Shown here: in pieces, positions 1 through 64,000 of the stretch | Layout of the letters: every line of letters starts with the position of its first letter | Numbering within the stretch: position 1 is the first letter of the stretch | From: Felis catus | Lineage: Eukaryota | Assembly (NCBI RefSeq): GCF_018350175.1 | Contig: NC_058374.1 | Span: forward strand, 89,528,001 to 89,592,000 | Direction of reading: 5' to 3' | Length of the DNA: 64,000 nt | The notes under the pieces: model-generated | What the model was told of the DNA's origin: nothing | Databases searched by the model: none | Seen by the model: only the letters and a program-made list of their open reading frames with translations | Program-made: the position numbers and the translations under genes

Positions 1-200
1 CACAGCAAGAGACTGTTTTTCTGTATCTCTTTTAACAGCCTTATTTTGTCCTGCATTGATGATTTGTTCATTACCTTGTTCAGTCTGGATATTTAAATGG
101 CCGTGTTTATTGCCAAGGCCTCATATGGAACTTTCACATAGTGTTTCATGCTCTTCTAACAGCTCTGGTCCCTCTTTGTTTTCCGGTGTGTTCTTTGTAG

Positions 201-381
201 AATGTGAGCCAATAGAAGCGATAGCCAAGTTTGACTACGTTGGGCGATCCGCCAGAGAACTGTCCTTCAAGAAGGGCGCCTCCCTGCTGCTGTATCACCG
301 CGCGTCTGAGGACTGGTGGGAAGGAAGACACAATGGCATTGATGGGCTCGTGCCTCATCAGTACATAGTGGTGCAGGATAT
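201..381 (+). CDS. SRGAP1: SRGAP1 internal coding exon, SH3 domain ([13 protein letters not shown]...HQYIVVQDM), 181 nt
   Basis: Translation matches the recalled srGAP1 SH3 domain; acceptor ttctttgtag|, donor |gtgagt; CTAAC branch-point-like motif at 156-160; phase matches next exon. Confidence 0.97.
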
Positions 382-835
382 GTGAGTAGTGCCAGCTTCT
401 ACTGCCAAGTGTTCCCATCAGACGATTCCAGCCACTGTCCTTAAACTGACCTTGGTCTTTCAGGAACAGAGCAGAAGGGATCGCAGAGCCCAGACCTCTG
501 AGCTGGGAACAGTTCTTTGCCTTGCTATTGGGTCTTTGCTAACGGTCCTTCAGGACCAGCAGGTTTTTCATTTTGTAAACACCACCAGGAGGTTTGGAGC
601 AAAGGCTAGGGAGAGATGCCTTTTGAAACTTTCAGGCTCTTAGAAGAATAATCCTTGCAGAGAATAGCTTTAAGAGCTGTAGTAACCACTGCTAGTTCCA
701 AAACCAGAGGTTATCATCTCTTGCTGTCTGACCACTGTTTCAATTCACATTCCCCAGAGGGAAGATACTGACCTAAAGTCTAAAGAGAATCATCTCCAGC
801 CTTCTTCTTCTTTTTTTTTTTCAATATTGCTGTAA

Positions 836-1212
836 TTTTTTTAATGTTTGTTTATTTATTTTGAAAGAGAAAAGAGAAAGAGTGCAAGCAGAGGAGAGGC
901 AGAGAGAGAGGGAGAGAATCCCAAGCGGGCTTCAGGCTGTCAGCACAGAGCCTGACATGGGGCTTGATCTTGGGAACCATGAGATCATGACCTGAGCTGA
1001 CCAACTGAGCCACCGCTGCACCCCTGCTATAATTTTTTGGGAGGTTTATTTATTTATTTTGGGGATGGGGGACAGAAAGAGAGGGAGAGAGAGCCAAGCA
1101 GGCTCTGCACAGAGCCCAGTAGTGCAAGGCTTGAGCTCACAAACCATGAGATCATTACCTGAACCAAAATCCAGAGTCGGATGCTTAACCACCTGAGCCA
1201 CCCAGGCACCCC
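836..1212 (-). mobile_element. Two tandem Can-SINEs (836-1024 and 1036-1212)
   Basis: Reverse-complement tRNA-like heads, AG-rich tracts, T tails; shared TSD motif tgct(g/a)taattt. Confidence 0.9.
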
Positions 1213-1860
1213 TTAATATTGCTATAATTTAAAAATATTTAAAGAGATGAGAAGATGCTTATAACGTATTAAGTAAAAGAAACAGGTTGCAAAATTATAT
1301 GTACAATATAATTCCTATTTTGTGAATATATTTCCTAGTACAGCAATTTAAGAGCAGTTTTTCAAGGGAAAGAGAAATATACCACATGAAATGCCTATTA
1401 TGATTAAATCATTCAACCTAATTTTAGAGATGTTAAAATGTGTCTCGGAATCCAAGAAATGTGCATTTTATACAGACATGCAGTGATATATATCTAAGCC
1501 ACATAAACATATAAGTAACTATAGTATAAATACCATACATATATATGCAGACATCATAGATATGTACCCATATCTATGGGTACTATACTATACTATTTCT
1601 ATACTATAAAAAGTATAGAAGGATATTTTCTAAAGTTCTAGCAGTAGTTGTGTCTGGTTGTTACGTCCTATTATGGGTGATTGTGATACTGCTCTTTTTT
1701 GTATATCTGAATCTTCTAGTTTACCAATGAAACTGTATTATTTTTATAATGAAAAAGTCGTGTTGGTAAGAAAGACTTATAATACGTAAATGCCATCACT
1801 TATTTTTTTGTTCCCATTCATCTAGCAAAAGACCCTCACTCTTGCTTCTCATTGTTTCAG

Positions 1861-1995
1861 GGATGATACGTTTTCAGACACTCTGAGCCAGAAAGCTGAC
1901 AGTGAGGCCAGCAGTGGGCCAGTCACTGAAGACAAGTCTTCATCCAAGGACATGAACTCCCCAACAGACCGTCACCCTGACGGCTATTTAGCCAG
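1861..1995 (+). CDS. SRGAP1: SRGAP1 coding exon (DDTFSDTLSQKADSE...DGYLAR), 135 nt
   Basis: Acceptor attgtttcag|, donor |gtaggt; continues the frame and matches recalled srGAP1. Confidence 0.96.
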
Positions 1996-2132
1996 GTAGG
2001 TGGAATCTGATCATCAAGCTCCTGAACCTCCACTTTTCCAAGGACTTTGAGCAGCCACAGGACCCGCAGCTTTGTGGTATTACCCAGTGTGATAAGCTCT
2101 CCTATTTTCTCTCTCTTTTTGTGTATGTCTAG

Positions 2133-2472
2133 ACAGAGAAAAAGAGGAGAACCACCCCCTCCAGTAAGGCGTCCTGGCAGGACCAGCGATGGCCATTGTC
2201 CCCTCCACCCCCCACATCCTCTTTCCAACTCCTCCGTTGACCTGGGGTCCCCAAACTTGGGCAGTCACCCCCGGGGCCTGCTGCAGAACCGTGGCCTCAA
2301 CAATGACAGTCCTGAGAGGAGACGCCGGCCCGGCCATGGGAGCTTGACCAATATCAGCCGACACGACTCCCTCAAGAAGATCGACAGTCCTCCTATTAGA
2401 AGGTCCACATCATCAGGGCAATACACAGGCTTCAATGACCATAAGCCATTGGACCCAGAGACGATCGCTCAG
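2133..2472 (+). CDS. SRGAP1: SRGAP1 penultimate coding exon (QRKRGEPPPP...LDPETIAQ), 340 nt
   Basis: Pyrimidine tract plus tctag|, donor cag|gtagga; matches recalled srGAP1 C-terminal region. Confidence 0.96.
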
Positions 2473-4039
2473 GTAGGATGCATTTAATGGAATGGTGCAT
2501 GCTGTGTACCTGGAGTATGACGAAGGAGGTATGCAGGATTTCCTTTTTGTAGCCGTGTTGTTTTGTACAGAACCAGCTAAAGAAAACAAAAGAAATGAGC
2601 TCCTTCTTTAAAGCCTGACTAAGGGTCTCTTTAGAAGAACCATTTGTTACTGGAAGGACCCAAGTGATCAGGTTCATATTGATTTAAACAGAAACATGGC
2701 AGAAATGTAGGACCCATGGCATTTAAACACATCATTGCTAAGTAGTTAGAAAAGTCTGGAAAAGAATAATAATGAAGAAGGACCGGCCCTACTGGATCCT
2801 GAATGCGTGCCAAAGATAATAAAATAGACAAATTCATAGAAAGAATGGAGAGCCCAGAAATAAATAAATGTTAGTGTATGATAAATATGACCCTTTCAAC
2901 TTAAGACAAACAATGGATTAGTCAATAAATAAATGGAGAAATAATGGTTAGCTGTTTGAAGAATATCAAGTCTGAATCCTATGTCATTGTTTACTTCTCA
3001 ACAGTTAGTACAGAGGACTTTGTAGTTTTTTTTAATGATTAAAATTGACAGAGTGAGGGTGAAACAAAATTAATGGCTTTTCCATCATTCTGCCATTTTT
3101 CCTCTAGTGTTTTTTTTTTCCCCCAGCATAGGCCACCAGAAAATATGGTTAACACCAATGACAAAAGAGGTGAATAGATTCAGGGTTTGCCATTTTAATC
3201 TAAAGCATCTTCTATCTATCTGAAGCTTAAAGGCGAACTAAATTAATCAAAAAAGAGAGTGAATGAGAAAAAAATGAAACAAACATGGGGAAGTATTTAA
3301 AATGGATTATTTTTAATAGAGTATCCAAGGAGACCTGCACTGATGTGACAAATTTCCAAGCTATTTTCACTGTCCTAACTAAAGAAAATTTTGGATATAA
3401 ATTAGATTGTGAGGGGTTTAATGTGGTTTTTAAAAATTAAACCAATTTTAAATGTACAACAGTTTCTCGGTAAAAATCAAAAAGACTTGACCTTTTGGTT
3501 TTTTCTCTGTTTGAAGTACCATACAGGGCCCGTTGAGATCTATACAGAACCAGCGATATTTGATTACAGCTGAGTTTAACGATTTGAGAAATCTGTAACT
3601 TCACTGCTTATAATAAGCAGGTGAAACAGGATGTAGGGAGTTAGGAGCTTGGGGGTGGGAAGGCATAACAACATCTATTTAACCCTTTTGCTTCTAGAAC
3701 CAAGAAATCCTTTTATTGTAAATCATCAAAACAGAACTCAACAGATAAACCAGGCTCTCTGCGATCTCTCTGGGGCAAATACTTGTGTAAAAAAAAAAAA
3801 AATCCATATGTTTAGCATCAAATAGAAATCACATATGAAAATAATCACTTAGAAAGTGATGTCATCCTCACAAAATGGCCTCCAGCTGTGTCCTTTATTT
3901 CTCTTTCCATCTCATCTTCAGATTTTCCCATGAGAACAAGTAAGCCCGCCATCATGGCGTTCATACCAAAAACATGCAGATTCTCTTATTAAACAAATCA
4001 GTGGAGTCCCTGATGGGGCTTGTTTTAAAACGACAGTAT

Positions 4040-4230
4040 CCATATGTGGTCACTGTATCTTGGTTTATTCGTTAAGCAAACCTTTATTGAGCACTTACTG
4101 TGCGCCAGGTCCTGTGCTAGGCTTTATGAAGCAACGTTAAATCAATAGCCAGCTGCTTTCCAAAGGTGCTGACAAGCCTGTGAGGGAGATGGGTATGGAA
4201 ATCAATTACCATTACGCAGCGCCGTAAGGG
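4040..4230 (-). mobile_element. L2 3'-end fragment
   Basis: tttattgagcacttactgtgcgccagg...tgtgctagg motif. Confidence 0.6.
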
Positions 4231-4263
4231 TTATGCTCCAGGTGAGCGAAAGAAGCCCTGGGA

Positions 4264-4442
4264 GGGGCGCCTGGGTGACTCAGTCGGTTGAGTGTCCAAC
4301 GGATCTCTCGGTTCGTGAGTTTGAGCCCCGCATTGGGCTCTGTGCTGACAACTCAGAGCTTGGAGCCTGCTTCAGTTTCTCTCTCTCTCTCTCTCTCTTT
4401 CAAAAATAAATAAACAGTAAAAAATTAAGCAAACAAAAAAAA
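4264..4442 (+). mobile_element. Can-SINE
   Basis: ggggcgcctgggtg head, CT tract, A tail, TSD a(g/a)aagccctggga. Confidence 0.9.
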
Positions 4443-4544
4443 GCCCTGGGAGAGTAGAGAATAGACATGTCAGTCAGGCTAGGGCAGTGGTTCTTCACCC
4501 CGTCTGTCTCAGACAACACTCCGCCTTTGGGGTTTGCGTATACG

Positions 4545-4940
4545 AAAAATCACATGATGTAAAATTGTCCATCTTAACCATTTTTAACTCTAGAGTTCAG
4601 TAAACTATATTCACATTTTATGAAACAGATCTCCAGAACTTTTTCATCTTGGAAACCTGAAAACCTATACCCACTGAAGAACAACTCTCCTCTCTCCCCT
4701 CCCCCTCAACCTCTGGCCACCGCCATTCTACTTTCTGCTTCTATGAGTGGGGGACTACCTCATATAAATGAATCAGGCAGTGTTTGTCTTTTTGTGACTG
4801 GCCTCTTATTTCACTTAACATAACGTCCTCAAGCATTATCCGTATCGTACCGTGTGGCAAGATGTCCTTCTTCTTTAAGGCTGAATGATATTCCATTGAC
4901 GTATATACCACATTTGGCTTCTCTATTCATCCATCAGTGG
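4545..4940 (-). mobile_element. Old L1 (L1M-type) 3'UTR fragment
   Basis: ctccagaactttttcatctt and aatgatattccattg motifs. Confidence 0.65.
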
Positions 4941-5206
4941 AGCACAGTCTACTTTTTTGAAACATGTTTTGTAATTCCCTCTTTACCATCTGAAATACAT
5001 TGATAGATGATATACCTAATTTGAAAAAAACATATGAAGCTCTAAATATAATATAAAAAAACAAGGAAATATTAAAACAATTAAATGTATTTCAGTTAAT
5101 GCTTGACTACACTGGAAAACAATGGACGTAGTAAGGTGCTTTCATCCACATATATAATCCATATAAATCTCATATAAATACAACAATTAAAAATGTGTTT
5201 TGATCA

Positions 5207-5693
5207 GGGCACCTGGGACGCTCAGGAGGTTAACATCCAACTCTTGATTTTGGCTCAGGTCATGATCTCACAGTTCATGGGATCGAGCCCCGCATTGGGC
5301 TCTGTGCTAACAACGTGGAGCCTGCTTGGGATTCTGTCTCCCTAGCTTGCACTCCTTCTCTCCGCCTCAAAATAAATAAATAAACATTTTAAAAATGCAT
5401 ATTGATGTAAGAGACGGGGCCTGGGCTCAGGTTATCGTAAACAGAATTTTTACCTACATGAATGTCTGAAGGACATTCAAAAGTTGAAGAAGGGGTGCCT
5501 GGGTGGCCCAGTTGATTGAGTGTCCAACTCTTGATTTCAGCTCAGGTCACGATCCCAGGGTTGTGGGATCGAGCCCCGCGTCGGGCTCCGTGCTGATCGT
5601 GGAGCCTTCTTAGGATTCTCTCTCTCTCCCTCCGCCCCTGTCCCCTGCTCATCCTCTCTCTTTCAAATTAAAAAAAAACAAGAACCAAAAAAA
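5207..5693 (+). mobile_element. Two Can-SINEs (5207-5395 and 5492-5693)
   Basis: SINE heads, caggtcatgatc core, CT tract, A tails. Confidence 0.9.
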
Positions 5694-6373
5694 ACGGCAA
5701 ACAAGATGTGGGATAATTCATTGCATATAAACTATCCAGGACACTGCAAGCTATCTAGTATACACGACCTCTGCCCACCAAGTGCCAATAATGCCACCCC
5801 TTTATTGTGACATTTAAACACACACACACACACCATATCACATAAATGCCCTCCTGCAGGGCGGAACCTCTTCCAGTGAGACCATCGGACAGGAGCATCA
5901 GGGGAAAGCCTAAACTGAATTTTGAAGAACTGCTAGGAATTAGCCAAGTACGTAGTAAGTGCCCAAAATTATTTGTTAAATCAGTGAAAGAAGCCTGGTT
6001 TTCAATCCCATTCCCATTTATTTCTTGAGAAACTGTAGCAGTGTCTAAATTGAAGCTGTCTTTTGCCATAAGCTGGAATAGAATTCTGTATAATCAGCAC
6101 GTAAGGTGGAAATCACCAGAAGGCTACCTAGCACCTTAGAACGGCAGATGTCTGATACACGGCTGCAGGCACCGTGCCATCTTGGTCTCCTGAACATGCA
6201 GAGCCTAAACAGTCATGTGAGATGCCATCATCATGCGTATACGTTCCACAGACTGTGAACTTAACACACGATTGCTTTTGCTGGCCTGTCTGCTTTGAGC
6301 TGAAGTGTGTGTGCTTCTATACGTTAGTGCGAACTTATCAGTCTGTTCTGCCTCTCTGGTGATTTGTCAACAG

Positions 6374-6751
6374 GATATTGAAGAGACGATGAACACTGCT
6401 TTGAACGAACTCCGAGAACTGGAGAGACAGAGTACCGCAAAGCACGCCCCCGATGTGGTGCTGGACACCTTGGAACAAGTGAAGAACGCGCCCACCCCCG
6501 CCACGTCCACAGAGTCTCTCAGCCCTTTGCACAACGTTGCCTTCAGGAGCTCCGAGCCTCAGATCCGACGCAGCACGAGCTCCTCCAGCGACACAATGAG
6601 TACTTTCAAGCCTATGGTGGCACCCAGGATGGGTGTGCAGCTAAAGCCCCCAGCCCTTCGGCCAAAACCTGCCGTTCTTCCAAAAACAAACCCTACCGTG
6701 GGACCGGCCCCACCTTCCCAAGGTCCAACAGACAAGTCTTGCACGATGTAA
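6374..6751 (+). CDS. SRGAP1: SRGAP1 last coding exon (DIEETMNTALNEL...TDKSCTM-stop)
   Basis: Acceptor caacag|; characteristic srGAP1 C-terminus; TAA at 6749-6751. Confidence 0.97.
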   Translation, partial: DIEETMNTALNELRELERQSTAKHAPDVVLDTLEQVKNAPTPATSTESLSPLHNVAFRSSEPQIRRSTSSSSDTMSTFKPMVAPRMGVQLKPPALRPKPAVLPKTNPTVGPAPPSQGPTDKSCTM

Positions 6752-9700
6752 ACTCCAGATGAGCAAGGTCCTGTGGGGCGGTGATTTAAGAAACAAAACA
6801 AAACAAAAAACGGATCATTGACAAAAGTCAGTGATCCTTAACTTTCCTTAGTTTTGTGCTTATAACTGGAGATTTTTGGCTTTTCTATGTTCTTGAATGT
6901 AATGTCGGAGACTAGCTAAATTAACACGGGCATTTGTATTTTGTAATTTTCTTCCTTTTTTCTTAGTAACTGGACATATGTCATTTTAAAGACAATAGAA
7001 ACACTTAGATTTACTTGAAAATCCAATGCTGCACCATTTGTCACGAAGGCCACACCACTCTGCTCTCCGCGTCGTTCGGCGCTTCAGGTTTAGTGTAGCC
7101 TGGGTGAGTCGGAAATGTCTGGATCCAAAGGCACAAGCGTCTGAAGTCGCAGGCCGTGGAGTATAACCAGTGTTGGTCTGTGGCGCTTGGGGGGAATGGC
7201 TGGAAAGTGGTAACGGCATTGTTGGGTAGCTGACAGCGAGTACCTCTGAGTCCGTGCAGTGGGACGAGGTCCCACTCGTGCCCAGGCTTGCAGTTGTCAC
7301 GGTGGGACGTGCCCGGTGGGACTCTCAGCCCACTGCCTGAATGAGTTGCATGGTTGCCCCTTTCATACGAGTCACTTCCCTGGGTCCAGATTAAAAGCTC
7401 AGAGGAAGGGGTCGGACCCTCTGCAGTTACTTCTTGAACGGAACCTAGAAAAGGGCAAAGCTAATCCTCCAGAGCTATCGATGTGACTCCTTCCTCAAGC
7501 CTGGTCAGGCCCCCGAAGACTTCCAGGTCCGTCCTCTGCATTCACAAAGGACTAGAACAGTCTAATTGTAAAGACTTCCTGGTTATACTCCTCCACAAGT
7601 TCCTTCAGAGGTCTGTTACAAACTGCCTAGAAAATACTTCCAGCTCCCCTAAACCCCTGTGTTCTCCTGTGGAAATGGAGAACGCGGGCAGCACACAAGT
7701 CCTTGGTTCGCTCAGCCTTCTCTCCCGACTAAATGACCTCGGTTCCTTTAAACCCGATACAGAGGCTTGATGACCCTAAGGTGACTCCCCAGCTCTCCTC
7801 TCCCATTGGCCTCTTGGAGCCAACCAAGAACTGGCTGTGGTACTGGAGTAAGAGCCATGCTGGCCAAGGTGGGGGGGGGGGGGGGGTCACATGGTTCCAG
7901 GAGGAGTTCCTTCCAATTTTGCACCCTGGAACCATGACTTTTTTCTTTCCTTTCCAGGTGGTCTCAACATAACCCAGATAGTCAGGTGAGCTCCGTAAGG
8001 TACCCTCTTTCTCTGACATCCTGGCACAGAAATCATTTTCTCTGTGTTTTCCCACTGTCTTAAAAAGGTTGCTTTGAATTCAGTTGTTTTTACTAAGGTA
8101 CAAATCACCACTTCTGCCCAGCAGCAGCTTATATCGTGTGTAAACCTATGAGCATGTTTTCTGCTCTGACCTTGAACTTAAAGAGAATTTTTTTTTTTTT
8201 TTTAGATAAATGGGTGGCCCAGAACTAACTCCTCTCGACCACCATTGATTTCCTTCTAGCTTTGGTTTCAAACTGGAAGCCATTTGCCTGCCCACCTAAG
8301 AGTTGCACAGTATGGACTTGAATCTGTTAGCCCGCTGGTGAATGCCTCAGGCAGGAAAGAATGAGGATCTGTACTAGAATATCAAGATCATTCCTGGGAT
8401 CTCTCCCTCAGTTTGCCAGTCTAATCGTTGTAATGCAGAGAGAGATTAAATTAATGACGTAGGGTTACCTTTCAAAGTCACACTTCTGATTGCCAACCAG
8501 TGGCCTAATTCCACAAATGGATTGAATCGAGATTTTTTTTCCAAGTATCCAGGTATGGTAAGCTTTTAAATCTTTGAGGTTTCTGAAGCATCCGTTTTGC
8601 CCATTGTGAAAACGATGCCCAGTTCAGCATCTTCTCTACCCCCCTGCCATTTCCCTTGAGCTTTAGTGGTCCTTCATCAACTTTAGACACCATGGAGACT
8701 CAGCCAGGATTGAGCTCTGAGTAGCACTAACCCTTTTAAACAATCTTCCCAAATTCCTAGGAAATTGAAACCTTGCTGAATAACCTCCCAGTTCTTTCCA
8801 GAGTCCGCTTGGGTTTCTAGTTCTCTGCTGCTAGATGGGGAAACAGAAGCCGAGAATAAAGATGGAAGTAATGGAGGAGGAGACTTTAAATCTTCTAGAA
8901 ATTGAAATGAAAAGGATTGTTAAAAACGGTTTTTCCATCGATGGTGCAAGAGTAAGATGTAAACAGAGGGTTTCAAAAGGGCAGAGGGGTGTCTTCTACA
9001 AGTTTTAACTTAGATCTTACTCCTACAAGTTCATGTCTTCAGATTTCTCCCTGGCAGTCCTGCCCAGACTCTCCCCTCTTCAGTGTTTACACCGCTGATG
9101 AAATGAGGGTTGCCTTTCCAACCACCAAATTAGGATTCTGCTCCCTTAGGTGGCTGCTCTGGGGCCTCAGAGGCTGTGCCTTCTTGCAGGAAATTTCTAA
9201 TGCTCCCCCATCACTGCCTTACCCATCTCTCTCTCTTCTCCCTATACCCCTGTGACACCTTGAGGCCTTCTTTCTTTTTTTTTTTTTGTTTTTTTTTCCA
9301 GTCTTTTTTATTTGTTCCAATTCCCATAGAAGGACATGACCTCACAGGGAATAAGGATTCACCTATTCTTTCTTTGTTTTGGTAAAAGTCTTCAGATTCC
9401 CGGGAAAAGACAAGGTGGCCACTTCACAGAGGATCCAAAATAACACCCTGAAAGCTCATTAAAAGCTTCTGGTGCATTCGCCTGGTGCATGGCCTTCTCT
9501 ACAGCCACACATCTAGTGGGGAGGAGGAAGCATGCAAAGGGTGGGGAGGAAAGGAAGAATCCTTGAGATGTTACGCCCCCAGTTTCAAGGATCATATTGT
9601 TCTTCGTTCACAGTTTGGCAAGGGGGTCATTTTGATGATGGGCAGACGATGGTTCTACAAAGATGATCAGACTCCACTTATGCAAGAATATATATTCACA

Positions 9701-11655
9701 GCTGATATAACTCTGTTCATGTCCCATCCATAGAACTCACTAAGTAGGCTTACAAGTTGACCTTTTGGTTTGGGTCAGGGGTATTGGGAAAGGACTGATT
9801 AATAAGAGAGAGAAAAGGTACTCCGTACACATTTTCTGATGCGTGTTCTGTAAATTATTTGAACCAGTCCAGTGGCCCTTTGCAGAGCTCTGTATTCATG
9901 TTCAGGGTCAGCGCTATCGGTCAACCGTTTTGCACGTTTTCACACAACATAATCTGACTTTGGTGCCCCTTGAGCCATCCATAGAATAATTTAGAGCAGG
10001 CTCCCACTTAATCTACTGCAGGAAGCATGAATAGCTCTCAGCCGATGTAGAGCGAACGAGTCACATTGTATTAACCGAGTTTTCTTTGTACTCTTGCCAT
10101 TCCCAAAATGGGCTTATAATTTAAGGAAAAGATAAGAGTGGGAAGGATTGTGGTCTCCCCAGCATTTGGGAATGACACGAGGTCTACAAAATGAAGAAAC
10201 TTTAATGTGATAAGTACAGCCTCTAAAATTCAAAAAGCCCACACTGTATGTTAAGCAACTGGAATTTAAAAGCTTAAAAAAAAAAAAAAAAAAAGTAAAG
10301 AGCCCATAGGTCTATTGAGGATTTAGAAGACTTCAGATTTGGGATCGCATTCATTCTCGTCCTGACCACAGTAGTGAGACACCGTAAAAGTGGGAAAAGC
10401 ACTCGGATGAGCCTTGCTCTGAGTTGCCCATCGCTGAGGCCACAGTCCCGGAGCAACTTAGATGCAAAGGCTCATCCGTGTGTACAATAGAGCTCCCTAC
10501 TCCAGACAGTCCCCTGAGCTGAAAACCAAACCTCCAGCTGGGCTGAGGTGTCAGGCTTGGTGCAGGGTGACTTTGGCACCCCTTTATTCAGATCAGTAAA
10601 ACAAACTGGAAATTGAGATTTCACTTACCCTAGTATACTTTCTTTAAAAAAAAATAGTCTATGTGGTATAATCGAGATGGGTACCTGTATCTTTAAATTA
10701 CGTAGGGACTTTTGTATGTTTAAATAATTGTACCGGGTTCCATAATGCTTATCTTAGAAACTGTTTAGTAAAAGAAAATATATAAACCGTGCATTTGTGA
10801 ATGCCCCCTTTAGAGCATTCATCCAAGTTCAGTGTGTAGTGTGATGGTTATTATAGATGTTTAAAGTATAGTAAGTGGCTGTGTAACAGGAGAGACTGCT
10901 AAAATTTACCTACGGAATTAAGGGTAACTCCTGCCCACGTAATTAAATCAGTATTGTCCTTTCCTGTCGGTTTGATCAATTGCAGTACTGGTAGCTTCCT
11001 GCTTGTGACTGTTACTAATCGTGTCAATGTACATCTGTAGTATGTACATGTGAAAGTGCCTTTCTATTTTAGAGGAGTTTTAGCCTTGCTCTTTACTGTC
11101 ACCCCATCCACCCCTCCACTCTTGCGTCTGGCCCCCCTGCCCCAATTCCTACCGCCCCATCGAGCGCCCCGTCCACCCTTCCACTCCTGCTCCCGGCCCC
11201 CCTGCCCCAATTCCTACTACCTATCTGAGCGGAAACTTCCTCCACGCTCTCCCTGCTTCTCTGTGTCCCGTCCTGTGCCTCGGTGCTCAGTATCGTCCGT
11301 CTTGCATCCTTGTCCGTCATCAGACTGTCTCGTTTTGCTGGTAGCCGTGACTGTGCCTTTCCCGTCCACAGTGTCCCTGTGTCCTCCCTCCCGCTGTCTC
11401 TCTAGCTGCTGCAGCCCACGTGTCACCTGTGATCTGTGCTGCCTCCGTTACAGTTCCTCAGCTCTGAGGCGGAAATTTGGGGGGATGCTTTTACAGTTCT
11501 GGAAGAAAAGAAATGTTTTGTTAATCTGTTGTGACAATGCACTTTTATGTATAGTACTGTACATTTTGGCATGTACCATTCCAGGCTTCAATATACAGTC
11601 AGGTCTGTTCTTCATGGTGTATCTTTATAATAAATAAGATAGTTCTGGCTGCCTT
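6752..11655 (+). other. SRGAP1: SRGAP1 3'UTR (~4.9 kb, main form)
   Basis: SINE-free sequence from the stop codon to AATAAA at 11629 with upstream TGTA motifs and a downstream GT/T-rich element; 3' end inferred. Confidence 0.7.
11629..11634 (+). terminator. Polyadenylation signal of SRGAP1
   Basis: AATAAA preceded by several TGTA (CFIm-type) motifs and followed by tttgtct/gtggtgtttt. Confidence 0.7.
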
Positions 11656-12189
11656 TGTCTTCTCAGTGATTCTCCGTGGTGTTTTCATTCCTTTCCTTTC
11701 TTTTTCTAACCACTGTTAACCCCCTGGAGAGCTGAGTTGCATTAGATGGTGGGAAACTAACTTTTTTTTAAAAAAAAATGTTTCTGTCTCACTTGCATTT
11801 TTATTTGTGCACTTGGAAATGAGACTTCGTGGACAGGGCCTTGATCATGAAGCCAGAGTTTTTCAGAGGATGGCTTGGAGACCCCTGTGCAGTAAGGAAA
11901 GGGAGAGCAAGCAAGCCTCCTAAACACTAGCCAGATTGAAACCTTTCCCTGGAAGAGGGTTCTTTGGAATAGTAGACCTTGTCAAGGCGATCTTTGGTTT
12001 CATTCGAATATCCTGAAATGCAATCCTTAGGTAGAGATTCTGTTTAGAATGCCCCATGTGTTGGTATTTTTTTCCTTCAAACATTTTTTTTTTAAACTAA
12101 CCCTTGAGGTCTGTCAGTACATAATAAAGAGTTTTACAAAATCATTTGCAATGTACAGGATTGAATATTGGTAAGAGATGTGGAATTTT

Positions 12190-12600
12190 TTTTAATGACA
12201 CATAAATCAAGGGGGGAAAAAAGATTTTATTGGAGTATAAAATACACACAGAAAAGTGCACAAGTCATTAGTGTAAGAGTTTTCACAGAGTACTACTCTC
12301 CTGCATCTACCACCTACCCAGATCAAGATCTCCAGTATCCACTGCCTACCCAGGAGATCTGGCCAGGCTTGTGCCTCTCCAGTGTAATATCTTCATGAAT
12401 TACACCATGGTTTGCTTTGGCCTGTAGTTTTCACTTTCTATAAATGGCCTCATAGTATATACACTTTGTGCCTGGTTCCTTCCGTTGAAATGTTTGTGAG
12501 AGTTGTCCATGTTGTTACATATAACTAGTTTCTTCCATTTTGACTGGTGTATTGAATTCTACTTCATGAATTTGCTCAGTATTTCTTGCATATTTCCTGA
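12190..12600 (-). mobile_element. Old L1M 3' fragment
   Basis: Antisense L1 3'UTR-like motifs (gtttgtgagagttgtccatgttgtt). Confidence 0.55.
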
Positions 12601-12654
12601 TTAAACTTTGGGTGTTGGATGCAGAAATCTTTAAACATGGACAGAACAAATGAA

Positions 12655-12865
12655 GGGTGCCTGGGTGGCTCAGTTAAGGGTCTGACATTGGCTCAGGTCA
12701 TGATCTTGTAGTTCGTGAGTTCAAGCCCAGCATCGTGCTCTGTGCTGACAGTTCAGAGCCTGGAGCCTGCTTCAGATTCTGTGTCTCCCTCTTTCTCTGC
12801 CCCTCCCCCGCTCACACTCTGTCTCTGTCTCTCTCTCAAAAATAAATATTTAAAAAAAAATTTTT
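12655..12865 (+). mobile_element. Can-SINE (SINEC_Fc-like)
   Basis: Full head to A tail; TSD aaacatggaca. Confidence 0.92.
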
Positions 12866-15259
12866 TTTTTAAACATGGACAAATGAATGGGGGGGAAGCC
12901 ACCTGTTAAAGGAAATATTTTCCCACAACGTTGTGGAATGATGTTGAACTAAGCCCTTGATTGGAAGGGCCTACCCGAAAGCATGTAGAACCATTTTAGG
13001 ACCAGAGTTGGATTTAGAGGCTTCCCCACAGGAATGAATGGGCAAATCAGACTATAGGATTATTCCAGGAGAGACCCCATTATCCTGCATCACCCTCGGA
13101 TCCAAAGGCCTCCACCTGCCACAACCCTCTCCATGTCCGCCTGCCTCCTCACGTCCCTCACTCCAGAATTAGAGTCCCAAAATGTGGCTGCGCCTGGTTG
13201 TCAGCTCCCACTGTTCATAAGCCAGCACCCTGTAAGAATATTAGCAAGGCAGAAAAAGGACATTTTCTGGCTTTTGCCTTAGGTAGTTGGGATTCCTAAT
13301 GTGGAAAATTCCCTAACCATGATCTAAAGCGCCAAAAAAAAGTCCTGGAAAGCCAAAAACAATGGCAAATTCCATTGGCAAGTTCCATTTTACTGGCCAT
13401 ATGTCTCCATTTGGCTTTGGGGAAATATGGTCAATATACTTTTGAAATAATCATAGTGACGTTCACGTGTTTCTGCCTAGTAGAAGGCTTGCCTTTTATT
13501 AAAAACAAAACAGTCATTTCATCAAGGTTAGTCTTCAACAAAAGAAGCTGGAGATCTGGGACAAGGCTGGATATCAAAATGTCCATGTGGGTGTATGTAT
13601 GTATGTATGAGAGAGAGAGAGCACAAGTGAACACTCCTCCTGGAGTCCTGAAGCAACATGCTTTGTTCAGCGTTAGTATCTTGAAGGAAGTTATGACATG
13701 ATCCACAACATCTCCAGCTCTAGGATATTTGCAACCTAATTCTGGTGGCTAGCAGGCACATTCTTCATATGCATCAGCTCTCTATCGGGTGTGCCCCTGG
13801 GGGTGAATGCGTTTCTTTTGCTGCTTGGGTGTTCGGCTAACGTGAGGACTATCGATGAATTACCCTCTCAGCGATAATGCATTGTGTTAATCTTTTGTCT
13901 TTGACATACCCAGGGAATATCTTGCGTAAGAATCATGTCCCTCTAAATGAAAGTGGATGGTCATGTCTATAAGCTAGAGGAGAGGAAAGCGTCATCGATA
14001 GTCTCATGGCATATTTGAAATTGTACAATGATGTGACACTAACTAGAAAATGAGATCTGGGGTTCTAGGCCTTTGATGGACTACATCCATTTAAAAAAAA
14101 AAGGCAACATGATCAGGATTTGTAATAGAAGGTGTGGTCTTTGAGCCAAAGATGATTATTGCATTAGTAACTGAATATCAGCAGATGCGTTTGAAGAGGG
14201 AAAGAAATTTTAGGTAAGACAAAATTGTTATCTTGTCCTAATTCAAACTCACTTATTGGACCTCATCAAATCAGCGACCCATGCCTCAGTTTCCCAAAGA
14301 GAAATAATCCACAGTGACATTGAACACATTATCTTCTAATCTTGAACGATGCCTATTTTCAGCACAGTTGAATTCATATTCTATATATACTTGTGTACCC
14401 CTGTTCGGTTTTTCTCCCTCACGTCAGTTCACATTAGAAGTGTCAGCGAATGTGATTTTTCTTAATGGCTGTAAAATTTTCTAACATATGAACATACCGT
14501 GATGTACTTCGTCATTTTCTTATCCTTGAGTGAGCCTATTTGCAGGTTTCATTTTTTCTGTTGACTATTACGTTGTAGTGAGCAGCTCCGTACACAGTCA
14601 TTGTCTGCATTTTTGAACCATAAATTTAGCATGGACTCCAAAAGGTGAAAGCATTGATCCAGAGGTTGTAAGCATTCCCTTAGACTCATGACAAAGGCTG
14701 CCAGAAAGACTGCACACGTTCACACTACTGCCAGCAACATGAAAGGGTATGCGAGTTTAAAATAGCGTCGTGTGTCCCTTTGCCGATGTAACAGGTAAAT
14801 GATAGGTTCGACCTACATTCTTCGGGGTATTTGTTACGTGCACGCTCACACTTCCAGAGTGAAAAGGTCCCGGTTTTACTCCCTTCTCTGTCCTAAGTGT
14901 CGGATGTATCACTGTTGTGTCAGCTGAACATCAGCCAGCGAGGCTTTCCTCGGGCACCTTAAGTTTGACAGACCTAAAAACTAAAGCCACTTGCTTTAAT
15001 TCCAAAATACACGCTGCTCCTCTGATTTCTGATCTGTTTTACTGACCTTTGCTCCGTGTTAACCTCATTCTGTGTCCACTCCCTTTTGCCTCAACTCTTG
15101 CAGTAGCCTCCTGCATAGTTTTTGGGGGTCCGTTGTCTCCCCTTTGCAACAACTGTCTACACTCTGGCTAAGCAGCTTTCTACAAAACAAAACAAACTAA
15201 CGATCATTGGACAAGCAAACATGTACTACTTACCAGGCATTGTTTTCAACATGTTAATA

Positions 15260-15745
15260 GGTGTGGCTGGATGGCTCAGTTGGCTAAGCCTCTGACTCTT
15301 GATCATAGCTCAGGTCTTGATCTCAGGGTTGTGAGTTCGAGCCCCATGTTGGGCTCCACACTGGTCGTGAAAGCTGCTTAAGAAAATACATTGAGAGGTG
15401 CCTGGATGGCCCAGTCAGGTAAGCATCTGACTTCAGCTCAGGGCATGATCTGCCCCTCCCTTGTTTGCTCTGTCTCTTTTTTTTTTTTCCCTTTTATTTT
15501 TTTTTAATGTTTTTTATGATTTATTTTTGAGCCAGAGAGAGACAGAGCATGAGCGGGGAAGGGGCAGAGAGAGAGGGAGACACAGAATCCAAAGCAGGCT
15601 CCAGGCTCTGAGCTGTCAGCACAGAGCCCAACGCGGGGCTCGAACCCACGAACTGTGAGATCATGACCTGAGCCGAAGTCAGGTGCTTAACTGACAGCCA
15701 CCCAGGCGCCCCTCCATCTCTTTCTCAAAAATTAATAATAAAAAA
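15260..15745. mobile_element. SINE cluster: short + SINE (15260-15385) and a + SINE remnant interrupted by a - Can-SINE (15476-15712)
   Basis: Recognisable heads and tails in both orientations. Confidence 0.8.
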
Positions 15746-17080
15746 ATTTTCAATACATTTTTAAAAATTTATTAGAATTCATGTAGAAATAAACATGTTA
15801 ATAACGCCTAACATGTATTGAGTGCCAGACGCCATTCTACAAATACTAAATATTAGTTCAGCCCTCACAGGAAAGCCAAGAGAAAGAGCTACAGAGGGGT
15901 TCCTGTCATCACAGACGCTAGCCACGGGCAGGGCCAGGGTTTAGTTCTGAGCTGCCTGCTTCCCCGGGGGCTGTGCCTGTAACACTGCTGCATCCTGCCC
16001 CCCGGATGATGCTCCTGTCCTTCCCCTCCTCAAAGCCACCCGCGACTCCCCACCGCAGGCCCCGAACTTTGTCTTCTTCCCTCTGTATCTTCTCACCTAA
16101 CGCGTAGCTGACTAGTAAATCGGTGAAACCACAGTGACGATGAATTCCTTGTCTGCCGTCCTCTGCGGCCTGCCGTGTCAACCCCACTGCCCACCACTTC
16201 CTCTCAAGAACCTTTACTTTTCGGCCCAGTCACAGCACCTTCCCCTGAACGCGCCGGGCCTCATTCTCCCTCAGCCTACCTCACGTCATTCCTTACTGTA
16301 ACGTGTCCCCGACCTCGCTCGAATACCTGCCTGTTGACTTAATGTTTATCCGTGAAAACCCAACTAAAATGTTACGTCTTTCATGACACATGCCCCAAAT
16401 CTCTGGGCAGCCGTCCCTTTCTCCTCCATGCTTCCTCCCATCAGGCCCTCTCCACAGGCCGTGACTGAACAAGACGCGCAGGCTTCCTGGACTCGTGAGG
16501 TATATTTCCTGGTCGGAACACAGGCACTGAATAAGCAAGCCCACAACTATGTCAGCAAAATAATTTCAGGTGCCAACACCTACTGTAGAAAGCAAAGGCG
16601 AGGCGGACAAGGGTGACAGGATTGAGGGCATCTGGGAGGGGAACTTCAGATGGGACGGCTGGGAGGTCCCCCCTGAGGTGGTAAAAATCTGAGCTCAGGT
16701 CGGAATGATGGGAAGAAAGTAGCCACGTGAAAAGAAATATTTGGCACCAGAGGGAGCGGCTCGTGCACATGCCCTCCACCTCTGCCGGGTCACAGCGCTT
16801 AGGGAGAGAAGGTCACCACGACTGGAGCCCGACAATGAGAGGAACCGGTGATGGAGATGGACGGTGGGCAGAGACCAGGATGTGGAGGCCCTTGGAGCCA
16901 AAGTAAGTAACAGACTTAGATGTCATTCCAAGTGCAAGGAAAGCCATCGGAAGGATCTAAGGAATGCAACATCACCCACCACTTTCCACCCACTCTCCAA
17001 AACCACAAGGACAGATCACCTCACACTTATTAGGATGGCCATGGAAAGAAAGGGAGGGAGGGAGGAGGGAGAGGAGGGAA

Positions 17081-17287
17081 NNNNNNNNNNNNNNNNNNNN
17101 NNNNNNNNNNNNNNNNNNNNNNNNNNNNNNNNNNNNNNNNNNNNNNNNNNNNNNNNNNNNNNNNNNNNNNNNNNNNNNNNNNNNNNNNNNNNNNNNNNNN
17201 NNNNNNNNNNNNNNNNNNNNNNNNNNNNNNNNNNNNNNNNNNNNNNNNNNNNNNNNNNNNNNNNNNNNNNNNNNNNNNNNNNNNNNN
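17081..17287. other. Assembly gap (207 N)
   Basis: N run. Confidence 1.
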
Positions 17288-17389
17288 AGCGCTATTTGTG
17301 TATTCATGTTATTGCAGTGTTGTTCACAACAGCCAAGACATGAGAGCAATCTGTCAATCAGCAAATGGATGGGTAAAGAAGATGTGTCC

Positions 17390-17515
17390 GGGGTGCCTGG
17401 CTGTCTCAGTCGGAAAAGCATGCAACTCTTGATCTCGGGGTTGTGAGTTCGAGTCCCACGTTGGGTGTAGAGATTACTAAAACAGTAATAATAAATAAAT
17501 TTGAAAAAAAAAAAG
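17390..17515 (+). mobile_element. Short Can-SINE variant
   Basis: gggtgcctggct...actcttgatctcggggttgtgagttcgag...tagagattact. Confidence 0.85.
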
Positions 17516-17519
17516 GATG

Positions 17520-18110
17520 TGGCATATACATGCAATGGAATGTTATTCAGCCTTACAAAGGAAGGGAGGAAGTCCTGTCACCTGCTACAGCACGGATTTT
17601 GAGGACATGATGTTAAGTGAAGTAAGCCAGTTACAGAAAGACAAATACTGAGGTGCCTGGGTGGCTCAGTCAGTTCAGCGTCTGACTTCAGCTCAGGTCA
17701 TGATCTCACGGTCCGTGAGTTCGAGCCCCGCATTGGGCTCCGTGCTGACAGCTCACAGCCTGGAGCCTGCTTCTGATTCTGTGTCTCCCTCTCTGTCTGC
17801 CCTTCCCCTGCTCACGCTCTGTCTCTCTCTCTCTGTCAAAAATAAGCAAACATTAAAAAAAAAAAAAAGACAAATACTGTACAAGTCCACTTAGGTGAGG
17901 TACCTAGAGTAGTCAAAGTCTTAGCATGTAGAGTGGTGGTGGCCGGGGGCTTGGGGGAGAAGGGTGGGGGAGCTGTTCAGTGGGTGTAGAGTTTCAGTTT
18001 TGCAAGATGAAAACACCACAGTGTACAGATAGTTAATGCTACTGTAGTGTACGTGCAAAATTGGTATGATGGTGATTTTTAATGTGATGTGTTTTGTGCA
18101 ACAGTAAGAA
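17520..18110 (+). mobile_element. L1MB-like 3' end containing a Can-SINE (17651-17869)
   Basis: atggaatgttattcagcc and gtagagtttcagttttgcaagatgaaaa L1 motifs; SINE TSD agacaaatactg. Confidence 0.8.
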
Positions 18111-19899
18111 AAAAGATCACTCTGGATGCTGTAGGAATCGGTTGGTGGTGGGGACATAGGAAGGAGATGGCAAGAGTGAGGTAGGATAGCATGGTTAAGC
18201 ACGACAGTGAGAAATGGCGGTGGCGTGGACCAGGTAGCCTTGCAGATGGAGAAGGAGGGATGCATTGGGAGTACATTTTAGAGTTAAATCAACAGGGTTT
18301 GCAGACAACTTGGATGTGGGGATAAAGAAAAGGGAAGAAGCAAGAATGACTCCCGGGTTTTTGTTTCAGAGCAACTGGGTGGGCGATAGGGACCTTTACT
18401 TAGGAAAAATCAGGGAGAGGAAGAGGTCAGCAAGAGGCGCGCAACCAAGAATTCAGGATTGGACATGTGTAAGATGGCTGTTAGACTTCCAAGGGGAGAC
18501 ATCTAGGAGGGCAGCGGATCTGACTCAGGGCAGATATTTCTGGTCAGAAGATGCTAGTTTGGTATTGAAAGGTGTGAGACTGGAGGAGATCTCCTAGAAA
18601 TAGGGAAGAGGGCAAGATCCTGGAATTAGGCCGCAGTAGAGCCCCAACTTGCCGAGCTTTGGTGGAACGAGGGGTGAGCTGGCGAAACTGGGAGGAGCAG
18701 CCGACGAGGAAGGGGAAGACCGGGAGGGTATAATAGTATGTTATGTAATGTTATCGGGGCCAGAAGCACTGTCCTCTCTGCTTAGGAAATTCATAAAACT
18801 TTCTGGGATGTCAGGGTGCTTTATCTTCTCACCTCGCGGAGATCACTTCTTCAAAGAGCCTTCTCCTGATCCCCCGACCTAAAGACATGCCCCTTGCCAC
18901 CTGCCCTAGTCTCAGACATGACACTGACTCTGGCTATTATTAGACAATAAAAATCCTTATGATCATTTTAAGTTATAAACAGTCTTAATTCACTCGTTTA
19001 TGATGTTTGATCCCATGTAAATCTTGCATTGAATTTGAACGAACATTCTCTTCCCCAACTCCAGCTGGGGTCAGCCACAGAGGGGGAGCCAAGACCTAGG
19101 AGAGAAGAGGGGGCAGGAAAGTTCTTACTTGATCGGTACCATCTGCTTCAACTGGCCTTGTGCTTACACCAGAGCCAAACATGGGCTCTTTCCTTAAAGA
19201 AGTGCTTTGGTGAGTTTTTGGAGAAGCCCGACCCCATGGGTCTCTGCGGGATCTCCCCCCACAAGTCCCCTGATGTATCTCTCTTCTGGCTGTTTGCTTA
19301 TTGCTTCCTCAACAGGCAGGAATCCAGCTCAGGTCTGCTAGGTTCTCTTCTCACCTCCAGACAGTCCTTTGACCAAGACCTAAGGTGATGCTAACTCAGC
19401 CTTCTTTTGCATAGAGCTTGGCCCACTTCATGCATTCCATGCCCTGCAGCCCCTGGAAGCGCAGAGAGTCCACACTGCCACTTCATCAGCACCTTACCCC
19501 AGAGATCTCAAAAAGAAAGTCAGACTCTGCTCCACAGTGTGCCTCAACTGTAGGGGATATGTACTAAACTTTTGGGGGGTTGCCCATAGATGCCCTTCTC
19601 ACTAAAGTAGAAGTGAGCACCAGGCACCCCAATCTTCTCCTTTGAGGGGTGCTCACAGCACACCCACACTTCTCTGCAAAAGCCTCTTCGTAAATCAATC
19701 TCCTAATATCCAGAGTCTGTATACCACTAGAGGAGAGAGGCTTTCACAGGCTTTTAACGAAATTGTTTGAAAATGTGCATGTTGATTTGGTCTCATACGT
19801 TTGAATATGATGTTTTGGTCCCTTGATGGAGCTTCCATTTTTATATCCTGTTACATAGTAGTAAATCCTGTATGAAGAAAATAAAGCAGGATAACAGAG

Positions 19900-20600
19900 T
19901 AAAGGGAGATTGGGAAGTGCTGTTTTATTTTATTGCAGAATAAAAACCATTTAAAATGGGTTTACTTTAGAAAAGGTAATACAGCCACATGAACCTGAGA
20001 CAAAAATATATTAAAAGATAGTCAGCGAAAGTCTCCTTCCCATCCCTGCCCCCCCATTCACCTGTATCTCCCCACTCATCCTACCTAAGTAACCTGTCTA
20101 AATGCTTTTTTGTGTGTCATTACTGTCTCTTTATATAAGCAAGCAAACACAAGCATGAATTATTCTTATTTTAGCCCCTCCTTGCACAAATGGTAGGATG
20201 CCACCCATGCTGTTTCGCACTTTGTTTTTTTTTTACCTCATTGTATATCTTGGACATTTCCCATATCAGGACTTGGAGATCTTCCTCACTCTCCTTTAAG
20301 GCTGCGAAGTTAAGTAAGTAGTCCATTGTATGAATGTTCTGTAATTTATTTAACCTGTCCCCTATTGAGGAGCATTTAGATAGTTTGCAATCTTTTGTTA
20401 CTTCAGCTAATGTTGCAACAAATAACTTTATACTTATGTCATTTCCCATGCATGTAAATGTATCGGTAGGATACTTTTCTAGGGGTGGGATTACTGGGCC
20501 AAAGGGAATGTGTGTTTGTGATCGGGGTCACTATTGCCAAATTGCCCTGCTAAGGGGCAGTACCAATTTATCTTCCCATCAGCCTGTATCCAGGATGCTT
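19900..20600 (-). mobile_element. Old L1ME-like fragment
   Basis: tagtccattgtatgaatg and cccctattgaggagcatttag motifs. Confidence 0.55.
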
Positions 20601-22604
20601 ATTTAGCAGGTTGTTGGGGCAGCCTCTCCGTAGAGTTCACATTTGAGCAGCGATCTGAATATCAAAAAGGAGCCATCCATGTAAAAATCTAAGGGAAGAT
20701 CATTCTAGGTAGAAAGAGCTGGGGGAAAGGTCTGAGGCGGAAATAAGTTCCTCATGTTGGAGGACCAGCAAAACTGCCAGTGTGGTGGGTATGTCACGAA
20801 TGAGTGGGGGGGGGCCCATGAACAAGACAGGTTGACGGATGTAACGGGAGCTGGATCGTGCGGACCCAGGTTGGGAGTCTGCATTTTATTCCACATGGCA
20901 TGGGACGTCATCATAGGCGGGTTGAGTGGAGAAGTGGAGTGATGTGTTTCCATGTTAGAAGATTATTGACTGCTTTTTGAAAATGTCTGTAACTGTCTTG
21001 CTCATCAGAGCAGACCAAATTCCTAATAAATACAATGTAAACATCCATCCTAAAAGCCTCTTCTCAGCAGAGATCCAATAAAACTGTGGCTACACAGGGA
21101 TTAAAGACCAGCCAACTTGAGTGAGGCAGGAAGACCTAAGTCACACGATAGGCCCATACTAGGTACGTTTACAGATAAGAAAAGGGAAAGGATGCCCATG
21201 TAAATCACAAAGGCCTAGAACCATTATGGTCTCAGTCTTGCCTCCGGCTGCATGCAGAAAGTTGACATTCCTGTTTTTATTATGCATTCCCTGGTCCTAG
21301 ATTCCTTAACTCAGGAAGAAGACCAGAATTCTCTAGTTCATGGGAATGCTTCTCCTGACCTGGGCTTATCCTGCCCTGAGCTTACGTCGTTCTCCCTTTC
21401 GGGTTCTGTATCCATGATATAATGGCAAAAGGACAAACAGAAAAGTTACACGTTAACAAGTCGATATATCTTGCACAGTTTAAAATTACATTGAATTTTA
21501 AGCCAACTCTCTAGGGCTTTCCTTAGAATAGCCAGAAGCGAGACAATGATTTCATCTGTCCTAACAGTTGGACAGGGTGGCAAATGCCCCCAAACAGACG
21601 CTGAGCTCGGGAAAGGTATTTCCTTCACCCATTAGGCCGGCGATGGAATAGATATATCGCAGTATATTGCCTTTAGCATCTGTTTTTGCTGAAATGCTCC
21701 TTTACTCCTTCACTGACACTGTTGGGACATCGGAGTCCTGTGCCAACGTGGACCTTTGTCTGCTTGTGTCAGCTGTGACCATTGTCGATTTGCTCCTTCA
21801 GAGGACGCTGCTGCCTTAGCGCCCGCGTCTGGTTCGACGGCAGAGCCTCGGTCCGGCACTGTGCTTGGGCACAGCTCTCTGAGGCCGGCGACTGCTCAGC
21901 TGTTAGGGCCTGCCTGCCACACTCAGCATGTGAACACTGGAAGGAGCCAGACAACTTCTACATCCCGTAAGTACTCGGAAGCCAGAAGGAGCTCTATCGA
22001 GGGGGAGGAATGAGAGCCTGGAAAGGAATAGATCCACTTTTGGAAATCCTGCTGTGTCTGGCGGCTGGGGGTTGGGGCTCAGGCAAGTGAACTGGAAAAA
22101 GGACGTATCCCACCTTCTAACTGGATGGCTTAACAGTAACCTTCTCTCTTCACTGTGACCCATAGTTCCGTGTCGAGAAGTTCCTGGTGATTGTCTTAGA
22201 GAAACTTCCCCCCCTCATCCTGCCTTGTCCAGACTCAATTATAAACATTCTAAATGTATTTCTCAATTCCACTAGACTTTTTAAACTCATGACCTGCATT
22301 TGCCCTACATACGAATTCCTATTTTGAAATTTTCTCTATTTAATGTGAATTATTCCCAGAGCCCATAGGTGGTTTTTCTCATAATCAGATACATTTGAAC
22401 CTCCTTTTACCCACCTGTATCCCTGGGATACTTGGTTCTCTGGCCATAAAACTTACTCTTCATGAGCATACTTCTATCCTAAACAAGCTATATTATTGCT
22501 TTTCTTTTTCTAAGTGGGAATTCATGAGCTATTATGAGTGGTAATTTTCCTTGTTTGGGTCAGCGTTTTATCTCTTTAGTCAGCTATTTGTGGTTGTGTA
22601 TTTT

Positions 22605-22817
22605 AATTTTTTTTAACGTTTTATTTATTTTTGAGACAGAGAGAGACAGAGCATGAACAGGGGAGGGTGAGAGAGAGAGGGAGACACAGAATCTGAAACA
22701 GGCTCCAGGCTCTGAGCTGTCAGCACAGAGCCCGATGCGGGGCTCGAACTCACAGACCGCGAGATCATGACCTGAGCCGAAGTCGGACGCTTAACCGACT
22801 GAGCCACCCAGGCACGC
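22605..22817 (-). mobile_element. Can-SINE (SINEC_Fc-like)
   Basis: Full antisense copy; TSD gtggttgtgtatttt. Confidence 0.92.
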
Positions 22818-22928
22818 TGTGGTTGTGTATTTTGCTTCACACCATGGTAAACAAGTTTTCCTAATTTCTGAGCATATTAATTTTTTTCCTTGAACGTTTT
22901 TGTTGCTGGTGTTCAAATAAGAAAAACC

Positions 22929-23200
22929 GGGAGCACTGAGTGGCTCATTCAGTTGAGCATCCGACTCTCGATTTCAGCTCAGGTCATGATCCCAGGGTCA
23001 TGGGATTGAGCCCCTTGTCAGACTTCATGCTAAATGTGGAGCCTGCTTAAGATTCTCCCTCTCCCTTTCCCACTCCCTCTCCCTCTCCCTCTCCCTCTCC
23101 CTCTCCCTCTCCCTCTGCCCCTCTACCCTGCTCATGCTCGTTCTCTCTCTCTCTCTCTCTCTCACTAAAATAAAAGAATAAATTAAAAATAAGGAAAACT
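22929..23200 (+). mobile_element. Can-SINE with expanded (CCCTCT)n tract
   Basis: Head, hexamer-expanded CT tract, A tail. Confidence 0.88.
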
Positions 23201-23448
23201 AAAATACTTTTAAGAGAAAATGAAACACTGTCTCCTATTTTTCCCCTAAAGACTGAAGTGATTAAACCACCGTGGTTAAGTTCTAGCTGTGTCTTTTCCA
23301 AGCCATTTTTCTTGAGGTGGCAAATGTGATGTTCCCATCTCTCTGATATATATAGGCAACTGTTGTGGTCTGCAGAATTTGGGGAATTCTCCCTGGTTAA
23401 ATAGTAACTTGGTCTAGAGTGTCGCTCACTTCTTTAACATTCATGGTT

Positions 23449-23780
23449 TTGGGTGCCTGGCTAGCTCAGTCAATACAACATGCAACTCTTGATCTTGGGG
23501 TTGTGAGTTCGAGACCCACATTGGGTATAGAGATTATAAATAAATAAACTCAAGAAAAAACCATTTGGCAGGGGGTGCTCGGGTGGCTCAGTCACTTAAG
23601 CGTCCAACTTTTGGTTCCGGTTCAGGTCATGATCTGGTGATTCATGAGTTTGTCAAGACCCACATCAGTTCTGCGCTGATAGTGCGGAGACTGCTTGGGA
23701 TTCTCTCCCTCCCCTTCTCTCTCTGCCCCTCCCCCACTCATGCTCTAAATAAATAAATGAATGAGTAAACAAAAAAAACC
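23449..23780 (+). mobile_element. Short SINE (23449-23562) followed by a Can-SINE (23569-23780)
   Basis: Two heads and two A tails. Confidence 0.85.
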
Positions 23781-24008
23781 ATTCAGGGCTCTGTTTACCC
23801 TCAAGAACAACTCTTTTACCTTTATGAGGAAGAATATTCTTTCTGAATACATGTATCAGTCAGGGCCTTCAGTTGAAAGCCACAAAACCCAACTCGGGGT
23901 GATTTAAGCAGAAAGGATTTTAAGACACTCAAGGATGTTTCTGTTTAAAGGTGGTGATTCGAAGGCAGACATTTACGTCTGCTACCTCCTAACACCTCTC
24001 TAATAAAG

Positions 24009-24110
24009 GGTATTTCTTTAAGTAGGCTGCACACCCAATGTGGGGCTCGAACTCACAACCCGGAGATCAAGAGTTGCATGCTCTACTGACTGAGCCAACC
24101 AGGTGCCCCT
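24009..24110 (-). mobile_element. Short Can-SINE variant
   Basis: Antisense short-SINE sequence. Confidence 0.8.
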
Positions 24111-24589
24111 AGGGCATTTTTATATTTTTAAAAAAAGACAAAGTCAAGGGTTAAAGAGAGTCAGGGAGTTGTAACATAGCAACAAAGTCAAGAGAGGCAA
24201 CATAGCAACAAAGTATTGGATGATAGAAAGAAGACAAAGAGGAATTTATTTAGCATCTGGAGAAAGTTGACTTCTAGCGGGGAAAATTCATATGCACTAA
24301 AGAACTTCTCCAAGGCCCAGAAATTGACTGCACTGTGCAGTGAGGCTGACACAGGGAGATCTGCAGACCTGCAGATGAAATGTTAGAGAACCAGCAAGAG
24401 CCCAGAGTGAGACAGAAAAGAGGGCAGAACGGAAGCAGGAAAGTGAGCCAAGGGCGAGATGATGGAGGGCCTTCAGAGCACAGTGAGGCACTTGGATGTT
24501 CTTTTATGGAGGTTGGAAGATTTATAGAGAAGGTAGAGAGTCCATACGACAGATTGAAAGTGTAGATGGAACAGGACCTAATCCTGCCC

Positions 24590-25215
24590 CTCTCACAGGA
24601 TTAAATGATTTGAGGGTAGGTATGTGGCCCAAAGTGGGCCAAATTAGGATTGATCCTGGGACTTGGGTGTTACTTTTGGAAAATCATTTCTCTCTTTTCC
24701 CTGAAGTTGCTAAATCAATAGGACATAGGCCTAGAACTGTGGGGGCCATCCTCCAGCCTGCCTGAGAACGATGCTAATACAAAGGAAACAGACATCAGGA
24801 GAGAAATAAAGAGTGACAGTGGAACCAAATCTTGAAGCAATTGTGTGAGCCTTTGAATGCAGATGAGCCTAAGATGGAATACAACCCTGGGTTGACCAGC
24901 TCTGTAAGCCAATACATTTCCTTTTTTTTTTTTTTTTTTTAATTTTTTTTTCAACGTTTTTTATTTATTTTGGGGACAGAGAGAGACAGAGCATGAACAG
25001 GGGAGGGGCAGAGAGAGAGGGAGACACAGAATCGGAAACAGGCTCCAGGCTCCGAGCCATCAGCCCGGAGCCTGACGCGGGGCTCGAACTCACGGACCGC
25101 GAGATCGTGACCTGGCTGAAGTCGGACGCTTAACCGACTGCGCCACCCAGGCGCCCCTACATTTCCTTTTTTTAACTCAACGTAGTCTGAGTTGGGTTTC
25201 TGTCACTAGCAAGCA
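24590..25215 (+). mobile_element. Old MaLR LTR (MLT1-type) interrupted by a young SINE
   Basis: tggcccaaagtgggccaaattag and aagccaatacatttcc...gttgggtttctgtcact motifs. Confidence 0.6.
24928..25157 (-). mobile_element. Young felid SINE
   Basis: CpG-rich, long T tail, TSD tacatttcctttttt. Confidence 0.95.
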
Positions 25216-25236
25216 TTCGGATTAATACAGACACCA

Positions 25237-25447
25237 GGGGCGCCTGGGTGGCTCAGTCGGTTAAGCGTCAGACTTCAACTCAGGTCACGATCTCACAGTC
25301 TGTGAGTTCCAGCCCCCCGTCGGGCTCTGTGCTGACAGCTCAGGGCCTGGAGCCTGTTTCAGATTCTGTGTCTCCCTCTCTCTCTGCCCCTCCCCCGTTC
25401 ATACTCTGTCTCTCCTGTCTCAAAAATAAATAAACGTTAAAAAAAAA
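25237..25447 (+). mobile_element. Can-SINE (SINEC_Fc-like)
   Basis: Full copy; TSD aatacagacacca. Confidence 0.93.
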
Positions 25448-26567
25448 ATACAGACACCAAATCATTAACAGTGATTATCTTCACTAGTGAGATTCAGGTG
25501 ATTGTTTGTTTTCCCTTTCTGCTTATATGTGTTTTGTTTTGTTTGTTTTTTAATAATGATGACAAATTTACTAATTTTGCAATAAAAGAGAAATTAAAGT
25601 ATTATTTTAATATATGGATGGGAGAGAGAGAATGTCACTGACGCTTGATCAATCTAAGAAAGGGCTTCACACACTTCTTGGAAATCTCCAATTTCTGCTT
25701 TGCTTCCTGAGTTCTTTTGTGCCTCTTTTGTCCCTCATGTTACTTGCATGATCCATTTTAAAAATCCAGGAATAGAGAAATGGCATTAATGGTTTCTGAA
25801 ATTATCTACCAAGCCTGTGGTTTTCAGAGTGATCTCTATTCCTACATGGGCCATGATTGTACTCTAATCGAAGCTAATGTTGGTGCTGTATTTTTCTTTG
25901 CAAGAGAAAAGGATAGAACATGAGAAATTCCTTTCTTCTTTCCAGTAAATGCTTTCGTACTTACTTACAAAAAAAGAAGAAGATGCTGTTGATGAGACTT
26001 TGCTGATAGCTGGAAACTCCATTAAAGTTAGCTTAAACATGGTGAGCATATTCCATTTCTAAAGAACAAATGAAATGGGCTTAATTTGCTGCTGAAGGGA
26101 GCTGTTCGCCTTAAGGAAACTTCTAGCTCCTCAGTCCAGCAAATGGTAACCATAACCAAGGGGAATGATGGATCGAATCTTGGGTCCGACTCCTCTGGGG
26201 CTTCTTGAAGTAGGCTCTGGATCTCCCTGGAAATTTGGATATCAATTTGCCTGGGCCTGTGACCCATCCCCCTCCTTAAGGTTCTTCTTGTCAGTGATCA
26301 GTAAGTCCGTACAAAGCACAAAGAGTACTGAAGTTCATCATCCCAAGAAAGAAAATGACTCTGAATAACTTAAGCATAAGTGGGATTTTCTTAAAAACTA
26401 AATAGTTAGCTCAGAGAACCTACCAGAGAGTTAGGCTTGATGGCTGTCTATCTAGGAGTCTCCTCGGGGTAATGCCACAGAAATGACGCAGTGAAGACAC
26501 CCGCCTCTCCCCTATTCCTGAGCCCAGATTTCACAGCCCATACCTACGACCCCCCAAAACTGCACTT

Positions 26568-26723
26568 NNNNNNNNNNNNNNNNNNNNNNNNNNNNNNNNN
26601 NNNNNNNNNNNNNNNNNNNNNNNNNNNNNNNNNNNNNNNNNNNNNNNNNNNNNNNNNNNNNNNNNNNNNNNNNNNNNNNNNNNNNNNNNNNNNNNNNNNN
26701 NNNNNNNNNNNNNNNNNNNNNNN
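26568..26723. other. Assembly gap (156 N)
   Basis: N run. Confidence 1.
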
Positions 26724-27324
26724 ATCCTAATGTGAAAGCCACGTATTGAGGATAGCAGAGCAACCAGGTAGGAAGAGCCATTTCTATCTGACTGGAGTAC
26801 TATTATCTTTTGTCTCTATTAGAGGAGATGAATCTGTATCCTAAGTAATGTCATTGGGCTTTATATGAAGAGCTTCTTTTGCCTCCAAAAAAGCTATGGC
26901 AAATGGCTTCAGCCAAAAGAGGTGAAGCCAGTGATGGCCGTATGATGCCAGGCTGGAAGGTTCCAGCAGGAAGTGAAAAGGCACTAAAGAAGTGAAAGCT
27001 ACTCATCTTGGTGGGGCAGACTTGGTGTGTTTAGGGCTTCCAGTCAACCTATAAGAAAAAAAAAAATCTGTCAGGGAAAAAAGTATCACCGGCAACATCC
27101 ACTGAAGGAAGACCTAATGGTACCACTTCATCCATTATGTAGAGTAAAGATCCCAGTGGGTGTTCGCGAAAGCTCAGGTGCTCTCCTCAGGCTAGATTAA
27201 ACGATGCTCTCACCTTCCTGGGTGGACTGATGGAGGAAACAACAAAGGAAGGATGATTCCCTCCACATTCTTCACCTGAGAGAGTCTTCTTCCTACTGCA
27301 GTTAACTAATGGCCATTTGGGCCA

Positions 27325-27541
27325 CAGACTGCCTCAAAACCATCTGGGTTATTTGTGTAAATACACACTCCTAGAGGCGCCTGGGTGGCTCAGTCGGTTA
27401 AGTGCCCAACTCTTGATTTCGGCTCAGGTCATGATCTCGCAGTTTGTGAGATTGAGCCCTGCATCGGGCCCTGCGCTGAGCCTGGAGCCCGCTTGGGATT
27501 CTCTCTCTCCCAGCCTCTCTGCCTCTCCCCAGCTTGTTAGC

Positions 27542-27580
<39 letters not shown>

Positions 27581-27850
27581 ATAAATCAATAAACATTTAA
27601 AACAAAAATTCCTAGGCTCCACCCAAAAAATCTGAATCAATAGGTCTGGAATGCTTATTGTGGTGATCATTTTACAATATATGTAAATATCAAATTATTC
27701 TCATCTATACCTGAACCTGATGTAATGTCGTATGTCAACTATACCTCAATTTAAGAAAAAAAAAAAAAAAAAAGGTCTGGAATAGGGTCCAGCAACCTAC
27801 CTTTTACACACTCACCAGGAGATTTTCCTGCACAACAGAGTTGAGGATCA
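27325..27850. mobile_element. MER5-type hAT remnant carrying a + Can-SINE (27374-27600) and a short poly(A)-tailed L1 3' fragment (27652-27773)
   Basis: MER5-like halves; L1 fragment flanked by aggtctggaat TSD. Confidence 0.65.
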
Positions 27851-28260
27851 CATGTAAAATTTTTATAGTAGCAAACTCAAATAAAAATACACCAAAAAGC
27901 TTTTTCCGCATAGAGTTCTTGTTTATACATCAGAGTAATATCAGAAAATGGAAACGTCCATGAATTCAGATTTTTTTCCAATATGTTTTCTCTAAATTCT
28001 CTGAGCCCCAACTTGTGCCAAACCATTAATCTGACTACTTTTTCTTTTCCAGAAATCCAAAATGACCATCTAAATTAGTTCCTCAGAAGCATTCAAGAAA
28101 AAGGTCAATCATATCTATGTAACAGAAGAACAACACATATTTCCCATTGATGATCCCGTACAGTAGACTAAACAAAGAAGAACAAAACCTCTGTCCGCAC
28201 CAGGAGAGAAAAAGAGCCAGGCTCCTGGCTGCTTCTCAAATGGATTTGCTTCAAAGTGTG

Positions 28261-28372
28261 ATTTTTTTTTTTTGTAAATATTTTATGTTTAAGTAATCTC
28301 TACACCCAACATAGGACTCAAACCTCTGACCCTGAAATCAAGAGTCACACGTTCCACCAACTGAGCCAGCAG
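28261..28372 (-). mobile_element. Short Can-SINE variant
   Basis: aagtaatctctacacccaac...ccaactgagccag. Confidence 0.8.
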
Positions 28373-28519
28373 TCGCTTCTCAAAGTATGACTCTAATAGA
28401 TACGTCAAACAGGAGTAGGTGATTGGACTGAACTGGTAAGTCTCCTTCTGGATTTATATTACCACTGGTAAGTCTTATTGCCTCCAAAAGTATATTTACT
28501 TACCACTGGTAAGTCTTAT

Positions 28520-28860
28520 TATGTGGAATCTGAAAAAAATCAAACTCGGAAAGAGACTAGAATGGGGGTTGCCTGGGCATGGGGGAAATGGGGAGATGTT
28601 GGTCAAAGGGTATAAATTTTTCAGTTGGAAGATGAGTAAGCTCACCCATACCTAATGTACAGAATGATGACAAGAGTTACTAATCATGTATGACATACTT
28701 GAAATTTGCCAAGAGAATCGATCTTAAGTGTTCCCACCGCGCACGTACGGAAAACAACTATGTGAGCAGATGAATGTGTTAATCACCGTGGATATCCATA
28801 ACGAATCATCACACCGTACACCTAATTTTTATGTCAATCATACGTCAGTGAGGCTAGGAA
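28520..28860 (+). mobile_element. L1MA/MB-like 3' end fragment
   Basis: gatgttggtcaaagggtataaa...gatcttaagtgttcccacc. Confidence 0.75.
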
Positions 28861-30963
28861 AAAAATGTCCTTTATCGTTTACAGTCCGTTATATTTATTT
28901 TGACTTTATACCATTTCATACCAGATTAACTTTTGAGGAATCCAATGGAGTTTGGCAGAAACACTTTTGGACTGATGAAAAGAAACCTAGCTTCTGCAAT
29001 GTCATTCTTTGATATAAGCCATAGAAGACTAGGGGTGGGGGTGGGAAGGGTGTCTATTCTCATCAGAGTTGAAAAGACTTAAGCCATGTGACCCAAGAAT
29101 AAGAAAAGGTAATATAAATCCTGAAATGCATGCACAGAGTTTGAAATTGTACCCCCTTTGAAAGTACTACGCAATATGGTCCAGTTTTAAGGAGAGAAGG
29201 AAAGACAGGGCTTAATGAATCCTCGTCCTCTAAAGAAATTGGTCCCCCAAATTTCCATTTCATCGCCATGACAACTAGTACTCCATCATTGCCATAGTAA
29301 CGAGTTGAATAGCATAGTCTAAAGACAAGCCCTCTGATTGGGTGACCAACGGGAGCCATGAGAAGCCGCACAACAATGCTGAAAAGGCTGTTCTGCAATC
29401 ACGTTGACCTATTTCCAGCCTTCCAGTATGTTTCAGTTCTCCACTGTGCTTCCCCGAACCAAATACTGTTTCTGGAATGAGATGATTTCAAGAAGTGTAT
29501 CATAATTACCCTCCCACGTGTCAGTGATAAATTTAAGAGCATTTATTTTCTAATTTTCCAGAAGTGTGGCAATATCTGACAGCCACGCCCTTCACCATGC
29601 CTTGCAGTTTAATTGTGACATCCCCTCTGTTACAATCACAAGGCACGCTAGCCACAGCTAAAACCAGATGTTGGTCGCTGATGACAACAAGCTGCCTTCT
29701 CTGCTGAGGCCACTGAGAAGCTGAACTGGGAGGAAACTCTGAGGGTGGGGAGTGGCCCTCCTGGAAAATAACAGAGGGAGAAAAAGATCCGTGCGTGTGG
29801 CAGCGCTCTTATTTATATATGCGCGTAAACTGGGGTTTTCAGTGCAGCGATGGTTTCGAAGAAATGCTGTCCTTTTCAAAATGCGGTGGAGCTTTTGAAA
29901 GAAAAACATTTTCCAGCTCGTATTCTTGCTTGGTTACTTGCTCAAAGCAAACTGCTTATGTATTCATAAACCATTCCTAGTTCCTGCTCTTAGAAGCAAA
30001 GTTACCTTGGGAAACCCATTCCACTCCCAGCCTCCCTCCTCTCTATAGTTTGGAGCACGCCGTTACCACGTGTGTACTGTCAGGAAACTTCCTTGATATT
30101 TTCGAGCTCTGGGATCTCATAAAATATACATGGAGACCCACGCGTGGGCAACACCGGAAGTTTCTAAAGGTGAGGGCTTGAAAAGCATAGTGTAGTTAGG
30201 TGAGGCTTTGGGAGGGAAGGGAAGGGACTTGTCTCCAGAGCACCCACAACTGAATATCACAGAGCAATGAAAATGCAGTTTTCTTAAGATGCCTCTGTTA
30301 GTTCAACAGATGTTTCAGAGCACCTGCCACCTGGAAGACAGCCTTCCAGGTGCTCGAGGTGCGTGAGTGAGGAGACAACAAGCCCTGCCCTCGTGGAGCT
30401 TACGTTCGGTTTTACCTAAGATTGAGAAATGGCATGCATCTGTATCCAAAAATAGACTTCTTTTGTGTGGATGGAAATTATAGTGGTGGGGGTGGGGGGC
30501 CACCTCGAGCATTCTCAGACACTGCCATGGTGCTTGTTATATCCCAGCGTGTTACATCCCAGGAAATACAAAGGTTAACAAAACAAGGCTTGCCCCTGGC
30601 CTCAGGAAGTTGAAAGAGCGAGAAGGGCAGAGTCACTTAGAAATGGATGGCCACCCATTTATAAGAGAGATCAGGGCACCAAAGGAAAGGAACTGAAGAG
30701 CCCACAGCCAAAGGAAACTGAGCAGGGCAGGGCATGAGAAGGGCTGGGGAGCCAGAGGACGTGCTGAGTGAAATGAGGGTGAGGACAAAGGTTATGTGGG
30801 GGTGACACGGTGCAGGGTAAGGAAGGGCATTCAGGATGCTGGAAAAGGCATGGGCTGTCCCAGGGCAGGGTGTCCGAGATGCCGCTGGGCAAGGGGCGGG
30901 GGGGGGGGGGCTGTGCACCCCTGACAACACTCGACCTAAGGGAATTACTAAAAACTAAATCCT

Positions 30964-31430
30964 GGGGCGCCTGGGTGGCTTGGTCGGTTAAGCGTCTGAC
31001 TTCGGCTCAGGTCATGATCTCGCGGTTCGTGGGTTCGAGCCCCTGTCAGGCTCTGTGCTGGCAGCTCCGAGCCTGGAGCCTGCTTCGCATGCAGTGTCTG
31101 CCTCTCTCTCTCTGCCCCTCCCCTTCTCGTGCTCTGTCTCTCTCACTCTCAAAAATGAATAAACTTTAAAAAAAAGTTCTTAGGGGCGCCTGGGTTGCAC
31201 AGTCGGTTAAGCGTCCGACTTCAGCCAGGTCACGATCTCGCGGTCCGGGAGTTCGAGCCCCGCGTCGGGCTCTGGGCTGATGGCTCAGAGCCTGGAGCCT
31301 GTTTCCGATTCTGTGTCTCCCTCTCTCTCTGCCCCTCCCCCGTTCATGCTCTGTCTCTCTCTGTCCCAAAAATAAATAAACGTTGAAAAAAAATTAAAAT
31401 AATAATAATAATAATAAAAAAATAAAAATA
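30964..31430 (+). mobile_element. Tandem Can-SINEs; a young copy (31183-31430) inserted in the tail of an older one (30964-31168)
   Basis: Two heads; TSD aaaaaaagtt(c/t)tta. Confidence 0.93.
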
Positions 31431-32078
31431 AAAAAAAAGTTTTTAATGCATACATGAGAATAGATACTGATGTAGAGCTAGGACCGAGAGAACATATGTA
31501 ACCCACAAATGCTGAGTAAAATGTGTAAGACTATGCCTCACAGGGAAAAAGAAATTTGATAACTAATAAAATGAGCCCTTTCCCACAGCAAGAACAGAGT
31601 TTACTGTCCAAGGGAAACCCTCTGACGCAAGGTAAGGAATAGTACAGGCAAAATGGCTAAAATTAACAGGCTGCATTCTGTCTTCTCAAAGCCATTTAGG
31701 ACTAAAAAGCACTACCTGAAATGTTTATCATATTGCCGTTCATAAGTACTATCTTCATATTCATGACTCGAATGCAACAGAGTAAGCTTTCGTAATTCAC
31801 ACAAACATAGCAAGATAGACACAGAAAACCTGAGCTGGGTTCTCAGAACATGATTCTGCTTCACAAAGGCATCGTCTATGCCAAATAAATGAAATTTGAA
31901 GCATAGGAACCATTAACACCACAAACACAATTTCTTCCTTGCAAGGGAGGATGCCTCTTGTGGATCTGTTTTATAGAGTCTCAGGCTTTTCAATTTGGAA
32001 GGAACCTTACAAGCCCCTGTAGATCAACCTCCAGCCTACATGATCACTGTCCTAGGCACTGGTTTAAAAAAGGGGAAA

Positions 32079-32300
32079 GGGGGGTGCCTGGGTGGCTCAG
32101 TCGGTTGAGCGTTCGACTTAAGCTCAGGTCATGATCTCACATTCTGTGAGTTCGAGCCCCACGTCGGACTCTGTGCTGACAGCTCGGAGCCCGGAGCCTG
32201 TTTCAGATTCTGTGTCTCCCTCTCTCTCTGACCCTCCCCTGTTCATGCTCTGTCTCTCTCTGTCTCAAAAATAAATAAACATTAAAAAAAAATTTTTAAA
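32079..32300 (+). mobile_element. Can-SINE
   Basis: Full copy with A tail. Confidence 0.92.
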
Positions 32301-32717
32301 GGGGAAAGGAAAGAAAGAGAGACAGAGGGAGGAAAAGGAGGAGAAAGGAGAGAGAGAATATGAAAAACTAAACAGTAGACGGGTGAAATCAGAATCCTGC
32401 AACTCATCACTTAGTCAAACAACTCTGTGTCTCCTCCTAGGCTGATTTTAAACAAGTGATACTCATTGGATAGGAGGTTTGATCAGGTATAGATAACTGT
32501 AGTAAAGGCCCCGATAGGCTCACCCTGTCGTCAATAATAACTCCAGAATACTACACTGCAGCCGTTGTAGAAAAAAATCAGACCCACACCCATAGCGCTG
32601 ATTTACAGAACAGTCTTATTTTTACCGGCAACCCAGGTGAGGCCTTATACTATGTGATTACCACGGGCCAGTGGATATCTTTTTGAAATTTTGCTGGAGG
32701 GCCCCAGATGTCATAAC

Positions 32718-32927
32718 TTTTTTTTTTTTAAGTTTATTTTTGAGACAGAGAGAGACAGAGCATGAACGGGGAAGGGTCAGAGAGAGAGGGAGACACAGAA
32801 TCGGAAGCAGGCTCCAGGTTCCGAGCCATCAGCCCAGAGCCCGACGCGGGGCTCGAACTCACGGACCATGAGATCGTGACCTGAGCTGAAGTCGGACGCT
32901 CAACCGACTGAGCCACCCAGGCGCCCC
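32718..32927 (-). mobile_element. Can-SINE
   Basis: Full copy; long TSD ccccagatgtcataacttttt. Confidence 0.93.
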
Positions 32928-33454
32928 CAGATGTCATAACTTTTAAAGTCAGGATAAAGGATATTTCAACATATGGCACCCAGAGAGGGTATTATGTGAG
33001 TAAACTAGGGTGTTTCTTCCATTAGTAACTTCTATGCTGCTAGATAGATTTCCCCGATGAAGAATTCTCTATTACAGTTTCCCTCCTTCCCTCCCTTCCA
33101 CAAATTATAGGACACATGTCATACCCTAGAAGAGCTCACCGTCTAATGAGTGCAAGAAGGAATCTTTGTGGCGGTTTGAAATACAGCATTTCCAGTAGCA
33201 CAAATAGTTCAGGAGACTGGAGCTGTCGGTGGGGGCCAGCCACATTGTACCCCAGTGGCCGTAAAGCAAAGCAGAAAGCCAGATGCCACGAGAGTGGTAT
33301 GAATGAATTGGGCAAGGGTCCTTGAAGGGGAAGAGATCTCTTCTGATAGGAGTGACAAGGGAAACAATACAGAAGGTGGCCTTTTCCTGGGTTCAAAGAG
33401 GCATGGGATTTGGGTAGGTAAAGAGGGCAGGAAGTAATAATCTAGTCTGGGGCA

Positions 33455-33620
33455 AAGGGTTTCAAAATGTAGAACCTGGGCCTGCAACCCCAGCAACACC
33501 TGGGGACGCGTTAGCGCACATTCTAGGGTCTACCCTTGACCTGGTGAATCGGAAACAAGTCCTAGCAGTTCGTGTTAAGAGCCGGCTGATTCTGAGGAGT
33601 TACTCCAGTTTGAAAACCAG
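33455..33620. mobile_element. MER5A-like hAT-Charlie MITE
   Basis: tttcaaa...cagcaacacctgggga...ccagtttgaaaacca. Confidence 0.55.
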
Positions 33621-33786
33621 TTATCTAAGTTTGAGATGTTCAAGCCGGGGTCTACGACATTGGGTGGGGAAAGAAATACATCTTTATTTTCATTAATCTC
33701 TAACTAAAAGTTAGCATCTTCTTCCATTGCAGATGTGAGCAGTGAACGACCATGGTAATTATCAGGACCAGGGCTAGATGCTGTTA

Positions 33787-34113
33787 CCGTTGACTCTTGA
33801 ACAACACAGGTTTGAATGGTGTGATTCCCCTTATATGTGAGCTTTTTACAGGACCGTCTTATAAATGTATTCCTTCTTCCTTATGATTTTCTTAGTAACA
33901 TTTTTTTTCCTTTTAGCTTGCTTTGTTGTAAAGATTCAGTATATAATACGTCATATAAAATATGTCTTGATTGACTGTTTATGTTATTGGCAAGGTTTCT
34001 GGTTAACAGTAAGCTATAGCAATTAAGATTGGGGGAGTCAAAAGTCATATGTGGATTTTTGACTGTGCAGGGGGTTGGGGTCCCTAACCCCCACATTGTT
34101 CAAGGGTCACCTG
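33787..34113 (+). mobile_element. Tigger2-type non-autonomous DNA transposon nested in a Charlie/MER3-33-like element (~33640-34318)
   Basis: TIRs ccgttgactcttgaacaa / ttgttcaagggtcacctg with TA on both sides. Confidence 0.8.
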
Positions 34114-34505
34114 TATTTAGAAATGCCTTAATAAATAAGAACACATATAATATCACGGATTACAAAGTATTTTATAACTATACTTCAGTATAATAGGTTT
34201 TCTTTGTGACTCCGAATATATAATTTTATGCATTGAAAACATTCTGAGAAAGTGCCCATTAGCATCACAGACTGCCAGAGAGATCCCATTGTACACAAAT
34301 GTTAAGAACCCCTAACCTAGAAGGATTCTAGACAAAGTGAACTCTGAGCAAAGGCTAAAGGGTAAGAAAATACAGGACAACACAAGTACTTCATTTTGCC
34401 TGCAACTTGAGGAAACAATGGAAGAGAAAAAAAAGAAGAAAGGCTGAACTTGATTATCAGAACTTAACTTTTTTTTCAGCAGATTCTGGGAAGCTACTTA
34501 GGATT

Positions 34506-34727
34506 TTTTTTTAAATTTTTTTTTTCAACATTTATTTATTTTTGGGACAGAGAGAGACAGAGCGTGAACAGGGGAGGGGCAGAGAGAGAGGGAGACACAG
34601 AATCGGAAACAGGCTCCAGGCTCTGAGCCATCAGCCCAGAGCCTGACGCGGGGCTCGAACTCACGGACCGCGAGATCGTGACCTGGCTGAAGTCGGACGC
34701 TTAACCGACTGCGCCACCCAGGCGCCC
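34506..34727 (-). mobile_element. Young felid SINE
   Basis: CpG-rich; TSD tacttaggatttttt. Confidence 0.95.
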
Positions 34728-34814
34728 TGATACTTAGGATTTTTTAGAAGAGGAGGGCGGCAAGAATCAGAGCAGGAGAAACCCAATCAAACCAGAATTT
34801 TAAAATAATAGCCC

Positions 34815-35020
34815 AGAGTTCCTGGGTGGCTCAGTTGGTTGAGCATACGACTTCGACTCAGGTCATGATCTCACGGTTCATAGGTTTGAGCCCCGCAAGG
34901 GGCTCTGCACTGACAGCTCAGAGCCTGGAGCCTGCTTTGAATTCTCCCTCTCTCTCTGCCCCTTCCCCACTCACACTCTGTCTCTGTCTCTCTCAAAAAT
35001 GAATAAACTTAATAAAATCA
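34815..35020 (+). mobile_element. Can-SINE
   Basis: Full copy. Confidence 0.9.
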
Positions 35021-36227
35021 AAGAATAGCCTAGTAAAAGTTAGAAGGATAGACTGGAATACAAAGAAACGGGAGGTGAGAGATGAAATTTCTAATCCAGG
35101 ATTGACTAATAAAAGCCCAAAGTGATGAGGGTGAAAATGAAAACATAAAGAAGGAGTTGAATAAGACTGACATTGAGTACAGCAGAGAAAGCAATCAAAG
35201 GTGACTCTGAAGTTTTAAGTGAGGGTCACTGGAACAGGAATCATACCAAGAAAAGATCAAGGGGTGCCAGGTAGAGCAAGTTGGGACAAGGAAAGTGCTG
35301 AGTTGCCTGTAGGATGTCTAGGTGAAGATATTGGGTGATTATTTAGAGCATGGTCCTAACCTTCAAGACTTATTATAGCTCATTTGGATTCCAGCAAGAG
35401 CTTTTCCCCAACTGAGATTTTTATGGACATATGGACACAAGGGGTTTCCATGAACCCTTGACATTATGGAAGCAAATTTTGTTTGTGGTCATGGGCATTT
35501 TTGTGGGAGAAAGCATGTATTGTCCCTACACACTCAGGGGGTATGTGACCCTCTTTCCCCTCCAGAAATGTGAAGAAGTACTCCTTATTCATCCTTCTAA
35601 ACACTCCAAGCAAGGTAAATACTCTTGTCTGATGATTTGGGGAAGAGGCATGAGTCTCAGAACAAACAAAAGTCTCAGCAAGGAAGCAGCAGCGAGATTA
35701 CAGTCATTTGCGAATGGCTCTGAGTCAGGAGAAGCTCATAGCACAGTCACTGGATGAGGAAAGAGTTTGGAATTTCTTGGTCAAAATTCAATGGAGATGA
35801 CAGTAGAGACTCATCTCTTGAACCAGATCCTTCCTGCATACCTGTCTCTACAAGAGCAGTCATTAAGAACCCAACTTTTAAGACTAAAAATGGTCATTTT
35901 TACAAGAACTCCCGCACTGCTCAGCTTTCCACTGTCCAGAGAAGCAAACTGCACTGACTGTGCCAGGATGGGAAGGGAGCCACAACTCAGGAGTCCTGTC
36001 TTGCTTCGGTACTGCCCTCTACTGGCCAGTTCCAGTTACTCTCCCTCCCGATCTTTGGTCGGCCAGATGGAAGATTCTGCAATTACGCTGCTTCTGATAG
36101 AGCCTCTCTAGAGACTTCAGACCCCAAAGAGGTCAAAAAAATTTTAACACAAATCTGTCAGCTCCAAAACAAAAATAAAACAAGATCAAAATGTCAGTAA
36201 CATTGTTAGCATTTTCTAATAGAGGAC

Positions 36228-36820
36228 ATTTTTTTTTTTTTATTTAAACAAGGTTGTTTTATTTGTTTATTTGTTTTGTTTAGTTTCAGGAGTAGAATTT
36301 AGTAATTCATCACTTACACAGAACACCCTGTCCTCATAACAACAAGTACCCTCCTTAATATCTATCATCCATTTAGGCCATCCCCTGCCCATCTCCCCTC
36401 CATCAACCCTCAGTTTGTTCTCTATAGTTAAGAATCTGTTTTATGGTTTGCCTCCCTCTCTCCCCACCCCCATGTTCATCTATTTTTTCTTTTCTTCTTC
36501 TTCTTCTTCTTCTTCTTCTTCTTCTTCTTCTTCTTCTTCTTCTTCTCCTTTTGAGATAGAGAGAGAGAGAGAGAGCATCCCAAGCAAGCTCCACACTGTC
36601 GGCACAGAGCCTGACATGGGGCTTGAACTCACAACCCATGACATCATGACCTGAGCTGAAATCAAGAGTCAGAGCTTAGCTGAGTGACCCAGGTGCCCCC
36701 CCCCTCTGTTTCATTTCTTATATTCTACATATGAGTGAAATCATATGGTATTTGTCTCTGACTGACTGATTTCGCTTAGCATAATACACTCTGGTTCCAT
36801 CCAGGTCATTGCAAATGGCA
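36228..36820 (-). mobile_element. Carnivore-type L1 3' end with an inserted Can-SINE (36483-36700) whose tail is (TTC)18
   Basis: gtttcaggagtagaatttagt and atgagtgaaatcatatggtatttgtc motifs; SINE core inside. Confidence 0.8.
36492..36545. repeat. (TTC)18 microsatellite
   Basis: Direct count. Confidence 0.95.
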
Positions 36821-37759
36821 CCAATAAAATGCATTTTTGACCCTCGCTAAATATTTGTTAACTCCAGATAATTAAGACAAAGAATACTTTCAATGTGATA
36901 TATGTAAAGTGATAATAAATAATCAGAAGAGGCCAAGATATTAGGAAATTTAAAAGTTGTAGCCACAGATTGAATAGGGAAGTAAAAGCCTTGAAAATAG
37001 CTGCTTTTTTCTTTTTTATGAAAACAAATTACCTTTGTTAGGTAGTATGTGGAAAGTGGTTTCCAAGTAAGCTTAATTAGCATATGTTTGTCAACTATAG
37101 CTCCATAGGGCTGGGAAATAATAGAAGACCTATTACATTTTGCCTTTCTCTCTCTCCGTTATCACCTTCCAATGTAATCCATATATATGGATGATAAATG
37201 TGAGTCACCATCACCATCTGATGAGTCAGCAAGCCCTGATTAGATGTACAATTCAAGAGGTCTTTATTGATAATGAAAGAACATGTCACTGTTCCTTTCT
37301 TATTATACCTTCAGGAACAAAAGGTAGAAGAAAGAAAATATTGCCAATACTAACATGTAACTTAGACGTCACCTGTCCTTTTTCCTTCCTTTGAAGTCCT
37401 TCCCCTTCCTGACCTCTCAAAAAAGTCTGTATAAGGAGTTACTAACAATTTCATAGGGAAGGGAGAGGTTTTCACTGAAGCCTCTCAACTAGTCCCCTGA
37501 AAGACCTCCCCTTAGGCATTTCTGGCCTGCTTTGCAGGGGTGCATCTAAGGGTCTGTTTCATTCTACTGGGAAGGGCACAGCCTCCTGCCTTCTCTCTGT
37601 GTTACACCCAGTGAACCTCTCTTTCCCCTCTCCCATCCACCCCAGTTCTTCCTCCAGGGAAGCCAAAGGAAAACCCTGTGGGTAACCAGACCAGTTCTAC
37701 TCCACGGACCTTCTCAAAGTTGTCCTACCAAACATTTAGTAACTTCCCCCAAGAAGAAC

Positions 37760-37971
37760 TTTTTTTAATTTTTTTTTAACGTTTATTTATTATTGAGAGA
37801 CAGACACAGAGCATGAGCAGGGGAGGGGTAGAGAGAGGGGGAGATACAGAATCTGAAGTAGGCTCCAGGCTCTGAGCTCACAGAACCCAATGCGGGGCTT
37901 GAACTCACAAACTGAGACTATGACCTGAGCTAAAGTCGGTCACTTAACCAACTGAGCCACCCAGGTGCCCC
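37760..37971 (-). mobile_element. Can-SINE
   Basis: Full antisense copy; TSD-like cttcccccaagaagaa. Confidence 0.9.
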
Positions 37972-38562
37972 TCCCCCAAGAAGAATTTTATCGGCATCTA
38001 AGTGGTTGACAATTGTCCCATATTGTTATGATTCTTACTTGTGGGTAGTTGAAGTTTAACAAATGTACACAACTTGTTGAAGCTAGGTATCTCTTTAGCT
38101 GCTGCACATCCCATTTCATTGGAGTTAATTCCTTGCCAGAGACAAGAAACTTCTCCTCTTTTCCTCAATATCATCGTCCTTCTAAAAAGTAAGCAAGACT
38201 GCAGAGGCTCAGCTTTGATAAAATGAAACAGTATTGCTCCTGGAGATTGGCGCTGGTGTTAAAACTAAAAATAACATGAAAAAATACATAGAGAATAACC
38301 TTCTCCAGCTGTGCAAGGTCACCTGTACTTGCTAAGCGGGATGATTACAGACGCGCATCTCAGAAAGTGGCCTTGTTGTTGACAGCAGAGTTTTAAAACT
38401 TATGCAAATAAGTCACTGTGTCTGCATTAATGATTTACTGTGGAACTGTATGATTCCGCATCAGTCTAGCCATCTACAATTTGGTCGAAAAGTTTAACTA
38501 GCACGTCCAGACCTTGTCAATGGGAGCATAAAATGAAGTCACACATATTTATTATTAACTCC

Positions 38563-38780
38563 GGGGGTGTCTGGGAGGCTCAGTCGGTTAAGCATCCAGC
38601 TCTTGATTTGGGCTTAGGTCATGACCTCACGATTTGTGGGTTCAAGCCCCGCAACAGGCTCTGTGCTGACAGTGTGGAGCCTGCTTAGAATTCTCTCTCC
38701 TTCTCTCTCTGCCCCTACCCCACTTGTGCTCTCTCTCTCTCTCAAAATAAATAAATAAACTTAAAAAAAAAAAAAAAAAG
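38563..38780 (+). mobile_element. Can-SINE
   Basis: Full copy with A tail. Confidence 0.9.
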
Positions 38781-39623
38781 GAAAGGAAGGAAGAAATCCC
38801 TGCTTAACTGCAGGGATTCCAGAGTCTTGACAAATTCCTCTCCCCACAATTTCTGGGAGTCAGGACCTCACCCCACTTGTCTGCTGCCTCAGCCACAGCT
38901 CTGTCTCCTCATCAGTCCATGCACAGGATGTGCACAGGCTGTCCATCACTCTGCTGTAAACTACCTCCTACACTTTCTGGATGGAATCTTTGCCCCCAGC
39001 TACTGTTTGTTTCCCCCTCCTATTCTGCTTCTAAGCAGAAGCGGAGACCCGTCTTTTAATTCTCTGATAAACCTGCTCAACCCAACTGCAACCTTCAGGA
39101 AAGACTTCTCTGAAGAGTTCAAGAAAATGGAAGGGACATCGTAACACCAACACCGACTTCAAGCTGTGCTTGGATATGGCTACCAGCAGCCCAGATACAC
39201 ATGCCACTCTCTTGTAATAGTGATCTTCGGACGAGGATTATACTACCTGGGGTGCAGTAGTGACTATTTCTCAAGATATGCACGCTCAGGGATCACTTTT
39301 AGGAAATCATTTTTAGGTCCTCAACTTTCGTATGAATTCCTACCCAGAATGAGGCTCTGAAGAAGCCTTTACTAGGTTAAGGTACTTCTTTCTTCCTTCT
39401 TCATAACTGCTATCCTCCCACATAAAAACAAACTCACTCCTCACCCAGAAGTTTATATTGGGAGTCAGCTTTCCATGTGTTTTTCATGTTTCCGCAGGTC
39501 TTGAGAGCGAGGCGCTAACTGTCCTGAATTCTGGGTTGTCTTTCAGGGAGGTTTGTGTCCTCGAGAACATCTTTGGAACAGAGTGTCTCCCTTTATTGAG
39601 ACCAAAGAGCAGACATGGTGACC

Positions 39624-40068
39624 GTTGCAGGCTGAATTATGTCCCCTCCCCACCAAAAGATGTGAACGTTCTAATCCCCAGTACCTTGGGTTGTGACTCT
39701 ATTTGGAAATATGGTCGTTGCAAATGTAATTAGTTAAGGTCATCCTGGAGTAGGGTGGGCCCCTAGTCCAATATGATTGGTGTCCTCATAAGAAGACAGC
39801 CATGTGAAGACAGAGACAGAGGGAGTCGCCATGTGGTGACAAAGCGGAGATGGAAGTTATGCAGTTGTAAACCAAGGAACACCAAAATGGCCAGCAAACC
39901 GCTAGGAAAGCAAGAAAAGATTTCCCTGCAGGCTTCAGAATGAAGACGGCCCTACCGACACCTTGATTTCACACATTTAGACTTCAGGACTGAGATATAA
40001 TACATTTCTGTCATTTATGCCACCCAATTGGTGGTACTTTGAGATGGCAACCCTAGCAAACGAATATA
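39624..40068 (+). mobile_element. MaLR solo LTR (MLT1A-D-like)
   Basis: ggctgaattatgtccc...gtgactctatttggaaat...gacaccttgattt...gcaaccctagcaaacgaata. Confidence 0.85.
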
Positions 40069-40627
40069 CTGACTATGCAGAATAATAATGTTTCCCTCAA
40101 GTAAATGGAAGGCATGCTTACTGACCGTTACATAAGATTTGGTCTCCTAAGATCAGAATTCTTCTCCTGAAATGCAACCTATTGCATGAGCAGACATCCA
40201 TCTGGGCCCATCCCCATTGACCCTGAGGAAACTGGGGCCCAGGGAACCAGTGCAAAAATGGTCATATTCTGGCTATTGCTACTGCTGTGAGTCATGGTCT
40301 CTTGTCTTCTGCCAGCACCCATGAAACTATGGCAGGCTAACTTATAAAATCTCAAACCCTGCACAGTTCTCAACATGGGATATTACGGCAGAGTGTAAAA
40401 ATCGCTGCCCACCAAACAAAGGAACATTTAGACGATCGGTTTCCTTAACCAGGTCATCACAAACACACACTCATTTAATTGAAAGAGATAGTTTAACTAA
40501 AATGTTCAAATAAAGTCTCTAATACATATGTCATTTGGTCATCAAACTCCGAGAGCCCTGTGGTAACAGAAAGAACATTTACATATGTAATCTGCTGAGA
40601 CAGTGTTTAACAGGGTGATCGATAATA

Positions 40628-40848
40628 CTTTTTTTTTTAATTTTTTTTTAATGTTTATTTATTTTTGAGACAGAGAGAGAGCATGAACGGGGGAGGGTCA
40701 GAGAGAGGCGGAGACACAGAATCCGAAGCAGGCTCCAGGCTCTGAGCTGTCAGCACAGAGCCCGACGCGGGGCTCGAACTCACGGACCATGAGATCATGA
40801 CCTGAACCGAAGTCGGACGCTTAACCAACCAAGCCATCCAGGCGCCCC
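40628..40848 (-). mobile_element. Can-SINE
   Basis: Full antisense copy; TSD aatacttttt/aatactttta. Confidence 0.92.
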
Positions 40849-41700
40849 AATACTTTTAAGAAAATAAAATTCATATTAGGATAAAATTCTATGGGAGAAG
40901 TAGAATGGAGTTGAAGGAGCAAAAAGAGTGATATAATATTACAAAGCTTGTTAAGATATTTTCAAATAGGGAAAATGGTAGCTATCAAGCCTCTGTTGTA
41001 GCAAGATTTCACTGGATACATTTAAAAGAACAATTAACATTTTCATTTGAAATGTCAACAGCTACGATACATAATAAAATGAATCTTTTGAGACTATTTA
41101 CATGTAATGATTATTTCAGATTTTTTAAAAAAATTCATTAAGGCGTCCTGGTTTTTCAAAATTGGTAGAAAAGTACACAAGTAAAACAAGTTTGAAGACT
41201 ATTCACTGCCTCCCTGCTTAAGCGCTCTCAACTCCTGGCCTGCAGGGGGCGTTGCAGCCAGCTCACCTCACCACTGGCACAAGCCCAGCAGGCCCCATGT
41301 TTGTCAAGGCTGGCTGCTGTATCCCCATCCTTAGCATAGTTGGTGTTTAATGGTTGTTAAATGAATGAAAGTTGAATACTGGAAAGGAGCCATTCATGTC
41401 CTCTGATTCTTCTTTAGGGATTCCTCTAACACTGGCCTAGCCTGGAGTGGCTGAGGCCAGGTTGGTTCTGGGTCAAGAGATGTCCGCACTGCCATATCCT
41501 GTCACACCAAAAATGAAAAAAATGCCAAACAGCCTACTAGATACATATGGCACTCCTTGGCTGTAGTTGGCTAAATGTCTCGTGTGCTCATGAAATGGCT
41601 GGGCTTAACCGCGGTCACCCATTAGTATCAATACTGAATATTTCCCCTCCTTCCTCAGTGCCTAAAAAAGACTAACTAGTTGTAAAAACAATCGAAATGA

Positions 41701-42140
41701 GGGGCACCTGGGTGGCTCAGTCGGTTAAGCATCCAGCTCGATTTTGGTTCGGGTCATGACCTCACGGTTTGTGAGATTGAGCCCCATGTTGGGCTCTGAG
41801 CTGACAGTGTGGAACCTTCTTGGGATTCTCTCTCTGCCCCCCCCCCTCTGCCCCTCTCTCTGCCTTTCTGTGCTCTCACTCGCTCACTCTCTCTCAAAAT
41901 AAATGGATACACTTAAAAAAAATTGAGGGGTGCCTGTGTGGCTCAGTCAGTTGAGCTTCCGACTCTTGGCTTTGGTTCAGGTCATGATCTCACGGTTTGT
42001 GGGTTTGAGCCCTGCATCGGGATCAATGCTGTCAGTGTGGAGCCTGCTTGGGATTTTCTCTCTCTCCCTCTCTCTCTGGCCCTCCCCCACTTGTATGTTC
42101 TCTCTCTCTCAAATAAACTTTAAAAATGAAAAAAAAAATA
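41701..42140 (+). mobile_element. Two tandem Can-SINEs (41701-41922 and 41926-42140)
   Basis: Two heads and two A tails. Confidence 0.9.
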
Positions 42141-42534
42141 GATTTAATAAATTTTTAAAAACCTGAAGTTCATACTTTCAAATGCTTTCAAAACTGGGTC
42201 AGAGACCACAGGGGTATGTCCTGGCTTCCTGAGGCATGGGAAAAAGTGACTAAGTGGAATTAGTGAGAAAGATATTAGAAACTAGGGGAGAAACCAAGGG
42301 AGGAAGGGAAAAAGCAGAGGCAAATCATCAACGGTAATTAAGAGATAAGAAAATTAACCGTGAGGAAGAAATAAAGGAAGATCATAACATTTACATAAGT
42401 GTCTTGTGATAAGGGGAAAGATGGCTGCCTTGTTTCAAATTAGGCAAAAGGCAGAAATCCTCATAAATTCTTACACATTTCTTTTAAAACTCCCCAGTGT
42501 CTGTAGAAGATCCTAAACAACAAGCTCATTATTT

Positions 42535-42643
42535 TTTTTAAGATTTTATTTTTTTAAGTAATCTCTACACCCAACGTGCCCGAACTCACAACCCCAAGAT
42601 CAAGAGTCTCGTGTTCCACCGACTCAGCCAGCCAGGTGCCCCT
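42535..42643 (-). mobile_element. Short Can-SINE, left arm of the hairpin
   Basis: Antisense short SINE with its own TSD a(g/a)ctcattattt (42523-42534 and 42644-42655). Confidence 0.9.
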
Positions 42644-42668
42644 AACTCATTATTTGAACAAGTGGCAA

Positions 42669-42774
42669 GAGGTGCACCTGGCTGGCTGAGTCGGTGGAAC
42701 ACGAGACTCTTGATCTTGGGGTTGTGAGTTCGGGCCCCACGTTGGGTGTAGAGATTACTTAAAAATGAAATCTT
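42669..42774 (+). mobile_element. Short Can-SINE, right arm of the hairpin; tail split by the RPS3 retrocopy and resumes at 43628-43654
   Basis: TSD-like aacaagtggcaa (42657-42668) and aaaaactggcaa (43655-43666). Confidence 0.88.
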
Positions 42775-43627
42775 GCCTTGCCTTTCAGAGGTACACAGCA
42801 GCAAGATGGCAGAGCAAGTTTCCGAGAAGAGGAAGTTCATCGCTGATGACGTCTTCAAAGCTGAACTGAACGAGTTTCTCACTCAGGAGCTGGCTAAAGG
42901 CGGCTCGTCCAGGGTTGAGATCCAAGTTACACCAACCAGGACAGAAATCAGTATCTTGGCTATCGGGGCACGGAATGATCTGGGTGAGACAGGCTGGCAG
43001 ATCCAAGAGTTGATCCCTGTAGTTCAGCAGAGGTTTGGTTTCCCGGAGGGCAGCATAGAGCTTTATGATGAAAAGGTGGCCACAGGAGGTCTGTGTGCTA
43101 TTGCCCAGGCAGTCCCTACGTTATAAAGTCCTAGGAGGCCTCACCGTGTGGAGGACCTGCTATAGTGTCTTGTGGTTCATCATGGAGAGTGGGGCCAAAG
43201 GCTGTGAGCTTGTGGTGTCTGGGAAGCTCCAAGGACAGAGGGCTAAATCCATGAAGTTTGTGGATGGCCTGATGACTCACAGTGAGGACCCTGTTAACTA
43301 GTACATGGACACTGCTGTGTGCTGTATGCTGCTCAGACAGGGCGTGCTGGGCGTCAAAGTGAAGAGCATGCTTCCGTCAGACCCAAGTGGTAAGTCTGAC
43401 CAAGTGGTAAGAATCCCCTGCCAGATCATGTGAGCATTGTGGAACCCAAATATGAGATACTCCCCAGCAACCCCATCTCGGGACAGGAGGGTGGGAAGTC
43501 AGAGCTCCCTGCCATGCCTCAGCCAGTACCCACAATGTTAACAGGGTCTCCGTGGCAGCTGCATCTGGAGTTTGGATTTTGCTCTGTAAAGACCTTTAAT
43601 AAAATCTTTGAAAAAGAAAACCAGAAT
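42775..43627 (+). pseudogene. RPS3: Full-length processed pseudogene of ribosomal protein S3
   Basis: ATG 42806 ([11 protein letters not shown]...), intronless to PQPVPT; frameshift at ~43112, TAG at 43299-43301, second frameshift at ~43395; pyrimidine 5' leader, AATAAA 43598-43603, A-rich tail, TSD aaaat(g/a)aaatctt. Confidence 0.97.
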
Positions 43628-43739
43628 AAAATAAAATCTTAAAAAAATTAAGATAAAAACTGGCAAAAGAATCGAGCCCTTCCTATAGGAACTGTTCTTT
43701 AATATAACCAAATAGACGTAAAGTTTATTCTCATAGAAG

Positions 43740-44545
43740 TATTCCACCTAACAAATGAAAAAGGAATGACATAATTAGAATATCACTGTTTTGTAACCTC
43801 TAGTGATATAATTGATCCAGGTAATGCCACATATTAGCTACCTCCAAATAAAATACACAATAGTCACTACAAAAAAAGAAAGAAAGAAAGAAGAAAGAGA
43901 GAAAGAAAGAGAAAGGAAAAAGAAAAATCTGATCAAACCTCTTGATCTAACTTCCAACATAAAGAAAAAAAAAAAAGATAGAAAAGCATGATCACTGATA
44001 GCTTAAGGATACCATCAGCAAAGTCCTGACTGTAAAAACTTCATAGGTATGAAATAAACTAAACACTTCAGTCAAGAGGCGGAGATTGTCAGATTGCAGA
44101 GCAGAGTTGGCTATTGCTCTTTGTAATCAGTATTCTCTCTTTATTTCTTACTGTAGACACTTTAAAAATTAAGATACAAATAGTGAGAGGATAGGGAAAG
44201 ACATACCATATGAACAGTCAGCAGAAACAAACTGGAAGGGTCATAAAAATATCAGGCAAAATGTACTTCAAAACAAGGAGTAGTGATGGAGATAAAGTAG
44301 GAAACTTCACAATGATAAATGGTCAATATGTGAGAAAGAAAAATTGTGAATGTATATGGGCCTAATAAGGGCTTCAATATACAAAAGGCAAAAAGCTGCA
44401 GAAATAAAGGAAGACCTCTACAATCACAGTTAGATTTTAACACACCTCTCTTGGTAATTAAAAGAGCACCTAGATCCCCTCCTCCCCCGAAAATATCAGT
44501 AAGAATATAGAACTGAATGATGCTATCAACCAAGCATAAGAATTT
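43740..44545 (+). mobile_element. Decayed L1 fragment including an ORF2 endonuclease-region remnant
   Basis: cacaatgataaatggtcaat and gattttaacacacctctc motifs; no open frame. Confidence 0.7.
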
Positions 44546-45092
44546 GGAAACAAAGAACCACCTTATCCCTAAAATAAGGAGAGAGGGGAGGGTGAGTTGG
44601 TTAGGCATTTATCTGCCTCCTCTTCTAAGCGAGTTCTTTAAGTACCGTTCAGACATAATGACTAAGCACACTTATGCCACAGATCTGAAGAGAAAGACGA
44701 GAACAGGAGAGGTACTGAGTTTAAGGAAAGAATGGTCCGTCTTTTATTTATACAGCTTTCAAACCCAAGTAAGCTCCAAAGCCTTTTTTACATGCATGAT
44801 GTCATTCCATTCTTCTATATCCTTTGAAAAAGGCAGCCCATATGTTCTTATCCCCATTTTACAGATAAGGAAGTAAGCCCAGAGGCTGACAAGCAAAAAA
44901 AAGAAAGAAAAAACAAAAGCCAAGTTTGCTGCTCGATCAAAAGGTGGATGCATTTTACAGATCACGTGAGTGACTCTACGGGAGTGCGGTGAGTTACCAA
45001 CCGTTTTCTTTCTTGTAAGTAAATTCTCTACAATGTGTTCAAATATACAAAGCAATATCGGGGGGTATTGAATCCTTAGTTAAGAAGCTGTG

Positions 45093-45552
45093 CAGTAGTC
45101 CCCCTTATCTGCAAGAAGTACGCTGAAGACACCCAACAGACACCTGAAACTGTATACAGTACCAAGCTCTGTATATACTATGGTTTTCTCTATACATACA
45201 TACTTATGATAAAGTTTAATTTATAAGTTGGCGCAGTAAGAAATTAACACCAGTAATAAAATAGAGCAGTTATAACATTGTACTGTAATGCAAGTTATGT
45301 GAATGTGGGCTCTGTCTCTAAAAATCTGATTGTGCTGTCCTCACCCTTCTCTGATGATGGGAGATGATACGATACTGACGCCATGAGATAAAGTGAGGTG
45401 AATGACACAGGCTTTGTGAGGTAGCAGTAGGCTGCTACTGACTTCCTGATGATTCGTCAGGAGGAGGAATTGGCTTTCAGCTTCCAGGCCTTGGGTGACC
45501 ATGGATAAATGAGACCGAGGTAAGCAAAGCTGTTTATAAGGGGCAATGGCTG
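45093..45552. mobile_element. MER44/Tigger7-like DNA transposon
   Basis: cagtagtcccccttatc start and ataagggggc...ctg|ta end. Confidence 0.7.
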
Positions 45553-45765
45553 TATTTTCACACACTCCCTAAAACCCTGAAATGATATAGTCAGATACCA
45601 GGTTGGACCCAAGAGGACAAAGCTGTGAATGTTCACCCTGTGTCCAAACAACATCGAAAAATGAACACTCCTTGATGGGCTTGTTGGCAAACTCAGTAAG
45701 TGTTGACCACACTCCTGGTTATGCATAAAAACTGATCAAGTTGTGGTTTAGAAACAATTTCTCTT

Positions 45766-45960
45766 AATTTTTTTTTTAATGTTTATTTATTTTTGAGCAG
45801 GGGGGAGGGGCAGAGAGAGAGGGAGACACACAATCTGAAGCAGGCTCCAGGCTCTGAGCTGTCAGCACAGAGCCTGACATGGGGCTGGATCTCACGAACT
45901 GTGAGATCACCACCTGAGCCAAAGTCAGACTCTCAACCAACTGAGCCACCCAGGCACCCC
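45766..45960 (-). mobile_element. Can-SINE
   Basis: Full antisense copy; TSD agaaacaattt. Confidence 0.9.
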
Positions 45961-46517
45961 AGAAACAATTTCCAAGTAAACAGTCCTCAAAAAATATGCG
46001 GATTTACTCTTCCCTATACCAAAACACAGACTTTACAGATCATCTCATTACTGATTTAACAGGACAAGTCTCAGAGTAGAATCACTTTGTTTCTTGGCTT
46101 GAACCAAAATATGTTTAAAAATAAATATACATTTCAAATACATAGGAAATATACATTTCCCAGGCAAGGACTGGTTATTTAAATATCATATTGTCTGTTT
46201 TATTTACACTCTTCTCCAAGTTCCACTGAAGCATATTTCTTTAGGTACATGGGGATCATTTCATTAAGGCTAATGGTGATTGTTTTCTAGAAAAAAAAAA
46301 AAATACGTGAACACCAAGGAATATTTTTCACTTTCCCGGAAGAATACAAAAGGGAAGAAAAATGATTGAATTTTTAGTTCTAATTCTTTCCAGTTTTTTA
46401 TAAAAGTTCAGTGTTGTTCGGATTTTTATATGACCAGAGTGAATAAAGTGCAGGAGTCAATCGCTGCTTTCTATTTAAAGCAAACTGGCTTTTTATAAAT
46501 CATAGGACTTTTATTTG

Positions 46518-46613
46518 GAAAAAAGCAAAAGAAAAGAAAGAAAAAAGAGAAGAGAAGAAAAAAGAAAAGAAAGAAAAGAGAAGGAAAGGAAAGGAAAAGG
46601 AAAAGGAAAGGAA
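46518..46613. repeat. Polypurine (GAAAA/GGAAA)n tract
   Basis: Direct reading. Confidence 0.9.
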
Positions 46614-46819
46614 ATGGGCCAGTAGGTCCTTCCACCAGGTAGTCCCAGCCAAGGTGGGCTGGCCTCCTGGCACAGACTGGGAGCGGCTCTGCCCATGTTG
46701 CCAGCTTGCCTGCTGTGGTGGCCCAATAAAACCGTGGCTCCGTGCCATCGTGAGAAACAGGACTGATCCGATTATGTCACACACAAGTTTTGAAGGAACT
46801 ATCAGATAGTAACAACTCA

Positions 46820-48036
46820 ATTACTCTTTGTGGCTTATTTTTATTCGTAATCAATAACCTAGAAGTGAAGTCCTCCACGGCCCATTATACCTTTAGGGGT
46901 CCATCTACTACCCCAGGAACGCCTGCGGAAGGAAAGTGTGAAGGCGGCATGTGTTAAGAGACATCACCGCTTCTAAAAATAATTTGGAGGAGACAGGCAT
47001 GAAACTCAAGTTCTGACGTGCTTAAGTACTCATCTGATTATTCAACTATGAAGAGGTCTTTGGCACACACAACTGATTTTTAGCAAGCACAAGGTATCAA
47101 GACCAACATTTTGACATTATAAAAGCAGGCTGAGTTGCATGAATGTCCAAAAGTGGACGAAAAACTAAGACTACATGCTTTTCCAGCCGAAGAGGAAGCA
47201 GAGAGTGGAGTCAAACATGAACATGCCTTTCAGCAGAAAGGTGATAAACAGAAAGCCAAGCAGATAATATACTGAAGAATGAAGAAACCCCATGTAATGG
47301 CTTCTGCTAACTTTCAAACAGAATGAAAAATTCAAACTTTTCAAGGGTAAGAAGAAATGCAGTTAGGTGTGTAGATCATCCCCAAAAAGAGCCCATGACT
47401 ATTAAAGTTTCTGCGGATCTTCTGAACTGTTAAACACCTGATGTTATGGGACCACTCTGGTTCACCTTTAATTTCAATAACTGATGGCTATTTTTCACCA
47501 AGACACTAGCTTTGGCATCCAAAATATTAATTTGTTGATGAGAATCATAAAATAATTTTATGTTAACTTTGCTAATTTATGAGATAGAAAACGTACAGTC
47601 CTTGATTCTGAAAAGGCCATTTAATATCTTATCCCAATTACTCATCCCGGAAGGAAGGGAAAGGAGAAAGCATTTGGAATTGCATTAAAACAGAAAGTTT
47701 AGAACAATATAAAACATGTGGAAAGAAAAATCAAAGGCTAATAAATATTCAGTCTACGTGAAATACAGGAAAATAGGAGAAAGTACTGAAAGTACTTCGC
47801 TGTACCACGGTTATACACAGTAGTCATGATCACTTCCTAGATTACTCTTTGGATACTTAATTCAATTGGCCTTAATTGCTTATAAAGTGTGCGACACAAT
47901 TAGGGAGGATCTGTCTCTAATTTAGCTCTGGGAGAAGCATGAATGGATGGAAACTCTAATCATAGACCACAGTAGATCATTAGAGCAATTAAGAACACAA
48001 TTTCCAGTCTTGAAAACCTTTCCCACAAATCACCTG
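46820..48036 (-). other. KICS2: KICS2 3'UTR with poly(A) signal AATAAA (+ strand TTTATT 46840-46845)
   Basis: Follows the stop codon; AATAAA followed on - by GT-rich ttgtgtgtg; end inferred. Confidence 0.55.
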
Positions 48037-48870
<834 letters not shown>

Positions 48871-49411
48871 TTAATAGAAATAAGTGGAAATGTTACTTCA
48901 CATTGACATTTTCTACCCTCAAAACAACACACTGTGGCCAGACAAGTAACATTATGTTTGGGGGCAGGGGAAGGGAAGGTTGAAGGGCTGCATGCCGATT
49001 TATTTAAAAAGTTGTTCTGACGTAACTTCACCGTCTCAGAGTTAGGTCAGCATCATATCCTCCTGTGGAAATAGCCTGACATTTAAACAGAACATGAGAG
49101 TCATGGTTCCCTTCCTTTCAAATACAAAGAAATGAAATTAGCTGTACTTCTTTCCTAACCTATTTTATTCATTCTGGGAATTATATAACTCACATAAATA
49201 TCAAAACAAGGCATCCTCTTTTTCAGGATGTAGTCCTAAAGAAGCACAGGTAAAAAGAAAAACAAAGTCACTAAAACATATCTTAAATGTGTACGTAACA
49301 CATATAAACTTACTTAATGTGCACAGTAACTCCACAAGGTATTATGGGAACTCCATAGTAACTCCAGAAGGTAAGCTCTTATTCAATCCTAGTCCCCAAA
49401 TTTCCTTCATA

Positions 49412-49612
49412 TTTAGTGTTTATTTACTTTTGAGAGAGAGAGAGCACGAGCAGGGGAGCGGCAGAGAGAAAGGGAGACAGAGAATCCGAAGCAGGCTCCA
49501 CACCGTCAGCCCAGAGCTCAATATGGGGTTCGAACTCACAAACCATGAGATCACGACCTGAGCTAAAATCAAGAGTCGGATGCTTAGCCGACTGAGCCTC
49601 CCAGGCGCCCCT
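49412..49612 (-). mobile_element. Can-SINE in KICS2 intron
   Basis: Antisense copy; TSD ccttcatattt. Confidence 0.9.
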
Positions 49613-50902
49613 CCTTCATATTTTAGTCACAGTTAAAAACAAAGTAGTAACTAAATTTTAAAAAATCTAATATTTCAATATTTACTTGTTTTAAATTGGA
49701 TCACTACTCACTAAATTAACTTTACGACTCATGGACTGCTACCTGCTGTTTGTAAAACATTTTTTCTACTTCGTTTGTTAACAGTAATATTGTGCAGCGG
49801 GGGAGGGGAGAGGAGTGGGAGTATGTCCCCTTCAGGAACAGGGGGAAAAGGCGAAGTGTGAAGAGCCTGAGGCAAGTGAGAACATGACCCTTTCCCATCA
49901 ATGCCTATTTCTGATGCTTCAGGTTTCCTATTCAGAGTCATTTCCTTGGAAAGGTCTTCTCCGTTCACGTCCACACTAGTCAGCCAATTTACTCTTCTTG
50001 TTTCTTAATACCTGTCTTCCACGTTAGTAGCTTCATTGCATAATTTGCCAGGCAAACTGGGACCCATGGTCACCTTTGCTTTGAGCTCCTCCCTGAGGAC
50101 AAGTCAACACTGCCTACTTCCTACACTCCTTTATCTCTAAAACATATGGCACAGAGCAGAGATTCAGTAAACATGGTAAACCAACTATGTGAAGATTTGA
50201 ATCTTACTTTCTGCCTCATTGATTCTGTTGTTTGTGATCTAAATAAAATTCTGTAACAATGGCAAGGAAGGTCCTCTCTGTATGGACCATGTAGAGCTTT
50301 CTTGCTCAGTCTTCTTCTGAAACATGCCCAGGGGGTGATTAGTGTCTCTCTGGCCTGATGCTCTCTCCTTCTGCAGGAGCCAACGCCAAGCCCTTATACT
50401 CTTCCTAAAGATCCAAAGCAACTGCAAGTGACCCTGATTTCAAATATGTGGGCAAGATCTAGCATTTACTGAGCATATCCTATGCCCCAGGCACCATGGG
50501 AGATGATTTACAGGCCTGAACCCACATAAGTTAATTGCTTCACTGTCAACAAGGCAGAGGCTTCTCATATGGCTCTCTTGGCCCCCGTTGAAGAGGAAAA
50601 TGCTGGTTATCAATTAAAAAGTGAAGGAAAAAAAATCATCACAAATAGACCTGGAGTTTTAAAAAATCCATTTAAACATTAATTAGAGGGATTATTAAAA
50701 ATTAATTAGAGAGCCCATATTAGGTTGGATATTTTAAGATAGAAACTGATGTGATAAGTAGGATGTAGTTATTCACATGACCACACATTATTTTTTTTTT
50801 CTATCGCCAGTATTTTCCCTTCAATATCCTTCAAGAGAAGGAAGCTAAAACATGGGTAGTGGAAGGTTTTAGTCTAATAATACATTCAAAGAATCAGAAA
50901 GA

Positions 50903-51098
50903 TGGGGTGCCTGGGTGGCTTAGTCAGTTAAGCATCCAACTGTTGATCTTAGCTCACTCAGGTCATGATCTTGCAGTCCGTGGGTTCAAGCCACATGTCA
51001 GGCTCTGCGCTGACAGTGTGAAGCCTGCGTGGGATTCTGTCTCTCTGCCCCTTCCCAGCTTGTGCTCTCTCTCAAAAGAAATAAATAAACTTAAAAAA
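50903..51098 (+). mobile_element. Can-SINE
   Basis: Head, CT tract, A tail. Confidence 0.88.
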
Positions 51099-52115
51099 GC
51101 AGGGGGGGGGGGTGGGGAATCAGAGAGATAAACCAGATTTCAAATCCCCAGCTCATATACTTAATTAATAATTAACTAATTTGCACTCTCCAAAATTACA
51201 TGCTTGAAGTAAACGTTAAGAAAGTCTAATACACATGCACACACACAACCCCACTATAGCACGTCTCAAAACCTTTGAAGTGTAAGAAATGTTCCTACCA
51301 CCTTAGCCTTTAGGCCCTTTGACACTTAATGACCATAAAACATCACAAGATTCTATAATCATGGGTATCGAGAAAATTTGCCAAGGAACTCAGAACATAG
51401 TAAAGACTGTCAATAATAGGAAAACGGTATGAGATTGAAGAAAATTCTACCACAAATAACAATACTCCATTTTTCTGCCTCATTGGAAATCATCATTTAT
51501 ATCCAACGTTCTCTCTGAAAGAACATGAATTTTCTGTACTAATCTTCAGAAAGAATTCTGAACAAGCTCTTCCACAAACATAAACTAAAACTGTTTATAT
51601 GTTCAACATTTATTAGGATGAATGTGAATTTCGAAGCTATTTTTCATCCTAAAGAAGAGCCAAAAATTCATGTTAATGTTATTCTGCCAAGACTTTGAGA
51701 TTAGCATTATGATGTATCATTTCCCCATTTCCATTCTTGTTCTGTGCCTCATGCCTATTTACAACTCACACTATAGGGGGATCTGTTAAATTGTTGTAAT
51801 CCAAAATATATACCTCAGCTATGGCAGCGAGGTTGGAAGAGTCTGAATACAGAATAAATTGACAACTATTTGCAAAGAACATCTGTTTTACAAAAAGCCA
51901 AAAAAGAGAGAGAGAAAGGGAGTGGGGACAGAGAGAAAGCGGGTAAGAGAGAACTCTCTCCTTCACAAATCCACATCAAGGAATTCCTTCCAAAAGAAGT
52001 ATGCAAGTCCCACGCATGTGAGGAGTCAGATGAAAATGATTAAAAACAATCTGTAGCACAGTGTGAACGTACTGAATGCCACAGAACTACATACATTTTA
52101 AAATGGTAAATTTCA

Positions 52116-52536
52116 AGGGCACTTGCGTGGCTCAGTCAGTTAAGCGTCTTTGGCTTGGGTCGTGATCTCATGGTTTGTGGGTTCGAACCCCACGTCAGGC
52201 TCTGTGTTGACAGCTCAGAGCCTGGAGCCTGCTTCAGATTCTGTGTCTCCCTCTCTCTGCCCCCCCTACCTCACACTTCCTCTCCCTCTCAAAAATAAAT
52301 AAATATTAAAAATTTTTTTTTAATTTTAAAAAAATGGTAAATTTTATAGTATGTATATTTTACCATAATGAACAAAAATCTATAGTTTCTTCTCATTTAA
52401 AACTTTTACTAGTGGGGCTCCTGGGTGGCTCAGTTAGTTGAGCATCCAACTCTTGAGTACGCCTCAGGTCATGATTTCATAGTTGTGAGATCGAGTCCTG
52501 CATCAGGCTCTGCACTGAGCACGAAGCTTGCTTAAG

Positions 52537-52579
<43 letters not shown>

Positions 52580-52640
52580 GTCTCCCTCTGTTCCTCCCCA
52601 CCACTGCATTCTATCTCAAACAAAAAATTTAAAAAAAAAA
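52116..52640 (+). mobile_element. Two Can-SINEs (52116-52320 and 52413-52640)
   Basis: Two heads and tails; TSDs aaaatggtaaattt and aaacttytactagt. Confidence 0.9.
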
Positions 52641-52921
52641 CAAACTTCTACTAGTTTTTAGATACAAATACATTGAAGATATCAAGATGCATTAGCCAAA
52701 AGTCTGCCTTATAGGACTTTCCATGGTAGAAGGAGGTACTTATAAATCGATACAAGTAGGAAGTAATACATCTCTTATGAGAGATACAAAATAAAATGAG
52801 ATTTTAGAAAAAGCAATTTCTTTTGGTTGAAAGATTATGCAGCCCGTAAGGGAGACAGAATTTGAATTGAGCCATGAAGCTTAAAGAGCAGGTAGGATTT
52901 AGCCAGTTAAAGGTGAGGGCT

Positions 52922-53080
52922 NNNNNNNNNNNNNNNNNNNNNNNNNNNNNNNNNNNNNNNNNNNNNNNNNNNNNNNNNNNNNNNNNNNNNNNNNNNNNNN
53001 NNNNNNNNNNNNNNNNNNNNNNNNNNNNNNNNNNNNNNNNNNNNNNNNNNNNNNNNNNNNNNNNNNNNNNNNNNNNNNNN
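52922..53080. other. Assembly gap (159 N)
   Basis: N run. Confidence 1.
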
Positions 53081-53180
53081 TGGAGCTCCATATGGGGTCA
53101 AACTCACAAACCATGAGATCACGACCTGAGCCCAAACCAAGAGTCAGATGCTCAACCGACTGAGCCACCCAAGTGCCCCT
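53081..53180 (-). mobile_element. Can-SINE 5' half next to a gap
   Basis: Antisense head. Confidence 0.8.
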
Positions 53181-53189
53181 CTGGCCCCA

Positions 53190-53615
53190 TTCTTAATCGC
53201 CTTCGATTCCACACCCTCTGCAAGTCTTCCCGCCAGAGGCAGAGTGCACTTTCCCATCCCTGGACTATGGCCTGGGCCACGTGACTTGCTTTGGTCAAAG
53301 GAAACACGTGTCAACAGATGTGATGCAAGCAAAGGCTTCAAATGAGCTTGGCTGGGCTTGTTCTTTTGCACTTGGGCCATAGCCACCGTGTAGCTGCCTC
53401 CCCGCTAACCTCGGGCTCAGAATGAACGCGTACATGTGGAGCAGACTAAACCCAAAGCTGACAGTAATAAAGCAAGCCCAGTGAGACCAACAGTGTTAAG
53501 CAGAGCCACCCTGCTAAGCCGGGCCTGTCGGGCCAACTTCCAGTAGACTCACAAGCCTGTAAGTGTGAATTTTAGGATGGTCTGTTATACAGAATGTGGC
53601 AATAGCAACTGATAC
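53190..53615 (+). mobile_element. Old MaLR LTR (MLT1F-J-like)
   Basis: ggccacgtgacttgctttggtcaa...tgtggcaatagcaactgatac. Confidence 0.7.
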
Positions 53616-53626
53616 GTGATGCAGTA

Positions 53627-54415
53627 TGACGGGGTTCAGAACATACTACCCCAAGATACGGCATCTTGGTATTCTATTTTAAGCTGAATAAATTTGAGGA
53701 ATATGTGCAGGAAAGACTTCCTGACCCTCCCCTGAAGCAGGTCATAAAACCCTCAAGTGAGAGGTGCCCTCCCCCTACCCTAAGCAAAGGAGCATCCTTA
53801 CCTCCAAAGACCAGGGACACAGAGAGGAATCTGAAAGAACAGGCCTTGCTAGTTGCCCCAGCCTTCTACTCTTGGCTCCTTCCCTTTTTTGTCCTAGCAC
53901 ATCTCCCAACAACTTTTTTTTTTTTTTTTATCTTTTTTATAGTCAATATTCATTTTTTTTTTATTTTTTTTCAACGTTTATTTATTTTTGGGACAGAGAG
54001 AGACAGAGCATGAACGGGGAAGGGGCAGAGAGAGAGGGAGACACAGAATCGGAAACAGGCTCCAGGCTCTGAGCCATCAGCCCAGAGCCTGACGCGGGGC
54101 TCGAACTCACGGACCGCGAGATCGTGACCTGGCTGAAGTCGGACGCTTAACCGACTGCGCCACCCAGGCGCCCCATCCCAACAACTCTTACATCTTCAAA
54201 TGTACTCAGCTGAATCTTGTTTTATAACAAAATGTACCATGAAAACACAGGTTTCACAGCTTCCTTGGGTCTTCGTTATTTTATGAAGGCTCCCTGCCAC
54301 ATAAAACTTACATTAAATACACTGGTATGTTTTCCTCATGTTAATTTGTCTTTTGTAAAGGGCCCCCTGCTGAGAACGTAGAAGGGTAGAAGGAACCGAC
54401 ATGTTCTTCCCCTCG
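53627..54415 (+). mobile_element. ERV1-class solo LTR (MER34/39-like) interrupted by a young - SINE (~53915-54174)
   Basis: ggggttcagaacatactaccccaagata start, ATTAAA 54312-54317; SINE TSD cccaacaact. Confidence 0.7.
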
Positions 54416-54962
54416 GAGTTCAAGGACATTCCAGGCAAAACAAATAAGGGACCAGGGTAGGAAATAGCAAATACTTATCAGGAATACATTAGATTATGTA
54501 ATGTTTTTTGGCTTCTGCTTAAAATCCTCAAAGAATTCTCGTTGAAGCTTCTTCCTTTTTACTAAAAGTTTGGGGACAATTTAAGGCATTTGATGGGACA
54601 TATATGAATTTGAAAAGAGACTGGGGCAAGATCACAGAAGGCCAGTAGTCCTCACTGTTAAAATCAAGGCGTGTTGAATGCCTAGGGTAGAATGTGTCCC
54701 ACAGAAACTGCACTGTGGTTCTGTTCATGAAATTTTCAGTGAGTGAAAAGTCAGCTTGTTGAATGATACACACACAACCAACAGTTAATTTCACTTATCA
54801 TCACAAATCTTTTTTTGAAGGAAAAAGGGTACAAGCCCTAAATAAATCACAGTTCTGCCCTTGGTGAGAATCCTGTCATCTGAAGCATTCAGATAAAAAA
54901 AAATGTGCTCCCTAAAATGTAAACAAAAATTTTATGTAATTCAATTTAAAAAAAATGTTCTC

Positions 54963-55080
54963 TGGGGCACCTGGCTGGTTCTGTTGGTAGAGTATGTGAC
55001 TCTTGATCTTGGGGTTATGAGTTCGAGCCCCATGTTGTGTGTAGAGGTTACTTAAAAGGAAACTCTTCAAAAAAAAAAAG
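54963..55080 (+). mobile_element. Short Can-SINE variant
   Basis: Short-SINE sequence with A tail. Confidence 0.82.
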
Positions 55081-55458
55081 TTCCTTAAAATCTAACTGTA
55101 AAATCATAATTAAAGGATGTAAGTCACTTAATGATATATTACTACTGCCACAGGAGGGATTTTTTTAAAGCAGTCTAGAATGCATAAATAATTGCTTACT
55201 TCTTTGAAAGAATTACTTCTTAAAATTATACTCTTGATTTAGGAGAGTAAATATTTTGCAGTTATAACCTATCTTCTAGTTTTATTTTAACTATGAAACA
55301 GAAAAATTAGTCAGAATCTTCTTTTATGCGCACTGTATAACACAGGTAAGTAAATTCAAAATGAATTCCACAGAATCAAAAAGTAGTCCACTGATTCTTC
55401 CTTGGGAAAAAAACAAAACAAGTTCTACCTCGCCTCAAAAGTATTCAAGGAATAATAG

Positions 55459-56179
55459 TGATGAGGAAGCTTGGGGCAAGCTGAGGGCAAAATATAGGCT
55501 GACACACACTGCCCCCACGCCCCACCCCAGGATGGAATATGTATGATATTCCCCAGACACTCCTGGCTGTCCAAGAACAAAGGAAAGGGGTTGAAGTGCT
55601 TGCCATAGTGATGTGGGAAACTAAGGCAAATGAAAAGTTAAATTCCCTTACTGCCTCTGGTCCATTGACAAGTCCTTGAGACCAGCAGAGTGACCTCCCT
55701 TTAGGAGCTCAGCTGCCTCAAGGATGACACTGTGCTGGGGGCAAAAGAGAACCTTAGTTTAACATTATCCCAACCTCGAGGATCCTGTAAATCAACTTCC
55801 TTTATCTCAACTGCCTCAAGATATATGCTGGCAATCATACTCTAAGCTTATGGTCCCGATATACATCTAAAGGGCCTCATGACTGAGGTTTTATTAAATA
55901 GTAATAAATGGCATTTCCCTAGCAACAGCTAGCCCCTCAAGGTCCTGGAAACCTTGCTTCCAAAATTCCATAGAGACATACTCTATCCCTGACCTCCCCC
56001 AACCTGAGGGTGTATAACGAGTTACCCGTCACCATCCCAATGAAGCTCTTCCTGCCCATGGGTCCTCTCCACATGCTTTAATAACATCATCTTTTGCATC
56101 AAAGACATCTTCAAGAATTCTTTCTGGGTCATTGGCTCCGGACCCCACGAACCCACATTACCACCCCAAAACTTCATCA
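55459..56179 (+). mobile_element. Complete-looking ERV solo LTR (721 bp), antisense to KICS2
   Basis: Inverted termini tgatga...tcatca, 4-bp flanks atag/gtag, TATA-like tgtataa 56011, AATAAC 56080. Confidence 0.8.
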
Positions 56180-57230
56180 GTAGACATCCTGATCCTGCAT
56201 GAGCTAAATTCATATTTTTCCTTCTAAAGGGCACACAAATAAAAACTCATATGATTCATGTTATTCAACTTGAAATGCAGCATCATAACTGACTGTGATT
56301 CTGAAGGAATAATTTACATTTGCTTAATACTGTAGTAAGTTCACCAAAAAAGGAAACCTTTAACACTTTTCTACTCTGAACACAACCGACTTCCAAAGAA
56401 AAGAAACAAAATATCCTTCTCATTTGTCTCTGAAAGTAGACTGGACCTTGCAATAACTCACACAGGATCTGCATCTCAAATCAGGACCAGAGGTTTAGAC
56501 TCTGTGATATACATCATGCTTGTTAATTTTTTAATACAAAAGCATTTCATCATTGGAAAGATAAAAGATTCACACAATATTTTATAAGCGTTCTGACATG
56601 AATCAGATATATTGGGACAAATAAACATTCCCTGAAAGATAAACTGGGTCTTTTGGGAAAAGGATTAACTCTTTCAATACAACAGAACACCAAAACATGA
56701 ATTATTTCTCTAGAACAATGGAACCATGAAAGAAATGTGTTTTGTGTGGCACAGATGCCAAATCAAAAGGTCTACAGAAAAATGGATATTATCCTGGCAA
56801 AGGGCAAAGCATGCTAAACTTATACCTAGAATAATTCTACTTCCCTCCCAAAATCACCATATTATACAGAATTTCAACTTTGCAGAATTTCTTAACCAAG
56901 GAATTTATGTTGTTCAAACGTAACCCAAGGCTTCTAAATGAGATAATTTTCAGGCTAGGATGTATCTATAATCAGTAACTCCCTACTAATTAGATAAAGG
57001 CAGCACCGATGGAAGATGGAGACTGTGGATGAAAACACCTTGACCCTAAGTGACACTGCAACCCAGATCCATCAGATTCCATCCGTGTCCACTCAGAAAG
57101 ATGAGGGGTACAGCCAAGTACTGCCCTAAGAGCTTCAAGAATGAAAGCTGGACTTTTGCAGGAGATGGAAGAAATTCTCAAAGCTCTGGGAAGTGGAATG
57201 TTTCAAAGAAGGTTCAAAGAGCACAAGTCT

Positions 57231-57405
57231 TGGGGCACCTGGGTGGCTCGGTCAGTTGAGTCCTCTCCAACTCTTGATTTGGGCTCTAGTCACGATCTCA
57301 TGGTTGGTGAGTTTGAGCCCCACATCGGGCTCTGTGCTGACAGTGCAGAGCCAGCTTAGGATTCTCTCTCTCCCTCTCTCTCTCTGCCCCTTCCCCCCAC
57401 CTCTC

Positions 57406-57448
<43 letters not shown>

Positions 57449-57450
57449 AT
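57231..57450 (+). mobile_element. Can-SINE with (TAAA)n tail
   Basis: Full copy. Confidence 0.9.
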
Positions 57451-57529
57451 GCTTTTGAAAAGATGACAGATCACAAATCTAGTAAAATAAAAATGAAAAT
57501 AGGCAAATAGTAATAACCACTCCTAGGAG

Positions 57530-57533
<4 letters not shown>

Positions 57534-57573
<40 letters not shown>
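57534..57573. repeat. (CA)n microsatellite, about 20 units
   Basis: Direct reading. Confidence 0.95.
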
Positions 57574-57578
<5 letters not shown>

Positions 57579-57691
57579 TAAGGTTCAGTACTAGTATATC
57601 CCAGTGTTGGCAACTTTCTCTGGTTTATCCAAACAATTTTTTCATGTAGACTATTTTCAGTATCACAGGGAACTTTTAAAACATAGGTTTC

Positions 57692-57883
57692 TGGGGGCGC
57701 CTGGGTGGCGCAGTCGGTTGGGCGTCCGACTTCAGCCAGGTCACGATCTCACGGTCCGTGGGTTCGAGCCCCGCGTCGGGCTCTGGGCTGATGGCTCAGA
57801 GCCTGGAGCCTGTTTCTGATTCTGTGTCTCCCTCTCTCTCTGCCCCTCCCCCGTTCATGCTCTGTCTCTCTCTGTCCCCCCAA

Positions 57884-57922
<39 letters not shown>

Positions 57923-57950
57923 AGTTGAAAAAAAAATTAAAAAAAAAAAA
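57692..57950 (+). mobile_element. Young felid SINE inside a MER5-like remnant
   Basis: CpG-rich, (TAAA)n tail, TSD acataggtttctggg. Confidence 0.93.
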
Positions 57951-58789
57951 CAAACACATAGGTTTCTGGGCAACGAGTCCAAAATCATTAAATCTTACCT
58001 TCTTGGGGTAAGTAGTGGGGAGGCCCAGGTATGGTTTGTTTTCTTAAACTTCCCAAATGGAAGTTTGTGAAACCACTTTCACATTAGCATTTGGGAATCA
58101 CAGCGTGAGATCTCTTCCCCTTGAGAATCATTATCTCCAACTGTACTTTTGTTTTTGGATTTCAAAAAACTATTTTATTTAAAAAAGTACAAATCAGGTT
58201 TTAGGAAGAAATAAAGTATTTCCAAACAGAAAATTTGTTAACATGTAAAATTTGTTTAAAAAAAGAAAATGTGTATTTTTATATGCATGGACTATCTCTC
58301 TAGAAGGGTAGGAAGAACTTGCTGACAAGATTCATTGCCTTTTAGGAAAAGAATTAGATGAAGGACAGGGGCACATTTCACTATGTATTCTTTTGTACTT
58401 TATAAATTTTGAGCCATATTAATGTATTGCCTACTAAAAATAAAACAAAAATTTTAAATGTCAAAAAACAGAAAATACATGACGATAAAAAATAACTAGA
58501 AGACATTTTGGAGACAATTGGAGAGATCTGAATATGGACTATTTATTGCAGATGGTAGAAAATCAGTGCTGAATTTCCTGAGAAAACTATGCTACAGTTT
58601 TGTATAGTTCTCAGAAAATACAATCTGAGTATTTGGGGTTAAAGTGTCATGATGATATAACTTCCAAACAATGCGGGGGGGGGGATGGTAAATAAAATTT
58701 TATAGAGAGAGATATAAAACAAACATGGTGATGTTTTAATAATATGAGTCCAGGGAAAAGATATTTGTGTGTTCATTGCATGGTTTTGT

Positions 58790-59558
58790 TTTTTTTTTAA
58801 GTTTATTTATTTATTTTGAGGGAGAGCAAGGGAGGGGCAGAGAGGGAGAGAGAGAGAGATGGGGGGTGGGGGGGAGAATCCCAAGCAGGGTCCACACTGT
58901 CAGCATGGCTGACATGGGGCTCAAACTCATGATGCTATGAAATCATTGTTTTTTGTTTTGTTTTTTTAATAATAGCTTTGCTATTTAATTCATATACAAA
59001 AAAATACACTTGTTAAAAAACTTTTTTAACATTTATTCATGTTTGAGAGACAAAGAGCACAAGTGGGGGAAGACAGGGGGACAGGGAGACACAGAATCCA
59101 AAGCAGGCTCCAGGCTCTAAGCTGTCAGTACAGAGCCCGAAGTGGGGCTCAAACCCACGAACTGTGAGATCATGTCCTGATCCGAAGTCGGATGCTTAAC
59201 CGACTAAGTCGCCCAGCCATCCCAAAATACACTCTTTTAAGGTGTGGGATTCAATGGTTTAATCAGAGTTGTGCAACCATCTTTGTTTTGTTTTGTTTTT
59301 TTAATAATAGCTTTGCTATTTAATTCATATACAAAAAAATACACTTGTTAAAAAACTTTTTTAACATTTATTCATGTTTGAGAGACAAAGAGCACAAGTG
59401 GGGGAAGACAGGGGGACAGGGAGACACAGAATCCAAAGCAGGCTCCAGGCTCTAAGCTGTCAGTACAGAGCCCGAAGTGGGGCTCAAACCCACGAACTGT
59501 GAGATCATGTCCTGATCCGAAGTCGGATGCTTAACCGACTAAGTCGCCCAGCCATCCC
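58790..59558 (-). mobile_element. Truncated Can-SINE (58790-58946) plus two identical Can-SINE copies (~59015-59223 and ~59350-59558)
   Basis: Antisense SINE cores; the last two lie within the 335-bp duplication. Confidence 0.85.
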
Positions 59559-59616
59559 AAAATACACTCTTTTAAGGTGTGGGATTCAATGGTTTAATCA
59601 GAGTTGTGCAACCATC
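58947..59616. repeat. Apparently exact tandem duplication, period 335 bp
   Basis: aatagctttg at 58971 and 59306; gtgcaaccatc ends at 59281 and 59616. Confidence 0.92.
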
Positions 59617-59752
59617 ACCACTATCTAGTTTTAGAAGAGTCTCATGGCCCCCAAAAGGGAACTCAATATCCATTAGCAGTCACTCCCCATTCTCACCTTC
59701 CCCTCTGACCCCTAACAACCATTTTCTGTGTCTATAAATTTGTAAGCTACAT

Positions 59753-59911
59753 NNNNNNNNNNNNNNNNNNNNNNNNNNNNNNNNNNNNNNNNNNNNNNNN
59801 NNNNNNNNNNNNNNNNNNNNNNNNNNNNNNNNNNNNNNNNNNNNNNNNNNNNNNNNNNNNNNNNNNNNNNNNNNNNNNNNNNNNNNNNNNNNNNNNNNNN
59901 NNNNNNNNNNN
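59753..59911. other. Assembly gap (159 N)
   Basis: N run. Confidence 1.
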
Positions 59912-60645
59912 TAACACACAATGCTTCTCAAATTCCTTGGGTATTGCTTTTTGGGTAGGAAGTGAGCAATACATTACATGTAGCCAGGCTCATTTTTTTT
60001 TTTTTTTTTTAAGTAGCAATTGCCTTCAAAGACAGGTTTTCCAGCTGATCAATGTCTTTACAAAAAAAAAAAAAGTTGGCTACAAATAGCTTTTTGACTA
60101 TCAAAAAAGTTCAAGTATGCCTTCCTCAAAAGTACAGATGCCTGTCTCCACTATGGAAGTTAAAAACAAAACCAAAATTATGCCACAGGCACTGAAAACA
60201 ATTATAAAGGAGTTTCCAACACATGTTAAGTAATGGTTACATCGGAGGAATGAGTGGATGACTCAGCAAGGTGATTACTTTGAAAGGGACATTTATTTGA
60301 ATAATGGTTTGTTAAGAAGTCACATTATTTTATGCACAATTCGCTCGTGTGAACTCTTTTATAAGCAGCAAAATCAGTTATAATACATCTTTTAAGGATT
60401 TCTCCACTCTTGGTCTTTGGCCATTGTTTGGAGAAGTATCCACCCGGCATGGTGTTTAATGACGCCTAAAGAAGGCACCTAAGGTACACCTGGTGCTTAA
60501 TTAATACGTATAAAATGTAAAACGACTACTTCTCCGCTTCACGGCTGTTTAACGACGGGGTTTCACGAGTGTGGGGGAAAGACCTCGTCTGATGGGAGGG
60601 AGACGCTGCCACGCCTGTCCCTCCCTCCCTCCTCACCTACACTCA

Positions 60646-61152
<507 letters not shown>

Positions 61153-61505
61153 TTACCCGTGTACCGATTCTCCCCCACCCCGGTTCAATGAGGATTCACA
61201 TTTATTTCAGAGGATAATTGACCTAGTAAGTGACATCAACCTGGATCTAAATAGCCCTCCTTCCACATAAATATATTTAAAACAAAAAAGAGTACCCGAT
61301 CGGAAAACACTGTTGTTATTCCTGATAAATCAGGAAATTTTATTTCTGCATTAGAGTTGCATTTTCCTTTGCCTTAGCTTTTAAGCCATACCAGAAAATG
61401 GAAAATACACATATGTGTATCTCCCTTACACAAGAACACAGACTACTGGGGCCCCAGGGGGAAAAAGAAAACCTTTAGTCCTTTTGTTAAAATAATCTCT
61501 ATGCC

Positions 61506-61806
61506 TGGGGTGCCTGGGTGGCTCAGTCGGTTGACCGTCCAACTTTGGCTCGGGTCATGATCTCATGGTCCGTGAATGTGAGCCCCGCATTGGGCTCTGT
61601 GCTGACAGCTCAGAGCCTGGAGCCTGCTTCAGATTCTGTGTCTCCTCCTCTCTCTTCCCCTACCCCGCTCATGCTCTGTCTCTCTCTGTCTCAAAAGTAA
61701 ATAAACATTAAAAATTAAAAATTAAAAAAAATCTCTATGCCCAACATGGGGCTTGAACTCATGACCCCAAGATCAAGAGTCACACACTGAGCCAGCCAGG
61801 TGCCCT
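61506..61806. mobile_element. + Can-SINE (61506-61730) abutting a - short SINE (~61728-61806)
   Basis: Tail-to-tail SINEs. Confidence 0.85.
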
Positions 61807-62409
61807 GAAATCTTTAGTACTCTTGACAAGGTTGACACTATAGGTTATAACAAAATAAGCACCATGCTGTGAATTATTAAGAGCAGGAAGCAATTATAAA
61901 TAACTGCTGGTGTAATTCAGGGGTTCCAAAGCAAATCACAAAGAAAAAAAAAAAAAGACCAAATACATCATTTTCAATAGTTAAAAAGAATCAAGTGGCA
62001 CAGACAGCATTTCCTTACTTCTGTATTAATGCATGATGAGCTCTATTTCTAATAATTATAGAGCCAGCTTCAGCTTCATAGATGTTTTCTTAAGCAATTC
62101 TGCACCCCACTAAAGGGTCACAGGTAAGACATTAGGAAAATGAAAAGAAATAGGGCAAGTTTAAAACACTAATTCTCAGGAACATATAAAAACCTCAGAA
62201 ATGGGTGACAGTTTACATTTTCTATTGATACACACAAAATAGTTTAATGAAGAAATTTATCACTATTCTAAACATATCAATTAGGAGTGAAAATTATGTA
62301 TCAAGGGATTTGTAAACTATCCCCTTAATAAATGAAACATCTCACAATGCTGTTTTTAGTTTAGGGCCCCATTTACGTTTCAAGAAATGAATCTTATATC
62401 CCTTCCTAC

Positions 62410-62546
62410 TACTGTGACCACCTTGTCCCAGTTTTTCCATGACTTTCCAAGTCTTGGCACTCAAGGTCTGGCTTCTCGGAAAACCCTTAGTCTCATGTCC
62501 TGGGAACCCCGTCAGCCCTGGGCAAACCCAGAAGTTTTGTCACCTT
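62410..62546. mobile_element. MER81-like hAT-Blackjack MITE
   Basis: gtgaccacc...tccc...gggcaaaccc...gtcacc palindromic layout. Confidence 0.6.
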
Positions 62547-62854
62547 CCTACTATTCCATAAACTAGTAATACTTAAAAAATGTTTTCTTCAATATACTAC
62601 CTAAACAAACTGACTAGCATTCAAATCATTCCTCCTGCTAATAGCAGCAAAAATTATGCGGTACAGGTGGATTGACCCCAGCACTAACATCCCACACAGG
62701 ACTGTACCCTGAAGGGTTTGCCTTCCTTCCCTGCCTGTATTCAGTCTAACTTGGCAGATTTTGTGATGCGACAGTATGGAATAAATAGACCTCTGTGTCC
62801 AAGTTCAGGAAAAAAATCTCCTAGCTGAGGAAGGCAATAGAGTACCAAGCAAAA

Positions 62855-62970
62855 TCCCTGGGCTGACTCAGTCAGTGGAGTGTGTGACTCTTGATCTCAG
62901 GATTGTGAGTCCAAGTCCCATGTAGGGTGTACAGATTACTTAAAAACAAAATCTTTTTTAAAAAAAATCT
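62855..62970 (+). mobile_element. Short Can-SINE variant
   Basis: actcttgatctcaggattgtgagt...agattacttaaaaac. Confidence 0.8.
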
Positions 62971-64000
62971 AAAAGTTCTGGAAGTCTGACTTAGTTCCAA
63001 CTTTCAGCTTCCGAATTTATAAGCTGTGTGATGTGCAAATGACTTAGCCACTCCGAGCCTTCGTTGTTGTTTTTTAACACGCAGCTAGTAACAGAGTTGC
63101 TAAGAAGACAAAATGAAATAACATTTGGTATGTAATGTGCCTGGAGCAAAGCACATATTCCACAACCATAATCCCCTTCCCTTCCATTCATACCTGATAT
63201 AAGAAAACTGTAACCACTATCTAAGTGAGCTTCTAAAATTCTATGGTAAATTGGGAGCTTCACGTACTGTAAAAAAGAATAGCATCTATTTGAAAGATAG
63301 CTAGGTGATTTCAACTGTACTCACCTCCGCTGTTAAACAGCGTGGGCTTGGTGAAAAAGGGATACCTTCCTTTGTCAGATTACCCTTATTTGAGGGAGTG
63401 GAAACACCACATAAATACAAAAATACTGTGAAAAGCTTATCAATAAACACCATCACTAATATGTAAAACCAAGGGACACTATAAGGAAGGGAGAGACCAC
63501 CAATGCATTTCTTTTAAACAGGTCTCTGTTCTCCAGTCTCTCAGGAGCACAATCCTATTTTTGACTATCCTGGTAAGGAATATCCAGTGGGGATGGGCCT
63601 TCCTTCATACTGGGAAACAAGGAATCAGAGACATCAGACACCTTCCTCTTTTCAATTTTTTGCATTTACAAAATAGTTATTTTGAATTATTTCTAGAAGG
63701 CTCTATGTATTGAATCCTCATTATTTCTCAAGATTTCAGTGGTCCATCTCACATGATAAAATTTCACATAACAAATATATTAAAGGAGTATGTAAAATAT
63801 CTAATTGAGTATTTTGTCCCACAGCTTCTTGTTAATGATAATTTGTAAACATCAGTTCTCAAGTTAAGGCATTTTCTACCATGCTAAATTCCAACAGCCA
63901 GAGGTTGAGGAAACCCTCTCGTAATGAAACCAAAGGGAGAAAAGTATGACCTAAAATCCTCCGAAGGCATTGAGATGGCATATTTGAAGCCATCCCCAAA

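Follow-up and report, generated by a model that had tools for sequence, protein, structure and literature searches.

The locus considered here raises one question: how did two old SINEs, inserted separately and head to head, come to form an almost perfect hairpin? It lies in a stretch of 64,000 nucleotides (G000:C16:89528001-89592000), whose SINE content suggests a cat-family genome and which is referred to below as the window. It is probable that one arm was overwritten from the other by local copying that happened once and recently, most likely through a fold-back template switch, and that what is left is likely a neutral scar. The pair is a clean, well-dated new case of a known phenomenon, the homogenisation of inverted-repeat arms. 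A minimum age can be set from one genome, thanks to two independent target-site duplications (TSDs) and a nested retrocopy, and for this reason copying after insertion, over nearly the whole SINE, is hard to escape.

Structure of the hairpin and sequence check

The left arm (42551-42643, 93 nt) pairs end to end with the right arm (42670-42765, 96 nt) at 92 of 93 positions, plus one 3-nt bulge. The sole mismatch, C42640 against T42673, is the fourth pair counting from the loop, and three C's at 42735-42737 of the right arm are missing from the left arm, which is also without them when compared with the family consensus. Two blocks can be distinguished, 42578-42643 with 42670-42735 (66 nt, one mismatch) and 42551-42578 with 42738-42765 (28 nt, perfect). 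An earlier sequence-only reading of this DNA had described a 93-bp stem with a 26-nt loop, one mismatch and one 3-nt indel, and realignment bears this out. Folded as RNA, the segment 42520-42800 reaches -200.4 kcal/mol (z = -26), a value equalled by 0 of 200 shuffles, and the DNA hairpin is very stable (-121 kcal/mol). All 92 hairpin pairs are Watson-Crick and none is G-U. The features of the locus are the following.

42523..42534, no strand: left TSD, outer copy; direct match 11/12 to 42644-42655
42535..42643, minus strand: left SINE, short tRNA-Lys-type carnivore element with intact A-rich tail; left arm 42551-42643
42644-42669, no strand: loop, 26 nt; inner left TSD (42644-42655), 1 nt and inner right TSD (42657-42669) in un-swapped order; spanned by X11 record 1 with 0 differences
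42670..42774, plus strand: right SINE body and start of its tail; right arm 42670-42765; private G>T at 42673
42676..42765, no strand: putative homogenised tract, given as positions of the right arm; derived letters common to both arms at 42688, 42696, 42699, 42702, 42704 and 42733
42762-42774, no strand: 5' TSD of the RPS3 retrocopy, overlapping the right SINE; 12/13 match to the 3' copy
42775..43627, plus strand: processed RPS3 retrocopy (Pfam PF00189) inside the right SINE tail; carries a frameshift, a stop codon and an A tail
43628..43640, no strand: 3' TSD of the RPS3 retrocopy; 12/13 like 42762-42774
43641..43654, plus strand: remainder of the right SINE A-rich tail
43655..43667, no strand: right TSD, outer copy; 10/13 like 42657-42669

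Both arms belong to a short SINE family which we take to be CanSINE, the carnivore tRNA-derived type, in its short form; features of this type are present, namely a tRNA-Lys-like body, an A-rich tail, a TSD and many dispersed copies. The tRNA-Lys(CTT) reported by ARAGORN at 42675-42749 within the right arm was rejected as a tRNA gene and read as the tRNA ancestry of the SINE. The two elements are oriented head to head, 26 nt apart, and their spacer is built of TSDs. Compared in direct orientation with its own flank, the left half agrees at 11/12 positions and the right half at 10/13, as against only 6-8 for swapped or reverse-complement alternatives, so the spacer carries no net inversion. Retrotransposon-mediated inversion, which predicts swapped TSDs around the spacer, was rejected on this ground. 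Both TSDs are decayed, and the claim that each arm has its own is upheld; together with the nested retrocopy they also support the view that the elements are old and were inserted separately. Identity of the arms ends within the A-run, beyond which the tails differ (A7 vs A5, TAAAATC vs TGAAATC, then A-run vs RPS3), the left one being an intact family tail and the right one a tail cut by RPS3. It follows from these tails that neither arm is a fresh retrocopy or a fold-back duplicate of the other's present form.

The assembly was set beside independent short-read contigs. X11 record 1 (94 nt) covers 42610-42703 with 0 differences, a span that takes in the loop together with the adjoining 34 nt of the arm on either side, and holds the shared variants at 42676, 42688, 42696, 42699 and 42702 in phase with the loop. 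On either side this contig breaks off exactly 30 nt beyond the arm-specific mismatch; the assembly graph behind these contigs has k = 31, and such end points are expected of a 31-mer graph if the arms are identical there. X18 record 24 is identical over 42752-42900, and arm-specific differences are retained in the assembly. Mis-assembly of one arm from the other, a hazard raised in the sequence-only reading, is excluded by X11 record 1 over the 34 nt next to the loop in both arms; for the middle and outer parts, none of the contigs listed gives confirmation arm by arm. The loop contig has a depth of 9.2, in comparison with 20-33 for the other X11 contigs listed, and none of the contigs listed spans the whole hairpin. 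Among the pieces listed for X19, a run labelled as another organism, only other SINE copies were met, and the loop 21-mer had 0 occurrences in JGI metagenome contigs. X11 record 6 (224 nt, depth 24.8, that is single-copy) fits 42677-42766 with only 2 differing letters and carries 128 unrelated letters upstream, with no counterpart in G000; a chimeric contig and a polymorphic third copy are both conceivable.

Age of the arms and their place in the SINE family

The right arm had been claimed to be older than the RPS3 retrocopy, and this is confirmed by the nesting of the retrocopy in the right SINE tail. The intron-bearing RPS3 parent has its exons at G000:C21:56.83 Mb, and over 42960-43610 the retrocopy differs from them at 80 of 625 bases. 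With the polarity of changes set by five other RPS3 retrocopies as outgroups, 51 changes belong to the retrocopy lineage and 24 to the parent (5 ambiguous), and the own-lineage change of the retrocopy amounts to 8.2%. Since the right arm is older than this, unconverted arms are expected to be at least 16% apart. The observed difference is 1 of 90 aligned sites (95% interval 0.03-6.0%) plus one indel, and the probability of at most 1 difference in 90 under the clock is 2e-6, or 1.6e-5 with the indel counted. The latest copying between the arms would fall roughly within the final 7% of the time since retrocopy insertion, with an upper bound of about 37%. The substitution rate is near 2e-9 per site per year; at that rate the copying would have happened about 3 My ago (at most about 15), as against about 40 My for the retrocopy. 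At 43383-43411 the retrocopy contains a 12-nt direct repeat with 17-nt spacing, which coincides with a 5-nt insertion relative to the parent exon. At least eight more intronless RPS3-like copies, 68-86% like that of the window, are present in G000 (C22, C2, C15, C39, C1, C21, C18 and C37).

For local comparison, 28 other short copies were taken from 264 kb around the locus, one long-type hit being dropped. They are on average 25.6% apart pairwise (sd 4.8, minimum 13.0%, 378 pairs), and the arms are about 22% different from them. All 28 lie 9.8-25% from the consensus, so the family looks inactive; the arms, with 5/73 and 6/76 non-CpG changes, are found at its less-diverged end. The four window copies named in the sequence-only reading are 79-85% like the right arm, in agreement with the greater divergence claimed for them, and three further copies were found in the window.

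The arms share five derived non-CpG letters and one transversion at a CpG site. These variants had been said to be absent from the other short copies in the window, which is true of their combination, private to the arms, and not of each variant singly: among the 28 local copies A42699 is found in 5, G42696 in 6, G42733 in 2 and C42702 in 1, while G42688 and A42704 are found in 0. Across the genome, exact occurrences of the shared 20-mer are confined to the two arms, with 4 further places one mismatch away, and the 90-nt right arm has 0 other places in G000 within 3 mismatches. A common source subfamily was rejected for G000 as the cause of arm identity, because the 20-mer is private and nothing lies within 3 mismatches. 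The outer 25 nt carry no derived letter and are consensus-perfect in both arms, a state seen in 0 of the 28 local copies and 0 of 40 other arms, and are for that reason probably part of the copied tract. Three of the eight consensus CpG sites are retained in the arms, and at least three are reached by 2 of the 28 local copies. Both arms also carry A>G at 42733, which by the B-box consensus of the SINE promoter is the B-box A.

Other SINE pairs in the genome

Sampling of short pairs started from 37 head-to-head loci, of which a loose filter retained 24 and a strict short/short filter 15; the 22 dropped are other SINE types or less than 75% like the consensus. Scored off the search motif, the identity of the window pair is 0.987, in comparison with a cross-locus mean of 0.730 (sd 0.046, maximum 0.862; 420 comparisons). 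The remaining 13 short pairs have a mean of 0.740 against the same 0.730 (permutation p = 0.054). Long SINEs in head-to-head pairs with such spacers give 1040 matches to one pattern in G000; the first 50 of these, all on contig C1, have a mean of 0.692 vs 0.701 across loci (p = 0.90), and 0 of the 50 beat their best cross-locus match. Among tandem short pairs, 12 of 19 loci passed the filter with a mean of 0.748 (cross-locus 0.752), and the single tail-to-tail pair differs at 15 of 78 positions. The excess identity in close inverted pairs which had been proposed as a genome-wide signature is thus absent or marginal. General homogenisation of such pairs was rejected, as 13 of the 15 short and all 50 long pairs look like unrelated copies.

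Two loci nevertheless deserve separate description. L029 (G000:C47:42583931-42584158) is a second head-to-head short pair with arms 0.875 alike and a spacer of about 60 nt that contains a tandem duplication; a 2-nt insertion is common to both of its arms, as is a 23-mer with no other exact match in the genome. It is likely to be an older arm-to-arm copy, co-insertion from the same source being the other possibility, and a tract-boundary test gave p = 0.138, not significant. L132 (G000:C1:49801720-49801789) is a pair of long SINEs, head to head, with a spacer that forms a near-perfect palindrome; this spacer's right half is an inverted copy of the left element's TSD, with no match to the downstream TSD of the right element, and the locus is likely the scar of a short fold-back template switch. 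When the ascertained window pair is set aside, whole-arm copying is found in 1 of 14 short and 0 of 50 long pairs. To judge from these sequences, arm-to-arm copying at head-to-head junctions does happen, but rarely.

One tandem short pair, L097 (G000:C47:32151341-32151403), is 0.905 alike off the motif, above the cross-locus maximum of 0.873, and has one shared non-CpG variant only.

Origin of the arm identity

Near-identity in the face of a clock of at least 16%, together with the private 20-mer, leads to the view that one arm was recopied from the other, and such arm-to-arm copying after insertion appears well supported. The sequence-only reading went further and held the arms to be kept identical by hairpin conversion or template switching. 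Copying long after insertion stands; upkeep does not follow, since one event gives the same picture. The substrate would have been an imperfect inverted repeat with a short spacer, made up of two SINEs with decayed TSDs beside an old retrocopy; its imperfection is inferred from the clock, and the identity expected before copying is about 75-84%.

According to the preferred reading, a nascent strand would copy one arm, continue across the loop and into the second arm as far as its conserved first 15 nt or so, and then fold back, during replication or during repair of an extruded hairpin. The folded strand would take the first arm as its template, priming just past the mismatch at 42673, and synthesis would run for about 60-90 nt to the A-run where the tails differ, after which the strand would return to its template. 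The 3-nt loss in the left arm could be slippage in a G/C run during this synthesis. A fold-back switch that started from these first 15 nt or so agrees with three features, namely a loop that is not inverted, a single mismatch only four pairs away from it and an end of identity at the A-run. A right-to-left direction is weakly favoured, because no later mutation is then needed. Hairpin-guided recombinational conversion fits the un-inverted loop too; an earlier identity of about 75-84%, below the optimum of 89-100%, makes classic recombination less likely relative to the fold-back switch. L132 counts in favour of the switch, as a second fold-back-type scar at a head-to-head junction. Against it count the tract of about 60-90 nt, long for a short-range template switch, and the CpG retention of 3/8, a weak hint of repeated GC-biased repair or of a younger donor. 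The hairpin is likely a neutral mutation scar.

The hairpin is situated between convergent genes. On the minus strand, the C12orf66-like gene KICS2 (Pfam PF09404) has its stop 5.3 kb from the hairpin, with 13 A[AT]TAAA hexamers between. The plus-strand gene has an exon at about 6299-6754 and ends about 36 kb from the hairpin; the Pfam FTZ and Atlas hits of this exon were uninformative and gave it no name, and the gene is presumably SRGAP1. As the two arms face outward, Pol III transcription of either would yield RNA with a single arm. Read-through dsRNA as a substrate for ADAR or Dicer had been suggested, and this is unsupported: the hairpin lies behind the 13 hexamers, and the 8 hits of an Rfam scan of the hairpin are all below gathering scores. 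An RNA role of the hairpin and its ongoing maintenance are alike unsupported.

Among the competing explanations, it is rather unlikely that concerted evolution is recurrent and self-reinforcing, with a near-perfect hairpin that extrudes often and arms that are repaired from each other repeatedly and are identical in each lineage. The stability of the DNA hairpin (-121 kcal/mol) speaks for such recurrence, as does the report that yeast template switches recur at the same inverted repeats (PMC8604942), and the retention of 3/8 CpG sites, matched by 2/28 local copies, is its only hint in the locus; yet one event suffices, the loop-side mismatch and the 3-nt bulge are still present, and the loop is without net inversion. 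L029, provided that it was ever homogenised, is by now down to 87.5%, its spacer being about 60 nt, and there is no general excess of identity (13 short pairs p = 0.054, 50 long p = 0.90). A distinctly unlikely extension is a ratchet, in which a rare switch perfects head-to-head arms and repeated GC-biased self-conversion follows across the cat family, in the manner of Y palindromes, keeping a dsRNA or small-RNA precursor 5 kb downstream of KICS2. It is barely credible that the arms became or stay complementary through selection for a functional dsRNA, miRNA or siRNA precursor: the shape is miRNA-like, the sub-threshold Rfam hits include mir-9080 as the best (56 bits vs a cut-off of 100) and template switches are reported to have seeded miRNA genes (10.1101/2023.04.19.537475), but 92 pairs that are all Watson-Crick, with no G-U, point to copying and not to stepwise selection, and the hairpin lies between genes, with 13 poly(A)-like hexamers ahead of it. 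Without recurrence or expression the hairpin is a mutation scar of a known class; many public cat-family genomes make one switch and recurrent conversion cheap to distinguish.

Other explanations concern the origin of the arms themselves. The left SINE could be a younger insertion from elsewhere; conversion of the old right arm would then have come from its cDNA or from the newly formed hairpin, upon insertion or shortly afterwards. This is very unlikely. The arms are indeed less diverged (5/73 and 6/76 non-CpG changes) and keep more CpGs, the left TSD has one mismatch only and X11 record 6 could be a third near-identical copy; nevertheless G000 holds no near-identical source, the family looks inactive with 28/28 local copies 9.8-25% from consensus, and the shared A>G at 42733 hits the B-box A. 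An assembly or polishing artefact, by which the letters of one arm were copied onto the other, is highly improbable. It would agree with the lack of 13-14% of the sampled words from 41900-43800 in 14/14 DNA-type runs of organism A, with the low depth of the loop contig (9.2 vs 20-33) and with the failure of the contigs listed to span the whole hairpin, but X11 record 1 has both inner arms and the shared variants in phase with the loop at 0 differences, X18 record 24 is exact over 42752-42900 and arm-specific differences survive in the assembly. That either arm was made from the other, as a de novo inverted duplicate or a recent retrocopy, is extremely improbable. The near-identity itself and the occurrence of fold-back copies in this genome (L132) could be cited for such an origin, against which stand the own decayed TSD of each arm, the intact family tail on the left beside a right tail cut by RPS3, and a first T4 run downstream of the right arm only at 43577; moreover, the right arm contains an old retrocopy and cannot be a recent copy.

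The preferred reading, a single fold-back switch, has counterparts in known systems. Short-range template-switch mutation was reportedly described by Loytynoja and Goldman in 2017. Template switching between non-identical inverted repeats is reported to homogenise their arms, the spacer being inverted only if the switch is intermolecular and occurs during the first arm (PMC8604942, Abraham and Hazkani-Covo 2021). The window pair is similar in that an imperfect inverted repeat with a short spacer becomes near-perfect and the spacer is unchanged; it differs in that its arms are two separately inserted retroposons. Template-switch tracts reported from great apes have a median of 12 nt and a maximum of 128 (PMC7954356, Walker et al. 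2021), and the window tract of about 60-90 nt is far above this median and under this maximum. Non-allelic gene conversion between neighbouring Alus is reported to be strongest at short distance (Aleshin and Zhi 2010, as cited in PMC8230782, PMC3670932), and conversion of neighbouring SINEs is stated to favour a donor-acceptor identity of 89-100% (PMC8230782, Doronina et al. 2021). As in Alu conversion, neighbouring SINEs share non-diagnostic mutations here (0.987 vs 0.730 cross-locus); in contrast to it, nearly the whole element is replaced, the pair is inverted and 26 nt apart, the SINE is a carnivore tRNA-derived one and the starting identity is below that optimum (PMC8230782). Y-chromosome palindromes likewise have inverted-repeat arms homogenised by arm-to-arm conversion, with rare inversion of the spacer (PMC3723533), but their arms measure many kb and their recurrent conversion has been demonstrated, whereas the window arms are of 93 nt and apparently do not belong to a Y-type palindrome.

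In dog, close and near-identical inverted SINEC_Cf pairs are reported to be depleted (10.1101/2020.10.27.358119), and close inverted pairs of high identity are rare in this genome as well. Unlike the dog pairs, the window pair is a rare survivor whose identity was apparently gained after insertion and not inherited from youth. Near-identical inverted SINE pairs, normally depleted, can therefore also arise late, from copies about 20% apart, and such copying would distort the dating of SINEs and make perfect hairpins in one step. Among the literature titles searched, none concerned this locus or whole-element homogenisation of head-to-head SINE pairs, which is a weak result, as subscription journals were missing.

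Head-to-head Alu pairs peak at spacers of 24-36 bp, treated as an insertion preference (PMC3215922, Cook et al. 2011); the terms 'gene conversion' and 'homogeniz' have 0 hits in the main text of that paper. The geometry of the window pair, with its 26-nt spacer made of two TSDs, is like theirs. Most head-to-head spacers in the present sample have a TTTTAAAA-like centre, a site nickable on both strands, and such a centre would explain the head-to-head geometry.
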